49,941 nucleotides of DNA, from the IMG/VR virus record IMGVR_UViG_2529293060_000008. One strand, written 5' to 3'. The position numbers and the translations under genes were made by a program. Source of the stretch: a virus (lineage: Duplodnaviria > Heunggongvirae > Uroviricota > Caudoviricetes). The notes under the pieces were generated by a model. The model made no database searches, was not told the origin of the DNA, and saw only the letters and a list, made by a program, of their open reading frames with translations. Positions 1 through 49,941 of the stretch are shown one piece after another (position 1 is the first letter of the stretch; each line of letters starts with the position of its first letter).

Positions 1-1284
1 TTACTTCTTCGCCTCTGCAACCACTTTACTACCCACGCCGCGGTTATTGTATTCCCACATGCGGTTGTAGTTAGTGTCATTCAGATTGCGCTGTATTTCG
101 TCGTTATCATCTACGCTGCCGGTATTACCCGCAAACGGACGATTAGAGATCACCGCATCGGCCCACGGTTTAGCCGTGTTAAAACCTTCGTTGATGGCGC
201 TATCACGGATCACCACCTGACCGTTGGTATTGGCATCAACATCCAGCGAGCGGCCCAGTTGCGCCACACCATCACCGAAAGCATTGAAACGGCTGTTTAC
301 GGCGAGGAAACCGTAGTAAATGTTGGACAGCGTAGCCGGTGCAAACACATACGCTTCTTGCTGAGTACGTGAGTTCACCACGCGGAATTCGGTGTTATCG
401 AACACCACTGCGCCGCGACCAGAAACGATATCCACATCCCCTTCAATGTAGCTGTTGGTCACCAGCGTACGCGGCTGACGATTCGTTTCCAGACGGTTCT
501 GCACACCGCTGTTGGTGACAAAGAAGGTGTTCTGACGACCGAGAATGTTAACGTTGTTAATCTGTACCTGGTCACCATCAGTACGCAGTGCCACCGCCGG
601 ATGGTTACCTGCATCTACGCTATCGCCCAGCGTGTTTTCGATGGTCAGATTTTGCAGTTGCAGGCCATTGTTTTGTGACCAGAAGACCGCAGAGCAGAGA
701 ACACCGATACTGTCGCTGCGTTTGCTCTGGCAGCTATCGTACATATACCACGCTGGTTTACCTGGCATATATTTGCCGCGCGGGTTGACGTCGTGACGCC
801 AGTCGGCAGGGCTCATGCCACCATCAAGGGAAAGCCCAATCTTCACATCAATCGGTTTTTCACCTGTACCGTACAGAGTAATTCCACCCGGAGCGGCAGG
901 GACATATACCGTTCCCTGATACTCACCAGGCATCACGGCAATATACTGGCGCTTGTTGGTACGCTTGATAATTGCCGCATCTACCGCCGCCTGAATCGTG
1001 GTATGCGTTACACCTTGAGTGCCCGCCGGGCCGACAACAAAGTCAGGTTGCGCAGGCAGGGTAATCGGGGAAGGATTCCACGCTGCTGCACCTGGTGTCA
1101 GGGATGCAAAATAGTGTTGAGCATCGAAATTCTGCGCTTCTTTTGCCGACAGAATCGGGCGAGAAGAGGTACCAGGCGCGGTTTGATCAGAAGGACGTTG
1201 ATCGGGCGGGGTTGAGCTACAGGCGGTCAGCGTCACGCCAAAAGCCAATGCCAGCGCCAGACGGGAAACTGAAAATGTGTTCAC
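1..1284 (-). CDS. ybhC: Host outer-membrane lipoprotein YbhC (pectinesterase-like), the gene flanking lambda attB
   Basis: 427-aa ORF with lipoprotein signal (LTACSS) matching E. coli YbhC from memory; lies immediately beside the att core. Confidence 0.85.
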   Translation of the reverse strand: MNTFSVSRLALALAFGVTLTACSSTPPDQRPSDQTAPGTSSRPILSAKEAQNFDAQHYFASLTPGAAAWNPSPITLPAQPDFVVGPAGTQGVTHTTIQAAVDAAIIKRTNKRQYIAVMPGEYQGTVYVPAAPGGITLYGTGEKPIDVKIGLSLDGGMSPADWRHDVNPRGKYMPGKPAWYMYDSCQSKRSDSIGVLCSAVFWSQNNGLQLQNLTIENTLGDSVDAGNHPAVALRTDGDQVQINNVNILGRQNTFFVTNSGVQNRLETNRQPRTLVTNSYIEGDVDIVSGRGAVVFDNTEFRVVNSRTQQEAYVFAPATLSNIYYGFLAVNSRFNAFGDGVAQLGRSLDVDANTNGQVVIRDSAINEGFNTAKPWADAVISNRPFAGNTGSVDDNDEIQRNLNDTNYNRMWEYNNRGVGSKVVAEAKK

Positions 1285-1315
1285 AGGTTGCTCCGGGCTA
1301 TGAAATAGAAAAATG

Positions 1316-1420
1316 AATCCGTTGAAGCCTGCTTTTTTATACTAAGTTGGCATTATAAAAAAGCATTGCTTATCAATTTGTTGCAACGAACAGGTCACTA
1401 TCAGTCAAAATAAAATCATT
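1316..1420. other. attL: attL: lambda-type core GCTTTTTTATACTAA (1331..1345) with phage P' arm to the right
   Basis: Exact lambda core at 1331..1345; downstream sequence gttggcattataaaaaagcattgcttatcaatttgttgcaacgaacaggtcactatcagtcaaaataaaatcattatttg matches the lambda attP P' arm as I recall it; int follows directly. Confidence 0.85.
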
Positions 1421-2489
1421 ATTTGATTTCAATTTTGTCCCACTCCCTGCCTCTGTCATCACGATACTGTGATGCCATGGTGTCCGACTTATGCCCGAGA
1501 AGATGTTGAGCAAACTTATCGCTTATCTGCTTCTCATAGAGTCTTGCAGACAAACTGCGCAACTCGTGAAAGGTAGGCGGATCCCCTTCGAAGGAAAGAC
1601 CTGATGCTTTTCGTGCGCGCATAAAATACCTTGATACTGTGCCGGATGAAAGCGGTTCGCGACGAGTAGATGCAATTATGGTTTCTCCGCCAAGAATCTC
1701 TTTGCATTTATCAAGTGTTTCCTTCATTGATATTCCGAGAGCATCAACATGCAATGCTGTTGGGATGGCAATTTTTACGCCTGTTTTGCTTTGCTCGACA
1801 TAAAGATATCCATCTACGATATCAGACCACTTCATTTCGCATAAATCACCAACTCGTTGCCCGGTAACAACAGCCAGTTCCATTGCAAGTCTGAGCCAAC
1901 ATGGTGATGATTCTGCTGCTTGATAAATTTTCAGGTATTCGTCAGCCGTAAGTCTTGATCTCCTTACCTCTGATTTTGCTGCGCGAGTGGCAGCGACAGG
2001 GTTTGTTGTTATATGGCCTTCAGCTATTGCCTCTCGGAATGCATCGCTCAGTGTTGATCTGATTAACTTGGCTGACGCCGCCTTGCCCTCGTCTATGTAT
2101 CCATTGAGCATTGCCGCAATTTCTTTTGTGGTGATGTCTTCAAGTGGAGCATCAGGCAGACCCCTCCTTATTGCTTTAATTTTGCTCATGTAATTTATGA
2201 GTGTCTTCTGCTTGATTCCTCTGCTGGCCAGGATTTTTTCGTAGCGATCAAGCCATGAATGTAACGTAACGGAATTATCACTGTTGATTCTCGCTGTCAG
2301 AGGCTTGTGTTTGTGTCCTGAAAATAACCCAATGTTGGCCTGTATAGCTTCAGTGATTGCGATTCGCCTGTCTCGGCCTAATCCAAACTCTTTACCCGTC
2401 CTTGGGTCCCTGTAGCAGTAATATCCATTGTTTCTTATATAAAGGTTAGGGGGTAAATCCCGGCGCTCATGACTTCGCCTTCTTCCCAT
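1419..2489 (-). CDS. int: Lambda-type integrase (tyrosine recombinase)
   Basis: 356 aa, near-identical to lambda Int as recalled (MGRRRSHERRDLPPNLYIRNNGYYCYRDPRTGKEF...); adjacent to attL. Confidence 0.95.
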   Translation of the reverse strand: MGRRRSHERRDLPPNLYIRNNGYYCYRDPRTGKEFGLGRDRRIAITEAIQANIGLFSGHKHKPLTARINSDNSVTLHSWLDRYEKILASRGIKQKTLINYMSKIKAIRRGLPDAPLEDITTKEIAAMLNGYIDEGKAASAKLIRSTLSDAFREAIAEGHITTNPVAATRAAKSEVRRSRLTADEYLKIYQAAESSPCWLRLAMELAVVTGQRVGDLCEMKWSDIVDGYLYVEQSKTGVKIAIPTALHVDALGISMKETLDKCKEILGGETIIASTRREPLSSGTVSRYFMRARKASGLSFEGDPPTFHELRSLSARLYEKQISDKFAQHLLGHKSDTMASQYRDDRGREWDKIEIK

Positions 2490-2685
2490 TTCTGATCCTC
2501 TTCAAAAGGCTACCTGTTACTGGTCGATTTAAGTCAACCTTTACCGCTGATTCGTGGAACAGATATTCTCTTCCATCCTTAACCGGAGGAGGGAATATCC
2601 TGCATTCGCGCACCCATCGACGAACTGTTTCAAGGCTTCTTGGGCGTCGCTGGCGAGCGTTCCACTCCTGAAGTGTCAAGTACAT
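2467..2685 (-). CDS. xis: Excisionase
   Basis: 72 aa (MYLTLQEWNARQRRPRSLETVRRWVRECRIFPPP...) matching lambda Xis; overlaps int 5' end as in lambda. Confidence 0.95.
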   Translation of the reverse strand: MYLTLQEWNARQRRPRSLETVRRWVRECRIFPPPVKDGREYLFHESAVKVDLNRPVTGSLLKRIRNGKKAKS

Positions 2686-2900
2686 CGCAAAGTCTCCGCA
2701 ATTACACGCAAGAAAAAACCGCCATCAGGCGGCTTGGTGTTCTTTCAGTTCTTCAATTCGAATATTGGTTACGTCTGCATGTGCTATCTGCGCCCACAGC
2801 ATCCAGTGGTCATAGCAGTCGCTGATGTTCTCGGCTTCGATAACTCTGTTGAATGGTTCTCCATTCTATTCACCTGTAACTCGGAAGTGCATTTATCATC

Positions 2901-2960
2901 GCCATAAAACAAAACTCGCCGTAGCGAGTTCAGATAAAAGAAAACCCGCACTCGGCGGGT
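2901..2960 (-). terminator. Two tandem stem-loops each followed by a T-run on the minus strand (leftward-transcript terminators)
   Basis: Hairpins ACTCGC-cgta-GCGAGT (2914..2929) and ACCCGC-actcg-GCGGGT (2944..2960); minus strand reads GGGTTTTCTTTTAT and TTTGTTTTAT after the stems. Confidence 0.45.
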
Positions 2961-3240
2961 TCGCATTCGTTCAAATTGCGTTTACTTCTTGGCGTTCTGT
3001 TCATCCATATCGATATACCATGGGTTGCTTCCCTTGGGCATGTTTAACGACTGCTCGCGATAGTATCTGATGCGCTCCATGAAATACTCGCGTGAGTGCT
3101 CAGGTTGCTCTCATGATACCTGCTCAGTGATAACAGGTATGTTAAGGCGCTCTCTGTACTCCATGCCTGATGCTGCAAGGTCAACGTTTACCTTGTTCTG
3201 TTTTTCTTTCGATTTCTCGGCGATGTTATGCCTGACATTG

Positions 3241-3483
3241 TCAACCCGCCTCCTTCTGAACATAACGGTTATAAATCAGTCCCTGAGGGCCATAAGGAAG
3301 CGGGATGTGCAACTCCTCTGGTTCAGAAACTATCCATTCCCCGGCCATCTCCGCTGGAGAGGTAATGATAAGTTGTTTGCTAATAAAAGGACCACTCCTC
3401 TCAACAACAAGCTTACCATCTTCATTAATAAAAGCTTGGATGTCAGGTGTGCTTCCACACTTGGTGATGCAGCGTTTGAACAT
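3241..3483 (-). CDS. Hypothetical small protein (lambda ea8.5 position)
   Basis: ORF in the int-proximal accessory region; start chosen at the Met preceded by a GGGGGGA Shine-Dalgarno-like run; identity not recognised. Confidence 0.35.
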   Translation of the reverse strand: MFKRCITKCGSTPDIQAFINEDGKLVVERSGPFISKQLIITSPAEMAGEWIVSEPEELHIPLPYGPQGLIYNRYVQKEAG

Positions 3484-3609
3484 TTTGTGTCCCCCCATTT
3501 TATGGACGGGGTAATTATAACACATTGAAATATAGTAATATTTGACGTAGATTTCTTTTGATCTATAAGCGATTTTTTAATGCTTTTAAGTTATAAATAC
3601 TTGTTTTCA

Positions 3610-4185
3610 TCACCCATCTTGCTGCGGTGCTACTATTGAAAAGTACTCACACCCTTTAGCCCAAATAGTTTTGATAGTTGTCCAACTGACTGGAACCTTG
3701 ATTTCGATTCTTCCGCTGCCGTCACAAGTTTCGCAATCATCATCACCAAAGCATTCCGGGCAGCTTATAAACGTAGTTTCTGAAAATTCACCGGATAGCA
3801 CACCCTTAGCGCCGTTCTCAGCGGTTAGTTTCTTCGGCACTATAACCCAACCATCCGGAGTTACCGGAGAGTTGCCATTTATATCGAAGTTTGGCTCTGC
3901 GTCCTGAACCAGGAGGATGTAACCATTCTTGGCAGTATCAAGTTCTAACGCCTCGGTGACGGTACCGAAATAGCGATTACCTAAATCCGCATCACAAGTG
4001 CTTACATCAATGGAAACCTCCATGCCTTCGATTAATTCTGGCAAGTTGTAAGTTTGGCTTACAGGTTCTGCTCCCAGTGATGCCAGTGCAATTCGTGCCA
4101 GTTCCATTTGTTCGCCACGAGTAAGCCCGTTTTCAAGCGGATTTTTAATGAACAATTCAATACGTTCTTTGGTAATAGTGGTCAT
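3610..4185 (-). CDS. Hypothetical protein with C-terminal CxxC...CxxCxGxG zinc-finger-like motif
   Basis: 191-aa ORF; CPECFGDDDCETCDGSG resembles a DnaJ-type zinc-finger repeat; same strand as neighbouring early-left genes. Confidence 0.5.
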   Translation of the reverse strand: MTTITKERIELFIKNPLENGLTRGEQMELARIALASLGAEPVSQTYNLPELIEGMEVSIDVSTCDADLGNRYFGTVTEALELDTAKNGYILLVQDAEPNFDINGNSPVTPDGWVIVPKKLTAENGAKGVLSGEFSETTFISCPECFGDDDCETCDGSGRIEIKVPVSWTTIKTIWAKGCEYFSIVAPQQDG

Positions 4186-4195
4186 TTGTTAGTCC

Positions 4196-4951
4196 TTAAA
4201 CTGCTAGTTGCAATTGCATTTCAAAGCGGTCGCGTTGTTCACAATACGCAAGAGAACCAGGGCTATTGTGTGCCTCAATCCGTTCTACCATTAATGCTGC
4301 GCGTGTCTCTTTACTTGCAGGTGCATAAGCCCCAGACCAGGCTTTATCAATACCGATGTTTCGAGCGACGTTCGTACTATCTGCGCTGGCTAAGGGTAAT
4401 TTTGTGAATATCAGCGGATTTAACATGCGCAATCCATGTAGTTTCGTAACCGGCTGACCATGCCCATCAACAATGTGACGAATCAGGTCTTTCATTCTGG
4501 CTACCGCAAGAGTTGGGCGCTTTACGTCATAGTCGCCACAACTACCGATAGCCACTCGCGGAAACTCATTGCACAAATGAATAAATCGCTCGTCACTTTC
4601 ATTCATGTGCCACACTGGAACGCCAGCTAGTTTTCCGTGAGGCCACTCATTCAGAAGCGCATCATTTTCCTCCTCTCCGCCATCAATAACATCCGGGATA
4701 ATGGCAAAATCGAATCCTGGGTGATTCTTCCAGCGAGCAACAAAATCGTAGTAATCGCTCCAGTCGATTTTGTTTTTGCCAGCTGCTTTCCAGGCGGTGA
4801 ATGCACCGTTGTCCAGCGCGAACGACTGACAGTATTCAGCCGCGAGATTGATCTGGCCTGAATGCGCAAAACTGATAAACGCATGTCGCCCTTTCCATGC
4901 TCTCATTGCGCACGTATCAGGAGTAATAGGCCCACCGTGGTAGTGAATCAT
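4196..4951 (-). CDS. Hypothetical protein, possible TGT-fold (tRNA-guanine transglycosylase / DpdA-like) enzyme
   Basis: 251 aa from MIHYHGGPITP...; motifs LDNGAF and FDFAIIPDV loosely resemble TGT-family Asp-containing motifs; assignment from memory only. Confidence 0.4.
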   Translation of the reverse strand: MIHYHGGPITPDTCAMRAWKGRHAFISFAHSGQINLAAEYCQSFALDNGAFTAWKAAGKNKIDWSDYYDFVARWKNHPGFDFAIIPDVIDGGEEENDALLNEWPHGKLAGVPVWHMNESDERFIHLCNEFPRVAIGSCGDYDVKRPTLAVARMKDLIRHIVDGHGQPVTKLHGLRMLNPLIFTKLPLASADSTNVARNIGIDKAWSGAYAPASKETRAALMVERIEAHNSPGSLAYCEQRDRFEMQLQLAV

Positions 4952-4952
4952 C

Positions 4953-5360
4953 TCACTCTCCTTTGATGCGAATGCCAGTAGCGCGGATTGCATCGATGAC
5001 TTCAGAAACTTTGTATGCCATTACCGTTTGGTAATCATCGTGAAAATCTGTTCGATGAAGCATGCTGCTACGTTCCGGGAGCAGTATTTCCCGCGCTTCC
5101 AATTCTGCAATGCGCTTTTTTGCTGCTTCCAGTGAATCCAGTAATTCCAGCACGGTAGCCGGATTAGCCTTGGCAACAAAATCCCGGACTGGCTTACAAT
5201 CAATCTCCGCAATGGGTTGATACGATGTGTAGCCATGCTGTCTTGTATAACTACCGTGACGAATAACGAAAAAATCACCATTTATTTTTTTAGCCTGCCA
5301 CTTATCTTCACCGGCTTTCTCTGCCGCTTCACGCAGTGCCTGAGAGTTAATTTCGCTCAC
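4953..5360 (-). CDS. Ead/Ea22-like prophage protein
   Basis: 135 aa with coiled-coil-like ATVLELLDSLEAAKKRIAELEAREILL segment typical of Ea22-like proteins; tight spacing to the downstream gene. Confidence 0.45.
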   Translation of the reverse strand: MSEINSQALREAAEKAGEDKWQAKKINGDFFVIRHGSYTRQHGYTSYQPIAEIDCKPVRDFVAKANPATVLELLDSLEAAKKRIAELEAREILLPERSSMLHRTDFHDDYQTVMAYKVSEVIDAIRATGIRIKGE

Positions 5361-5578
5361 TTCGAACCTCTCTGTTTACTGATAAGCTCCAGATCTTGCT
5401 GGCAACTGGCACAAGTCCGACAACCCTGAACGGCCAGTCGTCTTCGTTCATCTATCGGATCGCCACACTCACAACAATGAGTGGCAGATATAGCCTGGTG
5501 GTTCAGGCGGCGCATTTTTATTGCTGTGTTGCGCTGTAATTCTTCAATTTCTGATGCTGAATCAATTATGTCTGCCAT
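5357..5578 (-). CDS. DksA/TraR-family C4 zinc-finger protein
   Basis: 73 aa with CCECGDPIDERRRLAVQGCRTCASC (C4 zinc finger) as in phage TraR homologues; ATGA-type overlap with the downstream gene. Confidence 0.7.
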   Translation of the reverse strand: MADIIDSASEIEELQRNTAIKMRRLNHQAISATHCCECGDPIDERRRLAVQGCRTCASCQQDLELISKQRGSK

Positions 5579-5676
5579 CTTTCATTAATCCCTGAATTGT
5601 TGGTTAATACGCTTGAGGGTGAATGCGAATAATAAAAAAGGAGCCTGTAGCTCCCTGATGATTTTGCTTTTCATGT

Positions 5677-5892
5677 TCACCGTTCCTTAAAGACGCCGTT
5701 CAACATGCCGATCGCCAGGCTTAAATGAGTCGGTGTGAATCCCATCAGCGTTACCGTTTCGCGGTGCTTCTTTAGTACGCTACGGCAAATGTCATCGACG
5801 TTTTTATCCGGAAACTGCTGTCTGGCTTTTTTGATTTCAGAATTAGCCTGACGGGCAATGCTGCGAAGGGCGTTTTCTTGCTGAGGTGTCAT
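5677..5892 (-). CDS. Hypothetical protein
   Basis: ORF in the same operon orientation; start placed at the internal ATG (MTPQQENALRS...); no recognised family. Confidence 0.35.
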   Translation of the reverse strand: MTPQQENALRSIARQANSEIKKARQQFPDKNVDDICRSVLKKHRETVTLMGFTPTHLSLAIGMLNGVFKER

Positions 5893-5968
5893 TGAACAAG
5901 CCCCATGTCGGCAAGCATAAGCACACAGAATATGAAGCCCGCTGCCAGAAAAATGCATTCAGTGGTTG

Positions 5969-6160
5969 TCATACCTGGTCTCTCTCATCTGCTTCTGCTT
6001 TCGCCACCATCATTTCCAGCTTTTGTGAAAGGGATGTGGCTAACGTATGAAATTCTTCGTCTGTTTCTACTGGTATTGGCACAAACCTGACTCCAATTTG
6101 AGCAAGGCTATGTGCCATCTCAATACTCGTTCTTAACTCAACAGGAGATGCTTTGTGCAT
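5969..6160 (-). CDS. Small conserved lambdoid protein (lambda orf63-like)
   Basis: 63 aa, [23 protein letters not shown]...; position directly before exo as in lambda. Confidence 0.5.
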   Translation of the reverse strand: MHKASPVELRTSIEMAHSLAQIGVRFVPIPVETDEEFHTLATSLSQKLEMMVAKAEADERDQV

Positions 6161-6321
6161 ACCGTCTCCCGTTTATTATTTATCTTCTCAGCCAGCCGCT
6201 GTGCTTTCAGTGGATTTCTGATAACAGAAAGGCCGGGAAATACCCAGCCTCGCTTCTTAACGGAGTAGACGAAAGTGATCGTGCCTACGCGGATATTATC
6301 GTGAGGATGTTTCATCGCCAT
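6133..6321 (-). CDS. Small conserved lambdoid protein (lambda orf61-like)
   Basis: 62-aa ORF immediately upstream of exo on the same strand; overlaps neighbours as in lambda. Confidence 0.4.
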
Positions 6322-6992
6322 TGCTCCCCAAATACAAAACCAATTTCAGCCAGTGCCTCGTCCATTTTTTCGATGAACTCCGGCACCATCTCGTCAAAAC
6401 TCGCTATATACTTTTCATTCCGCTCAATCACGACATAATGCAGGCCTTCACGCTTCATACGCGGGTCATAGTTGGCAAAGTACCAGGCATCTTTTCGCGT
6501 CACCCACATGCTGTACTGCACCTGGGCCATGTAAGCCGACTTTATGGCCTCGAAACCACCGAGCCGGAATTTCATGAAATCTCGGGAGGTAAACGGGCAT
6601 TTCAGCTCAAGGCCATTGCCGTCACTGCATAAACCATCGGGAGAGCAGGCGGTGCGCATACTTTCGTCGCGATAGATTATCGGGGATTCAGTAACATTCA
6701 CGCCGGAAGTAAACTCAAACAGGGCTCTGGCGTCGTTCTCGTACTGTTTTCCCCAGGCCAGCGCCTTAGCGTTAACTTCCGGAGCCACACCGGTGCAAAT
6801 CTCAGCCAGCAGGGTGTGAAAGTAGGACATTTTCATGTCAGGCCACTTTTTTCCGGAGCGGGGTTTTGCTATCACATTGTGAACTTCTGAAGCCGTGATG
6901 ACGCCGAGTCGTAATTTGTGCCACGCATCATCTCCCTGTTCGACAGCTCTCACGTCGATCCCGGTACGCTGCAGGATAATGTCCGGTGTCAT
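6312..6992 (-). CDS. exo: Lambda exonuclease (Red alpha)
   Basis: 226 aa, matches lambda Exo as recalled ([58 protein letters not shown]...). Confidence 0.95.
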
Positions 6993-7774
6993 GCTGCCAC
7001 CTTCTGTTCAGTGGCTTTTTGTTTCAGGAATCCAAGAGCTTTCACTGCTTCGTCCTGTGTCAGTTCTGACGATGCACGAATGTCGCGGCGAAATATCTGG
7101 GAACAGAGCGGCAATAAGTCGTCATCCCATGTTTTATCCAGGGCGATCAGCAGAGTGTTAATCTCCTGCATGGTTTCATCGTTAACCGGAGTGATGTCGC
7201 GTTCTGGATGACGTTCTGCAGTGTATGCGGTATTTTCGACAATGCGCTCGGCTTCATCCTTGTCATAGATACCAGCAAATCCGAAGGCCAGACGGGCACA
7301 CTGAATCATGGCTTTATGCCGTAACATCCGTTTGGGATGCGACTGCCACGGTCCGGTGATTTCTCTGCCTTCGCGGGTTTTGAATGGTTCGCGGCGGCAT
7401 TCATCCATCCACTCGGTAACGCAGATCGGATGATTGCGGTCTTTGCGGTAAATCCGGCACGTACATGATTCATTGTCCTGCTCAAAGTCCATGCCATCAA
7501 ACTGCTGGTTTTCATTGATGATGCGGGACCAGCCATCAACGCCCACCACCGGAACGATGCCGTTCTGCTTATCAGGGAAGGCGTAAATTTCTTTCGTCCA
7601 CGGATTAAGGCCGTACTGGTTGGCGACGATCAACAATGCGATGAACTGCGCATCGCTGGCATCACCTTTAAATGCCGTCTGGCGAAGAGTGGTGATCAGT
7701 TCCTGTGGGTCGACAGAATCCATGCCGACACGTTCAGCCAGCTTCCCAGCCAGCGTTGCGAGTGCTGTACTCAT
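6989..7774 (-). CDS. bet: Red beta single-strand annealing protein
   Basis: 261 aa, matches lambda Bet; ATGA overlap with exo. Confidence 0.95.
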
Positions 7775-7779
7775 CCGTT

Positions 7780-8076
7780 TTATACCTCTGAATCAATATC
7801 AACCTGGTGGTGAGCAATGGTTTCAACCATGTACCGGATGTGTTCTGCCATGCGCTCCTGAAACTCAACATCGTCATCGAACGCACGGGTAATGGCTTTT
7901 TTGCTGACCCCGTGGCGTTGCAAATGATCGATGCATAGCGATTCAAACAGGTGCTGGGGCAGGCCTTTTTCCATGTCGTCTGCCAGTTCTGCCTCTTTCT
8001 CTTCACGGGCGATCTGCTGGTAGTGACGCGCCCAGCTCTGAGCCTCAAGACGATCCTGAATGTAATAAGCGTTCAT
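7780..8076 (-). CDS. gam: Gam (RecBCD inhibitor), short form only
   Basis: 98 aa [61 protein letters not shown]...; an in-frame stop lies 18 codons upstream, so the long isoform is not encoded. Confidence 0.9.
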
Positions 8077-8151
8077 GGCTGAACTCCTGAAAATGGCTGT
8101 GAAAATATCGCCCGCGAAATGCCAGGCTGATTAGGAAAACAGGAAAGGGGG

Positions 8152-8562
8152 TTAGTGATTCAGGCCGTTGCCGCGTCCGTCGAGAAAAACTTCCACGAGC
8201 AAGTCACGGGTATAAGTGCGCTCGATGCCGCGATGCAGATAAAGCCGTCCGCGTAAATTAGCTGATGCAGTCCAGGTACCATCTTTGTGTTTGACCAGCA
8301 TTCCTGGCATGACCGCACCGCGATTAACGGTCTGCGTTCCGTAATGTTGATGAACCATAAAAACTCCTGCCCGTAAGCTGGGCTGCTGAACATATAAAGA
8401 CTTCTGCGCGTATTCAGGCGGTGGATGGCCGCCGGTTGTCATAACTAAGCCGCCTCGTTGAAGCGACTGAGGTATGAAGTGTTGAGTTGATTTCAGCTGG
8501 TCACACCGACGTTCACGCGTCCGCTTCACCCCTCGCACTCCCCGGAGCCTGCTGAAATTCAA
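8152..8562 (-). CDS. Hypothetical early-left protein; Arg-rich N-terminus if the non-ATG start is used (possible N-like antiterminator), alternative ATG start at 8442
   Basis: Track ORF starts at TTG; Arg-rich segment [18 protein letters not shown] resembles an arginine-rich RNA-binding motif; the ATG at 8442 has a GAGG upstream; the rest is not similar to lambda N as I recall it. Confidence 0.3.
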
Positions 8563-8635
8563 GCTGCGGATCTAAGCGGTCATCGCAACGGTGAATCAGG
8601 TGATTGCCGTATCGTTGTGTTGTTGCGACATGGTG

Positions 8636-8690
8636 ACAATAGCTATTGCTATTGATGATATCAATACTTATTGCTATTGCTAGATGTGTT
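8636..8690 (-). promoter_or_regulatory. Candidate OL/pL: operator-like palindromes overlapping a leftward promoter
   Basis: Perfect palindrome CAATAGCTATTG (8636..8647), inverted repeat ATTGAT-gat-ATCAAT, repeated TTGCTATTG; on the minus strand TTGATA-17 nt-TATTGT fits -35/-10; the same 9-mer recurs in the cI-cro intergenic region. Confidence 0.4.
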
Positions 8691-8800
8691 TTGATATTAA
8701 ATATTTGATAGCAAAAAGAATTAATTTTGTGACTTGCATCGCATAGCGATAACTGAAGCGGGGTTGTGGTGGTTTTTTGAACGGTGTGTGTGATGAGGGG

Positions 8801-8831
8801 AGGCAAAAGAAAACCCGGCACGGTGGCCGGG
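8801..8831 (-). terminator. Rho-independent terminator ending the cI-side leftward operon
   Basis: Stem CCCGGC-acggtg-GCCGGG followed on the minus strand by TTTTCTTTTG, a few bases after the stop of the PIN-like gene. Confidence 0.6.
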
Positions 8832-8836
8832 ACGTT

Positions 8837-9349
8837 TTATTTCAAAGAAAAATTATGACTAGCGTATCTTGGAAGAAATTCATATAGTGTTAATGTCTTA
8901 ACGCCGTGAGAAGCAGCAGCATCCGGGATCATTATTCTTTTTTTAGGTTTGCCACCGGATGGTTTCTCATGGGTAATAATAGTATATCCATGTGTCATCG
9001 CATGGGCTATTAAAAAAGCATCTGCTTTTTCATGGCTTGCAAAATCAAACTTTGCCTTTTCGGTAACATCTAATTTAGTTGACCAATTTATTAACTTTGC
9101 ATAATTTTCTATTGAACTATGCTCATCTTCGAAGAATGATGATGGTAACTCTTCTTTAATCCATTTACACAATGGATCATCTTTTGCACATAGTTCTTTT
9201 TTTACAGCATTAATGCTATAAATCAGACCATTAATGTGTAAAGCGAGAAGAAAATCCCAAAATATTTTGCAATAATTGAAGTTATATGCAAAGTTTTTTG
9301 CCTCTATGAAGACATTACTATCAATTAAGAATTTTCCATTATGAATCAT
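8837..9349 (-). CDS. PIN-like nuclease (DUF4411-like), putative toxin or effector
   Basis: 170 aa; N-terminal FLIDSNVFIE and C-terminal DAFLIAHAMTHGYTIITHE resemble PIN-domain motifs; start ATG overlaps the upstream stop (ATGA); visibly AT-rich. Confidence 0.6.
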   Translation of the reverse strand: MIHNGKFLIDSNVFIEAKNFAYNFNYCKIFWDFLLALHINGLIYSINAVKKELCAKDDPLCKWIKEELPSSFFEDEHSSIENYAKLINWSTKLDVTEKAKFDFASHEKADAFLIAHAMTHGYTIITHEKPSGGKPKKRIMIPDAAASHGVKTLTLYEFLPRYASHNFSLK

Positions 9350-10485
9350 AGAGATTCTCGTTTTTTATAAAATTCAACAACTGTATCTGCTTTTACATTT
9401 AGCAGTACGCCTGCTTCCCTTAATGGTAATTGTTGAGACATTGCTTTGGAAATTATTATATTCGTAAGTTTTGGACTGTTACGAACAGGTAATGTGTTAA
9501 AGAAAGAACCACCATTAGATTCTTTTTTGGGCTTATTGTAAGCTTGATCTTTAATTATCTCCAAAGTGTTTCTTTCTATCAAATCTAATTGTAACGCTTT
9601 GATTGCACAAGCGAAATCACTAACCTTAAATAACTTAGAAACCTCTTTTACTCGATAATAATTATTATCGCTGGATGCATTAAGCCAGAAAGATTTGAAG
9701 AGATTATCAGGCATTAAGATTTCAGCAGCAACTTTATTACAAAAAGATTCTATGTTTTTTTCTGTGTCCCACCCAGAGACTCCATCGACTCCAAGCCAAA
9801 GATGAGCCACCTCATGAAATAATGTAAATACCTGCGCAGATAACGCGTCCGAGCTATTTACAAAAATGATCGGAGCAACGCTATCAGATATACAGAAACC
9901 ACGAAACTCTCGCGTGTCAAGTTTTCTTTTATTATTATTACCCACAACACCATTCTTGAAAACTAATACGCCAGTGTCTTCTATTAATTTTGCCACTTTA
10001 GAAAAATAGCTCTCAAAAGTGACATTTTTTATCTCTTTTTGTATATCAAAATGTATTGTGTTTGCTATGTCTGTAGCAACAACCTTATAATTTAATTTTC
10101 TATTAAATTTAAATTTACCAATAAAATCGAGTGGATCATCATTACCATTTTCTCTTAAATAGTCTTTGTACCACTCAAGTTTATATTCTATATCATAGTA
10201 AACATCAAAAAAATCTTTTCCTAACTCACGGCTATTTATAGCTTGCCTTAAGTCAGGGATCTTGGGTTTGGCTGGAGTTGGTGGCGTTTCAAGAAATAAA
10301 AAACCGAAAGGGATTCCTCCAATTTTTGCCAGTTTTTCTGCTGCGGATTTACTTACCACTCCGTTAAGAAATTTATTAATCTTTTTGGGCATGACTTGGT
10401 CAGCAAGAGTTTCGATAGAAACTCCTTGAGAATTTGCTATCCAATCAATCATCTTCCTAGACAATTGAAATTCAACCGCTGCCAT
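9346..10485 (-). CDS. ImmA/IrrE-family Zn-metallopeptidase with N-terminal possible DNA-binding region, putative antitoxin or sensor
   Basis: 379 aa; HExxH in FTLFHEVAHLW followed by ESFCNKVAAEILMP, characteristic of ImmA/IrrE (COG2856) peptidases; AGGTGA Shine-Dalgarno 5 nt before the ATG; AT-rich. Confidence 0.65.
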   Translation of the reverse strand: MAAVEFQLSRKMIDWIANSQGVSIETLADQVMPKKINKFLNGVVSKSAAEKLAKIGGIPFGFLFLETPPTPAKPKIPDLRQAINSRELGKDFFDVYYDIEYKLEWYKDYLRENGNDDPLDFIGKFKFNRKLNYKVVATDIANTIHFDIQKEIKNVTFESYFSKVAKLIEDTGVLVFKNGVVGNNNKRKLDTREFRGFCISDSVAPIIFVNSSDALSAQVFTLFHEVAHLWLGVDGVSGWDTEKNIESFCNKVAAEILMPDNLFKSFWLNASSDNNYYRVKEVSKLFKVSDFACAIKALQLDLIERNTLEIIKDQAYNKPKKESNGGSFFNTLPVRNSPKLTNIIISKAMSQQLPLREAGVLLNVKADTVVEFYKKRESL

Positions 10486-10614
10486 GTTATCACCTAGTTA
10501 AAAAAAACTATTATTCAACAATTATTGTTGTGCACCTGATAGCTAACGTCAAGCCTAATTTATTGCCTTACTACAGTAAGCTGAAAAGCGAAGTGCATAA
10601 TTTTGTTCTGATTT
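10486..10614 (-). promoter_or_regulatory. Intergenic region with candidate promoter and 15-bp near-palindrome CAACAATTATTGTTG (10517..10531)
   Basis: Minus strand shows TTGACG then an AT-rich -10-like segment; inverted repeat CAACAA-tta-TTGTTG could be an autoregulatory operator. Confidence 0.3.
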
Positions 10615-11307
10615 CTACCCATGCTTTCTATATGTCTGCGGCATGCTCCCGATGACTTTCCCGAAGATGAACACGCGGTTCATCTCGTCTTTCTCGATCG
10701 GGTCCCACGGTGAGTAGCTCTTGTTATCAGAGATAACCAGCAGCTTATCCTTCATCATTTGCAGGCGTTTTACATGGGCGGTGTCGTCATACAGAAACGC
10801 ATAGATACCATCACCGTCGAAAGATTTAACCGTGATATCAACGAACAGCAGATCACCTGGTTCGATCGTTCCTGACATGCTGTCACCACGCACGTTAATG
10901 ATGCGGATATTTTCCGCCTTCCTGCCATCGAACATGTGACGAGCATCGTCAAACGAGTATTCAACCGAGCGTAGAACTTCTACAAACTCACGGTTGATTA
11001 CACCCGGCCCGGCACTGACTTCTATATCAAGAACGTCAATTTTGAAGTATTTGGAATGGCTGACAGCAGGCTTCCCTGATTGTTGACCGTCATTTCTCAT
11101 CGGGCCTATGCCTGAAGAGAGCCATTCTGTTCGAACACCCAATGCATTAGCTATTTCAACAATTTTTGTTGAGCCGCGCGCGTTGCCGCTTGTCAGTCTC
11201 CAGATTGTGGGTTGAGCTACGCCAGACGCCTTTGCAAGAGCGCCTTGAGACATTCCAGATTGTTCCATCGCTAGATTTAAGCGATCAGCAAGAGTTTCTT
11301 TTTTCAT
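10615..11307 (-). CDS. cI: CI-like repressor (HTH plus LexA/S24 autopeptidase domain)
   Basis: HTH segment SQGALAKASGVAQPTIWRL; S24 motifs VSAGPG (Ala-Gly cleavage site), GDSM (Ser), VKRL (Lys); ATG at 11307 preceded by TATAAA about 9 nt upstream (near-leaderless); divergent from cro. Confidence 0.85.
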   Translation of the reverse strand: MKKETLADRLNLAMEQSGMSQGALAKASGVAQPTIWRLTSGNARGSTKIVEIANALGVRTEWLSSGIGPMRNDGQQSGKPAVSHSKYFKIDVLDIEVSAGPGVINREFVEVLRSVEYSFDDARHMFDGRKAENIRIINVRGDSMSGTIEPGDLLFVDITVKSFDGDGIYAFLYDDTAHVKRLQMMKDKLLVISDNKSYSPWDPIEKDEMNRVFIFGKVIGSMPQTYRKHG

Positions 11308-11417
11308 AAGTTTTAATTTATACGCTTGCGTATTGATGGTCAAAACACGTTTTGCTATTGCTTGGATTAATACGCATTGCTATTATTCATTCATTGCAAT
11401 ACCAATAGGAATTGATA
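11308..11417. promoter_or_regulatory. Candidate OR with divergent pR / pRM between cI and cro
   Basis: Repeated TTGCTATTG-type motifs (11352.., 11377..); TTGCTT-17 nt-TATTAT on the plus strand upstream of cro; TATAAA on the minus strand upstream of cI; ATTGC...GCAAT inverted repeats. Confidence 0.45.
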
Positions 11418-11645
11418 ATGACAAATCAAACCATTCAACTCGCAATCAGTATTACAGGCAGTCAAAAACGACTGGCAGATCTATGCGGTGTAGCCCAACC
11501 CACAGTTTGGCGTTGGCTACACGGTGGCGGAATTGATGCCCGCTATGTAATGAAAATTGTCTCAGCCACTGGTGGAAAGATTAAACCAGCAGATATTCGT
11601 CCCGACCTCGCACCATTGTTTAACGCGAGTAATTCTGCCGCCTAA
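11418..11645 (+). CDS. cro: Cro-like HTH repressor
   Basis: 75 aa with HTH (SQKRLADLCGVAQPTVWRWLHG); AGGA Shine-Dalgarno 8 nt upstream; divergent from cI. Confidence 0.75.
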   Translation: MTNQTIQLAISITGSQKRLADLCGVAQPTVWRWLHGGGIDARYVMKIVSATGGKIKPADIRPDLAPLFNASNSAA

Positions 11646-11669
11646 ACTGCGGCGTTAACTGATAAGGCA

Positions 11670-12215
11670 ATGACTATGCAACCACTTACATACCAACAGA
11701 CTAGCGGATTTAGCCCGACTGCGGTGATAAATCGTTCTCAAACAAAACAGGTGGCAGGCCACGAAAAAATCCGTGATGCCGTCCGCGCCTGGTCGGCTGT
11801 AGATAATCAGGATGTCGTTGCCACACTCATTGTGAATGAGTATCGGGAGCAGGGCGGCGGCACCATCGATTTCCCTGATGATGTCAGCCGTGCACGCCAG
11901 AAGCTGTTCCGCTTCCTCGATAACAAATTCGATTCTGAAAAATACCGAAATAACGTGCGTGAACTGACCCCGGCAATTCTGGCGGTACTACCGCTGGAAT
12001 ATCGCAGTTACCTGGTTGAGCAGGATAGCTTCATGGCTAGGTTGGCTGAAATGGAAAAGGAACTCAGTGAGGCAAAACAGGCTGTCATTCTCAACGCACC
12101 ACGCCACCAGAAACTGAAGGAAATTAGTGAAGGTATTGTATCGATGTTTCGTGTGGACCCGGATCTGGCTGGTCCATTGATGGCGATGGTTACTACCATG
12201 CTGGGGGCGATATGA
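11670..12215 (+). CDS. YdaT-family protein in the cII position
   Basis: 181 aa; segments NEYREQGGG and LTPAILAVLPLEYR resemble Rac-prophage YdaT as I recall it; sits between cro and O. Confidence 0.45.
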   Translation: MTMQPLTYQQTSGFSPTAVINRSQTKQVAGHEKIRDAVRAWSAVDNQDVVATLIVNEYREQGGGTIDFPDDVSRARQKLFRFLDNKFDSEKYRNNVRELTPAILAVLPLEYRSYLVEQDSFMARLAEMEKELSEAKQAVILNAPRHQKLKEISEGIVSMFRVDPDLAGPLMAMVTTMLGAI

Positions 12216-12301
12216 CAGGTTCAGAAATGGCGAAAGCCGGTCTGCTGGAACAGAACCGACTTTCAGGTGCAAATCGTAACACACTCATTGCGGGAGGAAT
12301 T

Positions 12302-13231
12302 ATGGCAAACACTGCTGAGATATTCAATTTTCCAGTGCCGGATGCGGCACAAAAGGAGCCGCGCGTGGCAGATCTCGATGATGGTTATACGCGCATTGCA
12401 AATGAGTTGCTGGAAGCTGTGATGCTGGCCGGATTAACACAGCACCAGCTTCTGGTCTTCCTGGCTGTCATGCGCAAAACATATGGCTTTAATAAAAAAC
12501 TGGATTGGGTGAGCAACGAGCAACTGTCCGGATTGACCGGGATATTACCGCACAAGTGTTCTGCTGCAAAAAGTGTTCTGGTAAAGCGTGGGATTTTGAT
12601 TCAGAGCGGGCGGAATATCGGTATTAATAATGTGGTCAGTGAATGGTCAACATTACCCGAATCAGGTAAGAAAAATAAAGTTTACCTGAAAGAGGTAAAT
12701 TTACCTGAATCAGGTAAGAAAAGTTTACCCAAATCAGGTAAAGGCGTTTACCCGAATCAGGTAAACACAAAAGACAAACTAACAAAAGACAATATAAAAC
12801 CTTTTTCGTCCGAGAATTCTGGCGAATCCTCTGACCAACCAGAAAACGATCTTCCTGTGGTGAAACCAGATGCTGCAATTCAGAGCGGCAGCAAGTGGGG
12901 GACAGCAGAAGACCTGACCGCCGCAGAGTGGATGTTTGACATGGTGAAGACCATCGCACCATCAGCCAGAAAACCGAATTTTGCAGGGTGGGCTAACGAT
13001 ATCCGCCTGATGCGTGAACGTGACGGACGTAACCACCGCGACATGTGCGTGCTTTTCCGCTGGGCATGCCAGGACAACTTCTGGTCCGGTAACGTGCTAA
13101 GTCCGGCCAAACTCCGCGACAAGTGGACCCAACTCGAAATCAACCGTAACAAGCAACAGGCAGGCATGATAGCCAGCAAACCAAAACTCGACCTGACAAA
13201 CACTGACTGGATTTACGGGGTGGATTTATGA
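12302..13231 (+). CDS. O: Replication initiator O
   Basis: N-terminus MANTAEIFNF...VADLDDGYTRIANELLEA aligns with lambda O (MTNTAKILNF...VADLDDGYARL); GGAGG before the ATG at 12302; iterons inside the gene; the track ORF extends to 12212, which I treat as upstream read-through. Confidence 0.85.
   Translation: MANTAEIFNFPVPDAAQKEPRVADLDDGYTRIANELLEAVMLAGLTQHQLLVFLAVMRKTYGFNKKLDWVSNEQLSGLTGILPHKCSAAKSVLVKRGILIQSGRNIGINNVVSEWSTLPESGKKNKVYLKEVNLPESGKKSLPKSGKGVYPNQVNTKDKLTKDNIKPFSSENSGESSDQPENDLPVVKPDAAIQSGSKWGTAEDLTAAEWMFDMVKTIAPSARKPNFAGWANDIRLMRERDGRNHRDMCVLFRWACQDNFWSGNVLSPAKLRDKWTQLEINRNKQQAGMIASKPKLDLTNTDWIYGVDL
12654..12800. repeat. Replication origin: four palindromic iterons TTACC(C/T)(G/A)AATCAGGTAA plus AT-rich tract, inside O
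   Basis: Iterons at 12654, 12701, 12725, 12748 and a degenerate copy TTTACCTgaaagAGGTAAA; followed by aaaagacaaactaacaaaagacaatataaaac; same layout as ori-lambda. Confidence 0.8.
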
Positions 13232-13929
13232 AAAACATCGCCGCACAGATGGTTAACTTTGACCGTGAGCAGATGCGTCGGATCGCCAACAACATGCCGG
13301 AACAGTACGACGAAAAGCCGCAGGTACAGCAGGTAGCGCAGATCATCAACGGTGTGTTCAGCCAGTTACTGGCAACTTTCCCGGCGAGCCTGGCTAACCG
13401 TGACCAGAATGAACTGAACGAAATCCGCCGCCAGTGGGTGCTGGCTTTTCGGGAAAACGGGATCACCACAATGGAACAGGTTAACGCTGGAATGCGCGTA
13501 GCCCGTCGGCAGAATCGACCATTCCTGCCATCACCCGGGCAGTTTGTCGCCTGGTGCCGGGAAGAAGCATCCGTTAACGCCGGGCTGCCAAACGCCAGCG
13601 AGCTGGTTGATATGGTTTACGAGTATTGCCGGAAGCGTGGCCTTTATCCGGATGCAGAGTCTTATCCATGGAAATCAAACGCGCACTACTGGTTGGTTAC
13701 CAACCTGTATCAGAACATGCGGGCCAATGCGCTGACTGATGCGGAATTACGGCGCAAGGCTGCCGATGAACTGACTTGTATGACCGCGCGAATTAATCGT
13801 GGTGAGGCGATACCTGAACCAGTAAAACAACTTCCTGTCATGGGCGGTAGACCACTTAACCGGGCTCAGGCTCTGGCGAAGATCGCAGAAATCAAAGCTA
13901 AGTTCGGACTGAAAGGAGCCAGTGTATGA
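13228..13929 (+). CDS. P: Replication protein P (DnaB loader)
   Basis: 233 aa, near-identical to lambda P as recalled; ATGA overlap with O. Confidence 0.95.
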   Translation: MKNIAAQMVNFDREQMRRIANNMPEQYDEKPQVQQVAQIINGVFSQLLATFPASLANRDQNELNEIRRQWVLAFRENGITTMEQVNAGMRVARRQNRPFLPSPGQFVAWCREEASVNAGLPNASELVDMVYEYCRKRGLYPDAESYPWKSNAHYWLVTNLYQNMRANALTDAELRRKAADELTCMTARINRGEAIPEPVKQLPVMGGRPLNRAQALAKIAEIKAKFGLKGASV

Positions 13930-14219
13930 CAGGCAAAGAGGCAATTCTTCACTACCTGAAAACGCACCGGACTTTCTGCGCGCCGGATGTAGCTGCGGCA
14001 ACAGGCGTGACTGTAACCAGCATCAATCAGGCAGCAGCCAAAATGGCACGGGCAGGAATCCTGGTCGTTGATCGCAAGGTCTGGCGAACGGTGTATTACC
14101 GGTTCGCTACCAGGGAGGAGCGGGAAGGAAAGGTGAGCACGAACCTGATTTTCAAGGAGTGTCGCCAGAGTGCCGTGATGAAACGGGTATTGATGTTTTG
14201 GGGGAGGGGAGGGGTATAA
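13926..14219 (+). CDS. ren: Ren
   Basis: 97 aa (MTGKEAILHYLKTHRTFCAPDVAAATGVTVTSINQAAAKMARAG...) matching lambda Ren; overlaps the P stop. Confidence 0.9.
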   Translation: MTGKEAILHYLKTHRTFCAPDVAAATGVTVTSINQAAAKMARAGILVVDRKVWRTVYYRFATREEREGKVSTNLIFKECRQSAVMKRVLMFWGRGGV

Positions 14220-14507
14220 GCGAAACGTTATGAGTGTGTGGGTATTCGTGCCATTGCGATGTGGTAGAGAGTGCTGAGGGCGTCATGGTTGTGTTGCGAA
14301 AACTACGTTGCACTTGAGCAGGATCTTGCAGAATTTGAGCGCGAGTTCCGTGTTGCTGATGCGACTATACCCTCGATGTAGAGGAACTTAATTAGCTGAT
14401 TGTAATTCAATATGCCTACTAAGACCGGTTGGGTATGAACTAGTAAAGGCTGCAAAATCCTATAGAGTGTTAACGCAACCAAAAACGTTAAGCACGGAGA
14501 AAAAAAT

Positions 14508-15037
14508 ATGGATCCTAAATTACTGTATGCCACGTTTAAACGAAATGACGCACCAGCTTGGCGCTGCCCGAACTGTATGAATGAAACACTGGAGATTGTC
14601 GCTGATAGTTTTGTAGAAACTGATTCAAGCGCAACAACTCAGTTTAGAGATGAAGTATGGTTTGATGAGGAAATGTCGGGAGGAGTATTCAGTTGCGTGC
14701 TGCGCTGTACCCGCCAAGCCTGCCAGGAGAAGGTTGCTTTGTCTGGGCAGGTTGTTGCTGTAGAATGCTTCAATGACGAAATGACGGAGCGTTGGTATGT
14801 TTCTGGTTTCCGTCCTAAGTATTTCTATCCACCACTTCCTCTATTCCTGTTTCCTGAAAAGTGCCCTGAAGATATAGCTGATCTCTTGGCGGAAGTATCA
14901 GCTCTGATCCCCTCGCACCCAGCTTCAGCGGTGAACACCATGAGAACCATACTGGAGATGATGCTTGATAGTCTTGATGTACCAAGAGAGAAAACAGTTA
15001 AAGGCAAGATAATACGTCTTTCTACGCATGAAAGAAT
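14508..15037 (+). pseudogene. 5' part of a zinc-ribbon protein gene interrupted by the IS66-family element
   Basis: ORF with CPNCMN...CVLRCTRQAC (two CxxC pairs); reading frame stops at a TAA created by the IS left end; GGAG Shine-Dalgarno 7 nt upstream; inverted repeat TTAACG-N10-CGTTAA at 14470..14491. Confidence 0.6.
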
Positions 15038-15067
15038 GTAAGCGTCAACGGAGCACCGTATTGACGC

Positions 15068-16681
15068 TTATTTATTGGTGAGTACTACGTTCCATGGCAG
15101 GAGTTCATCAACTCGGTTGGAAGGCCATTCCGGCAGTACGCTCAGGATATGGCGCAGATACGCTTCCGGATCGATACCGTTCAGACGGCAGGTGCCGATC
15201 AGCCCGTACAACAGTGCTCCACGCTCGCCGCCGTGATCGCTGCCAAAGAACATAAAGTTTTTCTTTCCGAGACAGACTGCACGAAGCGCTCTTTCCGCAG
15301 CATTATTATCCGCCTCCGCCAGACCGTCATCACTGTAATAACAGAGGGCATCCCACTGATTCAGTACATAGCTGAACGCTTCGCCCAGTCTGGATTTTTT
15401 CGACAGCGTACAATTCTTCTCCACCATCCATTCATGCAGCGACGTCAGTAACACTTTGCTTCGCTGCTGCCTGACGGCAAGACGCTCTGACTCCGGTAAT
15501 CCCCGTATTTCATCCTCGATGGCGTACAGTTCACTGATTCGCTTCAGTGCTTCTTCTGCCGTCGCACTTTTGCTGCTGATGTATACATCGTGGATTTTTC
15601 GCCGGGCATGGGCCCAGCACGCAACTTCTGTCAGTGCACCACCTTCACGTTCTGCACTGAACAACCTGTCGTAACCTGTGAACGCATCCGCCTGCAGGAT
15701 ACCCCGGAAGGGGCGGAGGTGTTGCTCCGGGTGTTTCCCCTGCCGGTTCGGCGAGTACGCGAACCAGACCGCTGGAGGAGATGACGAACCCACATTGCGA
15801 TCATCCCGGACATACGTCCAGATACGCCCTGTTTTCGCCTTTTTCTGACCCGGTGCCAGTACCTTTACCGGTGTGTCATCAGTGTGAATCTTGCGGGTGT
15901 TCATTACATAACGGTACAGGGCATCATTCACCGGTGTCATTAACTGGCAGCACGCGTCAACCCAGTTGGAGAGTAAGGCCCGGCTCAGTTCGACACCCTG
16001 GCGGGCAAAGATTTCACTCTGACGATACAGTGGCAGATGTTCGCAGTATTTTCCCGTTAACACGCGGGCAAGTAATCCGGGGCCCGCGATACCACGCTCT
16101 ATCGGGCGGGACGGCGCCGGTGCTTCAACAATACAGTCACATTTTGTACAGGCTTTTTTTACCCGTTCTGTGCGGATCACTTTCAGGGCACTGCTCACCA
16201 GTTCCAGCTGTTCAGCGCTGACTTCCCCCAGATAATCCAGCTCACCGCCACACTCCGGGCAACAGCTTTCTTCTGGCTCCAGGCGGTGTATTTCACGGGG
16301 AAGGTGTGCCGGTAACGGACGACGATGGCGCGACTGTCGCAACTGGCGGGGAACCTGAGGATCGTCTTCCCGCCCACTGTAACGATCGCTGTCCTGTTCA
16401 CGTTGTTTCAGCAGAGCCTCAGCCAGTTCAACTTCACGACGCAGTTTTTCAGAACGGGTACCGAACAGCATCCGGCGCAGTTTTTCTATCTGAGCCCGCA
16501 GATGTTCTATTTCCCGTTCATCTTCTTCGATCTTTTCTTCGGCACGTGTCAGTGCAGAGCGCAGGAAGGCTTCCGTCTCTTCAACCAGACTCAGTTGCTG
16601 GTCTTTCTGACGGAGGGCTTCAGCCTGCTCAGAGAGCAACCTTTCCAGCTCTGCGATGCGAATGAGGTATTTCTGACTCAT
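15068..16681 (-). CDS. tnpC: IS66-family transposase (TnpC)
   Basis: 537 aa with N-terminal coiled coil and Cys-rich segment (CCPECGGEL...CTKCDC), typical of IS66 transposases. Confidence 0.8.
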   Translation of the reverse strand: MSQKYLIRIAELERLLSEQAEALRQKDQQLSLVEETEAFLRSALTRAEEKIEEDEREIEHLRAQIEKLRRMLFGTRSEKLRREVELAEALLKQREQDSDRYSGREDDPQVPRQLRQSRHRRPLPAHLPREIHRLEPEESCCPECGGELDYLGEVSAEQLELVSSALKVIRTERVKKACTKCDCIVEAPAPSRPIERGIAGPGLLARVLTGKYCEHLPLYRQSEIFARQGVELSRALLSNWVDACCQLMTPVNDALYRYVMNTRKIHTDDTPVKVLAPGQKKAKTGRIWTYVRDDRNVGSSSPPAVWFAYSPNRQGKHPEQHLRPFRGILQADAFTGYDRLFSAEREGGALTEVACWAHARRKIHDVYISSKSATAEEALKRISELYAIEDEIRGLPESERLAVRQQRSKVLLTSLHEWMVEKNCTLSKKSRLGEAFSYVLNQWDALCYYSDDGLAEADNNAAERALRAVCLGKKNFMFFGSDHGGERGALLYGLIGTCRLNGIDPEAYLRHILSVLPEWPSNRVDELLPWNVVLTNK

Positions 16682-16711
16682 GACCGTTTTTATAATGCGG
16701 TCAGGAGTTTT

Positions 16712-17062
16712 TTACAACATTGTCAGTGAGTTACGGCTGGATGTTTTTGGCTGACGCCAGTCCAGCTTATCGAGGAGCATTGCCAGTTGCGAGCGGGTAA
16801 TGGATACCTTGCCGTCACGTACCGCAGGCCAGATAAACTGGCCTTCCTCCAGGCGTTTGGTGAACAGGCACAGACCATCAGCATCAGCCCAAAGAATTTT
16901 GACGGTGTCACCCCGTCGGCCACGGAAGATAAACAGGTGACCGGAGAAGGGATTATCATTCAGCACATGTTGTACCTGTTCTCCCAGTCCGTTGAAGGAT
17001 TTACGCATATCGGTAACGCCGGCAACGAGCCAGATACGGGTACCTGATGGGAGTGAGATCAT
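16712..17062 (-). CDS. tnpB: IS66 Orf2 (TnpB)
   Basis: 116-aa ORF, middle gene of the IS66 three-gene unit (MISLPSGTRIWLVAGVTDMRKSFNGL...). Confidence 0.75.
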   Translation of the reverse strand: MISLPSGTRIWLVAGVTDMRKSFNGLGEQVQHVLNDNPFSGHLFIFRGRRGDTVKILWADADGLCLFTKRLEEGQFIWPAVRDGKVSITRSQLAMLLDKLDWRQPKTSSRNSLTML

Positions 17063-17484
17063 CTTCCCCTCCCGGTCAGTTCACGGATCAACACTGTGAG
17101 CAGCTCTGGCGATGGATTTTCCAGCGTCATGTTACCGTGACGGAATTCCACCTTGCAGGAACTGGCACTGACTCTGGTCTGAGTGGAAGTGGATAAAGAC
17201 GGCGCAATGGCCGCCACAGGTTCTTTCTGCTCATCCGGCGTTATTTCTACAGGTAATAATTCAACGCCAGTGTCAGAAGAGGTCGTTACCGGAAGACGCC
17301 GCGAAACACGCCCTTCGTTCTGCCAGAGCCTGAGCCATTTGAAAATAACATTATCATTGACGCCATTTTCACGTGCAATCTGTGCAACACAAGCTCCAGG
17401 TTGTGATGCCAGTTCCACCATACGAAGTTTGAATTCATTCGAATAGTTTTTACGAGGTTCTTTTCGCCAGTCCTGTAATTCCAT
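17059..17484 (-). CDS. tnpA: IS66 Orf1 (TnpA, HTH)
   Basis: 141-aa ORF with HTH-like segment (ACVAQIARENGVNDNVIFKW); first gene of the IS66 unit; ATGA overlap with Orf2. Confidence 0.75.
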   Translation of the reverse strand: MELQDWRKEPRKNYSNEFKLRMVELASQPGACVAQIARENGVNDNVIFKWLRLWQNEGRVSRRLPVTTSSDTGVELLPVEITPDEQKEPVAAIAPSLSTSTQTRVSASSCKVEFRHGNMTLENPSPELLTVLIRELTGRGR

Positions 17485-17569
17485 ACTTAGATGTCCGTCT
17501 ATATCAGATGGGCGTCTAAGTTACCAATTCTCGTCTGATGGCTACATACGGCGGTCAGTTTACGCTTAC

Positions 17570-17799
17570 GAAAGAATCACAAATTATTCAGATAAACTGG
17601 GACCAAATAAAGATGCATTCATGGCGTTAAAGTGGTTGGGGAATCACGGCAGTCATGGAGGGATTAAAGTCACAAGGTCCTCTATTAATGATGCCTGCAT
17701 TCTCATTGGTCATTTGATTGACTTCTTATTCTTAGAAAGCCCGGATGTAACTATTCATATTGAACGGATAAACAACGTGTATGCACCCAAAAAGGAGTA
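17570..17799 (+). pseudogene. 3' part of the zinc-ribbon gene split by IS66
   Basis: Frame continues in register across the duplicated GAAAGAAT (…HER | ITNYSDKLGPNKDAFMALKWLGNHGSHGG… stop near 17799); the intact protein would be about 250 aa. Confidence 0.55.
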
Positions 17800-18056
17800 A
17801 AACGTAACGCCATGTCGAAGCGGAATATTGCCGCTAAAACACAAGAAGAGCGCGAGAAGGTTAACGTTGACCTTGCTGTCTCCTGAGTTACCTACAAAGA
17901 GCGCCTTAATATACCGGTTATTGCCGAAGCGGTGATGCGTGAGCAGCCTGAGCATTTGCGGGACTATTTTTTGGAGCGGCCACGACATTACCGCGAGCAG
18001 AGCATCGCGCTGCCCAAGGCATCCGCTCCTCGACATCTTAAGCAGGAAGGTGAAAA

Positions 18057-18539
18057 ATGATAAGTGCAGAAGGACTGCAGCGGTTACTTAATTTATCGGA
18101 GCCTCCATCTGATGAACTGATTGATGTTTATCTTCAATTCTGCATGATTTTTCCTAGGGTCGAGCAAAGTTTTTTTGGTGGCTTTGCTAAGGGGGAAGAC
18201 AGTTTAAATTATGCGCGAACGTTACTTGACGCCGGGATAAAGGTGCCCAACGAACTTTTTCACGATTTTAAGCAGAGATACATTTTGAATGGGGATGCGC
18301 AGGAAAGACTTGACGCCCTCTGTGTCGGTCGAGAGAGAGATAGGCGGGGAATAGTTAATGGACTTCAAAATGACGCAGCAACAGATCTAAACACCATGTC
18401 TACAGTATTAAAGATAGTTATAAGGATAAGAAATAACCTTTTCCACGGAAATAAAGACGCTTATCTTTTTGTTGATTCTCAAGAGCAAGCGCAACTATTG
18501 AGGTGGTGCGTGAGATTTCTCCAAGGATTATTAAATTAA
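18057..18539 (+). CDS. Hypothetical protein with C-terminal Rx4H (HEPN-like) motif
   Basis: 160 aa; ATG preceded by GGAAGG; C-terminal [15 protein letters not shown] contains Rx4H as in HEPN nucleases; family not confirmed. Confidence 0.5.
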
Positions 18540-18728
18540 TCTACCTTTGATTTTCCATAATCAACCAGCAATAATAATGTCACCGGAGCCTGAACAACAT
18601 CGGTGACTTCTGCGCTAAACGGGGACGTTTATGCGCACATACAATCTAAACTCTCTTTTGCTGTCACAGATGCAGAAATGCACCTGCGATTTTTTGCATC
18701 CAGCGTTTGACCTCTGCGGAGGTGAATC

Positions 18729-19184
18729 GTGAACCTCCTACAAGATGGCATCAAATTGCATCGTGGTAACTTCACCGCTATCGGTCAGCAGATCCAGCCT
18801 TATCTGGAGGACGGCAAATGCTTTCGCATGGTGCTTAAACCGTGGCGCGAGAGACGCAGTCTTTCCCAGAATGCACTCAGCCACATGTGGTACAGCGAAA
18901 TCAGTGAATACCTCATCAGCAGGGGTAAAACGTTCGCCACTCCACCTTGGGTAAAAGATGCTCTCAAACACACTTATCTCGGTTATGAAACCAAAGAACT
19001 GGTTGATGTCGTAACCGGTGAAATCACCACCATTCAGTCATTACGTCATACCTCCGATCTCGATACCGGAGAGATGTATGTCTTCCTGTGTAAGGTTGAA
19101 GCCTGGGCGATGAATATTGGCTGCCACCTGACTATTCCGCAGAGCTGCGAGTTCCAGCTGCTCCGCGACAAGCAGGAGGCGTAA
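18729..19184 (+). CDS. ninB: NinB-family recombination protein (YbcN-like)
   Basis: 151 aa, GTG start with GGAGG upstream; [17 protein letters not shown] resembles the NinB motif RSLDQN...LW; followed by ninE as in DLP12. Confidence 0.6.
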
Positions 19185-19354
19185 TGGCTACACCGCTTAT
19201 TCGTGTCATGAACGGACACATCTACAGAGTATCTAATCGTCGTAAGCGTAAGCCTGAGCTGAAGCCATCCGAAATACCAACACTGCTCGGATATACCGCT
19301 AGCCTGGTTGATAAAAAATGGTTGCGACTGGCAGCAAGGAGGAATCATGGCTGA
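19184..19354 (+). CDS. ninE: NinE
   Basis: 56 aa ([56 protein letters not shown]); ATG overlaps the ninB stop (TAATG). Confidence 0.6.
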   Translation: MATPLIRVMNGHIYRVSNRRKRKPELKPSEIPTLLGYTASLVDKKWLRLAARRNHG

Positions 19355-19637
19355 TTTGAGAAAAGCAGCGCGTGGTCGGGAATGCCAGGTAAGAATCCCT
19401 GGCGTATGTAATGGCAATTCTGAGACGTCTGTACTGGCACATATCCGGCTGGCTGGATTGTGCGGTACCGGTATCAAACCGCCAGACCTGATTGCCACCA
19501 TTGCATGTTCTGCCTGCCACGACGAAATCGACCGCCGCACGCATTTTGTTGACGCTGGATATGCAAAAGAATGCGCGCTGGAAGGTATGGCGAGAACGCA
19601 GGTTATCTGGCTGAAAGAGGGGGTAATTAAGGCGTGA
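19347..19637 (+). CDS. YbcO-like protein (DUF1364-like)
   Basis: 96 aa from [23 protein letters not shown]... with AAGGAGG upstream; Cys/His-rich; DLP12-like gene order. Confidence 0.55.
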
Positions 19638-19996
19638 ATACTTACCACATCACACTACCCTGGCCGCCGAGCAATAACCGCTACTACCGCCATAATCGAG
19701 GGCGCACGCACATCAGCGCAGAAGGGCAGGCATACCGCGATAACGTCGCCCGAATCATTAAAGGCTCAATGCTGGATATCGGTCTGGCTATGCCTGTGAA
19801 AATCCGCATTGAGTGCCACATGCCGGATCGCCGTCGCCGTGACCTGGATAATCTGCAAAAAGCCGCTTTTGACGCACTCACTAAAGCAGGTTTCTGGCTG
19901 GATGATGAGCTGGTCGTTGATTACCGCGTTGTGAAGATGCCTGTTACCAAAGGTGGGAAGCTGGAACTGACCATCACTGAACTGGGAGATGAATGA
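19634..19996 (+). CDS. rusA: RusA Holliday-junction resolvase
   Basis: 120 aa ([42 protein letters not shown]...[25 protein letters not shown]) matching RusA. Confidence 0.85.
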
Positions 19997-20133
19997 TGTT
20001 TGAGTCTTATATGGCAGAACTTCTTCGCCACCGCTGGATGCGCCTGCGCTTATATCGTTTCCCCAGTTCTGTTTTGACCGATTACCGAATACTGAGGAAT
20101 TACGCCAAAACCCTGACAGGAGCAGGAGTATGA
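19993..20133 (+). CDS. ylcG: YlcG-like small protein
   Basis: 46-aa ORF overlapping the rusA stop ([26 protein letters not shown]...), in the DLP12-like position before Q. Confidence 0.45.
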
Positions 20134-20218
20134 AGTCAGAGATAACAATCAACTAATACTGTTTTATTGATTTTTGCTTGTAATTGGCGTTCTGGTCTGA
20201 TTTTTGTGGAGTAAGTTG

Positions 20219-20602
20219 ATGCGTGATATTCAGATGGTTCTTGAGCGTTGGGGAGCGTGGGCGGCTAATAATCATGAAGATGTGACCTGGTCGTCCATTG
20301 CCGCCGGTTTTAAGGGATTAATTACTTCAAAAGTAAAATCTCGCCCGCAATGTTGTGACGATGACGCTATGATCATTTGCGGGTGCATGGCCCGTCTGAA
20401 AAAGAACAACAGCGATTTGCACGATTTATTAGTAGATTATTATGTAGTCGGTATGACATTCATGTCACTGGCAGGTAAGCATTGCTGCTCTGATGGTTAT
20501 ATCGGGAAAAGGTTACAGAAGGCTGAGGGCATAATTGAAGGGATGTTAATGGCATTAGATATCCGGTTAGAGATGGATATCGTTGTTAATAACTCTAATT
20601 AA
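20219..20602 (+). CDS. Q: Late antiterminator Q (QuuD-like)
   Basis: 127 aa from [34 protein letters not shown]... with Cys-rich segment; lies just upstream of the lysis region. Confidence 0.7.
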
Positions 20603-20634
20603 TATGCCAATTGTTTACTAAAAATTATTAAAAA

Positions 20635-20772
20635 TGGGGCGTTGAGACGCCCCCAAAAATAAAGGGTAATATATAACAGAAGGTTTATATAGTTAGAAGC
20701 AAGGTTGTGCTTCTAAAGGAAGTGGCTTGAGGGAGCCACTTATATGTTGGGGAGGCAATGCCTCCCGCAACA
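20635..20772 (-). terminator. Cluster of stem-loops between Q and the porin gene
   Basis: GGGGCGTtgAGACGCCCC (20635..20653) followed on the minus strand by ATTTTTAATAATTTTT; further hairpins GAAGTGGCTtgagggAGCCACTT and GGGAGGCAatgCCTCCC just after the porin stop. Confidence 0.4.
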
Positions 20773-20791
20773 TATCTTTTTCGTAATCAGA

Positions 20792-21889
20792 TTAGAACTG
20801 GTAAACCAGACCTACAGCAACGATGTCATCAGTGCTTACACCGAGTGCTTTAGTGAAGTCATTTTTGTCAAGCAGGTTGATTTTGTAATCAACGAAAGTA
20901 GACATATTTTTGTTGAAGTAATAGGTTGCACCTACATCAACATATTTGACTAAGTCCTGATCGCCCCATACTCCAAGATCCTTACCTTTAGATTGCAGGT
21001 AAGCAACGGACGGACGCAGACCGAAATCGAACTGATATTGTGCAACAGCTTCGAAGTTTTGGGCTTTATTAGCAACGAAGTGATCAGCAAATACAGTCAT
21101 ATTCTGGGTTTCAGAATAGGTAGTGGCCAGGTAAATGTTGTTAGCGTCATATTTCAGACCTGCGGCCCAAACTTCTGCATTTTTACCGGAAGCAAATACT
21201 TCAGGAAGAACTTTCCCTGCATTAACTTGAGTGTCGGTACGATCAGATTTTGCATAAGTTGCACCGATACCGAATCCTTCGTATTCATAGGTAGCAGAGA
21301 AACCGAAGCCATCACCGTTACCTTCGGTGTAGTTATCGAAATCGCTACGATCGTTTTTGCCTTGGTACTGAGCAGCAAAGTTCAGACCATCAACCAGGCC
21401 AAAGAAGTCGTTGTTACGATAGGTTGCAACACCAGTGGTGCGACCAGTCATGAACACATCTGTTTGGGTCCAGGTATCGCCACCGAATTCTGGCAGAACG
21501 TCAGTCCACGCACCGATGTCGTATGCTACACCGTAGTTACGGCCGTAATCGATTGAGCCGTAGTCACCGAATTTCAGGCCTGCAAATGCAAGACGGGTTT
21601 TGTCTTTGGAGGAACCTTGAGATTCAGCGCGGTTGCCTTTGAATTCATATTCCCACTGACCGAAACCAGTCAGTTGATCGTTGATTTGGGTTTCACCTTT
21701 GAAGCCAAGACGGGCATAAGTAGTATCACCATCATCTGCATCATTAGAGGAGAAGTAGTGCTTAGCATTAACTTTCCCGTACAGATCCAGCTTGTTACTG
21801 TCTTTATTATAAATTTCAGCTGCCTGAGCAGACATCGCCATCAGTACTGATGCAGCTACAGCAGAAATTGCCACTGTTAATTTTTTCAT
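20792..21889 (-). CDS. nmpC: Outer-membrane general porin (NmpC / Lc / OmpC family), lysogenic-conversion gene
   Basis: 365 aa with signal peptide ([23 protein letters not shown]), AEIYNKD...GKVNAKHYF start and C-terminal ...VGLVYQF, typical of enterobacterial porins; antisense to the late operon as nmpC is in DLP12. Confidence 0.85.
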
Positions 21890-22477
21890 CGTGAGCCCTT
21901 TTTTTTGAACTATTATTAAAAAATGATGTCACTGCGCGATAAATATTCATCTAATCAATGTGATTATTTCAAGATGTAAGTTTTAGTTTCTCATTTAATT
22001 TGTGAAGTAGATCTCTATTTTTATCTGAACTTTTTCTATCGAAACCTATTTATGGCTCTTATTTGAACAAAAATAAACCTATTAGCTAATTTATATTAAT
22101 GGCTGTTATTTATGGGGGTTCTATAATTCGGCAGTTTAATTTAAATCAACTAAAAATAACGTCTGAAATTATTTATTGGTTATTTGTTGAGGTTTTCTTA
22201 TGTATTTGTGGTGGAGTTTTGAACACTCGGTAGCATTCTCATAAATATCATTCAGTGGTTTACGTACGTAAAAAATTGGTTATGCTGTTAAGAGTGGTTA
22301 CTTCGTCACACAGCTTAAACCCGCCGTCGAGCTGGTTTTTCCATTTTTTGAGTCTCGATATTAGCTGATAACTCAATACCTGAGTTATTCACTGACTCCG
22401 AGTCTGTTACGTTTCTGCTTTTTTGCGATACGTTGTATTCCCTCAATTTACACCCGCTTTGTCTGCGAGGTGGGGTT

Positions 22478-22693
22478 ATGAAATCCATGGATAAGTTAAC
22501 AACGGGTGTCGCCTATGGCACCTCAGCAGGTAGTGCCGGTTACTGGTTTTTACAGCTGCTCGATAAAGTCACGCCCTCACAGTGGGCAGCAATAGGTGTG
22601 CTGGGTAGCCTGGTATTTGGCCTGCTGACGTACCTGACAAACCTTTATTTCAAGATTAAAGAAGATAAGCGCAAGGCTGCGAGAGGTGAATAA
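22478..22693 (+). CDS. S: Holin (phage-21 S-type pinholin)
   Basis: 71 aa [71 protein letters not shown], closely resembling S21; GAGG upstream; dual-start Met pattern (M1/M4). Confidence 0.85.
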
Positions 22694-23190
22694 TGCCTCC
22701 ATCATTACGAAAAGCCGTTGCTGCTGCTATTGGTGGCGGAGCAATTGCTATAGCATCAGTGTTAATCACTGGCCCAAGTGGTAACGATGGTCTGGAAGGT
22801 GTCAGCTACATACCATACAAAGATATTGTTGGTGTATGGACTGTATGTCACGGGCATACAGGAAAAGACATCATGCTCGGTAAAACGTATACCAAAGCAG
22901 AATGCAAAGCCCTCCTGAATAAAGACCTTGCCACGGTCGCCAGACAAATTAACCCGTACATAAAAGTTGATATACCGGAAACAACGCGCGGCGCTCTTTA
23001 CTTGTTCGTTTACAACGTGGGCGCTGGCAATTTCAGAACATCGACGCTTCTTCGCAAAATAAACCAGGGCGATATCAAAGGCGCATGTGATCAGCTACGT
23101 CGCTGGACATATGCTGGCGGTAAGCAATGGAAAGGTCTCATGACTCGTCGTGAGATTGAGCGTGAAATCTGTTTGTGGGGTCAGCAATGA
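22693..23190 (+). CDS. R: SAR endolysin (lysozyme)
   Basis: 165 aa with N-terminal hydrophobic signal-anchor segment ([18 protein letters not shown]) and lysozyme-like core; overlaps the holin stop. Confidence 0.85.
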
Positions 23191-23648
23191 ACAGAGTAAC
23201 CGCGATTATCTCCGCTCTGGTTATCTGCATCATCGTTTGCCTGTCATGGGCTGTTAATCATTACCGTGATAACGCCATTACCTACAAAGCCCAGCGCGAC
23301 AAAAATGCCAGAGAACTGAAGCTGGCGAACGCGGCAATTACTGACATGCAGATGCGTCAGCGTGATGTTGCTGCGCTCGATGCAAAATACACGAAGGAGT
23401 TAGCTGATGCGAAAGCTGAAAATGATGCTCTGCGTGATGATGTTGCCGCTGGTCGTCGTCGGTTGCACATCAAAGCAGTCTGTCAGTCAGTGCGTGAAGC
23501 CACCACCGCCTCCGGCGTGGATAATGCAGCCTCCCCCCGACTGGCAGACACCGCTGAACGGGATTATTTCACCCTCAGAGAGAGGCTGATCACTATGCAA
23601 AAACAACTGGAAGGAACCCAGAAGTATATTAATGAGCAGTGCAGATAG
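23187..23648 (+). CDS. Rz: i-spanin Rz
   Basis: 153 aa with N-terminal transmembrane segment and coiled coil; matches lambda Rz. Confidence 0.85.
23407..23589 (+). CDS. Rz1: o-spanin Rz1 (lipoprotein) embedded in Rz in the +1 frame
   Basis: 60 aa [24 protein letters not shown]...PPPPPAW, lipobox VVGC and proline-rich, as lambda Rz1. Confidence 0.85.
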
Positions 23649-23679
23649 AGCTGCCCATATCGATGGGCAACTCATGCAA

Positions 23680-23973
23680 TTATTGTGAGCAATACACACG
23701 CGCTTCCAGCGGAGTATAAATGCCTAAAGTAATAAAACCGAGAAATCCATTTACGAATGTTTGCTGGGTTTCTGTTTTAACAACATTTTCTGCGCCGCCA
23801 CAAATTTTGGCTGCATCAACAGTTTTCTCCTGTCCAATTCCCGAAACGAAGAAGTGATGGGTGATGGTTTCCTTTGGTGTTACTGCTGTCGGTTTGTTTC
23901 CAACAGTAAACGTCTGTTGAGCACATCCTGTAATAAGCATTGCCAGAGCGGCAGAAAACAACATTTTTTTCAT
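23680..23973 (-). CDS. bor: Bor lipoprotein (serum-resistance, lysogenic conversion)
   Basis: 97 aa from MKKMLFSAALAMLITGCAQQTFTV... matching lambda Bor; lipobox ITGC. Confidence 0.9.
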   Translation of the reverse strand: MKKMLFSAALAMLITGCAQQTFTVGNKPTAVTPKETITHHFFVSGIGQEKTVDAAKICGGAENVVKTETQQTFVNGFLGFITLGIYTPLEARVYCSQ

Positions 23974-24335
23974 CTTATTATCCTGCATTGTTAAAAACGG
24001 CAGAATCCTATGTGACAACAATTAAACGATAGTTAAATGGATTGATGAAAATTAAAACTATATAGGTGTACGCTCAGACTATTGGAGGAAGTTGGGGACA
24101 CTCAGAATCCTGTGGAATGAAATAAACCGGTCTATCCGTCTATTACCCTTTTAGCTGCGCTGTATCGTCGCCGTATTCCCGCATTAACCATGACCGTAGC
24201 CCGACGGGGAATTCCTTCTGCGTGAGTGTGCGGGAATAATCAAAAACGATGCACACCGGGTTTTACTGTGCTGACAGACGCAGGGTTACCCTCATAGTCG
24301 CTTTTCCGGTGCGATGGTGGAAGAAACCGGGATGT

Positions 24336-24530
24336 TCATCCATCATCACTTTGGATTGATGTATATGCTCTCTTTTCTGACGTTAGTCTCCGACGGCAGG
24401 CTTCAATGACCCAGGCTGAGAAATTCCCAGACCCTTTTTGCTCAAGAGCGATGTTAATTTGTTCAATCATTTGGTTAGGAAAGCGGATGTTGCGGGTTGT
24501 TGTTCTGCGGGTTCTGTTCTTCGTTGACAT
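24336..24530 (-). CDS. Hypothetical small protein, possible ribbon-helix-helix fold
   Basis: 64 aa; RNIRFPNQMIEQINIALEQKGSGNFSAWVIEACRRRL resembles the beta-strand plus two-helix layout of Arc/CopG proteins; lies in the bor-cos interval. Confidence 0.3.
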   Translation of the reverse strand: MSTKNRTRRTTTRNIRFPNQMIEQINIALEQKGSGNFSAWVIEACRRRLTSEKRAYTSIQSDDG

Positions 24531-24729
24531 GAGGTTGCCCCGTATTCAGTGTCGCTGATTTGTATTGTCTGAAGTTGTTTTTACGTTAAGTTGATGCAGA
24601 TCAATTAATACGATACCTGCGTCATAATTGATTATTTGACGTGGTTTGATGGCGTAGATGCACGTTGTGACATGTAGATGATAATTATTATCATTTTTCG
24701 GGTCCTTTCCGGCGATCCGACAGGTTACG

Positions 24730-24900
24730 GGGCGGCGACCTCGCGGGTTTTCGCTATTTATGAAAATTTTCCGGTTTAAGGCGTTTCCGTTCTTCTTCGT
24801 CATAACTTAATGTTTTTATTTAAAATACCCTCTGAAAAGAAAGGAAGCGACAGGTGCTGAAAGCGAGCTTTTTGGCCTCTGTCGTTTCCTTTCTCTGTTT
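24730..24900. other. cos: cos site: cosN cohesive end GGGCGGCGACCT (24730..24741) followed by cosB
   Basis: Sequence ...ggttacgGGGCGGCGACCTcgcgggttttcgctatttatgaaaattttccggtttaaggcgtttccgttcttcttcgtcataacttaatg... matches the lambda left end as recalled; nu1 starts just downstream. Confidence 0.9.
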
Positions 24901-24918
24901 TTGTCCGTGGAATGAACA

Positions 24919-25438
24919 ATGGAAGTCAACAAAAAGCAGCTGGCTGACATTTTCGGTGCGAGTATCCGTACCATTCAGAACTGGCAGGAACAGGGAATGC
25001 CCGTTCTGCGAGGCGGTGGCAAGGGTAATAAGGTGCTTTATGACTCTGCCGCCGTCATAAAATGGTATGCCGAAAGGGATGCTGAAATTGAGAACGAAAA
25101 GCTGCGCCGGGAGGTTGAAGAACTGCGGCAGGCCAGCGAGGCAGATCTCCAGCCAGGGACTATTGAGTACGAACGCCATCGACTTACGCGTGCGCAGGCC
25201 GACGCACAGGAACTGAAGAATGCCAGAGACTCCGCTGAAGTGGTGGAAACCGCATTCTGTACTTTCGTGTTGTCGCGGATCGCAGGTGAAATTGCCAGTA
25301 TTCTCGACGGGATCCCCCTGTCGGTGCAGCGGCGTTTTCCGGAACTGGAAAACCGACATGTTGATTTCCTGAAACGGGATATCATCAAAGCCATGAACAA
25401 AGCAGCCGCGCTGGATGAACTGATACCGGGGTTGCTGA

Positions 25439-25464
<26 letters not shown>
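24919..25464 (+). CDS. nu1: Terminase small subunit Nu1
   Basis: 181 aa matching lambda Nu1 as recalled (MEVNKKQLADIFGASIRTIQNWQEQGMPVLRGGGKGN...). Confidence 0.95.
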
Positions 25465-29145
<3,681 letters not shown>

Positions 29146-29165
<20 letters not shown>

Positions 29166-30465
29166 TCTCCCGCATATTGCCAGTATGGCCTTTAATGAGC
29201 CGCTGATGCTTGAACCCGCCTATGCGCGGGTTTTCTTTTGTGCGCTTGCAGGCCAGCTTGGGATCAGCCGCCTGACGGATGCGGTGTCCGGCGACAGCCT
29301 GACTGCCGGAGAGGCACCCGCGGCGCTGGCGTTATCCGTTGATGATGACGGACCACGACAGGCCCGCAGTTATCAGGTCATGAACGGCATCGCCGTGCTG
29401 CCGGTGTCCGGCACGCTGGTCAGCCGGACGCGGGCGCTGCAGCCGTATTCGGGGATGACCGGTTACAACGGCATTATCGCCCGTCTGCAACAGGCTGCCA
29501 GCGATCCGATGGTGGACGGCATTCTGCTGGATATGGACACACCGGGCGGGATGGTGGCGGGAGCATTTGACTGTGCTGACATCATCGCCCGTGTGCGAGA
29601 CATAAAACCGGTATGGGCGCTGGCCAACGACATGAACTGCAGTGCAGGTCAGCTGCTTGCCAGCGCCGCCTCCCGGCGTCTGGTCACGCAGACCGCCCGG
29701 ACAGGCTCCATCGGCGTCATGATGGCTCACAGTAATTACGGTGCTGCGCTGGAGAAACAGGGCGTGGAAATCACGCTGATTTACAGCGGCAGCCATAAGG
29801 TGGATGGCAACCCCTACAGCCATCTACCGGATGATGTCCGGGAAACACTGCAGTCCCGGATGGATGCAACCCGCCGGATGTTTGCACAGAAGGTGTCGGC
29901 ATATACCGGCCTGTCCGTGCAGGCTGTGCTGGATACCGAGGCTGCAGTGTACAGCGGTCAGGAGGCCATTGATGCCGGACTGGCTGATGAACTTGTGAAC
30001 AGTACCGATGCGATCACCGTCATGCGTGATGCACTGGATGCACGTAAATCCCGTCTCTCAGGAGGGCGAATGACCAAAGAGACTCAATCAACAACTGTTT
30101 CAGCCATTGCTTCGCAGGCTGACGTTACTGGCGTGGTGCAAGCGACGGAGGGCGAGAACGCCAGCGCTGCGCAGCCGGACGTGAACGCGCAGATCACCGC
30201 AGCGGTTGCGGCAGAAAACAGTCGCATTATGGGGATCCTCAACTGTGAGGAGGCTCACGGACGCGAAGAACAGGCATGCGTGCTGGCCGAAACCCCCGGT
30301 ATGACCGTGGAAACGGCCCGCCGTATTCTGGCCGCAGCACCACAGAGTGCACAGGCGCGCAGTGACACTGCGCTGGATCGTCTGATGCAGGGGGCACCGG
30401 CACCGCTGGCTGCAGGTAACCCGGCATCTGATGCCGTTAACGATTTGCTGAACACACCAGTGTAA
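29146..30465 (+). CDS. C: Prohead protease / scaffold C (with in-frame Nu3)
   Basis: GTG start at 29146 gives VTAELRNLPHIASMAFNEPLMLEPAYARVFF..., matching lambda gpC; the track ORF extends further upstream into B. Confidence 0.9.
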
Positions 30466-30474
30466 GGGATGTTT

Positions 30475-30807
30475 ATGACGAGCAAAGAAACCTTTACCCA
30501 TTACCAGCCGCTGGGCAACAGTGACCCGGCTCATACCGCAACCGCGCCCGGCGGGTTGAGTGCGAAAGCGCCTGCAATGACCCCGCTGATGCTGGACACC
30601 TCCACCCGTAAGCTGGTTGCGTGGGATGGCACCACCGACGGTGCTGCCGTTGGCATTCTTGCAGTTGCTGCTGACCAGACCAGCACCACACTGACGTTCT
30701 ACAAGTCCGGCACGTTCCGTTATGAGGATGTGCTCTGGCCGGAGGCTGCCAGCGACGAGACGAAAAAACGGACCGCGTTTGCCGGAACGGCAATCAGCAT
30801 CGTTTAA
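30475..30807 (+). CDS. D: Capsid decoration protein D
   Basis: [43 protein letters not shown]... matches lambda gpD. Confidence 0.95.
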
Positions 30808-30828
30808 CCTGACCCTTCATCACTAAAG

Positions 30829-30849
30829 GCCGCCTGTGCGGCTTTTTTT
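30829..30849 (+). terminator. Short stem-loop plus T-run between D and E (possible attenuator)
   Basis: GCCGC-ctgt-GCGGC followed by TTTTTTT. Confidence 0.35.
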
Positions 30850-30862
30850 ACGGGATTTTTTT

Positions 30863-31888
30863 ATGTCGATGTACACAACCGCCCAGCTGCTGGCGGCAAA
30901 TGAGCAGAAATTTAAGTTTGATCCGCTGTTTCTGCGTCTCTTTTTCCGTGAGAGCTATCCCTTCACCACGGAGAAAGTCTATCTCTCACAAATTCCTGGA
31001 CTGGTAAACATGGCGCTGTACGTTTCGCCAATTGTTTCCGGTGAGGTTATCCGTTCCCGTGGCGGCTCCACCTCTGAATTTACGCCGGGTTATGTCAAGC
31101 CGAAGCATGAGGTGAATCCGCAGATGACCCTGCGTCGCCTGCCGGATGAAGATCCGCAGAATCTGGCGGACCCGGCTTACCGCCGCCGTCGCATCATCCT
31201 GCAGAACATGCGTGACGAAGAGCTGGCCATTGCTCAGGTCGAAGAGATGCAGGCAGTTTCTGCCGTGCTCAAGGGCAAATACACCATGACCGGTGAAGCC
31301 TTCGATCCGGTTGAGGTGGATATGGGCCGCAGTGCGGCGAACAACATCACGCAGTCCGGCGGCACGGAGTGGAGCAAGCGTGACAAGTCCACGTATGACC
31401 CGACCGACGATATCGAAGCCTACGCGCTGAACGCCAGCGGCGTGGTGAATATCATCGTGTTTGATCCGAAAGGCTGGGCGCTGTTCCGTTCCTTCAAAGC
31501 CGTCAAGGAGAAGCTGGATACCCGTCGCGGCTCTAATTCCGAGCTGGAGACAGCGGTAAAAGACCTGGGCGAAGCGGTGTCCTATAAGGGGATGTATGGC
31601 GATACGGCGATCGTCGTGTATTCCGGACAGTACGTGGAAAACGACGTCAAAAAGAACTTCCTGCCGGACAACACGATGGTGCTGGGGAACACTCAGGCAC
31701 GCGGTCTGCGCACCTATGGCTGCATTCAGGATGCGGACGCACAGCGCGAAGGTATTAACGCCTCTGCCCGCTACCCGAAAAACTGGGTGACCACCGGCGA
31801 TCCGGCGCGTGAGTTCACCATGATTCAGTCAGCACCGCTGATGCTGCTGGCTGATCCTGATGCGTTCGTGTCCGTACAACTGGCGTAA
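30863..31888 (+). CDS. E: Major capsid protein E
   Basis: MSMYTTAQLLAANEQKFKFDPLFLRLFFRESYPFTTEKVYLSQIPGLVNMALYVSPIVSGEV... matches lambda gpE. Confidence 0.95.
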   Translation: MSMYTTAQLLAANEQKFKFDPLFLRLFFRESYPFTTEKVYLSQIPGLVNMALYVSPIVSGEVIRSRGGSTSEFTPGYVKPKHEVNPQMTLRRLPDEDPQNLADPAYRRRRIILQNMRDEELAIAQVEEMQAVSAVLKGKYTMTGEAFDPVEVDMGRSAANNITQSGGTEWSKRDKSTYDPTDDIEAYALNASGVVNIIVFDPKGWALFRSFKAVKEKLDTRRGSNSELETAVKDLGEAVSYKGMYGDTAIVVYSGQYVENDVKKNFLPDNTMVLGNTQARGLRTYGCIQDADAQREGINASARYPKNWVTTGDPAREFTMIQSAPLMLLADPDAFVSVQLA

Positions 31889-31929
31889 TCATGGCCCTTC
31901 GGGGCCATTTTCTCTCTGTGGAGGAGTCC

Positions 31930-32325
31930 ATGACGAAAGATGAACTGATTGCCCGTCTTCAGGTGCTGGGTGAGCAACTGAACCGTGATGTCAGCCTGAC
32001 GGGGACGAAAGAAGAACTGGTGCTCCGTGTGGCAGAGCTGGAAGAGGAGCTTGATGACACGGATGACGCTGCCGGTCAGGACACATCTGTCAGCCCGGAA
32101 AATGCGCTGACCGGACATGAAAATGAGGTGGTATCAGCGCAGCCGGATACCGTGATTGATACGGCTGCTCTGGTCACGGTCGTGGCACTGGTGACGCTGC
32201 ATACTGATGCACTTCACGCCACGCGGGATGAGCCTGTGGCATTTGTGCTGCCGGGAACGGCGTTTCGTGTCTCTGCCGGTGTGGCAGCCGAAATGACAGA
32301 ACATGGCCTGGCCAGAATGCAATAA
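31930..32325 (+). CDS. FI: DNA-packaging protein FI
   Basis: MTKDELIARLQVLGEQLNRDVSLTGTKEELVLRVAELEEELDD... matches lambda FI; start at the ATG after GGAGG. Confidence 0.9.
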   Translation: MTKDELIARLQVLGEQLNRDVSLTGTKEELVLRVAELEEELDDTDDAAGQDTSVSPENALTGHENEVVSAQPDTVIDTAALVTVVALVTLHTDALHATRDEPVAFVLPGTAFRVSAGVAAEMTEHGLARMQ

Positions 32326-32336
32326 CGGGAGGCGCT

Positions 32337-32690
32337 GTGGCTGATTCCGATAACCTGTTCGATGCTGCCATTGCCCGCGCCGATGAAACGATACGCGGGT
32401 ACATGGGAACGTCAGCCACCATGACATCCGGTGAGCTGTCCGGTGCTGTGATACGTGGTGTTTTTGATGACCCTGAAAATATCAGCTATGCCGGACAGGG
32501 GGTGCGCGTTGAAGGCTCCAGCCCGTCCCTGTTTGTCCGGACTGATGATGTGCGGCAGCTGCGGCGTGGAGACACACTGACCATCGGCGAGGAAAACTTC
32601 TGGGTGGACCGGATTTCGCCGGATGATGGCGGAAGCTGTCATCTCTGGCTTGGGCGTGGCGTGCCGCCTGCCGTTAACCGTCGCCGCTGA
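32337..32690 (+). CDS. FII: Head completion protein FII
   Basis: 117 aa matching lambda FII (MADSDNLFDAAIARADETIRGYMGTSATMTSGELSGAVIRGVFDDPENISYAGQGVRVEG...). Confidence 0.95.
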   Translation: MADSDNLFDAAIARADETIRGYMGTSATMTSGELSGAVIRGVFDDPENISYAGQGVRVEGSSPSLFVRTDDVRQLRRGDTLTIGEENFWVDRISPDDGGSCHLWLGRGVPPAVNRRR

Positions 32691-32701
32691 AAGGGGGATG
32701 T

Positions 32702-33280
32702 ATGGCCATAAAAGGTCTTGAGCAGGCCGTTGAAAACCTCAGCCGTATCAGCAAAACGGCGGTGCCTGGTGCCGCCGCAATGGCCATTAACCGCGTTGCG
32801 TCATCCGCGATATCGCAGTCTGCGTCACAGGTTGCCCGTGAGACAAAGGTACGCCGGAAACTGGTAAAGGAAAGGGCCAGGCTGAAAAGGGCCACGGTCA
32901 AAAATCCGCAGGCCAGAATCAGGGTTAACCGGGGGGATTTGCCCGTAATCAAGCTGGGTAACGCGCGGGTTGTCCTTTCCCGCCGCAGACGTCGTAAAAA
33001 GGGGCAGCGTTCATCCCTGAAAGGTGGCGGCAGCGTGCTTGTGGTGGGAAACCGTCGTATTCCCGGCGCGTTTATTCAGCAACTGAAAAATGGCCGGTGG
33101 CATGTCATGCAGCGTGTGGCCGGGAAAAACCGTTACCCCATTGATGTGGTGAAAATCCCGATGGCGGTGCCGCTTACCACGGCGTTTAAACAGAATATTG
33201 AACGGATACGGCGTGAACGTCTTCCGAAAGAGCTGGGCTATGCGCTGCAGCATCAACTGAGAATGGTAATAAAGCGATGA
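32702..33280 (+). CDS. Z: Tail completion protein Z
   Basis: 192 aa matching lambda gpZ (MAIKGLEQAVENLSRISKTAVPGAAAMAINRVASSAISQSASQVARETKVRRKLV...). Confidence 0.95.
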   Translation: MAIKGLEQAVENLSRISKTAVPGAAAMAINRVASSAISQSASQVARETKVRRKLVKERARLKRATVKNPQARIRVNRGDLPVIKLGNARVVLSRRRRRKKGQRSSLKGGGSVLVVGNRRIPGAFIQQLKNGRWHVMQRVAGKNRYPIDVVKIPMAVPLTTAFKQNIERIRRERLPKELGYALQHQLRMVIKR

Positions 33281-33672
33281 AACATACTGAACTCCGTGCA
33301 GCCGTACTGGATGCACTGGAGAAGCATGACACCGGGGCGACGCTTTTTGATGGTCGCCCCGCTGTTTTTGATGAGGCGGATTTTCCGGCAATTGCCGTTT
33401 ATCTCACCGGCGCTGAATACACGGGCGAAGAGCTGGACAGTGATACCTGGCAGGCGGAGCTGCATATTGAAGTTTTCCTGCCTGCTCAGGTGCCGGATTC
33501 AGAGCTGGATTCGTGGATGGAGTCCCGGATTTATCCGGTGATGAGCGATGTCCCGGCACTGTCAGATTTGATCACCAGTATGGTGGCCAGTGGCTATGAC
33601 TACCGGCGCGACGATGATGCGGGCCTGTGGAGTTCAGCCGATCTGACTTATGTCATTACCTATGAAATGTGA
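33277..33672 (+). CDS. U: Tail terminator U
   Basis: 131 aa matching lambda gpU ([54 protein letters not shown]...). Confidence 0.95.
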
Positions 33673-33679
33673 GGACGAT

Positions 33680-34420
33680 ATGCCTGTACCAAATCCAGTA
33701 ATGCCGGTGAAAGGGGCCGGGACCACACTGTGGGTTTATAAGGGGAACGGTGACCCTTATGCGAACCCGCTTTCAGACGTTGACTGGTCGCGTCTGGCTA
33801 AAGTTAAAGACCTGACGCCCGGCGAACTGACCGCTGAGTCCTATGACGACAGCTATCTCGATGATGAAGATGCGGACTGGACTGCGACCGGGCAGGGGCA
33901 GAAATCTGCCGGAGATACCAGCTTCACGCTGGCGTGGATGCCCGGAGAGCAGGGGCAGCAGGCGCTGCTGGCGTGGTTTAATGAAGGGGATACCCGTGCC
34001 TATAAAATCCGCTTCCCGAACGGCACGGTCGATGTGTTCCGCGGCTGGGTCAGCAGTATCGGTAAGGCGGTGACGGCGAAGGAAGTGATCACCCGCACGG
34101 TGAAAGTCACCAACGTGAGACGTCCGTCGATGGCAGAAGATCGCAGCACGGTAACAGCGGCAACCGGCATGACCGTGACGCCTGCCAGCACTTCGGTGGT
34201 GAAAGGGCAGAGCACCACGCTGACCGTGGCATTCCAGCCGGAAGGCGCAACCGACAAGAGCTTCCGTGCGGTGTCTGCGGATAAAACAAAAGCCACCGTG
34301 TCGGTCAGTGGTATGACCATCACCGTGAAAGGTGTTGCTGCAGGCAAGGTCAACATTCCGGTTGTATCCGGTAATGGTGAACTTGCTGTGGTTGCAGAAA
34401 TCACCGTCACCGACAGTTAA
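33680..34420 (+). CDS. V: Major tail protein V
   Basis: [67 protein letters not shown]... matches lambda gpV. Confidence 0.95.
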
Positions 34421-34435
34421 TCCGGAGAGTCAGCG

Positions 34436-34858
34436 ATGTTCCTGAAAACCGAATCATTTGAATATAACGGTGTGAGCGTCACGCTTTCTGAACTGTCAGC
34501 CCTGCAGCGAATTGAGCATCTCGCCCTGCTGAAACGACAGGCAGAACAGGCGGGATCCAGTCTCAATCGACAGGTGAGCGTGGAAGATCTCGTCAGAACC
34601 GGTGCTTTTCTGGTGGCGATGTCCCTGTGGCATAGCCATCCGCAGAAGACAAAGATGCCGTCCATGAATGAAGCCGTTAAACAAATTGAGCAGGAAGTGC
34701 TTACCACCTGGCCCACAGAGGCAATTGCTCAGGCTGAAAATGTGGTAATGCGTCTGTCCGGTATGTCTGAGTTTGTTGTGAATGATGCACCTGAACAGGC
34801 AGATGACGCCGGGCCAGCAGAGCCTGTTTCTGCGGGAAAGTGTTCGACGGTGAGCTGA
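34436..34858 (+). CDS. G: Tail assembly chaperone G
   Basis: 140 aa matching lambda gpG (MFLKTESFEYNGVSVTLSELSALQRIEHLALLKRQAEQAGSSLNRQVSVEDLVRTGAFLVAMSLW...). Confidence 0.95.
   Translation: MFLKTESFEYNGVSVTLSELSALQRIEHLALLKRQAEQAGSSLNRQVSVEDLVRTGAFLVAMSLWHSHPQKTKMPSMNEAVKQIEQEVLTTWPTEAIAQAENVVMRLSGMSEFVVNDAPEQADDAGPAEPVSAGKCSTVS
34834..34840 (+). other. Programmed -1 ribosomal frameshift slippery heptamer GGGAAAG (G to G-T fusion)
   Basis: GGGAAAG sits in the G frame as G-GGA-AAG, 6 codons before the G stop; the -1 frame continues as VFDGELSFALKLAREMGRPDW... (T). Confidence 0.85.
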
Positions 34859-35274
34859 GTTTTGCCCTGAAACTGGCGCGTGAGATGGGGCGACCCGACT
34901 GGCGTGCCATGCTTGCCGGGATGTCATCCACGGAGTATGCCGACTGGCACCGCTTTTACAGTACCCATTATTTTCATGATGTTCTGCTGGATATGCACTT
35001 TTCCGGGCTGACGTACACCGTGCTCAGCCTGTTTTTCAGCGATCCGGATATGCATCCGCTGGATTTCAGTCTGCTGAACCGGCGCGAGGCTGACGAAGAG
35101 CCTGAAGATGATGTGCTGATGCAGAAAGCGGCAGGGCTTGCAGGAGGTGTCCGCTTTGGCCCGGACGGGAATGAAGTTATCCCCGCTTCCCCGGATGTGG
35201 CGGACATGACGGAGGATGACGTAATGCTGATGACAGTATCAGAAGGGATCGCAGGAGGAGTCCGGTATGGCTGA
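34840..35274 (+). CDS. T: T portion of the G-T frameshift product (tail assembly chaperone)
   Basis: -1 frame ORF VFDGELSFALKLAREMGRPDWRAMLAGMSSTEYADWHRFY... matches lambda gpT; no independent start expected. Confidence 0.85.
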   Translation: MFDGELSFALKLAREMGRPDWRAMLAGMSSTEYADWHRFYSTHYFHDVLLDMHFSGLTYTVLSLFFSDPDMHPLDFSLLNRREADEEPEDDVLMQKAAGLAGGVRFGPDGNEVIPASPDVADMTEDDVMLMTVSEGIAGGVRYG

Positions 35275-37828
35275 ACCGGTAGGCGATCTGGTCGTTGATT
35301 TAAGTCTGGATGCGGCCAGATTTGACGAGCAGATGGCCAGAGTCAGGCGTCATTTTTCCGGTACGGAAAGTGATGCGAAAAAAACAGCGGCAGTCGTTGA
35401 ACAGTCGCTGAGCCGACAGGCGCTGGCTGCACAGAAAGCGGGGATTTCCGTCGGGCAGTATAAAGCCGCCATGCGTATGCTGCCTGCACAGTTCACCGAC
35501 GTGGCCACGCAGCTTGCAGGCGGGCAAAGTCCGTGGCTGATCCTGCTGCAACAGGGTGGTCAGGTTAAGGACTCCTTCGGCGGGATGATCCCCATGTTCA
35601 GGGGGCTTGCCGGTGCGATCACCCTGCCGATGGTCGGGGCCACCTCGCTGGCGGTGGCGACCGGTGCGCTGGCGTATGCCTGGTATCAGGGCAACTCAAC
35701 CCTGTCCGATTTCAACAAAACGCTGGTCCTTTCCGGCAATCAGTCGGGTCTGACGGCAGATCGCATGCTGGTCCTGTCCAGAGCCGGGCAGGCGGCAGGG
35801 CTGACGTTTAACCAGACCAGCGAGTCACTCAGCGCACTGGTTAAGGCGGGAGTAAGCGGTGAGGCTCAGATTGCATCCATCAGCCAGAGTGTGGCGCGTT
35901 TCTCCTCTGCATCCGGCGTGGAGGTGGACAAGGTCGCTGAAGCCTTCGGGAAGCTGACCACAGACCCGACGTCAGGGCTGACAGCGATGGCACGCCAGTT
36001 CCATAACGTGACGGCGGAGCAGATTGCGTATGTTGCTCAGTTGCAGCGTTCCGGCGATGAAGCCGGGGCATTGCAGGCGGCGAACGAGGCCGCAACGAAA
36101 GGGTTTGATGACCAGACCCGCCGCCTGAAAGAGAACATGGGCACGCTGGAGACCTGGGCAGACAGGACAGCGCGGGCATTCAAATCCATGTGGGATGCGG
36201 TGCTGGATATTGGTCGTCCTGATACCGCGCAGGAGATGCTGATTAAGGCAGAGGCTGCGTTTAAGAAAGCAGACGACATCTGGAATCTGCGCAAGGATGA
36301 TTATTTTGTTAACGATGAAGCGCGGGCGCGTTACTGGGATGATCGTGAAAAGGCCCGTCTTGCGCTTGAAGCCGCCCGAAAGAAGGCTGAGCAGCAGACT
36401 CAACAGGACAAAAATGCGCAGCAGCAGAGCGATACCGAAGCGTCACGGCTGAAATATACCGAAGAGGCGCAGAAGGCTTACGAACGGCTGCAGACGCCGC
36501 TGGAGAAATATACCGCCCGTCAGGAAGAACTGAACAAGGCACTGAAAGACGGGAAAATCCTGCAGGCAGATTACAACACGCTGATGGCGGCGGCGAAAAA
36601 GGATTATGAAGCGACGCTGAAAAAGCCGAAACAGTCCGGCGTGAAGGTGTCTGCGGGCGATCGTCAGGAAGACAGTGCTCATGCTGCCCTGCTGACGCTT
36701 CAGGCTGAACTCCGGACGCTGGAGAAGCATGCCGGAGCAAATGAGAAAATCAGCCAGCAGCGCCGGGATTTGTGGAAGGCGGAGAGTCAGTTCGCGGTAC
36801 TGGAGGAGGCGGCACAACGTCGCCAGCTGTCCGCACAGGAGAAATCCCTGCTGGCGCATAAAGATGAGACGCTGGAGTACAAACGCCAGCTGGCTGCACT
36901 TGGCGATAAGGTCACGTATCAGGAGCGCCTGAACGCGCTGGCGCAGCAGGCGGATAAATTCGCACAGCAGCAACGGGCAAAACGGGCCGCCATTGATGCG
37001 AAAAGCCGGGGGCTGACTGACCGGCAGGCAGAACGGGAAGCCACAGAACAGCGCCTGAAGGAACAGTATGGCGATAATCCGCTGGCGCTGAATAACGTCA
37101 TGTCAGAGCAGAAAAAGACCTGGGCGGCTGAAGACCAGCTTCGCGGAAACTGGATGGCAGGCCTGAAGTCCGGCTGGAGTGAGTGGGAAGAGAGCGCCAC
37201 GGACAGTATGTCGCAGGTAAAAAGTGCAGCCACGCAGACCTTTGATGGTATTGCACAGAATATGGCGGCGATGCTGACCGGCAGTGAGCAGAACTGGCGC
37301 AGCTTCACCCGTTCCGTGCTGTCCATGATGACAGAAATTCTGCTTAAGCAGGCAATGGTGGGGATTGTCGGGAGTATCGGCAGCGCCATTGGCGGGGCTG
37401 TTGGTGGCGGCGCATCCGCGTCAGGCGGTACAGCCATTCAGGCCGCTGCGGCGAAATTCCATTTTGCAACCGGAGGGTTTACGGGAACCGGCGGCAAATA
37501 TGAGCCAGCAGGGATTGTTCACCGTGGTGAGTTTGTCTTCACGAAGGAGGCAACCAGCCGGATTGGCGTGGGGAATCTTTACCGGCTGATGCGCGGCTAT
37601 GCCACCGGCGGTTATGTCGGTACACCGGGCAGCATGGCAGACAGCCGGTCGCAGGCGTCCGGGACGTTTGAGCAGAATAACCATGTGGTGATTAACAACG
37701 ACGGCACGAACGGGCAGATAGGTCCGGCTGCTCTGAAGGCGGTGTATGACATGGCCCGCAAGGGTGCCCGTGATGAAATTCAGACACAGATGCGTGATGG
37801 TGGCCTGTTCTCCGGAGGTGGACGATGA
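35267..37828 (+). CDS. H: Tail tape-measure protein H
   Basis: 853 aa, lambda gpH-like (MAEPVGDLVVDLSLDAARFDEQMARVRRHFSGTESDAKKTAAVVEQSLSRQALAAQKAGISVGQYKAAM...). Confidence 0.95.
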   Translation: MAEPVGDLVVDLSLDAARFDEQMARVRRHFSGTESDAKKTAAVVEQSLSRQALAAQKAGISVGQYKAAMRMLPAQFTDVATQLAGGQSPWLILLQQGGQVKDSFGGMIPMFRGLAGAITLPMVGATSLAVATGALAYAWYQGNSTLSDFNKTLVLSGNQSGLTADRMLVLSRAGQAAGLTFNQTSESLSALVKAGVSGEAQIASISQSVARFSSASGVEVDKVAEAFGKLTTDPTSGLTAMARQFHNVTAEQIAYVAQLQRSGDEAGALQAANEAATKGFDDQTRRLKENMGTLETWADRTARAFKSMWDAVLDIGRPDTAQEMLIKAEAAFKKADDIWNLRKDDYFVNDEARARYWDDREKARLALEAARKKAEQQTQQDKNAQQQSDTEASRLKYTEEAQKAYERLQTPLEKYTARQEELNKALKDGKILQADYNTLMAAAKKDYEATLKKPKQSGVKVSAGDRQEDSAHAALLTLQAELRTLEKHAGANEKISQQRRDLWKAESQFAVLEEAAQRRQLSAQEKSLLAHKDETLEYKRQLAALGDKVTYQERLNALAQQADKFAQQQRAKRAAIDAKSRGLTDRQAEREATEQRLKEQYGDNPLALNNVMSEQKKTWAAEDQLRGNWMAGLKSGWSEWEESATDSMSQVKSAATQTFDGIAQNMAAMLTGSEQNWRSFTRSVLSMMTEILLKQAMVGIVGSIGSAIGGAVGGGASASGGTAIQAAAAKFHFATGGFTGTGGKYEPAGIVHRGEFVFTKEATSRIGVGNLYRLMRGYATGGYVGTPGSMADSRSQASGTFEQNNHVVINNDGTNGQIGPAALKAVYDMARKGARDEIQTQMRDGGLFSGGGR

Positions 37829-38154
37829 AGACCTTCCGCTGGAAAGTGAAACCCGGTATGGATGTGGCTTCGGTCCCTTCTGTAAGAAAGGTGCGCTTTG
37901 GTGATGGCTATTCCCAGCGAGCGCCTGCCGGGCTGAATGCCAACCTGAAAACGTACAGCGTGACGCTTTCTGTCCCCCGTGAGGAGGCCACGGTACTGGA
38001 GTCGTTTCTGGAAGAGCACGGGGGCTGGAAATCCTTTCTGTGGACGCCGCCTTATGAGTGGCGGCAGATAAAGGTGACCTGCGCAAAATGGTCGTCGCGG
38101 GTCAGTATGCTGCGTGTTGAGTTCAGCGCAGAGTTTGAACAGGTGGTGAACTGA
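37825..38154 (+). CDS. M: Tail tip protein M
   Basis: 109 aa matching lambda gpM (MKTFRWKVKPGMDVASVPSVRKVRFGDGYSQRAPAGLNANLKTYSVTLSVPREEATVLESFLEEHGGWKSFLW...). Confidence 0.95.
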   Translation: MKTFRWKVKPGMDVASVPSVRKVRFGDGYSQRAPAGLNANLKTYSVTLSVPREEATVLESFLEEHGGWKSFLWTPPYEWRQIKVTCAKWSSRVSMLRVEFSAEFEQVVN

Positions 38155-38852
38155 TGCAGGATATCCGGCAGGAAACACTGAATGAATGCACCCGTGCGGA
38201 GCAGTCGGCCAGCGTGGTGCTCTGGGAAATCGACCTGACCGAGGTCGGTGGAGAACGTTATTTTTTCTGTAATGAGCAGAACGAAAAAGGTGAGCCGGTC
38301 ACCTGGCAGGGGCGACAGTATCAGCCGTATCCCATTCAGGGGAGCGGTTTTGAACTGAATGGCAAAGGCACCAGTACGCGCCCCACGCTGACGGTTTCTA
38401 ACCTGTACGGTATGGTCACCGTGATGGCGGAAGATCTGCAGAGTCTGGTCGGCGGAACGGTGGTCCGGCGTAAGGTTTACGCCCGCTTTCTGGATGCGGT
38501 GAACTTCGTCAACGGAAACAGTGACGCCGATCCGGAGCAGGAGGTGATCAGCCGCTGGCGCATCGAGCAGTGCAGCGAACTGAGCGCGGTGAGTGCCTCC
38601 TTTGTACTGTCCACGCCGACGGAAACGGATGGCGCTGTTTTTCCGGGACGTATCATGCTGGCCAACACCTGCACCTGGACCTATCGCGGTGACGAGTGCG
38701 GTTATAGCGGTCCGGCTGTCGCGGATGAATATGACCAGCCGACGTCCGATATCACGAAGGATAAATGCAGCAAATGCCTGAGCGGCTGTAAGTTTCGCAA
38801 TAACGTCGGCAACTTTGGCGGCTTCCTTTCCATTAACAAACTTTCGCAGTAA
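38154..38852 (+). CDS. L: Tail tip protein L
   Basis: 232 aa matching lambda gpL (MQDIRQETLNECTRAEQSASVVLWEIDLTEVGGERYFFCNEQNEKGEPVTWQGRQYQPYP...). Confidence 0.95.
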   Translation: MQDIRQETLNECTRAEQSASVVLWEIDLTEVGGERYFFCNEQNEKGEPVTWQGRQYQPYPIQGSGFELNGKGTSTRPTLTVSNLYGMVTVMAEDLQSLVGGTVVRRKVYARFLDAVNFVNGNSDADPEQEVISRWRIEQCSELSAVSASFVLSTPTETDGAVFPGRIMLANTCTWTYRGDECGYSGPAVADEYDQPTSDITKDKCSKCLSGCKFRNNVGNFGGFLSINKLSQ

Positions 38853-38856
38853 TCCC

Positions 38857-39600
38857 ATGACAGAGACAGAATCAGCGATTCTGGCGCACGCCCGGCGATG
38901 TGCGCCAGCGGAGTCGTGCGGCTTCGTGGTAAGCACGCCGGAGGGGGAAAGATATTTCCCCTGCGTGAATATCTCCGGTGAGCCGGAGGCGTATTTCCGG
39001 ATGGCTCCGGAGGACTGGCTGCAGGCAGAGATGCAGGGTGAGATTGTGGCGCTGGTCCACAGCCACCCCGGTGGTCTGCCCTGGCTGAGTGAGGCTGACC
39101 GGCGGCTGCAGGTGCAGAGCGATTTGCCGTGGTGGCTGGTCTGCCGGGGGGCGATTCACAAGTTCCGCTGTGTGCCGCATCTCACCGGGCGGCGCTTTGA
39201 GTACGGGGTGACGGACTGTTACACACTGTTCCGGGATGCTTACCATCTGGCGGGGATTGAGATGCCGGATTTTCATCGCGGGGATGACTGGTGGCGTCAC
39301 GGTCAGAATCTCTATCTTGACAATATGGAGGCTACTGGTTTTTACCGTGTCGCACTGACAGAGGCGCAGCCGGGCGATGTGCTGCTGTGCTGTTTTGGTT
39401 CATCGGTGCCGAATCACGCCGCCATTTACTGCGGCGACGGTGAGCTGCTGCACCATATTCCTGAACAACTGAGTAAACGAGAGAGGTATACCGACAAATG
39501 GCAGCGACGCACACACTCCCTCTGGCGTCACCGGGAATGGCACGCATCTGCCTTTACGGGGATTTGCAACGATTTGGCCGCCGCATCGACCTTCGTGTGA
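38857..39600 (+). CDS. K: Tail tip assembly protein K
   Basis: MTETESAILAHARRCAPAESCGFVVSTPEGERYFPCVNISGEPEAYFRM...HSHPGG (JAB/MPN-like and NlpC-like segments) matching lambda gpK; ATG 5 nt after the L stop. Confidence 0.9.
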   Translation: MTETESAILAHARRCAPAESCGFVVSTPEGERYFPCVNISGEPEAYFRMAPEDWLQAEMQGEIVALVHSHPGGLPWLSEADRRLQVQSDLPWWLVCRGAIHKFRCVPHLTGRRFEYGVTDCYTLFRDAYHLAGIEMPDFHRGDDWWRHGQNLYLDNMEATGFYRVALTEAQPGDVLLCCFGSSVPNHAAIYCGDGELLHHIPEQLSKRERYTDKWQRRTHSLWRHREWHASAFTGICNDLAAASTFV

Positions 39601-40139
39601 AAACGGGGGCTGAAGCCATCCGGGCACTGGCCACACAGCTCCCGGCGTTTCGTCAGAAACTGAGCGATGGCTGGTATCAGGTACGGATTGCCGGGCGGGA
39701 TGCAGGAGAAACCGAATTATCATCCCGTCTTAATGAGCCGCTGGCAAATGGTGCCGTGATCCACATCGTGCCGCGTCTTGCGGGAGCAAAAAGTGGCGGT
39801 GTGTTTCAGGCGGTGCTGGGTGCGGCGTTGATTGCTACGGCAATCTGGATGCCGGGGATCAGTATCGCTTTCAGTGACATTCTCTTTTCAATGGGTGCGG
39901 CGATGACGCTTGGTGGTGTGGCGCAGATGCTGGCACCGAAAGCCAGAACTCCCCGTACACAGACAACGGATAACGGCAAACAGAACACCTATTTCTCCTC
40001 ACTGGATAACATGGTTGCCCAGGGCAATGTCCTGCCTGTTCTGTACGGTGAAATGCGCGTGGGGTCACGTGTGGCATCTCAGGAGATCAGCACGGCAGAT
40101 GAAGGGGATGGTGGTCAGGTTGTGGTAATTGGGCGGTAA
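39498..40139 (+). CDS. I: Tail tip assembly protein I
   Basis: MAATHTLPLASPGMARICLYGDLQRFGRRIDLRVKTGAEAIRALATQLPAF... matches lambda gpI; overlaps the K 3' end as in lambda. Confidence 0.9.
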   Translation: MAATHTLPLASPGMARICLYGDLQRFGRRIDLRVKTGAEAIRALATQLPAFRQKLSDGWYQVRIAGRDAGETELSSRLNEPLANGAVIHIVPRLAGAKSGGVFQAVLGAALIATAIWMPGISIAFSDILFSMGAAMTLGGVAQMLAPKARTPRTQTTDNGKQNTYFSSLDNMVAQGNVLPVLYGEMRVGSRVASQEISTADEGDGGQVVVIGR

Positions 40140-40212
40140 TATTATTTTACTCATGTTCTAACTAATTTAATATTTATATCGAACACTGATAATTATTCTA
40201 TTGGTTAGCTAT

Positions 40213-40551
40213 ATGAACAAAACGATTTTATTCTGCACGATTATTGCCTTAACAGGATGTAAATCTTTGGATTACGTAAAATCCGGAAAACCTGTAATGG
40301 AAGGTAATTCATTAAAAAATATTGATGAATTGTCAGGCTGCATATCCAGACAATGGGCTGGTAATGGAACACCTATAACATCCCTTCCTATTGAGAATGG
40401 GGTAAGCCTTTTAGTTCCACAGGCTATGGGGGGATATGATGTTGTGCTTGATATCAAAAAAGCAGGAAATGGCAGTAGTTTTACTCTTTATGAACGTGTA
40501 CCAGCATTAACGCCAAAAATTTTTGCTGATAGTGTTAATGCATGTAAATAA
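40213..40551 (+). CDS. Small lipoprotein encoded between I and J
   Basis: 112 aa from MNKTILFCTIIALTGCKSLDY... (signal peptide plus lipobox LTGC); AT-rich; own downstream terminator; lambda has no gene between I and J as far as I recall. Confidence 0.55.
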   Translation: MNKTILFCTIIALTGCKSLDYVKSGKPVMEGNSLKNIDELSGCISRQWAGNGTPITSLPIENGVSLLVPQAMGGYDVVLDIKKAGNGSSFTLYERVPALTPKIFADSVNACK

Positions 40552-40574
40552 TAGTTAATCCTGTCGTAACTCAT

Positions 40575-40600
40575 GAGCCGCCTTTTGGGCGGCTTTGTTG
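40575..40600 (+). terminator. Rho-independent terminator after the lipoprotein gene
   Basis: AGCCGCC-tttt-GGGCGGCT followed by TTGTTGTTT. Confidence 0.5.
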
Positions 40601-40617
40601 TTTATGGAGTGTGAGGA

Positions 40618-43600
40618 ATGGGTAAAGGAAGCAGTAAGGGGCATACCCCGCGCGAAGCGAGGGACAACCTGAAGTCCACGCAGCTGCTGAGTGTGATCGA
40701 TGCCATCAGCGAAGGGCCGGTTGAAGGTCCGGTGGACGGATTAAAAAGCGTGCTGCTGAACAGTACGCCGGTGCTGGACAGTGAGGGGAATACCAATATA
40801 TCCGGTGTCACGGTGGTGTTCCGGGCAGGTGAGCAGGAGCAGACACCGCCGGAGGGATTTGAATCCTCCGGCTCCGAGACGGTGCTGGGTACGGAAGTGA
40901 AATATGACACGCCGATCACCCGGACCATCACGTCGGCAAACATCGACCGTCTGCGCTTTACCTTCGGTGTGCAGGCACTGGTGGAAACCACCTCAAAGGG
41001 GGACAGGAATCCGTCGGAAGTCCGCCTGCTGGTTCAGATCCAGCGTAACGGTGGCTGGGTGACGGAAAAAGACATCACCATTAAGGGCAAAACCACCTCG
41101 CAGTATCTGGCCTCGGTGGTGGTGGATAACCTGCCGCCGCGCCCGTTTAATATCCGGATGCGCAGAATGACGCCGGACAGCACCACAGACCAGCTGCAGA
41201 ACAAAACGCTCTGGTCGTCATACACCGAAATCATCGATGTGAAACAGTGCTACCCGAACACGGCACTGGTCGGCGTGCAGGTGGACTCGGAACAGTTCGG
41301 CAGCCAGCAGGTGAGCCGTAATTATCATCTTCGCGGGCGCATTCTGCAGGTGCCGTCGAACTATAACCCGCAGACGCGGCAATACAGCGGTATCTGGGAC
41401 GGAACGTTTAAGCCAGCATACAGCAACAACATGGCCTGGTGTCTGTGGGATATGCTGACCCATCCGCGCTACGGCATGGGGAAGCGTCTCGGTGCGGCGG
41501 ATGTGGACAAATGGGCGCTGTATGTCATCGGCCAGAATTGCGACCAGTCGGTGCCGGATGGCTTTGGTGGCACGGAGCCGCGCATCACCTGTAATGCCTG
41601 GCTGACCACACAGCGCAAGGCGTGGGATGTTCTCAGTGATTTCTGCTCGGCGATGCGCTGTATGCCGGTATGGAACGGGCAGACGCTGACGTTCGTGCAG
41701 GACCGACCGTCGGATAAGGTGTGGACCTATAACCGCAGTAATGTGGTGATGCCGGATGATGGTGCGCCGTTCCGCTACAGCTTCAGCGCCCTGAAAGACC
41801 GCCATAATGCTGTTGAGGTGAACTGGATTGACCCGGATAACGGCTGGGAGACGGCGACAGAGCTTGTGGAGGACACGCAGGCCATTGCCCGTTACGGTCG
41901 TAACGTCACGAAGATGGATGCCTTTGGCTGTACCAGCCGGGGGCAGGCACACCGCGCCGGGCTGTGGCTGATTAAAACGGAACTGCTGGAGACGCAGACC
42001 GTGGATTTCAGCGTGGGTGCTGAAGGGCTTCGCCATGTACCGGGCGATGTCATTGAAATCTGCGATGATGACTATGCCGGTATCAGCACCGGTGGTCGCG
42101 TGCTGGCGGTGAACAGCCAGACCCGGACGCTGACGCTCGACCGTGAAATCACGCTGCCATCCTCCGGTACCACGCTGATAAGCCTGGTTGACGGTCAGGG
42201 TAATCCGGTCAGCGTGGAGGTCCAGTCCGTCACCGACGGCGTGAAGGTGAAAGTGAGCCGTGTTCCTGACGGCGTTGCAGAATACAGCGTGTGGGGGCTG
42301 AAGCTGCCGACGCTGCGCCAGCGCCTGTTCCGCTGCGTGAGTATCCGTGAGAACGATGACGGCACGTATGCCATCACCGCCGTGCAGCATGTACCGGAGA
42401 AAGAAGCCATCGTGGATAACGGGGCGCACTTTGACGGTGACCAGAGCGGCACGGTGAATGGTGTCACGCCGCCAGCAGTGCAGCACCTGACCGCCGAAGT
42501 CACTGCAGACAGCGGGGAATATCAGGTGCTGGCGCGATGGGACACACCGAAGGTGGTGAAGGGCGTGAGCTTCCTGCTCCGTCTGACCGTAACAGCGGAC
42601 GACGGCAGTGAGCGACTGGTCAGCACGGCCCGGACGACGGAAACCACATACCGCTTCACGCAACTGGCGCTGGGGAACTACAGGCTGACAGTCCGGGCGG
42701 TAAATGCCCGGGGGCAGCAGGGCGATCCGGCGTCGGTATCGTTCCGGATTGCCGCACCGGCAGCACCGTCGAGGATTGAGCTGACGCCGGGCTATTTTCA
42801 GATAACCGCCACGCCGCATCTTGCCGTTTATGACCCGACGGTACAGTTTGAGTTCTGGTTCTCGGAAAAGCGGATTGCGGATATCAGGCAGATTGAAACC
42901 GCAGCCCGCTATCTTGGCTCGGCGCTGTACTGGATAGCTGCCAGTATCAATATCAAACCGGGCCATGATTATTATTTTTATATCCGCAGTGTGAATACTG
43001 TTGGCAAATCGGCATTCGTGGAGGCTGTCGGTCGGGCGAGCGATGATGCGGAAGGTTACCTGGATTTTTTCAAAGGAGAAATCGGGAAAACACATCTGGC
43101 CCAGGAGTTGTGGACGCAGATTGATAACGGTCAGCTTGCGCCGGACCTGGCTGAAATCAGGACGTCCATTACGAATGTCAGCAATGAAATCACGCAGACC
43201 GTCAATAAAAAAATGGAAGACCAGAGTGCGGCAATCCAGCAGATACAGAAAGTTCAGGTTGATACAAATAATAACCTGAACAGCATGTGGGCCGTGAAAC
43301 TGCAGCAGATGAAGGACGGACGCCTTTATATTGCGGGTATCGGTGCCGGTATTGAGAACACCCCTGACGGCATGCAGAGTCAGGTGCTTCTGGCTGCTGA
43401 CCGGATTGCGATGATTAATCCTGCGAATGGCAACACAAAGCCGATGTTTGTTGGTCAGGGCGATCAGATATTCATGAACGACGTGTTCCTGAAACGCCTG
43501 ACGGCTCCGACCATTACCAGCGGCGGTAATCCTCCGGCATTTTCCCTGACACCGGACGGGCGGCTGACGGTGAAAAATGCCGATATCAGCGGTAACGTGA

Positions 43601-44097
43601 ATGCGAACTCCGGGACGCTCAACAACGTCACGATTAACGAGAACTGTCGGGTTCTGGGAAAATTGTCCGCGAACCAGATTGAAGGCGATCTCGTTAAAAC
43701 AGTGGGCAAAGCTTTCCCCCGGGACTCCCGTGCACCGGAGCGGTGGCCATCAGGAACCATTACCGTCAGGGTTTATGACGATCAGCCGTTTGACCGGCAG
43801 ATTGTTATTCCGGCGGTGGCATTCAGCGGCGCTAAACATGAGAAAGAGCATACTGATATTTACTCCTCATGCCGTCTGATAGTGCGGAAAAACGGTGCTG
43901 AAATTTATAACCGTACCGCGCTGGATAATACGCTGATTTACAGTGGTGTTATTGATATGCCTGCCGGTCACGGTCACATGACACTGGAGTTTTCGGTGTC
44001 AGCATGGCTGGTAAATAACTGGTATCCCACAGCAAGTATCAGCGATTTGCTGGTTGTGGTGATGAAGAAAGCCACTGCAGGCATCACGATTAGCTGA
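40618..44097 (+). CDS. J: Central tail fibre / host-specificity protein J
   Basis: 1159 aa; N-terminus [54 protein letters not shown] matches lambda gpJ. Confidence 0.95.
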
Positions 44098-44115
44098 ATT
44101 TTATAACCCAGATAC

Positions 44116-44141
44116 GGGCGCCAGAAATGGCGCCTTTTTTA
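44116..44141 (+). terminator. Rho-independent terminator after J
   Basis: GGCGCC-agaaat-GGCGCC followed by TTTTTTATT. Confidence 0.6.
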
Positions 44142-44164
44142 TTGCAGAAAAGCGAGAGGTAATT

Positions 44165-44764
44165 ATGCGTAAATTATGTACTGTTATTTTGTCCGCAGTA
44201 GTCTGGCAGGTCGCCGCTGCTACGCCAGCGAGTGCAGCAGAACATCAGTCCACGCTGAGCGCGGGGTATCTCCATGCCTCGACGAACGTTCCCGGTAGTG
44301 ATGATCTGAACGGGATTAACGTGAAATACCGTTATGAGTTTACGGACGCGCTGGGGCTAATTACGTCCTTCAGTTATGCCAATGCTGAGGATGAGCAAAA
44401 AACGCGCTACAGCGATACCCGCTGGCATGAAGATTCCGTGCGTAACCGCTGGTTCAGCGTGATGGCGGGGCCGTCTGTACGCGTGAATGAATGGTTCAGC
44501 GCGTATTCGATGGCGGGTGTGGCTTACAGCCGTGTGTCGACTTTCTCCGGGGATTATCTCCGCGTAACTGACAACAAGGGGAAAACGCACGATGTGCTGA
44601 CCGGAAGTGATGACGGTCGCCACAGCAACACGTCTCTGGCGTGGGGGGCTGGCGTGCAGTTTAACCCGACCGAATCCGTGACCATTGACCTTGCTTATGA
44701 AGGTTCCGGTAGTGGCGACTGGCGATCGGATGCATTTATTGTTGGTATCGGATACCGTTTCTGA
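44165..44764 (+). CDS. lom: Lom outer-membrane protein (Ail/Lom family, lysogenic conversion)
   Basis: 199 aa matching lambda Lom (…EHQSTLSAGYLHASTNVPGSDDLNGINVKYRYEFTDALGL…AYEGSGSGDWRSDAFIVGIGYRF). Confidence 0.95.
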   Translation: MRKLCTVILSAVVWQVAAATPASAAEHQSTLSAGYLHASTNVPGSDDLNGINVKYRYEFTDALGLITSFSYANAEDEQKTRYSDTRWHEDSVRNRWFSVMAGPSVRVNEWFSAYSMAGVAYSRVSTFSGDYLRVTDNKGKTHDVLTGSDDGRHSNTSLAWGAGVQFNPTESVTIDLAYEGSGSGDWRSDAFIVGIGYRF

Positions 44765-44870
44765 CAACAGACGCCGATTTATCTTCTGTAAATATTGTTA
44801 TGATACGCAGGTTCATCCACCTTATGGGGTGAACTGCGTTTGAGGAAACGTAAAGTTACACTGTCCTGAA

Positions 44871-44901
44871 GCCCGTGGCGTCACTGCTGCGGGCTTTTTT
44901 T
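44871..44901 (+). terminator. Rho-independent terminator after lom
   Basis: GCCCG...CGGGC stem (gcccgtggcgtcactgctgcgggc) followed by TTTTTTTATT. Confidence 0.55.
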
Positions 44902-44915
44902 ATTGGTGGAAAAGT

Positions 44916-47900
44916 ATGACAGTAAAAATTTCTGGCGTGCTTAAAGATGGCACAGGAAAACCAGTACAGAACTGCACCATTGTGCTGAAGGCCAGACGAA
45001 CCAGCAGCACGGTGGTGGTGAACACGGTGGCCTCTGAAAATCCGGATGAAGCCGGACGTTACAGCATGGATGTTGAGCATGGTCAGTACAGCGTCACCCT
45101 GCTGGTTGAAGGTTTTCCGCCTTCACATGCCGGGACCATTACCGTCTATGAAGGTTCCAGACCAGGTACGCTGAATGATTTTCTCGGTGCCATGACGGAG
45201 GATGATGTCCGACCGGAGGCACTGCGCCGCTTTGAGCAGATGGTGGAAGAAGTGTCACGTAACGCCTCCGCGGTTGCACAGAATACGGCAGCCGCGAAAA
45301 AATCAGCCAGCGATGCCAGTGCATCAGCCAGCGAGGCGGTAACTCATGCAACCGATGCTGCAGCCTCAGCACGTGCCGCCAGCACGTCAGCCGGACAGGC
45401 CGCGTCGTCGGCTCAGTCAGCGTCTTCCAGCGCAGGAACGGCATCAACAAAGGCCAGTGAAGCATCGAAAAGTGCTGCTGCTGCAGAGTCCTCAAAAAGC
45501 GCGGCAGCTACCAGTGCCGCTGCGGCGAAAACGTCAGAAACGAATGCGGCAGCGTCACAACAATCAGCAGCCACTTCTGCATCCGCCGCGACCACGAAGG
45601 CGTCAGAAGCAGCCACCTCAGCCCGGGATGCGGCGGCCTCAAAAGAGGCAGCGAAATCATCAGAAACGAACGCATCATCAAGCGCCAGTAGTGCCGCTTC
45701 CTCGGCAACGGCGGCAGGCAATTCCGCGAAGGCGGCAAAGACGTCTGAGACAAACGCCAGGTCTTCTGAAACGGCAGCGGGACAGAGCGCCTCAGCTGCG
45801 GCAGACTCAAAAACAGCGGCTGCATTATCTGCCAGTGCCGCGTCAACAAGTGCCGGGCAGGCCTCAGCCAGTGCCACCGCCGCCGGAAAATCGGCAGAAA
45901 GTGCTGCATCGTCTGCTTCAACAGCCACAACGAAGGCTGGCGAAGCCGCTGTACAGGCCAGCGCAGCAGCGAGGTCTGCTTCCGCAGCGAAGACATCCGA
46001 GACGAACGCGAAAGCGTCGGAAACCAGCGCAGAATCCTCAAAAACGGCTGCCGCATCGTCCGCCAGTTCGGCGGCGTCATCGGCATCATCTGCGTCTGCT
46101 TCAAAAGATGAGGCGACCAGACAGGCGTCAGCAGCAAAGGGCAGCGCCACGACGGCATCCACGAAGGCGACAGAGGCAGCTGGCAGTGCGACGGCGGCAG
46201 CTCAGAGCAAAAGTACGGCGGAATCCGCGGCAACGCGCGCTGAGACAGCGGCAAAACGGGCAGAGGATATTGCATCCGCCGTGGCGCTTGAGGATGCGAG
46301 CACGACGAAAAAGGGGATAGTACAGCTCAGCAGTGCGACTAACAGCACTTCCGAGTCACTGGCGGCAACGCCAAAAGCCGTTAAGGCCGCGTATGAGCTG
46401 GCTAACGGGAAATACACCGCACAGGATGCAACGACAGCACAGAAAGGGATAGTTCAGCTTAGCAACGCGACCAACAGCACATCTGAAATGCTGGCGGCAA
46501 CGCCAAAGTCGGTAAAGGCAGCCTATGACCTTGCTAACGGGAAATATACTGCTCAGGACGCTACGACAGCACAAAAAGGAATTGTCCAGCTCAGTAGTGC
46601 AACCAACAGCACATCTGAAATGCTGGCGGCAACGCCAAAGTCGGTAAAGGCAGCCTATGACCTTGCTAACGGGAAATATACTGCTCAGGACGCTACGACA
46701 GCACAAAAAGGAATTGTCCAGCTCAGTAGTGCAACCAACAGCGCATCTGAAACGCTTGCCGCGACACCGAAAGCAGTGAAAGCAGCTAATGATAATGCGA
46801 ATGGTCGGGTACCTTCTGCCCGTAAGGTGAATGGTAAGGCGCTTTCAGCGGATATAACACTGACGCCGAAAGATATTGGTACGCTTAACTCAACAACAAT
46901 GTCATTCAGCGGTGGTGCTGGTTGGTTCAAATTAGCAACGGTAACCATGCCACAGGCGAGTTCTGTTGTTTCAATTACGTTGATTGGTGGCGCGGGATTT
47001 AACGTGGGGTCACCTCAACAGGCAGGTATATCTGAACTTGTTTTGCGTGCAGGTAATGGTAATCCGAAGGGGATTACTGGTGCTTTATGGCAGCGCACAT
47101 CGACAGGGTTTACAAATTTTGCCTGGGTCAATACATCTGGTGATACTTACGATATTTACGTTGCAATCGGAAATTATGCGACTGGTGTAAATATTCAATG
47201 GGATTATACCAGTAATGCCAGCGTGACGATTCATACGTCACCAGCATATTCTGCTAATAAGCCGGAAGGGTTAACGGACGGTACAGTTTATTCACTCTAT
47301 ACGCCATCAGAGCAGTTTTATCCGCCTGGCGCACCAATCCCGTGGCCATCAGATACCGTTCCGTCTGGCTATGCCCTGATGCAGGGGCAGACTTTTGACA
47401 AATCTGCATACCCGAAACTTGCAGCCGCTTATCCGTCAGGCGTGATCCCTGATATGCGTGGCTGGACGATTAAGGGCAAACCCGCCAGTGGTCGTGCCGT
47501 ATTGTCTCAGGAACAGGACGGCATTAAATCGCACACCCACAGCGCCAGCGCATCCAGTACGGATTTGGGGACGAAAAACACATCGTCGTTTGATTACGGA
47601 ACCAAATCCACGAATAACACCGGGGCGCATACGCACAGTCTGAGTGGCTCTACGGGGTCTGCCGGTGATCATACTCATGGTAATGGTATTCGTTGGCCAG
47701 GAGGCGGCGGTTCTGCGTTAGCATTTTATGATGGCGGTGGGTTCACTTATGTCCAGGATTCACAGTATCAAGTAAGCCCGGGGACTTCTTCCCGTAGATC
47801 GTATTATCAACGTATTCAGACACAGTCAGCAGGTGCTCATACCCACTCGCTGTCTGGTACTGCAGCAAGTTCTGGCGCACATGCACATACTGTAGGTATT

Positions 47901-48023
47901 GGTGCGCATACGCACTCCGTTGCGATTGGTTCACATGGACACACCATCACCGTTAACGCTGCTGGTAACGCGGAAAACACCGTCAAAAACATCGCATTTA
48001 ACTATATTGTGAGGCTTGCATAA
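44916..48023 (+). CDS. stf: Side tail fibre protein
   Basis: 1035 aa; N-terminus [60 protein letters not shown]... as lambda Stf; long Ala/Ser-rich tract, tandem fibre repeats and His-rich C-terminal motifs (GAHTHS). Confidence 0.9.
46302..46800 (+). repeat. About 3.7 tandem copies of a 132-bp (44-codon) repeat inside stf
   Basis: Units begin at about 46302, 46431, 46563 and 46695 (…[44 protein letters not shown]…); copies 2 and 3 are near-identical over about 85 nt. Confidence 0.9.
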
Positions 48024-48607
48024 TGGCATTCAGAATGAGTGAACAAGCACGGACCATAAAAATTTATAATCTGCTGGCCGGAACTAATGAATTTATTGGT
48101 GAAGGTGACGCATATATTCCGCCTCATACAGGTCTGCCAGCAAACAGTACCGATATTGCACCACCAGATATTCCTGCTGGCTTTGTGGCTGTTTTCAACA
48201 GTGATGAGGCATCGTGGCATCTCGTTGAAGACCATCGGGGTAAAACGGTTTATGACGTAGCGTCAGGGGACGAGTTATTTATTTCTGAACTCGGTCCGTT
48301 ACCGGAAAATGTTACCTGGTTATCGCCGGAAGGGGAGTTTCAGAAGTGGAACGGCACAGCCTGGGTGAAGGATACGGAAGCAGAAAAAATGTTCCGGATC
48401 CGGGAGGCGGAAGAAACAAAAAACAACCTGATGCAGGTAGCCAGTGAGCATATTGCGCCGCTTCAGGATGCTGCAGATCTGGAAATTGCAACGGAGGAAG
48501 AAACCTCATTGCTGGAAGCCTGGAAAAAGTATCGGGTGTTGCTGAACCGTGTTGATACATCAACTGCACCTGATATTGAGTGGCCTACGAACCCTGTCAG
48601 GGAGTAA
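48023..48607 (+). CDS. tfa: Tail fibre assembly protein
   Basis: 194 aa matching lambda Tfa ([80 protein letters not shown]...); ATG overlaps the stf stop. Confidence 0.95.
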
Positions 48608-48621
48608 TCATTGGGATTATG

Positions 48622-48670
48622 CCGCAGCACGTCTTAAGCAAGAACGTGCTGCGGTTAGATGCTATTTTTT
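48622..48670 (+). terminator. Stem-loop plus T-run after tfa
   Basis: CCGCAGCACGT-cttaagcaagA-ACGTGCTGCGG followed a few bases later by TATTTTTT; the same hairpin recurs at about 49670..49700. Confidence 0.45.
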
Positions 48671-49330
48671 CCCTGAAGCGGAAAACATTACTACAGTACC
48701 TTGAACCTTGGTTTTAACATTCTCGAAATGCTCTGAGAGTATATGTGTTAAGCCTTCTTCGGAATCTTTTGTGTTTGAAAAGATGCCTTTCTGATTGTAA
48801 ATGCGCATCAGTTTTTGACCGAAGCTATTGTGCACAACTCCATCGCCAAGAATTGTGGCTCCGTATAGAGTTCCATCGTCAGTTAAGGCCTGCGCCGCAT
48901 TGCGTATTACACAGCTTTTTGTAGATATATTTCCAGGCAGGCAGTGAAGAAGGTAAAACATGGAAATGGAATCAAATTGACCATGTAACGCCGCGGGATA
49001 AGGTTCAAAAACATCATGGCTAATTTTATGTTTAATTTTTGATTCCCCAGCCCTTGTAGATGCCGCGTTCAGGCTAGCTTCGTTCAAATCCATTAAAGAT
49101 ATCAGACTACTCTCAGGTACGTGAGTAAGGTAAAACCCAGTTCCAACACCAATATCCAGATGGTTGTTACCTACATGTTCCAGAAAGTGTGGAAGAAGGT
49201 GTTCCTTTGTAGGACATCCCCATGCAAGCCGATTTGATACTCCCAAAACCCACCAGTCATAAAGCTTTAGGGTAAGTGGTGTGTAAATTTTAGCCCCATC
49301 ATCTGTGTTTTTTTTCATTGATTTCACCAT
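48662..49330 (-). CDS. Class I SAM-dependent methyltransferase (substrate unknown)
   Basis: 222 aa with motif I LDIGVGTGFY; opposite strand to the tail fibre genes; flanked by duplicated tfa 3' ends. Confidence 0.6.
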   Translation of the reverse strand: MVKSMKKNTDDGAKIYTPLTLKLYDWWVLGVSNRLAWGCPTKEHLLPHFLEHVGNNHLDIGVGTGFYLTHVPESSLISLMDLNEASLNAASTRAGESKIKHKISHDVFEPYPAALHGQFDSISMFYLLHCLPGNISTKSCVIRNAAQALTDDGTLYGATILGDGVVHNSFGQKLMRIYNQKGIFSNTKDSEEGLTHILSEHFENVKTKVQGTVVMFSASGKK

Positions 49331-49386
49331 GTTATAGTTTTATTTGTGAATTAAATCAATTATGGCGATGAATTACAAGGGGTTAA

Positions 49387-49656
49387 ATGCTGCCGCAGCA
49401 TAGCGATATTGAAATAGCCTGGTATGCTTCGATACAGCAGGAGCCGAATGGCTGGAAGACCGTCACCACACAGTTCTACATCCAGGAATTCAGTGAGTAT
49501 ATTGCGCCACTGCAGGATGCTGTAGATCTGGAAATCGCAACGGAGGAAGAAAGATCGTTGCTGGAGGCATGGAATAAATATCGGGTATTGTTGAATCGTG
49601 TTGATACATCAACTGCACCTGATATTGAGTGGCCTGCAAATCCTGTCAGGGAGTAA
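49387..49656 (+). pseudogene. Tfa C-terminal fragment (duplicated 3' part of tfa)
   Basis: C-terminal 50 residues ([51 protein letters not shown]) near-identical to the Tfa C-terminus; N-terminal part unrelated. Confidence 0.6.
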
Positions 49657-49770
49657 TCATTGGGATTATGCCGCAGACACGTCGTATGCAGGAACGTGCT
49701 GCGGTTAGTTTGTGAGCTTTCGATAGTGGTTGTTATTTTTGCCCTTATTTGTTCCGGAGGCCATGGTTCA

Positions 49771-49941
49771 ATGGTCCGTCTGCCCCCTGTGGTGATGTCA
49801 GCAAAATCAGCCACTGCGCGAACCACAATAGCCCGGGAAGATGCTGAAGATCACCAGGTAAAGCTATCAGCGCAGAAACTGGAAGAACTGCTCGCATCAA
49901 TGGTTAAGGATGAGGTTGATCGCAATGATGGGATTTATTGA
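49771..49941 (+). CDS. Hypothetical protein, 5' partial (continues beyond the window)
   Basis: ORF open to the window end; in-frame ATG at 49771 preceded by GGAGG; no recognised family. Confidence 0.25.
   Translation: MVRLPPVVMSAKSATARTTIAREDAEDHQVKLSAQKLEELLASMVKDEVDRNDGIY

Follow-up and report, generated by a model that had tools for sequence, protein, structure and literature searches.

The DpdA1 proteins of phages Iggy, CAjan and 9g are DNA transglycosylases encoded together with a full preQ0 or G+ pathway. Phages of this type carry folE/queD/queE/queC and replace 16-32% of their G, whereas the figure is 0.13% at most in phages with a solo DpdA. The 9g and nt-1 DpdAs have reportedly been expressed alone in E. 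coli. Under these conditions, the 9g enzyme produced dPreQ0 from the host pool at 0.3% of G in plasmid DNA. Solo (singleton) DpdAs are found in the gamma-proteobacterial phages BTP1, SPN3UB, SfI, HK106, SEN1, SW9, 7-11 and MED16. They cluster by host clade, with the gamma-proteobacteria forming one cluster, and their function may have diverged (Hutinet et al. 2019). Supplementary Data 1 of that study includes the accessions of the BTP1 (SIU02687), SPN3UB and SfI proteins among the singleton DpdAs, and the solo cluster is called 'DpdA/TGT_1' in the MED16 paper. DNA of phage 7-11 contains dADG at 50 per 10^6 nt (0.02% of G) and that of MED16 at 354 per 10^6 nt (0.13% of G; MED16 paper), with essentially no dPreQ0 in either.

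Bacterial DpdA (bDpdA; Salmonella Montevideo, PDB 7UI4) has 413 aa and contains insertions specific to DpdA as well as a structural Zn site. It depends on the ATPase DpdB, and dADG is produced by DpdC. Cap10 of type IV CBASS (PDB 9NTN) is encoded by a defence-island gene, and its partners are the QueC-like Cap9 and a CD-NTase carrying an N-terminal NDG conjugate, with a Gly-rich tail. E. coli Tgt, a tRNA-guanine transglycosylase (TGT), has 375 aa, including a zinc subdomain, and acts on tRNA.

We have identified a solo DpdA-like gene in a 49.9-kb stretch of DNA (the window), a lambda-type prophage adjoining ybhC (ybhC side of attB). Its product and the singleton DpdAs are alike in size (about 235-275 aa), in their motifs and in the lack of preQ0 genes in the genome, and nothing essential differs, the window copy being that of an E. 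coli lambda-type prophage. In the early-left region of BTP1, as in the window, the gene follows one of the Ead/Ea22-like type. The protein shares with DpdA1 the match to PHROG 887, D47, H172, S189-x-D191-S192, and the absence of a zinc motif and of a Pfam match; DpdA1 proteins differ in sequence (~25% identity), length (about 306-317 aa, including additional segments at both termini) and the lack of Asp at the position of D87. It is 13% identical to bDpdA, with no sequence or profile match (PADLOC and NCBIfam included), and has neither the insertions and Zn site nor an accompanying DpdB or DpdC. Identity to Cap10 is 9%, and the gene is a phage early gene rather than part of a defence island. 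Our finding re-identifies something already known, because orthologues were catalogued in 2019, TGT-type names exist in PHROGs and GenBank, and two relatives have been chemically analysed.

The gene and its surroundings in the prophage

The 251-aa ORF that a sequence-only reading had placed at 4196-4951 is present there and lies on the minus strand, a detail which that reading left out. Both segments it quoted occur in the translation (SFALDNGAF, residues 43-51; GFDFAIIPDV, residues 79-88). The protein reads MIHYHGGPIT...QLQLAV and ends at a TAA stop. A mechanical ORF list gives a 265-aa version beginning at an upstream ATG (4993). The 251-aa form, starting at the ATG at 4951, is correct because a GGAG Shine-Dalgarno sequence lies 6 nt before this ATG, the TGA of the upstream gene (4955-4953) ends 1 nt before it, MIHYHG opens the homologues, and RefSeq has the same 251-aa product in E. 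coli IAI1 (WP_000582228.1, labelled 'hypothetical protein'). The gene is translationally coupled to the upstream Ead/Ea22-like gene. Features of the locus are as follows:

3610-4185, minus strand: downstream gene of 191 aa with a C-terminal CxxCxGxG zinc finger (phrog_60)
4196-4951, minus strand: coding sequence of the solo DpdA-like protein, a TGT-superfamily (β/α)8 barrel of 251 aa
4953-5360, minus strand: upstream, coupled Ead/Ea22-like gene (Pfam PF13935, E=2e-16)
4958-4961, minus strand: Shine-Dalgarno GGAG, 6 nt from the ATG at 4951, read directly in the sequence
5638-5656, minus strand: terminator-like hairpin, upstream, within the leftward operon

Genes on the minus strand are ordered int, xis, small accessory genes, the DpdA-like gene, Ead/Ea22-like, DksA/TraR-like, DUF1382, DUF1317, exo, bet, gam and kil. 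A consensus scan found no minus-strand promoter-like site between 8664 and the DpdA-like gene. Together with the upstream hairpins, this suggests N-antiterminated, delayed-early expression, in which transcription from pL would read through to the gene while the phage replicates and recombines.

Several other features of the window were observed. Minus-strand ORFs of 141, 116 and 537 aa at 15068-17484 match transposase PHROGs 1013, 623 and 688, a layout that looks like an IS66-family tnpA/tnpB/tnpC element in the rightward early (nin) region. An overlapping minus-strand pair at 8837-10485, between the kil/gam side and the repressor, encodes a DUF4411 protein (170 aa, phrog_11126) and a 379-aa ImmA/IrrE-type metallopeptidase/HTH partner (phrog_2439), and may be an accessory or defence-like immunity-region module. 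A 94-aa ORF at 3241-3525 (minus strand) has RefSeq orthologues named 'DNA polymerase III subunit theta' and is a phage HolE-type theta homologue; it falls in PHROG 9613, where its function is given as unknown. In E. coli IAI1 (NC_011741.1, locus L001, 6560-7680), an ISSen4 element (IS3 family) sits between xis and the DpdA-like gene of an otherwise identical prophage, and the theta-like gene and a small ORF are pseudogenised; both are intact in the window.

Neighbouring genes were compared across 82 loci, fetched with up to 10 kb of flank per side from relatives of at least 67% identity, so that the figures below apply to the close family. On either side, the directly adjacent genes form more than 30 clusters, the largest covering 22-23 of the 82 loci, mostly near-identical window-type loci. 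Only 22 of the 82 loci have the Ead/Ea22-like gene directly upstream, and only 23 have the 191-aa zinc-finger gene directly downstream. With neighbours this variable, a conserved partner gene was rejected, and there is therefore no obligate partner of the DpdA-like protein. The 191-aa protein is probably not a partner either. It has a DnaJ-like finger, no Pfam match, and the RefSeq name 'molecular chaperone DnaJ'.

An N6-adenine DNA methyltransferase (Dam PF05869, D12 PF02086 or MT-A70 PF05063) is directly adjacent in ~20 of the 82 loci (L035, L058, L070 and L028 are among these and related loci), and in two loci the neighbour is instead a ParB-HTH plus dATP/dGTP pyrophosphohydrolase protein. 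In MED16, a Dam-type methyltransferase (gp32) is encoded a few genes upstream of dpdA (gp38; MED16 paper). An apparent fusion of a D12 methyltransferase with a DpdA-like domain (P0235) was rejected as a functional fusion; both domains are truncated, and it is probably a deletion chimera showing adjacency.

Searches by tblastn with Iggy QueC, QueD, QueE and FolE gave no match at E<=0.01 in the window or in the fetched family loci, and in every sampled locus of the close family (at least 67% identity) the DpdA-like gene is a solo gene. Nor is there a context of dpdB/dpdC and dpdD-K, the neighbours being lambdoid early genes. On JGI metagenome contig Ga0452210_009018 (locus L088, 2840-3847), one ORF of 335 aa combines a QueD/PTPS domain (PF01242) with a DpdA-like domain that shares 40% identity with the window protein. 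As a Rosetta-stone fusion, it links this clade of DpdAs to the synthesis of 7-deazaguanine. QueC, QueE and FolE were not found in the 11.8 kb around this fusion. The DnaJ-like zinc-finger neighbour in the window resembles a gene near the fusion at the level of the CxxCxGxG motif only.

The DpdA-like ORF is a real, selected gene, far beyond chance. An indexed search returned more than 7,800 homologues, and the best 120 of these have only 'hypothetical' or 'uncharacterised' source names and no Pfam domain. An exhaustive search of 1.84 billion representatives found 805 clusters (50% identity) at E<=1e-3 and 144 at E<=1e-30. An intact, full-length copy is present in 79 of the 81 fetched loci with a match. 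Comparison with the BTP1 orthologue gives pN 0.042 and pS 0.70 (synonymous sites near saturation), a dN/dS of ~0.02 that indicates strong purifying selection. The identical gene occurs in 204 of 5,426 complete E. coli genomes and is also carried by an Stx1a-converting phage.

Family relationships and predicted active site

The DpdA-like protein matches PHROG 887 ('queuine tRNA-ribosyltransferase') at E=2e-103, and the same PHROG takes in Iggy DpdA (5e-86) and the DpdA of Salmonella phage 7-11 (7e-74). A profile of 84 family sequences aligns with Iggy DpdA by hhalign over 151 columns (probability 98.7%, E=2e-16), and BLASTP aligns the two proteins directly at 25% identity (E=8e-12), a significant homology to an experimentally validated phage DpdA. 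Homology to the singleton cluster is closer. Identity by tblastn is 92.8% to the proteins of the Salmonella phages BTP1 and SPN3UB and 68% to that of Shigella phage SfI, and by BLASTP it is 38% to the solo DpdAs of SEN1 (8e-51) and MED16 (1e-43) and 36% to that of 7-11 (6e-33). Searches of Pfam, NCBIfam, PADLOC and, with phmmer, PDB sequences returned nothing for the protein. The empty Pfam, PADLOC and PDB searches have no bearing on the identity of the protein, since these databases also return nothing for the validated Iggy DpdA and its 120 listed relatives. We can name the protein a phage DpdA-type protein with good confidence.

Similarity to canonical TGT (Pfam PF01702) was undetected in sequence or profile, as is also the case for validated DpdA1. 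E. coli TGT itself matches no PHROG at E<=0.01, PHROG 887 included. Among PDB sequences, the family profiles A1 and A4 matched only coiled coils and KMT5A, spuriously, and hhalign gave them probabilities below 1% both against E. coli TGT (also with relaxed mact) and against an alignment of nine TGT sequences; the residue-level mapping onto TGT is therefore inferential. The nine sequences were made from tgt genes found in 'phage' records. Such records (OR844993, OR846599, MT837209, CAKLQH020000002 and others; loci L089-L096) contain a full-length, bacterial-type tgt that shares 36-68% identity with E. coli Tgt and in one instance lies beside yajC, which suggests bacterial chromosomal sequence inside 'UNVERIFIED' phage records.

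The predicted fold is a (β/α)8 TIM barrel whose closest structural relatives are TGT-family enzymes. The sequence-only reading had taken the protein, from two loosely matching segments, for a possible TGT-fold, DpdA-like enzyme, and had proposed profile searches and fold prediction as checks. PHROG 887, the hhalign match to Iggy DpdA, the solo-DpdA homologues and the predicted barrel bear this identity out; of the profiles, those of phage DpdA were matched (hhalign, PHROG 887) and canonical TGT was not. Its two segments contain well-conserved Asp motifs (D47 and D87, below). Compared with E. coli Tgt, the protein is 124 aa shorter, lacks the zinc subdomain and the C-terminal region, and has DNA rather than tRNA as its predicted substrate. 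None of the 84 family members has a CxCxxC zinc motif (CDCYTC in E. coli TGT), and there is no conserved Cys column. Iggy DpdA has no zinc motif either, so a Zn2+ site is not required for a DNA-acting phage DpdA.

Residues conserved at 90% or more are H5, G6, D47-N48-G49-A50, P86-D87, I89, G91, N96, P112-V113, H115, E118, L126, G136, H172, L174-R175, P186, S189, D191 and S192. In the AF2 model, nearly all of these fall at or just past the C-terminal ends of β1 and β3 to β8, and nearly all would thus line the classical active-site face of a TIM barrel. D47, H172, S189, D191 and S192 are invariant in a 63-sequence alignment of singleton, 7-11 and DpdA1 proteins; the Asp of D-x-G-x-F, the His on β7 and the Asp of S-x-D-S are thus common to DpdA1. 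The motifs, all on the minus strand, are as follows:

4799-4816, minus strand: LDNGAF, codons L46-F51, a DSGGF-type motif after β3; D47 is invariant (A1, A4)
4679-4702, minus strand: IIPDVIDG, codons I84-G91, after β4; D87 is 99% conserved in the singleton family
4598-4618, minus strand: PVWHMNE, codons P112-E118, at the end of β5; H115 and E118 are nearly invariant
4535-4549, minus strand: IGSCG, codons I135-G139, a Gly-rich loop after β6; G136 is 96% conserved
4427-4444, minus strand: KLHGLR, codons K170-R175; H172 is invariant and lies on β7
4370-4387, minus strand: SADSTN, codons S189-N194; D191 is invariant on β8, and S189 and S192 are invariant

D47, D87 and D191 follow β3, β4 and β8, and their motifs resemble those of E. 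coli TGT without significant alignment. The reference Asp trios are D102/D156/D280 in Z. mobilis TGT and D95/D130/D256 in bDpdA. LDNGAF aligns with LDSGAF of Iggy DpdA and resembles TD89SGGF(Q) of E. coli TGT, and F51 lies four residues past D47, as in the D95/F99 motif of bDpdA, whose nucleophile is D256 (PMC10164549). From this motif, D47 is predicted to be the general acid/base and a base-recognition Asp. D87 is predicted to be a base-recognition Asp as well; it is specific to the singletons and not conserved as Asp in DpdA1, Iggy having Ser at this position and Asp three residues later. D191 is the predicted covalent nucleophile. Its motif, SADSTNVARN, has the counterpart SCDSS in Iggy, and compared with MFDCVMPTRN (D264) of E. 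coli TGT, RN follows the Asp by 6-7 residues in both. Strand order and spacing would make D47 the equivalent of D95 (acid/base) in bDpdA, D87 of D130, H115 of H181, the G136 loop of G206/G207, L174 of L236 and D191 of D256 (nucleophile). For H115, correspondence to Cap10 K154 as well as bDpdA H181 is proposed by strand order only. H172 precedes D191 by 19 residues, a spacing like that of the H226/D248 pair in Cap10. The IGSCG loop is a candidate pocket for the 7-substituent, by analogy with the β6-α6 Gly-rich loop that binds it in TGT and bDpdA (PMC10164549).

Proposed activity and competing explanations

We propose, with a probability of roughly 0.68, that the gene encodes a minimal phage DpdA (DNA guanine transglycosylase) that would swap guanine for a host-made 7-deazaguanine in phage DNA. 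Its transcription would follow induction or infection, as part of the delayed-early leftward (pL) operon. The mechanism would resemble that of TGT and bacterial DpdA: guanine would be flipped out of double-stranded phage DNA, D191 would attack as the nucleophile and give a covalent enzyme-deoxyribose intermediate, D47 would serve as general acid/base, and a 7-deazaguanine base would resolve the intermediate in the double-displacement mechanism of TGT. Since the prophage has no preQ0-synthesis genes, the base would have to come from the host queuosine pathway (FolE/QueD/QueE/QueC), as preQ0 or possibly as the QueC intermediate ADG. Judging from two relatives, the outcome would probably be sparse dADG at roughly 0.02-0.13% of G, not bulk replacement, made by direct insertion of ADG or by hydration of preQ0 afterwards. 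Evasion of restriction, the role offered by the sequence-only reading, appears to be the weakest link of that account, because no protection by dADG was detectable in MED16 with the restriction enzymes tested (MED16 paper).

There is a small chance that the enzyme is active without an anti-restriction role, either leaving sparse marks (for self-mark mimicry, packaging or regulation) or persisting as a nearly neutral passenger. This explanation concerns biological role and is compatible with the proposed DpdA chemistry. The low fraction of G modified in relatives, the lack of visible protection by dADG, the variable neighbours in the 82 loci and the presence of the gene in so few of the complete E. 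coli genomes would all fit it, and the dN/dS value together with the invariant catalytic residues across the 805 clusters argue against a neutral passenger. We consider it improbable that the protein is a TGT-fold transglycosylase handling a 7-deazaguanine that is not a free base, or transferring onto a target other than DNA, for example by acting like Cap10 on a deazaguanylated protein or as an anti-defence factor against type IV CBASS or Dpd-type chemistry. As for a Cap10-type context, there is no QueC-like gene in the window or fetched loci, no CD-NTase among the annotated or adjacent genes, and nothing detected by PADLOC.

It is very improbable that the protein is a tRNA-guanine transglycosylase changing the modification of host or phage tRNA in the lytic phase. 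The PHROG and several GenBank records do carry product names of the 'queuine tRNA-ribosyltransferase' type, and the protein shares common ancestry with TGT, but the database name is inherited from remote TGT similarity, validated members of PHROG 887 act on DNA, E. coli TGT matches no PHROG at the threshold used, and the host already has its own tgt. The size of the protein (251 against 375 aa) and the missing CxCxxC...H zinc subdomain and C-terminal region also speak against a tRNA substrate. Hardly credible is an unrelated TIM-barrel enzyme (an aldolase, glycosidase or similar) that resembles TGT at the fold level only, given the significant homology to Iggy DpdA and the common invariant D/H/D residues. 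In the MED16 paper, HHpred matches the MED16 protein, which is 38% identical to that of the window, to T. maritima TGT (2ASH_D) at 99.18%, and validated DpdA1 proteins, too, are without Pfam matches.

Meaning for the solo DpdAs

Returning to the proposed phage DpdA, we regard it as a tentative and rather doubtful idea that the solo DpdAs of temperate enterobacterial phages are no bulk anti-restriction enzymes and have a function distinct from that of DpdA1, either placing sparse, sequence-specific dADG marks or acting like Cap10 on a non-DNA conjugate. If true, sparse dADG would be made by direct ADG insertion or via an unknown hydratase, and such marks might imitate the 'self' mark (dADG/dPreQ0 at low density) of bacterial Dpd restriction-modification systems or, alternatively, be used as a phage-internal signal.

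No current concept is changed by our finding. It corrects an annotation gap: the product is 'hypothetical' in RefSeq in 204 complete E. coli genomes, and no member of the phage DpdA family is recognised by Pfam, NCBIfam or PADLOC. The DpdA-like gene goes unmentioned in the BTP1 transcriptomics paper, and broad literature searches yielded no work on the function of lambdoid or solo DpdAs later than 2021. The phages that carry solo DpdAs have traces of dADG only, for which the gene may be responsible. Because the window copy belongs to an inducible, lambda-type E. coli prophage, for which host que genes, restriction systems and recombineering are available, it provides a convenient system for addressing the role of solo DpdAs.

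Follow-up and report, generated by a model that had tools for sequence, protein, structure and literature searches.

Genomic context of the region

The window (the whole 49,941-nt stretch of DNA analyzed here, IMG/VR record IMGVR_UViG_2529293060_000008) is a segment of an E. coli chromosome that begins in ybhC and carries a lambdoid prophage in the lambda attachment site. Its leftward (minus-strand) elements are, in order, cI (10615..11343; S24 peptidase plus HTH), an ImmA/IrrE (M78) metallopeptidase gene (9346..10485), a DUF4411 gene (8837..9349), an intrinsic terminator, the promoter pL, a long leader, the kil ORF, gam, bet, and exo. The ImmA/IrrE and DUF4411 pair between cI and pL (8837-10485, minus strand) occupies the position of the lambda rex genes (rexAB). 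The ImmA/IrrE peptidase matches the PADLOC capP and RmrA models, and related phages hold different cargo between cI and pL, annotated as HipA and GevA/GevT. Rightward, the order is a YdaS-like Cro, a YdaT-like protein in the cII position, O, P, ren, an IS66 insertion, nin genes, and Q; the Q antiterminator belongs to the PF06530 family, and in the IAI1 prophage, which is near-identical, PGAP gives its counterpart the name QuuD. The IS66-family insertion (15068-17484, minus strand; transposase, TnpB-like Orf2, and HTH Orf1) separates ren from Q within the nin region. It is oriented against pR, and transcription from pR in this prophage copy may therefore fail to get as far as Q; the IAI1 prophage has an IS3 element in its left arm in place of this insertion. 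Near the right end of the window there is also a full-length match to Rfam IS009 (48366-48564, plus strand; 223.8 bits).

Among phage genome records, the closest are Perceval (genus Bievrevirus), 4A7, 4C10, 1W, 3W, D2, and the PhiR series, all of which carry the same N-less kil module, and the phage is a member of this widespread N-less (Perceval/4A7-like) group. A 764-nt stretch, running from the start of gam to DUF4411, was found in 3154 of 5426 complete E. coli genomes. The arrangement of pL, a short leader, and kil without N also recurs in Citrobacter, Kluyvera, Silvania, and Enterobacter genomes; it represents a widespread type and not a local deletion. A scan of genome contigs with a single Kil protein gave nine loci. 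Taking all of the evidence below together, we consider it very probable that the region represents the start of the pL operon in a lambdoid prophage without N, with a 68-aa Kil as the sole protein product between pL and gam.

Downstream of kil, gam (7780..8076, minus strand) encodes a 98-aa (GamS-type) RecBCD inhibitor, 96.9% identical to lambda Gam and matched end to end by Pfam PF06064 (residues 1-98 of 98, E 1.4e-64). A reading of this DNA made earlier from its letters alone (the sequence-only reading) had pointed out that the long form of Gam is not encoded. This is correct: in the translation of 7780..8196 (minus strand) an in-frame stop lies upstream of the Gam Met (8076), with 18 sense codons between. 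The missing long form is unremarkable, the 98-aa protein being the full Pfam domain. The lack of cIII, also pointed out then, is real and equally unremarkable: the gene in the cII position is YdaT-like, not lambda cII.

The pL promoter and its leader

A minus-strand promoter with the sequence TTGATA-17-TATTGT (8664-8636), accompanied by OL operator repeats (8636..8716 in all), was located by a promoter scan, by its repeats, and by an OL/OR match. The TAGCAATAGCAAT repeats surround it (8639-8682) and recur in the cI-cro intergenic region (11351-11412); six matches were found, against 1.15 expected, and six were reached in none of 100 shuffled sequences. A 31-nt inverted match joins 8673-8703 with 11331-11361, and the same promoter architecture is seen ahead of kil in Citrobacter and Kluyvera prophages. 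What had been put forward as a candidate pL is thus well supported by its -35 and -10 hexamers, its operator repeats, and the OL/OR match. Just upstream, an intrinsic terminator (8814..8831, minus strand; CCCGGCCACCGTGCCGGG followed by a T-run) closes the immunity operon of cI, ImmA/IrrE, and DUF4411. The interval from this terminator to OL (8729-8822) is about 90% conserved across phages with differing operators (58-75% identity at 8633-8728).

Judging from the position of the -10 hexamer, transcription probably starts near 8629. The pL-proximal leader (8477..8629, minus strand) is about 150 nt long, with C-rich ends around a G-rich core (C/G profile), and in blastn searches these 5' 150 nt were matched only by close relatives. 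Scans of 8477..8629 found no intrinsic terminator, nut, or put. A mini-ORF at the 5' end (ATG 8631, 11 codons) was considered and set aside: it is not conserved, with T8630C in half of the variants. An RfaH ops element was likewise dismissed, only 5 of its 12 positions matching by inspection. The kil leaders of Citrobacter and Kluyvera (L091, L094-L097) contain another conserved insert of ~95 nt, about 100 nt upstream of kil, which forms a long imperfect hairpin (GUGAGCUUCGCGGUGGUG ... CACCACCAGCGAAGUUCAC) and is absent from the window.

A 68-amino-acid Kil

Only one sizeable ORF (8152..8562, minus strand; 136 aa from a TTG) fits between gam and pL, as the sequence-only reading had noticed. 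That reading saw no obvious kil in the region; the ORF is itself kil, as shown by its matches to PHROG_294 and PRK11354 and its alignment with Rac KilR. For the 96-aa form that starts at the ATG at 8442, PHROG_294 (“Kil protein for bacterial septation inhibition”) aligns over residues 20-96 (profile positions 4-80 of 83, E 1.2e-38). The NCBIfam KilR model PRK11354, “FtsZ inhibitor protein,” matches with E 4e-17 and 61.9 bits, under its curated cut-off of 92 bits; the window Kil belongs to a related subfamily and is not a KilR equivalog. In a BLASTP alignment with Rac KilR (36% identity, E 9e-13) Met1 falls on Met1 (MVHQHYGT vs. MIAHHFGT).

This alignment supports a start at 8358 for a 68-aa KilR/phi80-type cell-division inhibitor (kil, 8152..8358, minus strand). 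The Kil homologues of HK225 (85% identical), HK639 (38%), and phi80 (about 41%) are 68-69 aa long and begin at the identical residue, and the window protein has the length (68-73 aa) and N-terminus (M-[VI]-x-x-H-[YF]-G-T) common to these and Rac KilR. The sequence itself shows a Shine-Dalgarno AGGAG (8364..8368, minus strand) at optimal spacing, 5 nt ahead of the ATG of kil. In near-identical prophages the 207-nt CDS annotated by PGAP has these same boundaries and the product name “cell division inhibitor protein.” The statement that the ATG at 8442 gives a 96-aa protein had the frame right, but the true CDS is the 68-aa Kil from 8358, and the 136-codon ORF consists of the 68-aa kil plus an accidentally open frame through its 5'UTR. 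The long form is what some phage records carry, as with the 420-nt “Kil” of Perceval.

A close known counterpart is KilR of the Rac prophage (b1352, 73 aa), an FtsZ inhibitor whose activity has been reported (PMC5793797; PMC12482147); the two proteins are homologous, and both are encoded by small early-left genes next to recombination genes. By this homology the window Kil would be expected to block cell division by inhibiting FtsZ. Rac resembles the window further in the long 5'UTR of kilR, in a right operon of the YdaS/YdaT type, and in having no N; it differs in carrying RecET where the window has Gam, Bet, and Exo, and in its leader, which bears no sequence relation to that of the window and harbors an sRNA, KilS, that has a terminator of its own. 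KilS is annotated by RefSeq in the Rac kilR 5'UTR (L315:2906-3003, E. coli K-12) and ends in an intrinsic terminator; a search for likeness between the window leader and either the Rac kilR leader or KilS found none. The 47-aa Kil of lambda shares presumed FtsZ inhibition and a position upstream of gam with the window Kil, but there is no sequence match between them, and a Pfam scan of the window ORF returned no family at all.

The open frame upstream of kil

The sequence-only reading had drawn attention to an Arg-rich N-terminus, obtained with a TTG or GTG start, and had suggested a divergent N-like antiterminator with a non-ATG start. The Arg-rich stretch is indeed present in the sequence, in the open frame upstream of kil (8359..8562, minus strand). 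In this reading the ORF from TTG 8562 or GTG 8538 would encode an N-type protein whose Arg-rich motif binds a boxB-like hairpin, and it would be promoter-proximal, as N is. The comparison of close relatives speaks otherwise. Eighty IMG/VR loci with a 100% identical Kil were collected and their upstream 520 nt aligned, giving 69 distinct sequences including that of the window. In 19 of these a TAG stands at codon 32 of the long ORF (C8469T), in four a 5-nt insertion (TCAAC) shifts its frame, and one is divergent, so that the Arg-rich frame is broken in 24 of 69 close variants despite identical Kil. Those that remain show several non-conservative changes within the putative Arg-rich motif (R to C, R to W, G to E). 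Common polymorphisms in 8359-8562, counted from the alignment, fall 6/3/5 at codon positions 1/2/3; there is therefore no third-position bias upstream of kil. The Arg codons are encoded by a G-rich block (C/G ratio ~0.45 at 8580-8491), and the motif is a by-product of this G-rich stretch that selection does not maintain.

Other observations point the same way. The long ORF has a non-ATG start without a Shine-Dalgarno sequence, its C-terminal half is a complete Kil, no boxA was found, and the pL and pR transcripts share no element. A search of the 136-aa and 96-aa translations against profile models (Pfam, PHROGs, and NCBIfam), which the sequence-only reading had proposed as a check on antiterminator identity, gave the Kil match and no N-family match for either form. 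That reading had also named what would count against an N-like protein: a Kil-type match for the ORF, which is what was found, and an N gene with a nut site elsewhere, which was not found. With its C-terminus in Kil, its Arg-rich part unconserved, no N match, no nut, and no other early-operon candidate from a scan for Arg-rich motifs, the N-like protein is rejected; we regard it as extremely improbable. For annotation, the case is a trap that can now be corrected: an Arg-rich long frame in the position of N is a short kil plus its 5'UTR.

Searches for N, nut, and put

The window ORF lies in the promoter-proximal pL position equivalent to that of lambda N, and lambda-type Gam/Bet/Exo and xis/int modules are present together with their terminators. 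Unlike lambda, the window lacks an N homologue and boxA/boxB, and nutR would not fit: the gap between cro and the YdaT-like gene (the nutR position) is only about 25 nt. No N gene is present in the PGAP annotation of a 99.6%-identical prophage or in the curated annotation of Perceval, and a scan of all window ORFs of 45-160 aa for N-terminal Arg-rich motifs returned from the early operons only Xis, antisense or internal frames, and the ORF already dismissed. The boxA consensus (YGCTCTTTA, at most one mismatch) occurs 16 times in the window against 18.8 expected, with no match downstream of pL or pR, and no motif other than the operators is common to the pL and pR transcripts. The earlier statements that the region has no obvious N and no convincing boxA/boxB nut site therefore hold for the window as a whole.

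Some N-less lambdoids, such as HK022 and HK639, use put RNA. A search for put was worthwhile here because put-using HK639 has a related cI and YdaT-like protein (45% and 52% identical to the window counterparts) as well as a Kil homologue. From 120 putL-type IMG/VR loci, 24 distinct putL sequences plus HK022 putR were used to build a covariance model (R1). Run over the whole window with filters off, its best match was at 46235 (E 0.17), away from the early promoters. The window thus resembles the HK022/HK639 put phages as an N-less lambdoid with a structured RNA in its pL leader, but differs from them in that the put model has no match and there is no second copy downstream of pR. A whole-window Rfam scan gave no gathering-score match in the region, and a permissive scan of 8000-8900 gave only chance-level matches (E ~1 or more). 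The proposal of some other arrangement for early antitermination stands insofar as N, nut, and put are all absent, but no replacement was found.

A conserved two-hairpin RNA element

Downstream of the private leader, the pL transcript contains a two-hairpin RNA element, H1/H2 (8416..8476, minus strand), defined by RNAalifold and pair counts on 24 distinct versions and by a covariance model (R2). H1 (8476-8440) is closed by an invariant helix, CAUA/UAUG, and has a loop with the conserved sequence UUYNNMGAG; the stem of 6-9 bp that joins the two is completely different between phages. H2 (8433-8417) reads GGCGG-CCAUCCA-CCGCC in turn. Among the 24 versions there are compensatory double changes at seven H1 pairs, 98.5% of cells are paired, as against 32-49% when the 3' partners are slid, and covariation is 0.418, compared with at most 0.06 in the slid controls and reached in none of 500 shuffles. 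The RNA structure is real. Because it contains numerous G-U pairs, it belongs to the pL-sense RNA; an antisense sRNA from the plus strand was considered and rejected, as many of these pairs would become A-C mismatches and no terminator follows on that strand.

In the window R2 has a single match, of 87 bits. By blastn, 8478..8397 recurs in HK225, phi80, HK639, and phages of Enterobacter, Salmonella, and Klebsiella; many uncultivated lambdoids have the element too. Of 5426 E. coli genomes, 2319 contain H1/H2, and none of the records listed has an annotated feature beneath it. There was no Rfam match to it, at gathering score over the whole window or at permissive E over 8000-8900, and a literature search for the literal H2 sequence returned no match. 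In most phages a tL1-type terminator (GC hairpin plus T6) stands 0-6 nt upstream of H1/H2; in some, its immediate 5' neighbor is a put RNA. The phi80 block (L087:2501-2559) comes right after N, between tL1A (2480-2502) and the Rho-dependent tL1B (2676-2713), and falls partly inside the “t-L1” signal of record M11919.

HK225 and mEp237 (Kil 85% and 84% identical to that of the window) and phi80 and HK639 (Kil about 40% identical) have Kil proteins of the same family and length, and in all of them, as in the window, kil or a preceding gene lies downstream of H1/H2. Unlike the window, they have further genes between pL and H1/H2 and a terminator immediately 5' of it, and phi80 has N plus nutL and HK639 has putL. 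In the window, H1/H2 comes instead after a unique 150-nt leader that has no terminator, and its H1 mini-ORF is fused in frame to kil. The element thus co-occurs with N (phi80), with put (HK639), or with neither (the window), and is therefore no substitute for N.

The H1 mini-ORF bears on a further possibility, that a 96-aa Kil isoform with a 28-residue N-terminal extension is made from the ATG at 8442, alone or beside the 68-aa form. This ATG is in frame with kil, with no stop between, in 68 of the 69 variants; a GAGG lies 9 nt upstream, within the H1 loop and 3' arm; and in most phages the same AUG opens a mini-ORF of 16-24 codons (MTTGGHPPP...), often ending at the same TAA despite indels, which in the window type runs on into kil. 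The AUG (8442-8440), however, is itself the 3' strand of the invariant CAUA/UAUG helix, and the conserved block downstream of it is read in different frames in different phages. More divergent copies of H1/H2, found by R2 in contigs selected only for carrying put, separate the two roles: in one (L128) the closing helix is retained as GAUA...UAUC with the AUG destroyed, and in two others (L099 and L120) indels alter the reading frame and H2 is retained. Because such copies lose the AUG or the frame yet keep the helices, the RNA, not the peptide, is the conserved entity, and a conserved leader peptide MTTGGHPPP was rejected on the same grounds. In Rac, HK225, HK639, and phi80 the family N-terminus begins at the residue matching 8358, and PGAP calls the 68-aa form. 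A Kil isoform made from 8442 is thus unlikely, the 96-aa form being at most an accidental one, and the 68-aa Kil from 8358 remains the favored reading.

H1/H2 is the only new item in the region; a kil of a known family, in a prophage that is itself common, is ordinary. The element covaries strongly, is found in lambdoids of the N, put, and N-less types alike, and can be named as a concrete candidate new regulatory RNA. One possibility, which we put forward tentatively and with considerable doubt, is that it is an undescribed cis-regulatory RNA of lambdoid early-left operons, carried by about 43% of complete E. coli genomes, and the main checkpoint for kil, gam, bet, and exo in the group lacking both N and put. 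Acting in this way, it might influence the fate of the pL transcript past the first terminator, for example by way of termination by Rho, the processing or stability of the RNA, or how the following gene is translated.

Possible regulation of the pL operon

In the arrangement favored here, that of an N-less pL operon with a short kil, RNA polymerase would start near 8629 when cI leaves OL, and the transcript would consist of a leader of about 270 nt followed by kil (8358..8152), gam, bet, and exo; Kil would then arrest division, by homology to KilR. From pL as far as the end of exo, the scan turned up no strong intrinsic terminator; the hairpins there are weak and lack proper U-tracts. Because of this, kil, gam, bet, and exo need no processive antiterminator, and their expression is probably independent of N. 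Complete N-independence cannot be assumed for the whole pL operon, because strong intrinsic terminators lie farther down (5656-5638, 2962-2942, 2931-2912, and 2735-2716).

The long, untranslated, and partly C-rich leader would be a plausible target for Rho, by analogy with Rac. The leader could then be a Rho-dependent attenuator holding kil, gam, bet, and exo low, with H1/H2 as part of the signal. About 270 nt are untranslated and C exceeds G in two stretches (8640-8566 and 8520-8416, C/G ratio 1.5-1.8), and the H1/H2 block corresponds to the phi80 stretch between tL1A and Rho-dependent tL1B. NusG and Rho silence kilR in Rac, where read-through switches the gene on (PMC5793797). On the other hand, Rho sites are not reliably predictable from sequence, structured hairpins are atypical of Rho-utilization (rut) sites, and the Rac leader is unrelated in sequence, with no match to R2. 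We regard attenuation by Rho as possible, if on balance doubtful; it is compatible with the N-less pL operon and 68-aa Kil favored above, and not exclusive of them.

How the genes beyond exo are reached is a separate matter. The terminators at 2931-2912 and 2735-2716 lie just upstream of xis, in a segment 95% identical to lambda 29083-29340; in lambda, the region upstream of xis is transcribed by N-modified polymerase. Very common among E. coli prophages and also represented by isolated phages, the type with neither N/nut nor put keeps the lambda terminators before xis, which makes expression of the excision genes a testable question. For xis and int to be expressed from pL, candidates are leaky termination, another promoter, or a cis element in the private 150-nt leader. 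In the last case the leader (8629..8477), alone or with H1/H2, would be a new put-like cis-acting antiterminator RNA carrying polymerase through to xis and int. It would fit the absence of N and put alongside the persisting lambda-type terminators, the presence of the module in several phage genome records, and the promoter-proximal position of the leader, like that of putL; a 13-bp long-range stem (8562-8548 with 8500-8487) is also compatible with the observed polymorphisms. The whole leader, however, folds no more stably than shuffled sequences (z-score -0.70, not significant), it varies too little for covariation analysis, its segment 8629-8596 is entirely different in one immunity variant, the pR operon has no counterpart, and H1/H2 occurs together with N in phi80 and with put in HK639. 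An antiterminator RNA of this kind is, in our estimation, quite improbable. Two IMG/VR loci (L154 and L171) show a different combination, in which putL stem I is immediately followed by a perfect boxA (CGCTCTTTAACAA) replacing put stem II, and look like put/nut hybrids.

Follow-up and report, generated by a model that had tools for sequence, protein, structure and literature searches.

Operator-like words at positions 8636 to 8690 of a viral DNA stretch raise the question of whether a prophage repressor has its left and right operators there and in the cI-cro intergenic region. The stretch analyzed here (49,941 nucleotides; "the window") is a lambdoid E. coli prophage of the 4A7/Bievrevirus kind. 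An earlier note on this DNA had read the words at 8636-8690 as OL, and related words between cI and cro as OR, for the CI-like repressor. Judging from dyads shared by the leftward promoter pL and the cI-cro region, and from their co-variation with the repressor, our analysis supports that reading. Segments 8637-8679 and 11318-11385 are very likely OL and OR, respectively, of a lambda-type immunity switch.

Gene layout of the immunity region

To the left of the motif region, the minus strand carries exo (6312-6992), bet (6989-7774), gam (7780-8076), and kil, the last inside an open reading frame at 8152-8562 whose residues 60-136 match Kil. To the right, a terminator scan placed a bidirectional intrinsic terminator on both strands at 8814-8831, where it closes the cI-cargo transcription unit before OL; it is kept in homo- and heteroimmune relatives. 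Beyond it lie three more minus-strand genes. Cargo gene 2 (8837-9349), the PIN-like gene of the earlier note, encodes a DUF4411 protein (Pfam PF14367, E = 1e-37). Cargo gene 1 (9346-10485) encodes an RmrA/CapP-like M78 (ImmA/IrrE) metallopeptidase (Pfam PF06114; PADLOC capP, 1e-14; RmrA, 6e-8). The cI repressor gene (10615-11310) encodes an N-terminal HTH_3 domain and a C-terminal Peptidase_S24 autopeptidase domain (Pfam). A 107-bp intergenic region (11311-11417) separates cI from the plus-strand genes, which are cro (11418-11645), a YdaT-type CII analogue (11670-12215), and O- and P-like replication genes (12212-13929). Pfam assigned Cro to the YdaS family (YdaS_toxin, PF15943, 1e-14) and the CII analogue that follows it to the YdaT family (PF06254, 2e-29).

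The recognition helices of the two regulators are closely alike. In an alignment, CI has QPTIWRL and Cro has QPTVWRW, with QPT(I/V)WR common to both. The closest solved structure to the CI N-terminal domain is the 434 repressor (E of about 2e-5 over 60 residues), and Cro has weak similarity to the solved Cro proteins 3bd1 and 5w8y.

Downstream of pL (8152-8636, minus strand), we saw no N-like antiterminator gene, Kil being the only match. We also considered a structured or put-like RNA in the pL leader, which is about 190 nt long. An Rfam scan of 8000-12300 gave no credible match, including to such an RNA, and the fold of 8443-8629 on the minus strand had a z score of -0.5, so this candidate was dropped.

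The listed motifs are parts of an 18-bp dyad

The earlier note had listed three kinds of motif at 8636-8690, and a string search found every listed string in place. The perfect 12-bp palindrome CAATAGCTATTG lies at 8637-8648 and the inverted repeat ATTGAT-gat-ATCAAT at 8651-8665. The 9-mer TTGCTATTG occurs at 8646-8654 and 8671-8679, and it does recur between cI and cro, where the third of its three copies lies at 11352-11360; there is no other copy in 49,941 bp. Three copies compare with 0.48 expected, and 1 of 100 shuffles reached that number. A related word, CATTGCTATTA, lies at 11375-11385.

As markers, these words point to the right places, but as units they did not hold. Perfect 12-bp palindromes are present in the window at chance frequency (14, versus 12.2 ± 3.4 in shuffles). 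The one at 8637-8648 requires a C at 8637, where the other same-immunity sequences that we collected (70, comprising 37 variants) carry T. The 12-bp register is therefore private to the window, and we rejected it. The 6-3-6 inverted repeat is present too, and such repeats are somewhat overrepresented (22, versus 12.5 ± 3.6 in shuffles), but it is weak when taken by itself. It joins the last bases of one dyad (..TATTG) to the first bases of the next (CAATA..) across a 7-bp spacer, which is polymorphic (A8655G is common). Because adjacent dyads necessarily give such a repeat, we do not regard it as a site of its own. A 14-bp register (ATACGC..GCGTAT), which we used first, was dropped in favor of 18 bp, since the flanking Y-A and T-R are conserved.

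The functional unit, as predicted from the aligned sites, is instead the 18-bp dyad YAATASSNA-TNSSTATTR. Across 20 distinct sites, its half-site Y-A-A-T-A-S-S-N-A holds most information at positions 2 to 5 and 9, and the 9-mer TTGCTATTG is the consensus right half-site. Five units are present, two over pL and three between cI and cro, with centers 25 bp apart within each group; the OR group may include a fourth site.

A narrower reading would be that a subset of these sites is functional (e.g., OL1, OL2, and OR1), or that the register is the 12-bp palindrome or a 434-style core of 14 bp. The CI N-terminal domain does most resemble the 434 repressor, a user of 14-bp operators, and the central positions 6 to 8 of the half-sites carry little information. 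Against this stand the restriction of the 12-bp palindrome to the window and the outer positions 2 to 5 (AATA), which are the most conserved and stand 18 bp apart in every site and species. We consider the narrower reading very unlikely and proceed with five 18-bp units.

The dyads overlap divergent promoters

The earlier note had described a minus-strand promoter overlapping the motifs at 8636-8690, and a promoter scan recovered it. pL (8636-8664, minus strand; 9 of 12 consensus matches) has a -35 of TTGATA (8664-8659), a 17-bp spacer, and a -10 of TATTGT (8641-8636). Its start is predicted near 8629, from which it would read into kil-gam-bet-exo. In most relatives, the pL -10 is TATTAT; C8637 turns this into TATTGT as well as making the 12-bp palindrome perfect, and it may make pL slightly weaker.

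In the cI-cro region, the scan found pRM (11315-11343, minus strand), with a -35 of TTGACC (11343-11338), a 17-bp spacer, and a -10 of TAAATT (11320-11315). Its GGTCA and AATTTA are conserved across genera. The opposing promoter, pR (11358-11386, plus strand), was identified by eye. It has a -35 of TTGCTT (11358-11363), a 17-bp spacer, and a -10 of TATTAT (11381-11386); with 8 of 12 matches to the sigma-70 consensus, it fell under the scan threshold and so was not reported by the scan. The starts of pR and pRM are predicted near 11393 and 11309, respectively. The pRM -10 ends 7 nt before the cI ATG, and there is no Shine-Dalgarno sequence ahead of that codon; the cI mRNA is therefore probably leaderless or nearly so.

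Each dyad has a defined position relative to these promoters. OL1 (CAATAGCTATTGCTATTG, 8637-8654), the promoter-proximal site, spans the promoter spacer together with 5 bp of the pL -10, and the last 3 bp of OL2 (CAATACTTATTGCTATTG, 8662-8679), in the orientation of pL, start its -35. We saw no clear third OL site in the window, which has two strong OL sites only. On the other side of cI, the OR3 equivalent (TTATACGCTTGCGTATTG, 11318-11335), a nearly perfect dyad, lies within pRM. The OR2 equivalent (AAACACGTTTTGCTATTG, 11343-11360) adjoins the -35 of pRM and overlaps that of pR; its left half-site is poor, its sequence is conserved across genera, and it is centered about 42 bp upstream of where pRM is predicted to start, like OR2 of lambda. 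The OR1 equivalent (TAATACGCATTGCTATTA, 11368-11385), likewise conserved across genera, covers 5 bp of the pR -10 and has the top score in the window. The geometry of pL and pR is identical. In each, the distal operator gives the TTG of the -35 and, after a 7-bp spacer, the proximal operator gives the TATTR of the -10.

This overlap admits a different explanation, in which pL and pR simply offer similar elements to RNA polymerase and no repressor site is common to them. In both promoters, the motif ends fall on the TTG of the -35 hexamer and the TATTR of the -10 hexamer, the region is AT-rich, and, as the motif partly doubles as promoter hexamers, some of its conservation could be RNA polymerase's. 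However, the motif is dyad-symmetric and 18 bp long, conservation is as high between the hexamers as within them, and OR3 carries the motif as a dyad yet lies outside pR. Related phages, described below, bear further on this explanation.

The 129 bp separating cI from the M78 gene (10486-10614) include a minus-strand promoter-like sequence (TTGACG, 17 bp, AACAAT) at 10552-10524, and no minus-strand terminator was predicted there. The cargo may therefore be transcribed both by read-through from pRM and from its own promoter.

The motif is confined to the probable OL and OR within the window

The repressor-operator reading of the earlier note would have been undermined if the motifs occurred at similar density throughout the prophage. 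A 16-mer consensus has four sites in the window, compared with 0.39 expected. We also trained a symmetric matrix on the three OR sites alone and scanned the whole 49.9-kb window. The best nontraining matches were OL1 (17.0 bits) and OL2 (15.7 bits), relative to a 95th percentile of 16.2 bits for the best match in block-shuffled windows. With a matrix built from 20 distinct sites from the window and other genera, the top six matches all fell in OL or OR, and the next best scored 11.4 bits. The density is thus not similar elsewhere in the window. Three features are above chance: the 18-bp motif common to these sites, the 25-bp spacing, and the confinement to two promoter regions.

Conservation among loci with identical CI

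We examined the best 80 of 515 IMG/VR stretches encoding CI relatives, all 80 of which encode a 100% identical CI. Matches of at least 14 bits in these loci occupied four positions in OR and a single OL position 659 to 2007 bp past the cI stop codon; in most loci, this OL position holds two sites spaced by 25 bp. Stray matches elsewhere numbered four, and the five loci without a downstream match end within about 1.1 kb of cI. The OL1-OL2 pair is present in the identical-CI loci that extend far enough, as well as in five other genera. Among close relatives, 10 of 11 columns with common variants lie outside the sites. When all columns were considered, the excess of polymorphism outside the sites was only modest (Mann-Whitney P = 0.012; Fisher P = 0.054).

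This immunity type, to which phages 4A7 and PhiR70_1 also belong, is common. Of 5,426 complete E. coli genomes, 719 carry a segment comprising the cI N terminus and OR. A megablast search with a 101-bp OL block returned 63 genomes, versus 719 for OR; this low count probably reflects the need for a 28-base exact word on a short polymorphic query, not absence of OL.

Probable operator sequence follows the repressor DNA-binding domain

The same recognition helix, AQPTIWRL, occurs in seven loci from other genera: Klebsiella phage ST11-VIM1phi8.2, Salmonella phage SE1, and prophages of Kluyvera (three), Citrobacter, and Raoultella. Each of the seven retains three sites at OR and two or three at OL, again 25 bp apart, so that, counting Escherichia, same-helix loci with the motif span six genera. 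In an eight-way alignment of OR, invariant columns made up 48 of 54 positions in the sites, compared with 6 of 14 in the spacers and 6 of 32 in the cro leader, and the invariant spacer bases are those of the pRM -35. OR3 is invariant in eight of eight cross-species loci except for its last base.

The motif is absent from three heteroimmune controls, PhiR5_1, PhiR47_2, and a K. grimontii prophage, in which the helix is SQAAIQKI. PhiR5_1 and PhiR47_2 share with the window the cI C-terminal domain, the flanks of OL, and a YdaT-like protein that is 97 to 98% identical. They differ in the cI N terminus, cro, OR, and the block at 8629-8722, which have been exchanged together. At OL, that block alone is replaced, and both flanks are about 95% identical. 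The replacement OL of PhiR47_2 and its own OR share another motif, AAAACTATAGTTGTTTT. In a Mixta prophage, a variant helix (AQPSIWKL) is accompanied by a variant dyad, TAATAGTCTTGGCTATTT, at OR and by a pair of sites with 25-bp spacing at OL. Across same-helix, other-helix, and variant-helix cases, the operator sequence therefore co-varies with the DNA-binding domain of the repressor. On this co-variation, we assign the sites to CI and Cro rather than to the YdaT-like protein, a cargo-encoded regulator, or plain promoter similarity.

For the promoter-element explanation, the wholesale swap of the OL/OR motif in phages that differ only in the cI N terminus and cro is hard to accommodate, as the host RNA polymerase is unchanged. 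We regard that explanation as highly unlikely. Assignment of the sites to another nearby regulator, either the YdaT-type CII analogue or the HTH-containing M78 cargo peptidase, appears extremely unlikely. Both proteins are predicted to bind DNA, and YdaT of CP-933P binds an inverted repeat (PMC9986795). However, the heteroimmune phages lack the motif despite their nearly identical YdaT-like protein, and the site known for YdaT is located between ydaS and ydaT, with a different sequence. The motif is also unchanged in identical-CI loci with 17 other cargo types that lack the M78 gene.

The preferred reading, in which the dyads are CI and Cro operators, accords with what is found in lambdoid operators: several partly symmetric sites of 14 to 18 bp between cI and cro that overlap divergent promoters, a second locus of related sites over the leftward promoter beyond cI, specificity that co-varies with the repressor, and an HTH repressor with a LexA-like S24 self-cleavage domain, encoded divergently from a small Cro.

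A cargo slot between cI and the probable OL

The earlier note had also placed the peptidase/PIN cassette inside the immunity region, between OL and cI. This position was borne out, and the cassette is closed off by the bidirectional terminator at 8814-8831. In 68 loci with identical CI, 18 unrelated clusters of cargo were distinguished in the stretch from cI to OL. Since OL follows cI whichever cargo lies between, it travels with cI and not with the cargo.

The slot from the cI stop codon to the terminator and OL (8837-10614 in the window) is a cargo hotspot. Pfam matches among cargo representatives include a HipA-like kinase with DUF3037, an MqsA-like antitoxin, a SocA/Panacea antitoxin, DUF6932, and DUF6414, and GenBank relatives annotate HipA/HipD and GevT/GevA in the same slot.

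The roughly 110 bp between OL and the terminator (8724-8836) are about 95% identical even in heteroimmune phages, and for this reason the segment looks like a mosaic recombination junction. A small perfect hairpin-like repeat, ATCGC-ata-GCGAT, lies near 8739-8751.

Additional candidate elements

Beyond the five sites, we noted further matches of lower standing. A candidate fourth OR site (CAATACCAATAGGAATTG, 11397-11414) lies in the cro 5' leader, overlapping the Shine-Dalgarno sequence AGGA. It ranked fourth in the window, at 18.2 bits with the 20-site matrix, and lies 28 to 29 bp away, unlike the 25-bp spacing of the three OR sites. Its core, CAATAC-N4-AGGAATTG, is kept in seven of eight cross-species loci, and the preceding 10 to 11 bp diverge; this conservation may partly reflect the cro ribosome-binding site. 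A 12-bp word at 11403-11414, CAATAGGAATTG, which we had treated as a site of its own, was absorbed into this 18-bp candidate.

On the OL side, 8682-8699 (AGATGTGTTTTGATATTA), 20 bp from OL2, might be a weak OL3, an assignment that we make with low confidence. It ranks 45th of 49,924 positions, and only its right half-site is good. That half (..TATTA) is conserved in most loci, and full sites occur at this position, with the 20-bp offset, in the Klebsiella phage and in Raoultella.

A candidate fourth OL element lies at 8706-8723 (TGATAGCAAAAAGAATTA; rank 12 of 49,924). It includes a conserved half-site, TGATAGC, that stands 44 bp from OL2 in nine of nine loci compared. Alternatively, the element could be a site for IHF, whose textbook consensus is WATCAANNNNTTR. 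The segment is open to both readings because the same bases, on the minus strand (TATCAAATATTTA), fit the IHF core consensus, a match that we judged by eye. The element and the candidate fourth OR site have a similar noncanonical right half, A[A/G]GAATT.

It is possible, though we hold it only tentatively, that the switch has extra conserved elements absent from lambda, namely 11397-11414 over the cro Shine-Dalgarno sequence and the partner-like 8706-8723. If CI or Cro binds them, promoter occlusion would be combined with a block in the cro leader. A distinct class of site, if real, could also serve OL-OR bridging across a cargo slot of 0.7 to 2 kb.

Proposed operation of the switch

Our model of binding, site order, cooperativity, activation, and looping follows lambda and the footprinted CP-933P switch by analogy. 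CI dimers at OL1/OL2 and OR1/OR2, probably bound cooperatively, would occlude the -10 and -35 elements of pL and pR, and this would silence kil-gam-bet-exo on the left and cro-ydaT-O-P on the right. At OR2, abutting the pRM -35, CI would probably activate the leaderless cI transcript, and at OR3 it could switch pRM off as autorepression. Cro, with its nearly identical helix, should act at these sites as well and so lower pRM activity in lytic growth. Self-cleavage through the S24 domain, stimulated by RecA, would lead to prophage induction, and looping between OL and OR, which lie about 2.7 kb apart, is possible.

Such an operator model (the YAATASSNA dyad at 25-bp spacing) can be used to type prophage immunity and to predict which phages are homoimmune. 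Related immunity forms occur also in prophages of Salmonella, Klebsiella, Kluyvera, Citrobacter, and Raoultella. The model marks the bounds of the cI-OL slot, which holds varied toxin-antitoxin or defense-like cassettes. It leaves the general understanding of lambdoid switches unchanged and annotates a common immunity type.

Comparison with known switches

As in lambda, three operators lie between divergent pRM and pR promoters, with an OR2-like site abutting the pRM -35. The two predicted starts are about 83 bp apart, close to the 82 bp of lambda. Further likenesses are the predicted leaderless cI mRNA, the related operators over pL beyond cI, the accessory genes and terminator between cI and OL, at the position of rexAB, and a repressor made of HTH and S24 autopeptidase domains. 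Unlike lambda, the operators here are 18-bp dyads of unrelated sequence, spaced a uniform 25 bp rather than 24 and 23 bp. There are two strong OL sites, and the cro ribosome-binding site may be overlain by an additional operator. Cro is a YdaS-family protein, a YdaT-family protein replaces CII, and no N gene is visible downstream of pL.

Among solved structures, the nearest to the CI N-terminal domain is the 434 repressor, a dimeric HTH protein acting on dyad operators. Its operator is ACAA-N6-TTGT, 14 bp long, and its recognition helix is QQSIEQL, compared with QPTIWRL and 18-bp sites with AATA at the outer positions here. Given these differences in helix and site, operator sequence and length both differ from those of 434.

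Salmonella phage SE1 matches the window in its AQPTIWRL helix and in having three OR and two OL dyads at 25-bp spacing. The two are about 77% identical in nucleotide sequence over cI. SE1 differs in its P22-like virion module, its cargo (a ParA-like gene and DUF3024), and the presence of an N-like gene, gp24. The SE1 repressor is annotated as similar to CI of ST104, which represents a separate repressor specificity for which no operators were given (PMC2629481). The predicted specificity in the window matches this ST104/SE1 type of P22-like Salmonella phages. Among the papers listed by a literature search for the operator words, none dealt with phage operators, and for SE1, ST104, and ST64T we found no operator description. 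The motifs are very probably CI and Cro binding sites of an ordinary lambda-style switch, whose binding-site sequence was not found described in the literature searched.

Another close parallel is the PaaR2/YdaS/YdaT switch of CP-933P from E. coli O157:H7. In that prophage, four 18-bp palindromes overlap PRM and PR, the repressor gene is leaderless, and OL1 to OL3 lie at PL upstream of the repressor operon (PMC8630535, PMC9986795). Operator binding there was established by EMSA and DNase I footprinting (PMC8630535, PMC9986795), whereas the operators described here are predicted from sequence.

A perfect copy of the CP-933P YdaT repeat, TTGATT-N6-AATCAA, occurs in the window at 18547-18564, between genes and upstream of ninB (18729-19184), with about 0.003 copies estimated by chance. 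It could be a target of the YdaT/CII-type protein or a chance occurrence. A copy with one mismatch at 11412-11429 overlaps the cro start codon and is not conserved in the Klebsiella phage.

Both CP-933P and the window have a YdaS-type Cro, a YdaT-type CII analogue, 18-bp operators, a leaderless repressor gene (predicted here), and cargo inside the immunity region. The four repeats of CP-933P are equally spaced, whereas here three are equally spaced and the possible fourth is 28 to 29 bp off. The cargo also differs, with the toxin-antitoxin pair paaA2-parE2 in CP-933P and the M78 peptidase with DUF4411 in the window. As judged from sequence features, the locus has the same architecture as CP-933P with a different specificity, the half-site being GTTTAGTAA in CP-933P and YAATASSNA here.

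Follow-up and report, generated by a model that had tools for sequence, protein, structure and literature searches.

Gene content and position of the cassette

The window analysed here, a stretch of 49,941 nucleotides of viral DNA, belongs to a lambda-like E. coli prophage that carries a two-gene cassette directly after its repressor gene. Both genes lie on the minus strand between the cI-like repressor and OL/pL, and they overlap. The first (9346..10485) encodes a 379-aa HTH/M78-peptidase protein, the putative antitoxin and sensor, and the second (8837..9349) a 170-aa DUF4411 PIN-like nuclease, the putative toxin; the assignments draw on Pfam, family alignments (A2 and A1, respectively), profile comparison with the PDB and AF2 models. 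An earlier note on this DNA had described these reading frames, an ATGA stop/start overlap at 9346..9349 and a set of protein motifs, and these details proved accurate: the overlap reads directly as ...tct cta TGA / ATG att cat..., and FHEVAHLW, ESFCNKVAAEILMP, FLIDSNVFIE and DAFLIAHAMTHGYTIITHE are all present. The AT-richness that it remarked upon is likewise evident, with a GC fraction of 0.29-0.37 over 8800-10400 against ~0.47-0.53 on either side.

The neighbouring gene at 10615..11343 on the minus strand encodes a cI-type repressor with profile matches to HTH_3 and Peptidase_S24, for which the RefSeq start lies at 11307. Sites resembling ATTGCTATTGCT occur 12 times in the whole window. 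Four of these operator-like sites, at 11351..11412 between cI and a cro-like gene, form the candidate OR operators, and three more, at 8639-8681, belong to a candidate OL/pL region (8636..8681, minus strand) together with a promoter-like TTGATA-17-TATTGT at 8664..8636. In lambda, rexAB is found between cI and OL/pL. As OL/pL lies to the left of our cassette and cI next to it, the cassette therefore holds the lambda rexAB position, in keeping with the slot assigned to it previously.

A search of positions 8000-11600 against Rfam gave no credible match, and no known RNA family maps to the untranslated DNA that separates kil from the cassette. When compared with 50,697 phage records by megablast, the backbone at 8600-8832 was the sole match. 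No close homologue of the cassette was found in isolated phages among these records, and a tblastn search of phage records with the toxin produced a single match, metagenomic and of 27% identity, so that no isolated phage can be used as a reference.

Transcription signals

A consensus scan identified a sigma-70-like promoter of the cassette's own at 10524..10552 on the minus strand, composed of TTGACG (10552..10547), a 17-nt spacer and AACAAT (10529..10524). In alignment A3, which compares the upstream regions of six divergent cassettes from different genomic settings, the TTGAC element and a -10-like CAA.A.T block are kept at an unchanged distance from each other, and from its sequence we would expect 10524..10552 to act as the promoter of the cassette. 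A perfect palindrome, CAACAATAATTGTTG, can be read at 10516..10530, where it overlaps the -10 element. A similar ACAAT..ATTGT repeat is present in the Trabulsiella cassette and, in a weaker form, in the others (alignment A3). By analogy with the autoregulation of type II TA systems, the palindrome is a candidate autoregulatory operator for the HTH domain of the antitoxin.

At the far end of the cI-cassette transcription unit, a terminator scan placed an intrinsic terminator at 8804..8831 on the minus strand. This agrees with the terminator claimed earlier, its stem running from 8831 to 8814 with 6 G-C pairs and being followed by TTTTCTTTTG. Since the lambdoid-phage backbone homology at 8600-8832 takes in the hairpin, this terminator is part of the phage backbone and not of the cargo. 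In the interval between cI and the cassette, the same scan predicted no terminator.

Domain architecture of the two proteins

The assignment of the 170-aa protein to the PIN-like nucleases, for which a DUF4411/PIN profile search had been proposed as a check, is confirmed by profile match, conserved residues and predicted fold alike. The protein matches Pfam DUF4411 (PF14367) with an E value of 1.2e-37 over residues 7-161 of 170, and its acidic residues D10, E52, D110 and E128 are invariant in the 33 sequences of alignment A1. Its AF2 model (pLDDT 90) has a VapC-like fold; VapC toxins or VapBC complexes occupy ranks 1-11 of the Foldseek matches, and the rest are mostly other PIN-domain proteins.

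The 379-aa protein begins with a five-helix HTH-like domain (about residues 1-65) and a linker bearing the motif D78-L79-R80 (DNA 10246..10254). These are followed by an M78 zinc peptidase with HEVAH at 224-228 (DNA 9802..9816), E246, C249 and N250, then by a four-helix HTH-like sub-domain and a four-helix C-terminal domain (about 328-378). As the earlier note had predicted of an ImmA/IrrE profile search, the peptidase is matched by Pfam Peptidase_M78 (PF06114; E 1.2e-13, residues 169-291). H224, E225, H228 and E246 are invariant in the family alignment A2, as are D78 and R80 of the linker. The AF2 model (pLDDT 89) presents the same succession of 5 N-terminal helices, peptidase, 4-helix sub-domain and 4-helix C terminus, and was matched by Foldseek to CapP (7T5T), IrrE (3DTI) and PprI-ssDNA (8SLN). 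The two cassette proteins also have full-length PHROG matches, phrog_2439 (3e-76) and phrog_11126 (1e-67). The PDB set searched by Foldseek is older than entries 9VZY and 9VZZ, and the structure matches confirm generic VapC and CapP/IrrE folds only; the family placement therefore rests on sequence profiles.

Relationship to M. tuberculosis VapBC52

The best solved relatives of the two proteins are found together in a single PDB entry, 9VZY, which describes the VapB52/VapC52 complex of M. tuberculosis. The antitoxin profile matches VapB52 (9vzy_A) with an E value of 1.6e-22, aligning profile positions 10-334 of 378 with residues 4-346 of 9vzy_A. This match spans the NTD and the middle domain and ends before the C-terminal domain, for which the likeness to VapB52 is one of helix count and not of sequence. 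The toxin profile matches VapC52 (9vzy_D) with an E value of 1.2e-13. The cassette is nonetheless a distant relative of low identity: its full-length alignment to VapBC52 took a profile, and single-sequence searches with the two proteins gave E values to 9VZY of 8e-7 and 7e-6, each covering part of the protein only.

The resemblance takes in both gene order and domain order. As in VapBC52 (Rv2515c/Rv2514c; PDB 9VZY, 9VZZ), a DUF4411 PIN toxin gene lies directly downstream of the gene for an antitoxin of ~380-415 aa, here with the ATGA overlap. Like VapB52, the antitoxin consists of an N-terminal HTH, an M78 zinc peptidase that includes an HTH sub-domain, and a helical domain at the C terminus; the two proteins also have in common the HExxH..E zinc site and, at the domain junction, a D-[F/L]-R motif. 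H224, E225, H228 and E246 align with the H216/H220/E245 zinc site of VapB52, while IPDLRQ (containing D78, L79 and R80) aligns with VapB52 LRDFRR and its FR motif, and cleavage is predicted here on the basis of this alignment. Across 75 family members, the first position of the FR motif is occupied by F in 56 sequences, by L in 16 and by M in 2, with R at the next position in 74 of the 75.

The two systems differ in setting, VapBC52 residing on a mycobacterial chromosome and the cassette in a Gram-negative lambdoid prophage. They differ too at the zinc-capping "cysteine switch" residue, Cys229 of VapB52, which is S237 in the cassette protein; Ser is found at this position in 71 of the 75 family members and Cys in none. 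The switch looks like a peculiarity of VapB52 and CapP and not like a property of the DUF4411-linked family, and with Ser in place of Cys the activation of these proteins may work differently.

Experiments on the M. tuberculosis pair give these similarities a functional context. Rv2515c relieves the toxicity of Rv2514c (PMC6504116). VapC52 cuts tRNA anticodon or variable loops, and VapB52, which binds the toxin 1:2, is a three-domain protein whose ssDNA-activated, HExxH-dependent self-cleavage removes its own N-terminal domain, the part needed for toxin binding (PMC13273310). Support for a role of VapBC52 in phage defence is weak, since the over-expressed toxin alone protected and the co-expressed pair did not (PMC13273310). 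The earlier note had cast the peptidase as sensor or antitoxin and the PIN protein as effector; these roles match what has been found for the closest characterised relative, and would extend to the cassette itself by homology. The note could not place the cassette in a characterised defence system from sequence alone; it is now assignable to a characterised TA family, that of VapBC52.

Gene pairing, distribution and exchange of cargo

A full-length antitoxin homologue directly abuts a toxin gene in all 79 testable genome loci, drawn from many phyla, and likewise in each of the 78 viral contigs that could be tested. Clustering of the flanking ORFs of the 79 loci revealed no conserved third gene. 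The only recurrent neighbours are type I R-M genes, adjacent in 27 of the 79 loci, with the pair lying in line between hsdM/S and hsdR in 14; other flanking genes are never common to more than about a third of the loci. On viral contigs, 22 of the 47 distinct genes found upstream of the pair encode HTH + S24 repressors. Rac-like prophages of Klebsiella and Enterobacter carry the pair behind a different repressor, and some of the repressors that precede it in prophages are without an S24 domain. The majority of family members are found outside prophages.

Within the lineage of the host prophage, the slot itself is variable. Seven sibling prophages whose cI is at least 95% identical carry seven other cargos in place of the cassette, giving eight different cargos in the sampled prophages (n=8), and two of the sibling cargos match PADLOC candidate models, PDC-S25 (SIR2) and PDC-M11. 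These siblings have the same cI and the same early genes without the cassette, and the cI region occurs in 719 E. coli genomes, the cassette in 33. In this prophage lineage the cI-to-OL interval is thus a site at which cargo is exchanged, and it offers a cheap place to seek more candidate defence genes.

Discussion

The gene structure, homology, conserved motifs, strict pairing, position and exchange of slot cargo observed in this analysis are best explained by a self-contained two-gene type II TA module of the VapBC52 type that occupies the lambdoid repressor-proximal slot as exchangeable cargo and would protect through abortive infection. We would give this reading as a whole a probability of roughly 0.62. 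The TA architecture of the cassette is well supported, and the cassette probably guards the lysogen against other phages, as the earlier note had proposed.

For toxicity, neutralisation, trigger, RNA target and phage protection, we infer the following model from the M. tuberculosis homologue and from genomic context. In the lysogen, transcription of the cassette would start at its own conserved promoter, probably supplemented by read-through of the cI transcript. The DUF4411 PIN protein would be a Mg-dependent RNase, most likely a tRNA-loop nuclease, which the 379-aa partner would bind and hold inactive, clamping it between its N-terminal HTH-like and C-terminal helical domains. The central M78 zinc peptidase of the partner would serve as the sensor. 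Once triggered, it would cut its own chain at the D-[F/L]-R linker, resulting in the loss of the neutralising N-terminal domain and the release of the toxin. The free toxin would then halt translation, leading to arrest or death of the infected cell and thereby blocking the spread of the superinfecting phage. Single-stranded DNA is what activates the characterised relatives VapB52 (PMC13273310), CapP and IrrE/PprI. If ssDNA were the trigger here as well, the prophage's own SOS induction would fire the toxin too.

The alternative that survives best, although we consider it unlikely, is that of a plain addiction or stabilisation module, which would penalise loss of the prophage or the cassette by post-segregational killing and provide no phage protection. 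In favour of this view, the pair has a bona fide TA architecture, occurs on 25 plasmids, many of them large conjugative replicons, and travels between unrelated contexts as a selfish two-gene unit; the weak defence support for VapBC52 also agrees with it. However, the repeated embedding of the pair in type I R-M operons would not be expected of it, nor would a slot that holds SIR2 and other PADLOC candidates in sibling prophages, and a peptidase sensor with a conserved self-cleavage motif would be superfluous for simple addiction.

It is also conceivable, if somewhat more doubtful, that the Ser-for-Cys clade, comprising the cassette and nearly all DUF4411-linked antitoxins, acts not as an ssDNA sensor but as a PrrC-like guard that monitors a phage-imposed insult. 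This insult might, for instance, take the form of a block on an associated type I R-M enzyme or of a phage protein engaging the HTH domain, and the response would consist of self-cleavage and anticodon-loop cutting. If true, the prophage copy would represent a portable second-line defence that can distinguish a superinfecting phage from induction of the prophage itself.

We regard as improbable a DNA-damage-coupled host shut-off that serves the prophage, in which inducing ssDNA or SOS signals release the RNase and reshape translation while incoming phages are not targeted. The characterised M78 relatives IrrE/PprI, CapP and VapB52 do respond to DNA damage or ssDNA, and the cassette sits in the immunity region beside an SOS-cleavable S24 repressor, but sibling prophages manage with the same cI and early genes and without the cassette, most family members reside outside prophages, and the Cys switch tied to ssDNA activation is absent.

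Finally, an anti-repressor of the ImmA/ImmR type, in which the M78 peptidase would cleave the adjacent phage repressor to bring about induction and DUF4411 would be an accessory nuclease, is very improbable and was rejected as the main explanation: although ImmA of ICEBs1, the founding family member, is encoded beside its substrate repressor (PMC2701414; PMC10440598), and in many prophages the cassette comes after a repressor gene, some of these repressors being without S24, the cI adjacent to our cassette has its own S24 autoprotease domain and occurs without the cassette in all seven sampled siblings and in most of the 719 genomes, while the peptidase carries an HTH domain and a cleavage motif in cis and is always paired with DUF4411, even in R-M operons without a nearby phage repressor.

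The TA module that we favour belongs to a known family, predicted as a module in 2009 and 2017, and is located in a prophage cargo hotspot. In the years since 2009 a single distant member, that of M. tuberculosis, has been studied, with weak anti-phage support, and we found no experimental work on an enterobacterial member in the literature on DUF4411, COG2856 + PIN, RosmerTA, Rv2514c and the rexAB hotspot. The E. coli copy lies in a genetically tractable lambdoid prophage and has its native promoter and a well-defined 1.8-kb boundary. Standard coliphage panels can thus be used to address toxicity and rescue, the RNA targeted, actual protection against phages and, in a clade without the cysteine switch, what triggers self-cleavage.

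Comparison with known systems

A three-component TA system, 'HTH + COG2856/DUF955 + PIN/DUF4411', was predicted by Makarova 2009 (PMC2701414) and by Matelska 2017 (PMC5499597; subfamily DUF4411.1), and was noted to be frequent in phages and prophages and in the vicinity of R-M genes. The cassette has the identical architecture, a fused HTH-DUF955 gene followed by DUF4411. Both papers offer predictions only, and the repressor-proximal prophage slot and the conserved promoter are absent from them. The more familiar VapBC arrangement was rejected as an identity for the cassette: a small (about 8-13 kDa) VapB of the RHH, AbrB or Phd type is absent, and the toxin's partner is the 379-aa M78 peptidase protein.

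A PADLOC run on the locus, which the earlier note had suggested, gave weak or generic matches for the antitoxin. Here capP (1e-14) outscores the RmrA models, eleven of which match weakly (E 6e-8 to 8e-4; 17-30 bits), mostly over the peptidase core. For the 170-aa toxin, neither RmrT nor any other PADLOC family matched at E 0.1 or better. In NCBIfam the toxin found no match, and the antitoxin's match to spr1629 is far below the cutoff. These libraries therefore do not allow the cassette to be assigned to any named defence system, and identity with RosmerTA is not supported by the available models, the RmrA matches being weak and an RmrT match absent. RosmerTA (RmrT/RmrA), of proven anti-phage activity (Millman 2022, Ernits 2023), does resemble the cassette in pairing an ImmA-like zinc-peptidase + HTH antitoxin with a toxin, and in NetFlax the ImmA node also pairs with PIN-like domains. 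The known RmrT toxins, however, are unrelated to PIN, and one of them depolarises the membrane.

By structure, the peptidase module is closest to 7T5T, 3DTI and 8SLN, which point to CapP/CapH of CBASS and to IrrE/PprI-DdrO. CapP and IrrE/PprI are M78 peptidases that respond to ssDNA or DNA damage by cleaving an HTH protein, a separate repressor, and so switch transcription on, whereas in the cassette the substrate domain is in cis and the proposed outcome is toxin release. No CBASS, DNA-repair or separate CapH HTH genes flank the cassette, and identity with CapP/CapH-CBASS was rejected, as the likeness is confined to the peptidase fold.

In its placement, the cassette resembles lambda rexAB and BstA of Salmonella phage BTP1, both known abortive-infection systems encoded as cargo beside a repressor gene; bstA is reportedly located downstream of the repressor locus. 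Scans of Pfam, PHROG and PADLOC returned no Rex families, so that the likeness to RexAB is one of map position only, and with no sequence or domain relationship to rexAB or BstA found, the likeness to the two systems is positional and functional.

The family also recalls prrC, which sits in line within a type I R-M locus, as the pair does in the 14 loci where it separates hsdM/S from hsdR. PrrC and RloC are anticodon nucleases, and VapC52, the characterised homologue of the cassette toxin, cuts tRNA anticodon loops. In contrast to prrC, the prophage cassette is not adjacent to any R-M genes, its nuclease fold is unrelated to that of PrrC/RloC, and its latency would be maintained by a dedicated protease-antitoxin rather than by an R-M enzyme.

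Results

The cassette consists of two minus-strand genes, an antitoxin ORF of 379 aa (9346..10485) and a toxin ORF of 170 aa (8837..9349), which overlap in an ATGA read as ...tct cta TGA / ATG att.... This overlapping pair had been described in the earlier note from the sequence alone, together with four protein motifs, all of which we found in the two proteins. The AT-rich block reported there corresponds to a drop in GC to 0.29-0.37 over 8800-10400 vs ~0.47-0.53 on either side, and the minus-strand terminator is a hairpin of six G-C pairs followed by a T-run (8831..8814), 5 bases past the toxin stop codon. The upstream neighbor of the cassette is a cI-type repressor gene with HTH_3 and Peptidase_S24 Pfam domains (10615..11343). 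Operator-like ATTGCTATTGCT sites occur 12 times in the whole 50-kb window and cluster in two patches, three of the 12 at 8639-8681 and four at 11351-11412. A promoter-like TTGATA-17-TATTGT element, the candidate pL, lies at 8664..8636, and kil at 8152..8358. In lambda, rexAB maps between cI and OL/pL; since the operator patches, the promoter-like site and the cI gene are placed in this way, the cassette occupies the rexAB position, as had been proposed.

The interval from cI to the cassette has no predicted terminator, and read-through from the cI transcript is therefore possible. The cassette also has a promoter-like element of its own, TTGACG-17-AACAAT (10552..10524), and its TTGAC hexamer and a -10-like block recur at equal spacing in six cassettes from four kinds of context. 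The -10 element of the window cassette is overlapped by a perfect palindrome, CAACAATAATTGTTG (10530..10516), a plausible candidate for an autoregulatory operator, although the compared cassettes conserve it only in part.

The early-right operon (11412..12215) starts with a 77-aa YdaS-like HTH protein and a 181-aa YdaT_toxin-domain protein in the cro/cII positions, making the immunity region Rac-like rather than lambda-like. Between kil and the cassette (8359..8836) no gene for an N-like antiterminator or cIII is annotated or evident. An untranslated leader of ~200 nt follows the candidate pL (8636-8664), and an Rfam search of the leader stretch between kil and the cassette gave no match; an HK022-style put RNA was considered as a candidate for early-left antitermination in this prophage.

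Profile searches, which the earlier note had recommended, bore out both of its family assignments: the antitoxin matches Peptidase_M78 (E 1.2e-13, residues 169-291) and the toxin gives a full-length match to DUF4411 (E 1.2e-37). Both proteins also have full-length PHROG family matches, while NCBIfam returned a single antitoxin model, far below threshold. The suggested PADLOC search succeeded for one protein only, the antitoxin matching capP (1e-14) and, weakly, RmrA, with no match for the toxin. D10, E52, D110 and E128 of the toxin are invariant in an alignment of 33 homologues, and correspond to the acidic quartet expected of a PIN nuclease. Its AF2 model (pLDDT 90) finds its nearest folds among the VapC toxins of solved VapBC complexes. 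Invariant residues of the antitoxin (31 homologues) include D78, R80, H224, E225, H228, E246, C249 and N250. In the antitoxin model (pLDDT 89), five helices make up the N-terminal domain; a mixed alpha/beta peptidase follows, and then a sub-domain and a C-terminal domain of four helices each. The best structural matches of this model are CapP (7T5T), IrrE (3DTI, 3DTE) and ssDNA-bound PprI (8SLN).

Among 1.84 billion cluster representatives, profile searching identified 5,412 toxin relatives. Surveying one genome per species, we found at least 461 loci and retrieved 80, spanning Proteobacteria, Actinobacteria, Chloroflexi, Spirochaetes, Acidobacteria, Planctomycetes, Bacteroidetes and Cyanobacteria. 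A full-length antitoxin homologue on the same strand ends at or overlaps the toxin start in 79 of these 80; the 80th has no upstream DNA, leaving 79 that could be judged. Clustering of the flanking ORFs of the surveyed loci revealed no universal third gene, and the sole recurrent neighbors are type I restriction-modification (R-M) genes (HsdM/HsdS and HsdR by Pfam), which adjoin the pair in 27/79 loci and in 19/45 of those with full flanks. The pair lies in line between hsdM and hsdR in 14 loci (L011, L025, L032, L034, L040, L049, L057, L062, L067, L070, L071, L074, L081 and, more distantly, L058). This in-line insertion occurs in many unrelated bacteria, and the same topology is known for the anticodon nuclease PrrC. 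In IMG/VR, 87 contigs carry a relative, and the gene pair is kept in 78/78 testable loci; 22 of 47 distinct upstream neighbors are HTH and Peptidase_S24 repressors, with just 13-38% identity to the cI of the window. Close homologues are present on 25 plasmids and in no isolated phage among 50,697 records. The antitoxin and toxin genes form an autonomous, mobile unit.

The prophage in the window is lambdoid, belongs to E. coli and has integrated beside ybhC; its cassette region (8600-10700) is 100% identical to STEC316 and 99.9% to IAI1. The complete cassette is found in 33/5,426 complete E. coli genomes, and the cI/OR region in 719 E. coli genomes (at least 80% coverage, identity mostly at least 95%). 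For the Klebsiella antitoxin sequence the contig collection lists 287 blocks, and the cassette is thus far commoner in Klebsiella than in E. coli. In Klebsiella and Enterobacter it lies in Rac-like prophages, directly after a different repressor that lacks S24; the Klebsiella prophages (L085-L088) carry a 32-aa YoaK-family ORF (5728..5826) between repressor and cassette. In contigs with the relative P0066 (a Trabulsiella protein by NCBI name), the cassette sits beside dinI and a tail-fibre invertase in a Mu/P2-like prophage.

Elsewhere in the window, a 537-aa IS66-family transposase gene (15068..16681, minus) marks an insertion in the nin region; the STEC316 and IAI1 prophages, near-identical in other respects, lack it and have a DUF4145 gene around that position. 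A Porin_1 outer-membrane porin gene between Q and the lysis genes (20792..21889, minus) and a 222-aa SAM-methyltransferase-like ORF that follows the tail-fibre genes on the opposite strand (48662..49330, minus) are likely morons. The STEC316 portal gene is truncated by a satellite-like, integrase-bearing element with Icd-like and BRO-N genes (L173, 37296..39567), whereas the window portal ORF is intact (533 aa, 27564..29165), indicating that the window is a different, apparently complete, prophage copy.

Seven of the 719 genomes with the same cI/OR region were sampled, and in each of the seven the stretch between cI and kil contains a different cargo, oriented like cI: a SIR2 protein (PADLOC candidate PDC-S25), DUF6414 with a small ORF, an ASCH protein with a 353-aa protein (PDC-M11A/B), DUF6932 with a hypothetical protein, a HipA-family kinase with DUF3037 and, in two more, a pair of hypothetical proteins each. 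Eight different cassettes, most of them with two genes, are therefore found in eight prophages with near-identical cI (the window, L082-L084 and L174-L177). Other lambdoid phages share the backbone over 8600-8832, terminator included, and again from the cI stop codon, which defines an exchangeable block of ~8833..10614. This stretch between the cI stop and the backbone terminator is a site of cargo exchange.

Discussion

The architecture, motifs, pairing, position and cargo exchange of the cassette were observed directly, and we assign it with high confidence as a toxin-antitoxin module. In a PDB sequence search the best match for both proteins was 9VZY, the M. tuberculosis VapB52/VapC52 complex (family profiles: antitoxin E 1.6e-22, profile positions 10-334 of 378; toxin E 1.2e-13), although identity to VapBC52 is low. 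VapC52 is a DUF4411 PIN toxin that cuts tRNA anticodon or variable loops. Its antitoxin VapB52, unusually large and built of three domains, binds a dimer of the toxin 1:2, the VapB52 N-terminal domain being required for toxin binding and the C-terminal domain occluding the toxin active site (PMC13273310). The ssDNA-activated M78 peptidase of VapB52 self-cleaves close to a conserved FR motif where the N-terminal domain joins the middle domain, with C229 as a zinc cap in the inactive state (PMC13273310). Toxicity of Rv2514c (VapC52) and its rescue by Rv2515c (VapB52) were shown earlier (PMC6504116). The junction motif is shared, LRDFRR of VapB52 aligning with IPDLRQ in the window; across 75 antitoxin homologues D-[F/L/M]-R has F in 56, L in 16 and M in 2. 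C229, however, is replaced by S237, and the equivalent residue is Ser in 71/75 homologues and Cys in none. The wider DUF4411-linked family is therefore not characterised by the cysteine switch, and its activation may differ in detail from that of VapBC52.

By analogy with VapBC52, and from the genomic context, the PIN protein would be an RNase toxin kept inactive by the antitoxin. A trigger would activate the M78 peptidase, resulting in cleavage of the antitoxin at the D-L-R linker, and the freed toxin would then halt translation and abort infection by a superinfecting phage. This trigger is ssDNA in relatives, but is uncertain here because the cysteine switch is missing. Self-intoxication at SOS induction of the prophage is a possible problem for this mechanism, and the phage-defence evidence for VapBC52 itself is weak, being limited to protection by the over-expressed toxin (PMC13273310). 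We place lower confidence in the probable anti-phage function than in the toxin-antitoxin assignment.

Its main rival is that the cassette acts purely as an addiction module, which fits the toxin-antitoxin architecture and the 25 plasmid copies, but not the association with R-M genes and with the hotspot. That the cassette serves the prophage as a shut-off coupled to DNA damage is possible but unsupported. An anti-repressor role of the ImmA/ImmR type is unlikely, as the window's cI itself contains an S24 domain, every sampled sibling has the same cI but lacks the cassette, and the peptidase always travels with DUF4411.

An HTH-COG2856 and PIN/DUF4411 module was predicted in 2009 and 2017 (PMC2701414, PMC5499597), ImmA-type antitoxins were again connected with PIN-like toxins in 2023 (PMC10440598), and one module member has been solved and characterised (PMC13273310); the window cassette is therefore not a new system. 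What is modestly new is a cleanly bounded copy, with a putative promoter of its own, at the rex position of an enterobacterial prophage, a family that at large does without the cysteine switch of VapBC52, and the documented hypervariability of the repressor-proximal slot.

Follow-up and report, generated by a model that had tools for sequence, protein, structure and literature searches.

A cI-like repressor gene, a gap of 129 nt and a pair of genes coding for an HTH-M78 peptidase and a DUF4411 protein follow one another in the window, the whole stretch of 49,941 nt of viral DNA that was analyzed. The gap contains a palindrome lying close to promoter-like hexamers. A preliminary description of the sequence had suggested that the gene pair may have a promoter of its own, and that the palindrome could be an operator bound by the peptidase. 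This raises the question of which of these elements is functional, and to which module of the phage the gap belongs. We find it probable that the gap holds a genuine sigma-70 promoter heading a mobile two-gene cassette, and that the palindrome is most likely incidental.

Organization of the locus

All the relevant genes are encoded on the minus strand, in the order cI-like repressor, 129-nt gap, HTH-M78 peptidase and DUF4411 (Table 1). The longest open reading frame of the repressor starts with a TTG codon at 11343, while the RefSeq form, taken from the E. coli IAI1 annotation, has 230 aa and starts with an ATG at 11307. The TAG stop codon of the repressor occupies 10617..10615 and the ATG of the peptidase 10485..10483, and the extent of the gap between them (10486..10614) is read in the sequence as it was originally given. 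The peptidase has an HEVAH motif at residues 224-228, and an AlphaFold model of the full-length protein (pLDDT 89) matches CapP, IrrE and PprI. The ATG of the DUF4411 gene overlaps the stop codon of the peptidase gene in the form ATGA, by which the two genes are translationally coupled. When one genome is taken per species, the DUF4411 gene is found directly downstream of the peptidase homolog in 79 of 80 loci.

The minus-strand sequence of the gap includes ...GGCTTGACGTTAGCTATCAGGTGCACAACAATAATTGTTGAATAATAGTTTTTTTTAACTAGGTGATAACATG. The TTGACG hexamer and the Shine-Dalgarno sequence AGGTGA (10495..10490) named in the preliminary description are both present on this strand, and a run of eight T nucleotides (10507..10500) precedes the latter. 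The inverted repeat, reading CAACAA-TTA-TTGTTG on the plus strand, is present too, but lies at 10516..10530, one base lower than the 10517..10531 first assigned to it. On the minus strand it reads CAACAATAATTGTTG. It can be divided either as 6-3-6, or as 7-bp arms around one central base (CAACAAT-A-ATTGTTG). The leader that separates the repressor stop codon from the hexamer contains a weak hairpin, CTTACTgtAGTAAG (10580..10567), that has no T-run.

Table 1. Features of the repressor and cassette region, in transcriptional order with window coordinates
Feature	Position	Strand	Remarks
cI-like repressor gene	10615..11343	-	Pfam Peptidase_S24 1.5e-18, and HTH_3
Leader, 62 nt, cI stop to -35	10553..10614	-	Unlike same-cI phages and unlike other cassettes
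-35 hexamer TTGACG	10547..10552	-	5/6 to TTGACA
-10 hexamer AACAAT	10524..10529	-	4/6 to TATAAT; A at position 2, T at position 6
Perfect dyad CAACAAT-A-ATTGTTG	10516..10530		Left arm is the -10 box; right arm over the predicted start
Predicted transcription start zone	10516..10519	-	5-8 nt after the -10, the usual -10-to-start distance
Shine-Dalgarno AGGTGA	10490..10495	-	4 nt before the ATG
HTH-M78 (ImmA/IrrE) metallopeptidase gene, 379 aa	9346..10485	-	Pfam Peptidase_M78 1.2e-13
DUF4411 (PIN-like) gene, 170 aa	8837..9349	-	Pfam DUF4411 1.2e-37
G+C-rich hairpin, T-runs on both sides (bidirectional terminator)	8814..8831		Directly after the cassette; phage backbone

Assignment of the gap to the cassette

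Four phages, PhiR70_1, PhiR68_2, Lambda_4C10 and Perceval, have the same cI allele (96-99% identical). Between cI and the leftward backbone they carry entirely different cargos of two or three genes. The homology of these phages to the window stops exactly at the cI stop codon, at 10615 (10619 in one phage), and starts again at 8831..8842. Across 8850..10500 the G+C content falls from about 50% to about 30%. This break at the stop codon and the drop in G+C content indicate that the gap arrived together with the AT-rich DNA, and the comparison assigns it to the mobile cassette rather than to the phage backbone. The hairpin at 8814..8831, the backbone terminator, does not belong to the cassette, because the phages with the same cI and other cargo share that DNA. 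When the cassette was used as a query against the phage database, no phage record was found to hold it.

The mosaic slot between cI and N is a hotspot downstream of the repressor, and is occupied by rexAB in lambda and by bstA in BTP1 (PMC8585504). The present cassette has landed in this variable cargo slot of a lambdoid prophage, between cI and the backbone terminator. We scanned the gaps of the other cargos located behind the same cI, and no convincing promoter was found in them. The promoter described below is specific to this cassette, and is not a property of the cargo slot.

A probable promoter conserved with the cassette

Within the window alone, neither the palindrome nor the promoter match is significant. 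The arrangement TTGACG-17-AACAAT scores 9/12. The interval 8000..12000 has 13 promoter-like matches including this one, against 8.6 ± 3.4 in shuffled sequences. The dyad CAACAATaATTGTTG spans the -10 to +2 region, and dyads that do as well (arms of at least 7 bp with a spacer of up to 3) occur in 6.3% of 5000 dinucleotide shuffles of the gap, rising to 22% for arms of at least 6 bp. The whole window has 20 dyads of such kind. The promoter emerges as significant only by comparison with homologous loci, and the palindrome does not do so even then.

Two sets of loci give no comparative signal. The same upstream sequence is present in 33 E. coli genomes with 0-1 mismatch in 200 nt, and this is equally true of 16 loci in IMG/VR that have a 100% identical peptidase and reach the upstream region. 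The peptidase homologs form a graded series, and we have compared cassettes in which the peptidase is 53-82% identical. These follow unrelated repressors of 127, 130, 143, 155 and 217-241 aa. The close homologs (70-82% identity) stand behind unrelated repressors of 127, 130, 143 and 217-240 aa, and the distant homologs (53-55%) after a repressor of either 155 aa or 236-241 aa. In lineages L095 and L099-L101 other small cargo genes lie between the repressor and the cassette, and in L086 and L098 the cassette is found in a primase/DUF927-YdcA context with no repressor.

When 13 upstream regions are aligned, the only invariant blocks are TTGAC, AAnAnT, GGTG and ATGGC. The ATGGC at the start is invariant in 13/13, and the GGTG core is identical in 12/13, with L007 offset by the alignment. 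The hexamers were compared in 12 lineages, 10 of them close, and the 17-nt spacing is found in the window and in all 12, without alignment gaps between the hexamers. The -35 TTGACG is identical in 10/10 of the close lineages, and so is the -10 AACAAT, though these lineages are related by descent and the counts are not fully independent. Pairwise identity among these 10 lineages is 1.00 for the -35 hexamer and 1.00 for the -10 hexamer. It falls to 0.37 in the 20 nt located 5' of the -35, to 0.44 in the 17-nt spacer, and to 0.42 in the 12 nt that follow the -10, where the right arm of the palindrome lies. In the more distant lineages L007 and L014 the arrangement is TTGACC-17-AATACT, which is changed yet promoter-like. 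This pattern fits selection for promoter function, and not for one fixed protein-binding word.

A similar result is obtained across the family. Of 71 non-redundant upstream regions that were scanned, 27 have a sigma-70 match of at least 9/12 on the coding strand, compared with 7.3 ± 2.3 (maximum 15) in shuffles. In these matches the -35 mostly begins 57-73 nt before the ATG.

The suggested promoter of the cassette thus has good support in the conservation of the hexamers and their spacing, both behind unrelated repressors and in two non-immunity contexts. Judged as a sigma-70 promoter, the site has a -35 matching 5/6, a -10 matching 4/6, a spacer within 17 ± 1 nt and hexamers that are conserved over their surroundings. 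The evidence for a cassette-borne promoter of this class is sequence conservation, and on that evidence the assignment is well supported. As a feature it is ordinary, a promoter carried by a cassette, and current understanding is not overturned by it.

On the minus strand the promoter would comprise TTGACG at 10552..10547, a 17-nt spacer and AACAAT at 10529..10524, with transcription starting near 10516..10519. In the E. coli IAI1 chromosome (NC_011741.1) this predicted start corresponds to about 817633-817636. The 5' UTR would then be about 32 nt in length, the position of the -10 predicting about 31-34 nt. An A/T-rich tract lies just 5' of the -35 in the leader of the window, and A-rich (AAAAC-like) tracts are found 5' of the -35 in most of the homologs and close relatives. 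The tract may be UP-element-like. The -10 hexamer is non-consensus (4/6), and the match alone is no better than background for an AT-rich region.

The promoter would stand at the head of an AT-rich, horizontally mobile cassette comprising the HTH-M78 peptidase and DUF4411, and would keep the cassette expressed whatever the state of cI. Because the cassette moves with its own promoter, its expression need not depend on the resident repressor. What would move between prophage immunity regions as a unit is a predicted toxin-antitoxin or defense cassette consisting of promoter, ribosome-binding site and two coupled genes. For cloning of the module in tests of defense it is relevant that the native promoter lies no more than about 70 nt before the start codon. 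The result is also of use in annotating the cargo slot downstream of cI in lambdoid prophages.

The palindrome as a candidate operator

The preliminary description had offered the palindrome as an operator for the N-terminal domain of the peptidase. In this reading a dimer of the HTH-M78 protein would bind 10516..10530, covering the -10 and the start, and would repress its own operon. It would be analogous to a type II antitoxin, or to ImmR and ImmA fused in one protein. Repression would then be lifted, and the DUF4411 nuclease set free, when an attacking phage causes the protein to be cleaved or titrated. Several features point in this direction. The dyad sits exactly over the -10/+1 of the conserved promoter, and HTH-M78 proteins are treated as antitoxins or regulators in the literature (PMC5499597; PMC10440598). 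The N-terminal region had been credited with weak HTH character. By sequence no HTH is detectable in the N-terminal 81 aa, either by Pfam (E<=10) or by a PDB sequence-profile search. The predicted fold, in contrast, is clearly of the Xre/Cro type. When residues 1-82 are modeled (pLDDT 81), the best matches are all Xre/Cro-type HTH domains, namely C.BclI, C.Csp231I, 434 repressor, BldD, C.AhdI, SinR and DdrO, with TM-scores of about 0.5-0.6 and probabilities of 0.9-0.99, and with weak E-values. On the basis of this model it is plausible that the peptidase binds DNA, or regulates its own expression, somewhere.

The palindrome itself does not behave as a conserved operator. A repeat search of the gap (seed 6, minimum length 10) found nothing, the arms being only 6-7 bp, and it was replaced by a dyad scan. 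The left arm, CAACAAT, is the -10 hexamer plus one base, and it is conserved for that reason. The right-arm region is 42% identical among the close lineages, like neutral flanks. The 7-1-7 form of the dyad is confined to the clonal E. coli lineage, and nothing corresponds to the right arm in L085, L006, L093 and L095. L085, L006 and L093 lack the dyad despite having almost the same N-terminal domain as the window's peptidase; in L085 this domain has only a few conservative changes from that of the window. The putative recognition helix, PKKINKF, is shared by L005 and the window, and yet the arms of the dyad are spaced 2 bp differently in L005.

There is no enrichment of perfect dyads in 69 non-redundant upstream regions of the family. 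Of these, 7% have a dyad at p<=0.05 and 20% at p<=0.2, as would be expected of a uniform distribution, and the Fisher combined p is 0.91. In the gap itself a dyad of this quality is matched in 6% of shuffles. Autoregulated type II toxin-antitoxin promoters have a palindromic operator over the -10/-35 that is bound by the antitoxin. The dyad of the window resembles these in overlapping the core promoter of the operon, at -10/+1, and in that the first product has an HTH fold in the model, but it differs in being neither conserved among close homologs nor enriched in the family.

One observation goes the other way. L005, L086/L098 and L090 have a shorter dyad with different spacing, ACAAT-N3-ATTGT, and the ATTGT is kept although the 3-nt spacer and the neighboring bases have diverged. 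In L087 the match to this form is 4/5. The retention of ATTGT in three lineages is the one hint that the dyad has a function, and it leaves the operator reading as a minority prospect of some substance. It is conceivable, if doubtful, that the dyad is a lineage-specific operator by which HTH-M78 represses itself, as ImmR and ImmA would in one polypeptide. Were this so, a phage-triggered change in the protease-HTH protein would derepress the cassette and release the PIN-like DUF4411 toxin, and the dyad variants, 7-1-7 in E. coli and 5-3-5 in three lineages, would reflect co-evolution of operator and HTH. Overall we regard a real operator as unlikely. By comparison of the sequences, the palindrome is most likely the -10 box together with a lineage-specific downstream complement, and is incidental rather than a conserved operator. 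This removes an operator call that was tempting but unsupported.

Probable read-through from the repressor promoter

No terminator-like site, taken as a G+C-rich stem with an adjoining T-run, was found in 10486..10614. Folding of the gap as RNA gave no unusual structure (z = +1.0; 168 of 200 shuffles were as good or better), and comparison with Rfam gave no match. With nothing terminator-like in the gap to stop them, transcripts that begin at the repressor promoter should run on into the cassette, so that the read-through proposed earlier is likely to occur as well. In a lysogen the cassette would probably have transcripts of two kinds, some reading through from the repressor promoter and others starting at its own.

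In lambda, rexB has a separate promoter, which lies within rexA and serves no other gene. The analogy drawn with it in the preliminary description is apt for the cI-independent expression of cargo placed after cI, and it breaks down in that the promoter here lies ahead of both genes and travels with the cassette.

The possibility of read-through leads to a simpler reading, that there is no functional promoter in the gap at all. The cassette would be expressed only at the end of the repressor transcript, with hexamers that match by chance in AT-rich DNA. This would be consistent with the absence of a terminator between cI and the cassette, and with a match of 9/12 that is one of 13 where 8.6 are expected. 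The other cargos behind the same cI allele have no clear promoter in their gaps, and bstA, which occupies this slot in BTP1, presumably uses the repressor promoter according to Owen et al. (PMC8585504). Chance matches, however, would not account for hexamers and spacing that are perfectly conserved while their surroundings diverge. Moreover the hexamers are kept where no repressor precedes the cassette (L086 and L098) and where it is separated from the repressor (L095 and L099-L101), and promoter-like matches are enriched across the family at a fixed distance from the start. We therefore consider it very unlikely that the cassette lacks its own promoter.

Other readings of the palindrome

Alternatively, cI or Cro of the phage itself might use the dyad as an additional operator, by which the cassette would be controlled together with immunity. 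Units of CAATA / TATTG make up OR and OL, with AGCAATAGCTATTGT in OL and GCTATTGC and CATTGCAATA in OR, and the dyad of the gap contains CAAT-A-ATTG. The half-sites are spaced differently, however: OR/OL have CAATAnnTATTG, and the gap has CAAT-n-ATTG. Cassettes located behind unrelated repressor alleles conserve the CAACAAT arm too, which is therefore not tied to this cI, and phages that have this cI allele cease to be homologous at the stop codon. The spacing of the half-sites and the linkage to the cassette rule this reading out for practical purposes, and we regard it as extremely improbable.

We give equally little credence to an action of the palindrome in RNA, as a hairpin, attenuator or terminator, or as another DNA element such as an aba-like self-immunity site. 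CAACAA/UUGUUG does form a 6-bp stem in the minimum-energy and centroid folds with the T8 run 8 nt downstream, and BstA, encoded in this slot, is suppressed by aba, a DNA element of 63 bp located where bstA begins (PMC8585504); but the stem is weak (all A-U/G-U-poor) and not adjacent to the T-run, folding of the gap is poorer than that of its shuffles (z = +1.0) and a scan of the gap gave no terminator-like site, the right arm is not conserved, and nothing links the cassette to BstA.

Two further candidate sites were rejected. A LexA box is not present, as the only CTGT in the gap has no ACAG at N8. A paired site was considered in the form of a near-copy of the palindrome, CAACAAaaaTTGTTG, at 11157..11171. 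This is coding sequence of cI (STKIVE) that is also found in phages without the cassette, and at the other cassette loci there is no second copy of the palindrome. We treat the near-copy inside cI as a coincidence.

Relationship to known systems

The cassette resembles the morons of lambdoid phages, a concept of Juhala and Hendrix, in consisting of AT-rich foreign genes placed between genes that are adjacent in related phages. It shares with them the insertion between adjacent genes and the deviant composition, and its own promoter is indicated by conservation. It differs in having no terminator of its own, the sole terminator-like hairpin, at 8814..8831, lying in DNA that is shared with phages carrying other cargo. 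As with rexAB and bstA, the cassette is located directly downstream of the repressor gene. It differs from bstA, which presumably shares the cI promoter (PMC8585504), whereas this cassette would bring its own.

The domains of the two products have been associated before. HTH-DUF955(M78)/DUF4411.1 is a predicted three-domain toxin-antitoxin module in which DUF4411 is the predicted toxin (Matelska et al. 2017, PMC5499597). In both gene order and domains the cassette agrees exactly with this module, with a fused HTH-plus-M78 gene followed by DUF4411. The module was predicted from gene context only, and no promoter, operator or phenotype is described for it (PMC5499597). A role of the present cassette as a toxin-antitoxin or defense system is suggested by these likenesses.

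Among the PADLOC models the peptidase matches capP at 1e-14. It matches the RmrA models of RosmerTA weakly and partially, at 6e-8 to 8e-4 and about 30 bits or less, and the DUF4411 protein has no match to any PADLOC model, so that there is no recognized RmrT partner. RosmerTA, from the work of Millman et al. in 2022, is said to consist of a Zn-peptidase antitoxin, RmrA, and a variable toxin, RmrT. The likeness lies in a Zn-peptidase with a small N-terminal HTH and a putative toxin that form a two-gene operon on mobile elements or prophages. RosmerTA corresponds to node D25 of NetFlax (PMC10440598).

The M78 fold matches IrrE, PprI and CapP, and the gene adjoins a repressor gene, as in the ImmR/ImmA (ICEBs1) and DdrO/IrrE pairs. 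Common to all is also that an HTH and a protease work within a single regulatory unit. In those systems the M78 protease cleaves a separate HTH repressor, while here the HTH is fused to the protease. There is a further contrast with these pairs, in that the neighboring cI has its own S24 self-cleavage domain and varies between loci, and the constant partner of the peptidase is DUF4411. For these reasons cI is unlikely to be a substrate of the M78 peptidase.

A slot for variable cargo

The cassette, consisting of the HTH-M78 peptidase gene and the DUF4411 gene, lies in the slot extending from the stop of the cI-like repressor gene to the backbone hairpin (8832..10614). Four phages that share the same cI allele (L001-L004) each carry a different cargo here, of two or three genes in each case, and in the sequence comparison this slot is a cargo hotspot.

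The same cassette, with the same predicted promoter, is also found outside immunity regions, at loci L086 (1..1725) and L098 (1..2500). Both have a YdcA-like gene preceding the cassette, L098 additionally has a primase/DUF927 gene, and this context is possibly a satellite- or island-type element. In Pasteurellaceae bacterium Macca (L008-L012) the peptidase-DUF4411 cassette is present at least five times on four contigs of a single assembly, each time with an identical 160-nt upstream region. This repeated occurrence suggests that the cassette is carried there by a multi-copy element.

In the Pseudomonas loci L067-L084 a conserved AAGGAGAAAGGCAATG precedes the assumed start of the homologue by about 90 nt. 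This conservation suggests that these homologues are extended at the N terminus or have a small leader ORF. The start calls for these loci, and hence the upstream regions that entered the statistics, may be offset.

Repressor start, likely operators and a second palindrome-like site

The mechanical ORF of the cI-like repressor (10615..11343) begins at TTG 11343, giving 242 aa, whereas RefSeq places the start at ATG 11307, giving 230 aa. The OR region is therefore longer than the ORF list implies. The arrays of CAATA/TATTG units in OR and OL are likely to be the operators of the repressor.

Features flanking the cassette and in the prophage early region
Feature	Position	Strand	Description
OL	8640..8690		CAATA/TATTG unit array, e.g. 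AGCAATAGCTATTGT, GCAATAGCAATA, TATTGATatcATCAATA
OR	11345..11400		CAATA/TATTG unit array, e.g. GCTATTGC, GCATTGCTATT, CATTGCAATA
177-aa ORF	14508..15041		adjoins the 537-aa ORF
537-aa ORF	15068..16681	minus	inside the prophage early region

Within the cI coding sequence, 641 bp from the palindrome in the gap between the repressor and peptidase genes, lies a near-copy of that palindrome with one mismatch, CAACAAaaaTTGTTG (11157..11171), which encodes STKIVE in the cI reading frame. By our own estimate roughly 0.004-0.012 such near-matches are expected in the whole window. The near-copy is also found in same-cI phages lacking the cassette, so the resemblance is probably coincidental.

Early region ORFs

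The 537-aa ORF is one that we take, by eye, to resemble a transposase of the IS66 family. Its 177-aa neighbor may be truncated.

Follow-up and report, generated by a model that had tools for sequence, protein, structure and literature searches.

The stretch of viral DNA analysed here (IMGVR_UViG_2529293060_000008, 49,941 nucleotides, referred to as the window) carries a 160-codon open reading frame, ORF160, on the plus strand at positions 18057–18539, with an ATG start and a TAA stop. A Shine-Dalgarno-like GGAAGG could be read from the sequence at 18045–18050 on the same strand, 6 nt 5' of the ATG, and the frame and ribosome-binding site that the original prediction had described are therefore both present. 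Apart from an IS66-family element, positions 10001–24000 of the window match a prophage of E. coli IAI1, a lambdoid one, at 99.9–100% identity, and in this prophage ORF160 corresponds to WP_000622057.1. The gene order in IAI1 runs from O-/P-like replication genes through a winged-HTH gene, a gene for a 250-aa DUF4145 protein and a DNA polymerase III theta pseudogene to WP_000622057.1 (160 aa), and onward through a 33-aa ORF, ybcN, ninE, ybcO, rusA, ylcG and quuD. We refer to the family of ORF160 and its homologues as FAM. Among complete E. coli genomes, ORF160 was found in 56 of 5426, chromosomal and in single copy in every case, and no copy was found in INPHARED, a collection of genomes from isolated phages. 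A promoter and terminator scan upstream of ORF160 gave results at chance level, and a search of positions 13500–21000 against Rfam returned no RNA family. Farther downstream, a gene for an OmpC/NmpC-like porin of 365 aa (20792–21889, minus strand) lies between the Q antiterminator gene quuD and the lysis genes, which is the classical lambdoid moron position; in IAI1 the serum survival gene iss follows the lysis cassette.

Upstream of ORF160, the DUF4145/zinc-ribbon gene is split into a 5' part (14508–15037, plus strand) and a 3' part (17570–17800, plus strand) by an ISEc23-like, IS66-family element of 2532 bp (15038–17569, minus strand). An 8-bp duplication, GAAAGAAT, borders it at 15030–15037 and 17570–17577, and the element encodes tnpA (17059–17484), tnpB (16712–17062) and a transposase (15068–16681), all on the minus strand. 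This insertion occurs in no complete E. coli genome of the collection. Both gene parts match Pfam DUF4145 (PF13643) and phrog_1305; against PF13643 they align to model positions 5–47 and 59–83 with 16.6 and 19.8 bits, the split of the gene keeping either score under the threshold. The intact 250-aa counterpart in IAI1 is annotated as a DUF4145 domain-containing protein. The ATG of ORF160 follows 257 bp after the end of the disrupted gene at 17800, which confirms that a zinc-ribbon gene broken by IS66 lies about 250 bp upstream, as had been predicted. ORF160 shows no similarity to DUF4145, and the relatives of the DUF4145 gene returned by the IMG/VR search were near-identical copies only. DUF4145 is a listed member of the HEPN superfamily and is known in fusions to zinc ribbons (PMC3710099), so its gene would be a second, independent candidate nuclease gene and not one of antitoxin type.

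The DNA polymerase III theta homologue (HolE/HOT; 17812–18060, plus strand) is a pseudogene with a TGA at codon 25 (17884–17886), annotated with an 'internal stop' in IAI1. Its stop codon overlaps the ORF160 start (ATGA), and it forms the conserved left border of a cargo slot whose conserved right flank starts with ybcN (NinB-like; 18729–19184, plus strand). When the IAI1 prophage was compared with other lambdoid phages, nucleotide homology ended 25–55 bp before the ORF160 start, within the 3' end of theta, and returned 1–7 bp after the ORF160 stop to continue through ybcN. In the same phage pairs the FAM proteins are only 25–37% identical, against 52–76% for theta and 64–98% for NinB/YbcN, and the GC content of ORF160 is 40.8% compared with 50–52% in the theta and ybcN flanks. 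On the evidence of these sharp homology borders, divergent alleles and low GC content, ORF160 is a precisely bounded, low-GC, exchangeable cassette between the theta homologue and ninB/ybcN.

In Salmonella, the FAM allele (77% identical) is preceded, likewise in a nin region, by an intact theta of 82 aa (PF06440), and the two genes overlap by 4 bp. About 30 of the 54 IMG/VR loci, and 6 of the 14 FAM clusters, have a theta homologue or remnant adjoining FAM, often with the stop/start overlap and even where the FAM proteins are 25–37% identical to ORF160; theta is intact in Salmonella and in many IMG/VR relatives, and fragmentary in others. More distant phage alleles of FAM sit elsewhere, for example near the integrase gene or after Q. 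Theta homologues themselves were found on at least 392 viral stretches. In the best 80 theta loci of IMG/VR (L167–L246), FAM lies downstream of theta in none, and the position after theta is occupied by at least 20 unrelated small ORF families of about 40–216 aa, many with the same ATGA stop/start overlap; the slot is also present at L001 5946–6490. Given this number of unrelated cargo families, the 3' end of the prophage theta gene marks a general cargo hotspot. The genes upstream of FAM vary as well: E. coli A3024 has a PRTase-like and NADAR pair in place of DUF4145 (L002 3083–4716), and a metagenomic contig has a Pribosyltran and DprA/SLOG pair (L018 2309–3847), phosphoribosyltransferase-like genes being recurrent at this position.

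Direct scans of ORF160 against Pfam, NCBIfam and PADLOC (PADLOC-DB 2023) gave no match. The protein matches phrog_27260 over residues 1–160 of 160 (E 1.8e-93), a PHROG annotated as 'unknown function'. A word-indexed search of 5.8 billion proteins returned only 8 close relatives (74–99% identity) from Klebsiella, Salmonella and Enterobacter, and a HMMER profile search run exhaustively over 1.84 billion representatives returned 174 proteins at E <= 1e-3. Nearly all of these 174 are single-domain proteins of 155–180 aa, and the profile matches carry no Pfam domain and no name beyond 'hypothetical protein'. Pattern-seeded scans yielded 236 FAM stretches in GTDB species genomes and 54 loci in IMG/VR. 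Most of the GTDB hosts belong to the Alpha-, Beta- and Gammaproteobacteria; Bacteroidota, Acidobacteriota and Planctomycetota contribute some, and there is a single archaeal MAG. The family comprises at least 174 clusters at 50% identity. Pfam scans of individual members, of subfamily consensus sequences and of longer, possibly fused members produced sporadic sub-threshold matches and no informative fusion domain, and literature searches by FAM accession numbers and by the PHROG identifier found nothing. By these searches, FAM is a new, previously uncatalogued and widespread family, whether or not it belongs to HEPN.

ORF160 contains only two histidines. In the C-terminal part, where the original prediction had noticed an Rx4H motif, residues 121–136 include R125-x4-H130 and additionally R123-x6-H130. 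Shuffled versions of ORF160 contain Rx4H in 15% of cases and R[NDH]x3H in 2.4%, and Rx4H occurs 0.27 times per 160 aa in window ORFs of at least 120 aa. Since the bare motif is this common in shuffles, a lone occurrence is weak and needs support from conservation. R123, R125, N127, H130 and K133 never vary across 123 homologues with 16–80% identity to ORF160, and F28, E36, R74, Y75, L88, F129 and G131 are at least 90% conserved in the same alignment. In a wider set of 167 sequences below 60% identity, each of the five invariant residues is kept in 166–167, and position 126 holds N in 151 sequences and H in another 11, so that 162 of 167 have one or the other. The family consensus reads [YFI]-R-[LFY]-R-N-N-L-F-H-G-x-K-[W]; in ORF160 the R-x-R-N-N-x-F-H-G-x-K motif spans codons 123–133 (18423–18455, plus strand) and holds the putative catalytic site of R125, N126 and H130. 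The acidic residue E36, N-terminal to the motif (18162–18164, plus strand), is E in 165 and D in 2 of the 167 sequences, and the near-invariant polar pair R74-Y75 (18276–18281, plus strand), located in an insert helix, is R in 166 at the first position and Y in 162 or F in 5 at the second. E36, R74 and Y75 were absent from every search pattern, and their conservation is thus independent of pattern seeding. Judged by its conservation across these alignments, the Rx4H of ORF160 is more than a chance occurrence.

The gene is also under constraint at closer range. The dN/dS of ORF160 against the Salmonella allele is 0.14, indicating purifying selection. Among 14 near-identical IMG/VR copies, three that are 98–99% identical to ORF160 are inactivated (L106, L107 and L110), two by K45* and one by a frameshift; the gene may be decaying in cryptic prophages, or carrying it may be costly.

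HEPN proteins are defined by a conserved Rx4-6H motif with a polar N, D or H directly after the arginine, located where core helix 3 ends and the loop towards the often kinked helix 4 begins (Anantharaman et al. 2013; PMC3710099). Their four core helices run up and down as two alpha-hairpins, and an insert separates helix 2 from helix 3; a second conserved residue, an acidic one, lies upstream and near the motif, typically as E-x3-[KR] in helix 2 (PMC3710099). AlphaFold2 run with only 9 close homologues gave an unusable model (pLDDT 43), whereas with 123 sequences it gave an all-alpha model with pLDDT 94.1 and pTM 0.90, in which helices span residues 4–11, 19–39, 46–58, 65–77, 81–88, 93–104, 110–129, 131–138 and 141–159. 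In this model the motif forms the C-terminal end of helix 110–129, with H130 at the helix break before a short helix 131–138. The sequence R125-N126-N127-L128-F129-H130 accordingly has the Rx4H spacing with a polar residue after the arginine, and the motif is predicted to sit at the end of core helix 3.

The arrangement of the helices was examined by mean-field DCA on 267 FAM sequences (Meff 190), using the variable columns and ignoring couplings among invariant columns, which are pseudocount artefacts. A first hairpin of helices 19–39 and 46–58 is marked by couplings 32-49 and 39-52, and a second of helices 110–129 and 141–159 by 117-154, 114-158 and 128-143. Packing between the hairpins is marked by 31-152, 28-128, 32-129, 46-119 and 55-154, with helix 19–39 coupled both to 110–129 and to 141–159. 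These couplings suggest that two antiparallel hairpins pack against each other, the three helices of residues 65–104 being inserted between core helices 2 and 3. Together with the model, this four-helix core layout looks like the published HEPN architecture. Positions 32 and 33, at the end of the E36 helix, covary with positions 126, 129 and 134 (couplings 32-126 and 33-134), which places this helix end next to the motif. E36 itself lies in the first core helix and is followed by R or K at +2 (52%), not at +4 as in the E-x3-[KR] of HEPN proteins.

The similarity searches speak against a firm assignment. A Foldseek search of the PDB with the ORF160 model gave nothing below E = 1 and a search of BFVD gave nothing, and PDB sequence searches with the single ORF160 protein and with the 123-sequence profile found nothing relevant. 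None of the curated HEPN profiles in Pfam, NCBIfam and PADLOC reached threshold with FAM. The best sub-threshold matches were to RiboL-PSP-HEPN (PF18735), matched by 2 of 123 members with a best E of 1e-4 and by one subfamily consensus at E 0.063 over 115 residues, and to MAE_28990-HEPN (PF18737), at E 0.033 over 120 residues; others were Apea-HEPN (0.14), Cas13a (1e-4), and CARF-HEPN and Csm6 (0.01–0.05). The matched spans are FAM 46–160 to PF18735 model positions 44–187 and FAM 61–181 to PF18737 model positions 82–200, an RNxxxH core is common to both and to FAM, and the scores are 13.6–14.8 bits against gathering thresholds of 26.8–28.4. Profile-profile comparison covered one HEPN family, pEK499_p136: hhalign of FAM against its 28-sequence profile gave a probability of 1.2% (P = 0.042) over the motif helix only. 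Comparisons of the FAM profile with single sequences (pEK499_p136, DUF4145 and a neighbouring EHRNSLLH protein described below) were not significant. HEPN families are, however, mutually undetectable by sequence (PMC3710099). Regarding the original prediction of a HEPN RNase effector, the invariant motif and the HEPN-like helix layout from AlphaFold2 and covariation speak for it, but every HMM match to a HEPN family stayed below threshold. Membership of FAM in the HEPN superfamily is therefore probable rather than shown, since significant matches to solved structures and to curated HEPN profiles are both lacking.

We then considered the genomic surroundings of the family. Clustering of neighbours in 150 FAM loci revealed no universal partner and no cluster common beyond close relatives, the widest non-enterobacterial cluster being present in 10 of the 150. 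No MNT gene, as in the HEPN-MNT type VII toxin-antitoxin systems with toxins such as HI0074, was seen near FAM in these loci, and FAM lacks the conserved adjacent antitoxin that characterizes toxin-antitoxin modules. The recurrent tight co-directional neighbours in bacteria are defence genes, with gaps of 2–30 nt. In Flavobacteriaceae bacterium AU392 (L011 1511–5475), a tight operon consists of DUF6161, a 75-aa ORF, Cap15_CD_rec, mCpol, FAM and RAMA, with a 2-nt gap at mCpol, and thus contains a Panoptes-like mCpol/Cap15 pair with two extra genes; mCpol has been described as 'coupled in operons or fused to HEPN RNases'. In Gemmatimonas and Acidobacteriota MAGs (L055 2183–7000 and L074), FAM of 174 aa is set 7 nt from an AAA_13 ABC-type ATPase of 863 aa on one side and 11 nt from a Piwi long pAgo of 730 aa on the other, a pAgo association found in 2 of 80 bacterial loci. 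FAM was further seen beside HsdS (gap 9 nt), Schlafen AlbA_2 and RhuM, beside a CAP12/Pycsar-type TIR gene (gap 12–29 nt), and near T5orf172/MUG113, an AAA_21/SMC-like ATPase, and MmeI restriction-modification with Mrr_cat. One context combines a PRTase and SLOG/DprA pair with MmeI-type restriction-modification, beside PhD/ParE, and another combines Mrr, pEK499_p136-HEPN and BrnT/BrnA.

Two further arrangements involve proteins that have no Pfam match. In Pseudomonas veronii, P. migulae and P. plecoglossicida (L020, L021 and L036), FAM lies between a TIR protein of 284 aa and a protein of 183–200 aa that has its own EHRNSLLH (Rx4H) motif and, by that motif, may be a second HEPN-like protein of the same cluster. 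In metagenomic Bacteroidota-like sequences (L012/L013 4001–6173), FAM is followed after 16 nt by a 165-aa protein and then by a trypsin-like protease, which may together constitute a three-gene system. HEPN nucleases have been described in similar settings, such as PrrC inside type I restriction-modification loci (PMC3710099). The placement of FAM beside pAgo, mCpol/Cap15, CAP12-TIR and restriction-modification genes suggests a reusable effector or accessory module.

Among described systems, FAM most resembles HepS (HEPN Solo; STM14_3211, PDB 9OIK) of the Salmonella prophage Gifsy-1, published in 2026 as a default-inactive abortive-infection protein (PMC13043305). HepS is allosterically activated by the phage tail-tip protein J and cuts tRNA anticodon loops (PMC13043305). 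Both are single small HEPN-motif proteins without partner, often prophage-borne and without conserved neighbours, and HepS, like ORF160, occupies the accessory region that separates the replication genes from Q in a lambdoid prophage. They differ in the motif, which is R100-H105 in HepS and R125-H130 with the extra invariant R123, N127 and K133 in FAM, and FAM gave no sequence or fold match to any PDB entry, although the PDB set searched may not include HepS. In the nin region of the LT2 Gifsy-1 record, the HepS ORF was neither annotated nor evident. PrrC and RloC (PMC3710099) are likewise HEPN-type motif proteins found in or beside type I restriction-modification loci and near AAA_13/ABC ATPases, but they carry ATPase and HEPN in one polypeptide, whereas FAM, of about 165 aa, is encoded on its own and has an ATPase neighbour in some loci only. 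Agap-HEPN of the AmAgo system (PMC11162769) is encoded directly upstream of a long pAgo, as is FAM in L055 and L074 (11 nt); Agap is larger, with catalytic R262/H267 and an extra domain, and overlaps the pAgo gene, and FAM, a distinct and far smaller HEPN-like protein, recalls it in its gene arrangement.

Several other explanations were weighed, and those that give ORF160 a partner at the locus fared worst. The original prediction had suggested that it was possibly once partnered with the zinc-ribbon gene, which would make FAM the toxin of a two-gene TA or Abi pair. The two genes are on the same strand, and the order DUF4145-theta-FAM recurs in a second phage lineage (L133), where FAM is 30–36% identical to ORF160. 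But DUF4145 occurs in only 11 of 150 FAM loci, FAM elsewhere following the PRTase-like and NADAR pair or other genes, and one phage (L133/L162) has a DUF4145 gene 94% identical to the one here with a FAM allele only 30–36% identical to ORF160; since DUF4145 is kept while FAM is replaced, the two do not co-vary. In addition, FAM is intact and constrained where the IS element destroys DUF4145, and DUF4145 is itself a putative nuclease of the HEPN clan. The partnership was rejected on the co-occurrence and the lack of co-variation, and we consider it the most improbable of the explanations. Hardly more credible is a replication accessory without any part in conflict systems, acting jointly with the neighbouring theta homologue and perhaps modulating Pol III epsilon/theta while the phage replicates. 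The frequent adjacency of theta in viral loci, also in divergent clusters, would fit such a role, yet many loci with an intact FAM have theta only as a pseudogene or fragment, the best 80 theta loci hold many other cargo genes and no FAM downstream of theta, and bacterial homologues are never beside theta but rather beside defence genes. For the same reasons theta was rejected as an antitoxin or functional partner of FAM.

The remaining alternatives concern which side the protein serves and which fold it has. FAM could be a phage-side counter-defence or host-takeover enzyme whose R/H chemistry cuts host RNAs during lytic growth or degrades cyclic-oligonucleotide signals, in the manner of a ring-nuclease-like anti-CBASS, anti-type III or anti-Panoptes activity. 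ORF160 lies in the delayed-early nin operon, its homologues adjoin nucleotide-signalling genes (mCpol/Cap15, CAP12-TIR and PRTase/SLOG), and the allelic hypervariability fits an arms race from either side. However, bacterial FAM genes are placed tightly inside defence operons with HsdS, MmeI, pAgo or mCpol, which is the position of an effector or accessory, and PHROG, BFVD and PDB searches showed no similarity to known anti-defence families. We regard a phage-side role as unlikely, but it stays a serious rival because ORF160, with no promoter of its own above chance, may be expressed in lysogens or from pR only. Somewhat less improbable is that FAM is not HEPN at all but has an unrelated all-alpha fold. 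Its conserved basic site (E36, R74, Y75, R123, R125, N127, H130 and K133) would then be peculiar to it and the Rx4H would have arisen by convergence, forming a new enzyme or a phosphate- or nucleotide-binding module. A confident model with no significant PDB or BFVD neighbour, the lack of any significant HEPN profile, and a motif that is longer than and otherwise decorated from those of described HEPN families would be consistent with this. Against it, the topology, the position of the motif, the polar residue after the arginine and the nearby conserved acidic residue fit the HEPN definition, and the weak matches fall preferentially on HEPN families, for which the mutual undetectability noted above has to be kept in mind.

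Our preferred reading, to which we give roughly even odds (about 50%), is that ORF160 encodes a stand-alone, single-domain, HEPN-type defence RNase of a highly divergent family, similar in kind to HepS. Its nature as a swappable hotspot cassette, together with the place of its homologues in bacterial defence operons, points to a probable stand-alone anti-phage nuclease. By analogy with HEPN proteins, FAM would dimerise or oligomerise such that two R-x4-H motifs form one metal-independent endoRNase site, and cleavage would leave 2',3'-cyclic phosphate and 5'-OH ends. As in HepS, the protein would be silent by default and switched on by a phage-derived cue, after which it would cut tRNA, mRNA or rRNA and abort the infection, combining sensor and effector in one protein. 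The highly divergent alleles found in one slot may then represent different trigger specificities. No antitoxin would be needed, consistent with the persistence of FAM without an intact DUF4145 gene or theta.

A broader and more tentative proposal, which we think possible but would not favour, is that FAM constitutes a new class of one-protein sensor-effector immune nuclease used in contexts as different as the prophage theta/ninB slot, type I and MmeI restriction-modification operons, pAgo loci and the nucleotide-signalling systems mCpol/Cap15 and CAP12-TIR, with a frozen core (E36, R74, Y75 and the motif) and a diversifying rest, or else a non-HEPN new fold with convergent R/H chemistry. As a sensor-effector class, the rest of the protein would diversify to recognise different invader cues, and beside pAgo it would possibly act as a guide-generating RNase.

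FAM went unrecognised by Pfam, NCBIfam and PADLOC-DB 2023, the libraries used here for annotation and for defence genes, and the hotspot at the 3' end of theta could be a place to mine for further systems. If the preferred reading is true, lambdoid prophages would have in FAM a second solo HEPN-type defence protein, one whose sequence is not related to that of HepS, and its 25–37% identical alleles in one delimited slot would provide a natural series for mapping trigger specificity.

Follow-up and report, generated by a model that had tools for sequence, protein, structure and literature searches.

A predicted lipoprotein gene of the PHROG 914 family as candidate mobile cargo between tail genes I and J of a lambda-like prophage

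Tail genes I and J are close neighbors in lambda, and the lambda-like prophage studied here holds a further gene between them, which raises the question of what this gene encodes, whether it belongs to the tail operon or was brought in from elsewhere, and what it could do for its carrier. The window, by which we mean the whole stretch of DNA analyzed (49,941 nucleotides), is a lambda-like prophage with its head and tail genes on the + strand, a lambda-type integrase gene on the − strand (1419–2489), Rz1 (23407–23589), a Bor homolog (23683–23973) and Lom (44165–44764), the last two recognized by Pfam, and an IS66 insertion. Tail assembly gene I (ORF 39498–40139, + strand; Pfam Lambda_tail_I, E = 4e-24) is separated by a gap of 478 nt from the tail tip/host specificity gene J (ORF 40618–44097, + strand; Pfam J domains including the C-terminal receptor-binding Ig_GpJ_C). 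The gap contains a single ORF, a prolipoprotein gene of 112 aa on the + strand (40213–40551, stop codon included), which begins with MNKTILFCTIIALTGC at the ATG at 40213; a TTG four codons upstream is a possible but unlikely alternative start. Upstream of the ORF lies an AT-rich leader of 73 nt (40140–40212, + strand) with a weak Shine-Dalgarno sequence. The sequence-only reading of this DNA had described a lipoprotein ORF between the I stop codon (40139) and the J start codon (40618), with an AT-rich composition unlike that of the tail genes, and every feature of that description is present: GC content is 0.33–0.40 in the gap versus 0.55–0.60 on both sides, and 0.36 in the ORF itself versus 0.58 in the 3-kb flanks.

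The same reading had placed I and J next to each other in lambda, which is correct. The spacer is only ∼60 nt in lambda, and it is the same in PhiR55_1 and Ayreon. Aligning the junctions of these three phages with that of the window delimits an AT-rich cargo segment of ∼425 bp (40141–40565, + strand), inserted directly after the I stop codon and absent from all three; genes I and J form its left and right flanks. We found 262 phage records that match the I and J flanks, none of which contains the insert, and a search at near-identity found the insert in no deposited phage record. Complete E. coli genomes do contain it (337 of 5426, ∼6%), in at most three copies and at several chromosomal positions. 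The I and J flanks accompany it in 334 genomes, so the E. coli insert sits essentially always at the I–J junction. Its carriers include the type strain ATCC 11775, UTI89, S88, APEC O1, IHE3034, NU14, and one O104:H4 strain, and in all carriers the gene is labeled "hypothetical protein." The empty junction also occurs in PhiR55_1, which has the same J type as the window and forms plaques (PhiR55.1; PMC13190303). There are thus viable phages in which the same I and J genes stand without the insert; the virion can do without the cargo, which does not count among the tail components. We conclude, with strong support, that 40213–40551 holds the coding sequence of a cargo cassette which is exchanged horizontally and sits, in this prophage, in the late (tail) operon. 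The earlier proposal of an inserted, compositionally foreign accessory gene for a predicted exported lipoprotein is thereby borne out, the gene being absent from otherwise near-identical tail operons.

The end of the cassette called for a different interpretation. The ORF had been credited with its own terminator, and the hairpin and T-run on which this was based are real: the GC-rich hairpin GAGCCGCC-TTTT-GGGCGGCT(T), of 9 bp, occupies 40575–40595, is followed by TGTTGTTTAT, and has a folding energy of −19 kcal/mol (z = −3 versus shuffles). With the T-rich run and TTTATGGAG, which includes the Shine-Dalgarno sequence of J, it makes up a junction joint at 40575–40617 (+ strand). The empty I–J junctions of lambda, PhiR55_1, and Ayreon have a hairpin homologous to it, which in Ayreon is the annotated "terminator." The same module also closes the 3′ end of related cassettes located between genes K and I, where it reads hairpin, T-run, TTTATGGRG (the Shine-Dalgarno sequence of the next gene), ∼8 nt, and ATG. 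The joint of one such cassette, from metagenomic phage L091, is AACCACCTGCGGGTGGTTTT; compared with the lambda joint, AACCGCCTGCGGGCGGTTTT, it is equal at 18 of 20 positions, and the two differences form a compensatory pair. Its occurrence both in empty junctions and at the ends of K–I cassettes suggests that the hairpin is a shared junction joint, which at this locus need not belong to the ORF. The lambda I–J spacer could itself be a docking site for such a cassette or its scar.

Searches for a sigma-70 promoter were negative. A sigma-70 scan of the + strand of the leader gave no site at 9/12; the best match upstream of the ORF scored 8/12 and was equaled in 320 of 500 shuffles, and the matches upstream of nine relatives were no better than those in shuffled sequence. 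The ORF may have a weak or non-sigma-70 promoter, and it may be expressed from the repressed prophage. An Rfam scan returned only a subthreshold GcvB match (19.6 bits versus a gathering score of 42), which we took as chance.

The encoded protein belongs to a family that is already catalogued. It matches the HMM of PHROG 914, labeled function unknown, at E = 7.3e-33, with residues 1–112 aligned to profile positions 1–118 of 118, and 51 of 51 diverse relatives match the same profile. An exhaustive profile search yielded 125 representatives at 50% identity, nearly all 105–125 aa long and many of them on metagenome contigs. Pfam and NCBIfam gave no family for the ORF, merely signal-peptide noise (VirB7, E = 0.08), the defense models of PADLOC-DB 2.0 gave no family at E ≤ 1, and tblastn of a distant member (P0041) against phage records gave no match. 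We found no literature on WP_001332187 or phrog_914; a search on morons, lipoproteins, and exclusion brought up no paper on the PHROG 914 family, and papers on SNIPE, HepS, and lysogeny transcriptomics do not mention the protein. The family thus appears to be catalogued yet uncharacterized, and apparently without published discussion. Plasmids contributed very little to it, with one match among 72,556 records, and the close subfamily occurred in one of 185,579 species-representative genomes, a Kluyvera. By these counts, the PHROG 914 family would be almost exclusively phage-borne.

Homologs with 50–62% identity come from Klebsiella, Enterobacter, Kluyvera, and Jejubacter, and their alignment has 31 invariant columns. 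The dN/dS ratio between genera is 0.14–0.28, with dS saturated, and the E. coli alleles differ by ∼5 synonymous versus 0–1 nonsynonymous changes. Frameshifted copies were found at 3 of 59 E. coli-type loci. As judged from these substitution patterns, the gene is under purifying selection.

What the protein looks like can be predicted in some detail. As criteria for a lipoprotein, we used a positive n-region, a hydrophobic h-region, and the motif [LVI][ASTVI][GAS]C about 15–25 residues from the start. The N terminus has all the features of a signal peptidase II substrate, consisting of M-N-K3, a hydrophobic core TILFCTIIA, and the lipobox L-T-G-C16; signal peptide and lipobox, read from the sequence, span 40213–40260 (+ strand) as MNKTILFCTIIALTG up to C16. 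Of 141 family proteins, 132 have the lipobox, and the residue at +2 is A, S, T, or K, never Asp; the window protein has Lys at +2 and Ser at +3. In E. coli, it is the residue at +2 that decides outer-membrane location under the Lol sorting rule, and the Lys at +2 with the Ser at +3, together with the absence of Asp at +2 throughout the family, predicts sorting to the outer membrane. The mature protein of ∼97 aa is therefore expected to be lipidated and outer-membrane anchored. Three cysteines (C16, C43, and C111) are shared by all of 51 diverse members, and P27, K35, W48, and G63 are nearly invariant among them. We infer that C43 and C111 form a disulfide, in keeping with a position in the periplasm or at the surface.

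The AF2 model (pLDDT 83.7, pTM 0.76) confidently predicts a compact alpha/beta protein, ordered helix-strand-helix-four strands-helix, with a generic helix-grip-like fold. In fold searches, the nearest solved folds included the outer-membrane lipoproteins Flpp3 (DUF3568) and the N-terminal domain of BamC, whose identity to the window protein is 6–10% and which are without a profile match; a profile search of PDB sequences gave no matches at E ≤ 10. The best viral fold match, a Pseudomonas phage phiAH14a protein that lacks annotation (TM 0.70/0.83), is a family member according to the HMM (E = 4e-28). Llp or Cor structures were not among the fold-search matches. This fold is common to many unrelated proteins (KA1, DUF302, Bet v 1/START) and is therefore uninformative on function.

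The positions of the relatives say more about the nature of the element. [quoted passage not shown] The T–H slot is also that of the HK97 gene 15 exclusion moron, which lies between the assembly chaperone and tape measure genes (PMC3594210). As in the window, the ORF is poorer in GC than its surroundings (0.41–0.44 versus 0.52–0.54 in the flanks) in Klebsiella, Enterobacter, Fraca, and L091. The K–I cassettes begin directly after the K stop codon with a conserved leader of ∼32 nt that has a good Shine-Dalgarno sequence, and at both K–I and T–H, a hairpin and T-run follow directly 3′ of each ORF. Other members lie outside this arrangement. Two distant ones, in L087 and L089, are on the strand opposite to the surrounding lytic genes; one of the two is located in a replication module (DNA pol A, SNF2 helicase, and PDDEXK), and the other adjoins the head genes of a small HK97-like element. 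A further member (L085) resides in an integrative, non-phage-like island, and that of phiAH14a, in the early arm, has a stray I-like gene as its neighbor. Taken together, these contexts strongly support the view that the gene is mobile cargo, with relatives that use three tail junctions (T–H, K–I, and I–J) as interchangeable slots or, facing the other way, lie among replication or head genes.

Unrelated lipoprotein genes also recur at tail-tip junctions, namely a second lipoprotein ORF in Fraca, a 149-aa ORF in L074, and p83 in phiAH14a. Both cor and llp are linked to receptor-binding genes (PMC4936722), and the recurrent tail-tip lipoproteins mirror such linkage. The phiAH14a study raised the idea that another lipoprotein, encoded in a similar position, might act like Cor.

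Our leading interpretation, which we hold tentatively and at somewhat less than an even chance, is that the lipoprotein acts at the envelope in heterotypic superinfection exclusion, with a target that is independent of the receptor-binding domain of the carrier J or of the tape measure protein. The interpretation draws on the recurrence of lipoproteins at the tail tip, on the slot shared with HK97 gp15, and on the roles of characterized phage lipoproteins, most of which, spanins excepted, concern either phage entry (Cor and Llp) or serum resistance (Bor) when they reside in the outer membrane. The gene would be transcribed at least with the Q-antiterminated late operon. Signal peptidase II would cleave the product before C16, the mature protein would be lipidated and sorted to the outer membrane by the Lol system, and the C43–C111 disulfide would form in the periplasm. 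At the envelope, the lipoprotein would hinder other phages in adsorbing or in delivering their DNA, and it may also limit the loss of progeny to cell debris.

We were concerned that a lipoprotein gene immediately upstream of J could simply be a Cor/Llp-type blocker that inactivates the receptor recognized by the phage's own J, as the sequence-only reading had suggested by its analogy; Cor and Llp are likewise small outer-membrane lipoproteins encoded next to receptor-binding genes (PMC3594210, PMC4936722). Self-receptor blocking predicts that the lipoprotein co-varies with J. The C-terminal 265 aa of the window J are 97–98% identical to those of the VT1-Sakai and EHEC PPompW prophages and of PhiR55_1, and all three have this same J type with empty junctions. 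Conversely, at 32 loci with a complete J, the J proteins that accompany the allele (98–100% identity) fall into at least five C-terminal clusters: 25 are of the window type, and the others include one type that is 74% identical, one that is 55% identical, one that aligns over ∼50 residues only, and one that is chimeric; none of the 32 has a lambda-type J. The tape measure proteins encoded along with this allele are 25–99% identical. The J proteins beside relatives range from 1062 to >3300 aa, and relatives at 50% identity are found beside giant J proteins (1600–3300 aa), between T and H, or outside tail operons altogether. Fraca carries a family member in addition to a bona fide cor gene, and homology to Cor is absent. 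With at least five J types beside one allele and the same J type existing without the gene, a blocker of the phage's own receptor is improbable, and that part of the earlier proposal is disfavored. In favor of a decaying or nonfunctional hitchhiker ORF in AT-rich junk DNA are the "hypothetical protein" annotation, the weak Shine-Dalgarno sequence, and the few frameshifted copies. Against these stand the dN/dS values and the near-absence of nonsynonymous differences among E. coli alleles, the 31 columns kept invariant at ∼50% identity, the confidently predicted fold, and a length and Cys pattern kept across 125 clusters; selection and conservation effectively refute this explanation, to which we give next to no credence.

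Two further explanations grant the gene a function and place it elsewhere. The lipoprotein could be a late-acting lytic accessory, made only from the Q-antiterminated late transcript and acting on the envelope of the dying cell but not in the lysogen, for example by masking a surface component against inactivation of virions on debris or by conditioning the outer membrane at lysis. For T5 Llp, a second role has been proposed in which it keeps released virions from being inactivated on debris. The gene is on the same strand as the tail operon and embedded in it at three junctions, its promoter scores are no better than chance in every context scanned, and the K–I leader is merely ∼32 nt, with its good Shine-Dalgarno sequence right after the K stop codon, all of which is compatible with expression from the late transcript. 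However, the L087 and L089 members, which are opposite to the lytic genes, need transcription of their own, a terminator-like hairpin after the K–I and T–H ORFs makes most sense if non-antiterminated polymerase also passes through them, and the L085 member is in a non-phage-like island; we consider a purely late role unlikely, though it ranks next after heterotypic exclusion. Alternatively, the protein could be a host-fitness or virulence factor of the Bor/Iss or TraT kind, providing serum resistance, adhesion, or stress tolerance and having no role in phage conflict. The E. coli allele occurs in many ExPEC and APEC strains (UTI89, S88, APEC O1, IHE3034, and NU14), the same prophage carries the other envelope conversion genes Bor and Lom, and Flpp3, the nearest solved fold, has been described as a Francisella virulence determinant. 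This strain list is, however, skewed by which strains have been sequenced and by a single prophage having spread clonally, and the similarity to Bor stops at the signal peptide. The family is also found on metagenome contigs and in phages of environmental bacteria, such as the Antarctic Pseudomonas phage phiAH14a, where serum resistance is irrelevant, and the plasmid and genome counts given above make it almost exclusively phage-borne. We regard a role confined to host fitness as quite unlikely.

Returning to heterotypic exclusion, a fuller picture can be drawn, which we offer as a speculation and consider unlikely. PHROG 914 would be a new and widespread family of outer-membrane lipoproteins that protect against other siphoviruses at a common step, such as the periplasmic passage of the tail tip or tape measure protein or a shared envelope factor, and not at the carrier's own receptor; its gene would be a plug-in cassette that swaps between tail junctions by way of the hairpin/T-run/Shine-Dalgarno joint, and the lambda spacer would mark where such a cassette can dock or once was. 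If the protein is an exclusion factor, it would represent a third lipoprotein family beside Cor and Llp, and its lack of a tie to the receptor-binding domain of the carrier would point to a different target. Envelope-remodeling prophage cargo shapes phage host range, the outcomes of phage therapy, and sometimes virulence. The layout described here also provides a cassette rule for finding such envelope cargo, namely an AT-rich ORF with the conserved hairpin/Shine-Dalgarno joint at T–H, K–I, or I–J of siphovirus tail operons.

Several known envelope and lysis proteins were compared with the window protein and set aside. Lambda Bor and Iss resemble it in being prophage-borne outer-membrane lipoproteins of ∼100 aa (for the window protein, this location is predicted), and they differ from it in genomic position. 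Homology to Bor (PF06291) was rejected, as the ORF has no Pfam family and BLASTP against the Bor of the window aligns the signal peptide only. The protein lacks the C-terminal transmembrane domain of a spanin, and Rz1 is encoded elsewhere. The alpha/beta fold predicted here is not the beta-barrel of an MliC/PliC-type lysozyme inhibitor. A role in immunity to the NlpC/P60 domain of gpK was likewise set aside, as the gene is often far from K and most K-bearing phages are without it.

The nearest functional comparison is with Cor (phi80, N15, HK022, and mEp167; PHROG 1119), which shares with the window gene a small lipoprotein product, a place among the tail genes on the strand of the late genes, and a proposed exclusion function, with outer-membrane location being a prediction in our case. 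The two differ in that mature Cor has ∼60 aa and the mature window protein ∼97 aa, and in that the window lipoprotein, unlike Cor, is not linked to one type of receptor-binding domain. Homology to Cor was rejected: hhalign of the broad family alignment with the Cor of Fraca covered 30 columns only, consisting of the signal peptide, the lipobox, and ∼12 further residues (probability 82%), and PHROG 1119 was touched by 2 of 51 members only (E = 5e-4). T5 Llp is a phage lipoprotein with a disulfide, which we predict for the window protein as well, and its gene also adjoins that of a receptor-binding protein. The analogy to Cor and Llp made in the sequence-only reading thus holds for the class of protein and fails for homology, given a Cor alignment restricted to the neighborhood of the signal peptide, no Llp or Cor fold match, and an empty PADLOC result.

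As a genetic element, the cassette is closest to the morons. A moron, as defined by Juhala et al. in 2000, is DNA added between two genes that neighbor each other in related phages, with a differing GC content, its own promoter and terminator, and expression from the prophage (PMC3594210). The window cassette is like the morons HK97 gene 15, lambda lom, and bor in being extra DNA of deviant GC content with a 3′ hairpin and, like them, in combining a tail operon with an envelope-targeted product; it differs in that a sigma-70 promoter was undetected at the ORF and in that the hairpin at I–J is shared with empty sites. HK97 gp15 is YebO-like and resides in the inner membrane, and Lom forms a beta-barrel. 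The window protein differs from both in being a predicted lipoprotein whose family is unrelated to theirs. As an element, the cassette is of a familiar kind, moron-like envelope cargo in a lambdoid tail operon, and what sets this example apart, and gives it a modest interest, is the lack of linkage to a receptor-binding domain, the movement between slots, and the shared joint.

Lipoprotein cargo appears to gather at tail-tip junctions. Lipoprotein ORFs unrelated to the PHROG 914 family are also housed at the junction between tail genes K and I. In phages Fraca (L002 7648-7994) and LMessi, one such ORF, starting MRKFLSILACSLIIVGC, lies directly upstream of the family member. At locus L074 the arrangement is reversed, with an unrelated 149-aa lipoprotein ORF (6406-6855; start MMKKLAIIGFAALVLSGC) directly downstream of the family member. 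About 4 kb separates K from the lipoprotein gene at this locus (2100-5950), and its ORFs, which include antirepressor/KilA-N-like and HTH-regulator-like genes, lie on both strands, indicating a multi-gene cargo island within the tail operon.

Pseudomonas phage phiAH14a encodes both an unrelated lipoprotein at the K-I junction, p83 (L094 16239-16661), which gave no match to the family HMM, and a family member, p33 (L095 14640-14999, minus strand), which did match. p33 is annotated as 93 aa, and the open frame matching the HMM is longer; the signal peptide is therefore probably missing from the protein as deposited, its start having been placed too far downstream. The next gene downstream of p33 is p32, a second, stray "tail assembly protein I"-like gene in the early arm of this phage. 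In the Enterobacter cassette at the T-H junction (L008 6970-7000), the lipoprotein gene has a strong Shine-Dalgarno sequence, GGAGG, and an upstream CCTCC is able to pair with it (aaCCTCCttacttctGGAGGtgtgaaaATG); the pairing could form a translational control hairpin.

The lipoprotein gene is frameshifted or truncated in a few E. coli prophages (loci L071, L072, L073, and L082), where we found a premature stop at codon 98 or 37, or the C-terminal 59 aa alone, so the gene is lost from time to time. The window prophage may itself be defective, since a complete IS66-family element (15068-17484, minus strand; transposase PF03050, IS66 Orf2/TnpB PF05717, and HTH Orf1) sits in the middle of it. Other envelope-directed products encoded in the window are an Rz1-like o-spanin lipoprotein (23407-23589, plus strand), a Bor homolog on the opposite strand (23680-23973, minus strand; PF06291), and, downstream of J, Lom (44165-44764, plus strand; PF06316); we found no cor gene in the window. 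Where the tail-fibre region ends, the window has, as in UTI89, a gene for a class I SAM-dependent methyltransferase (48662-49330, minus strand); it adjoins tail-fibre-assembly remnants and an ompW fragment, and is probably more cargo at the prophage end.

An Rfam match to GcvB over the 3' half of the lipoprotein ORF and the hairpin (40378-40603, plus strand; E = 0.086) scored 19.6 bits, below the gathering score of 42, and we judged it to be chance. The hairpin belongs to a joint in which a GC hairpin is followed by a T-run, then TTTATGGRG, the Shine-Dalgarno sequence of the next gene, and, after about 8 nt, ATG. This joint is conserved at I-J junctions, both filled and empty, and at the 3' ends of K-I cargo cassettes; we located it in the window (40575-40617), Fraca (L002 8355-8395), loci L004 (7366-7403) and L012, a metagenomic phage (L091 8400-8432), and the lambda I-J junction (L014). 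The hairpin of the metagenomic phage is identical to that of lambda at 18 of 20 positions, and the two mismatches constitute one compensatory pair. The 60-nt I-J spacer of lambda may be a scar of, or a docking site for, cargo cassettes.
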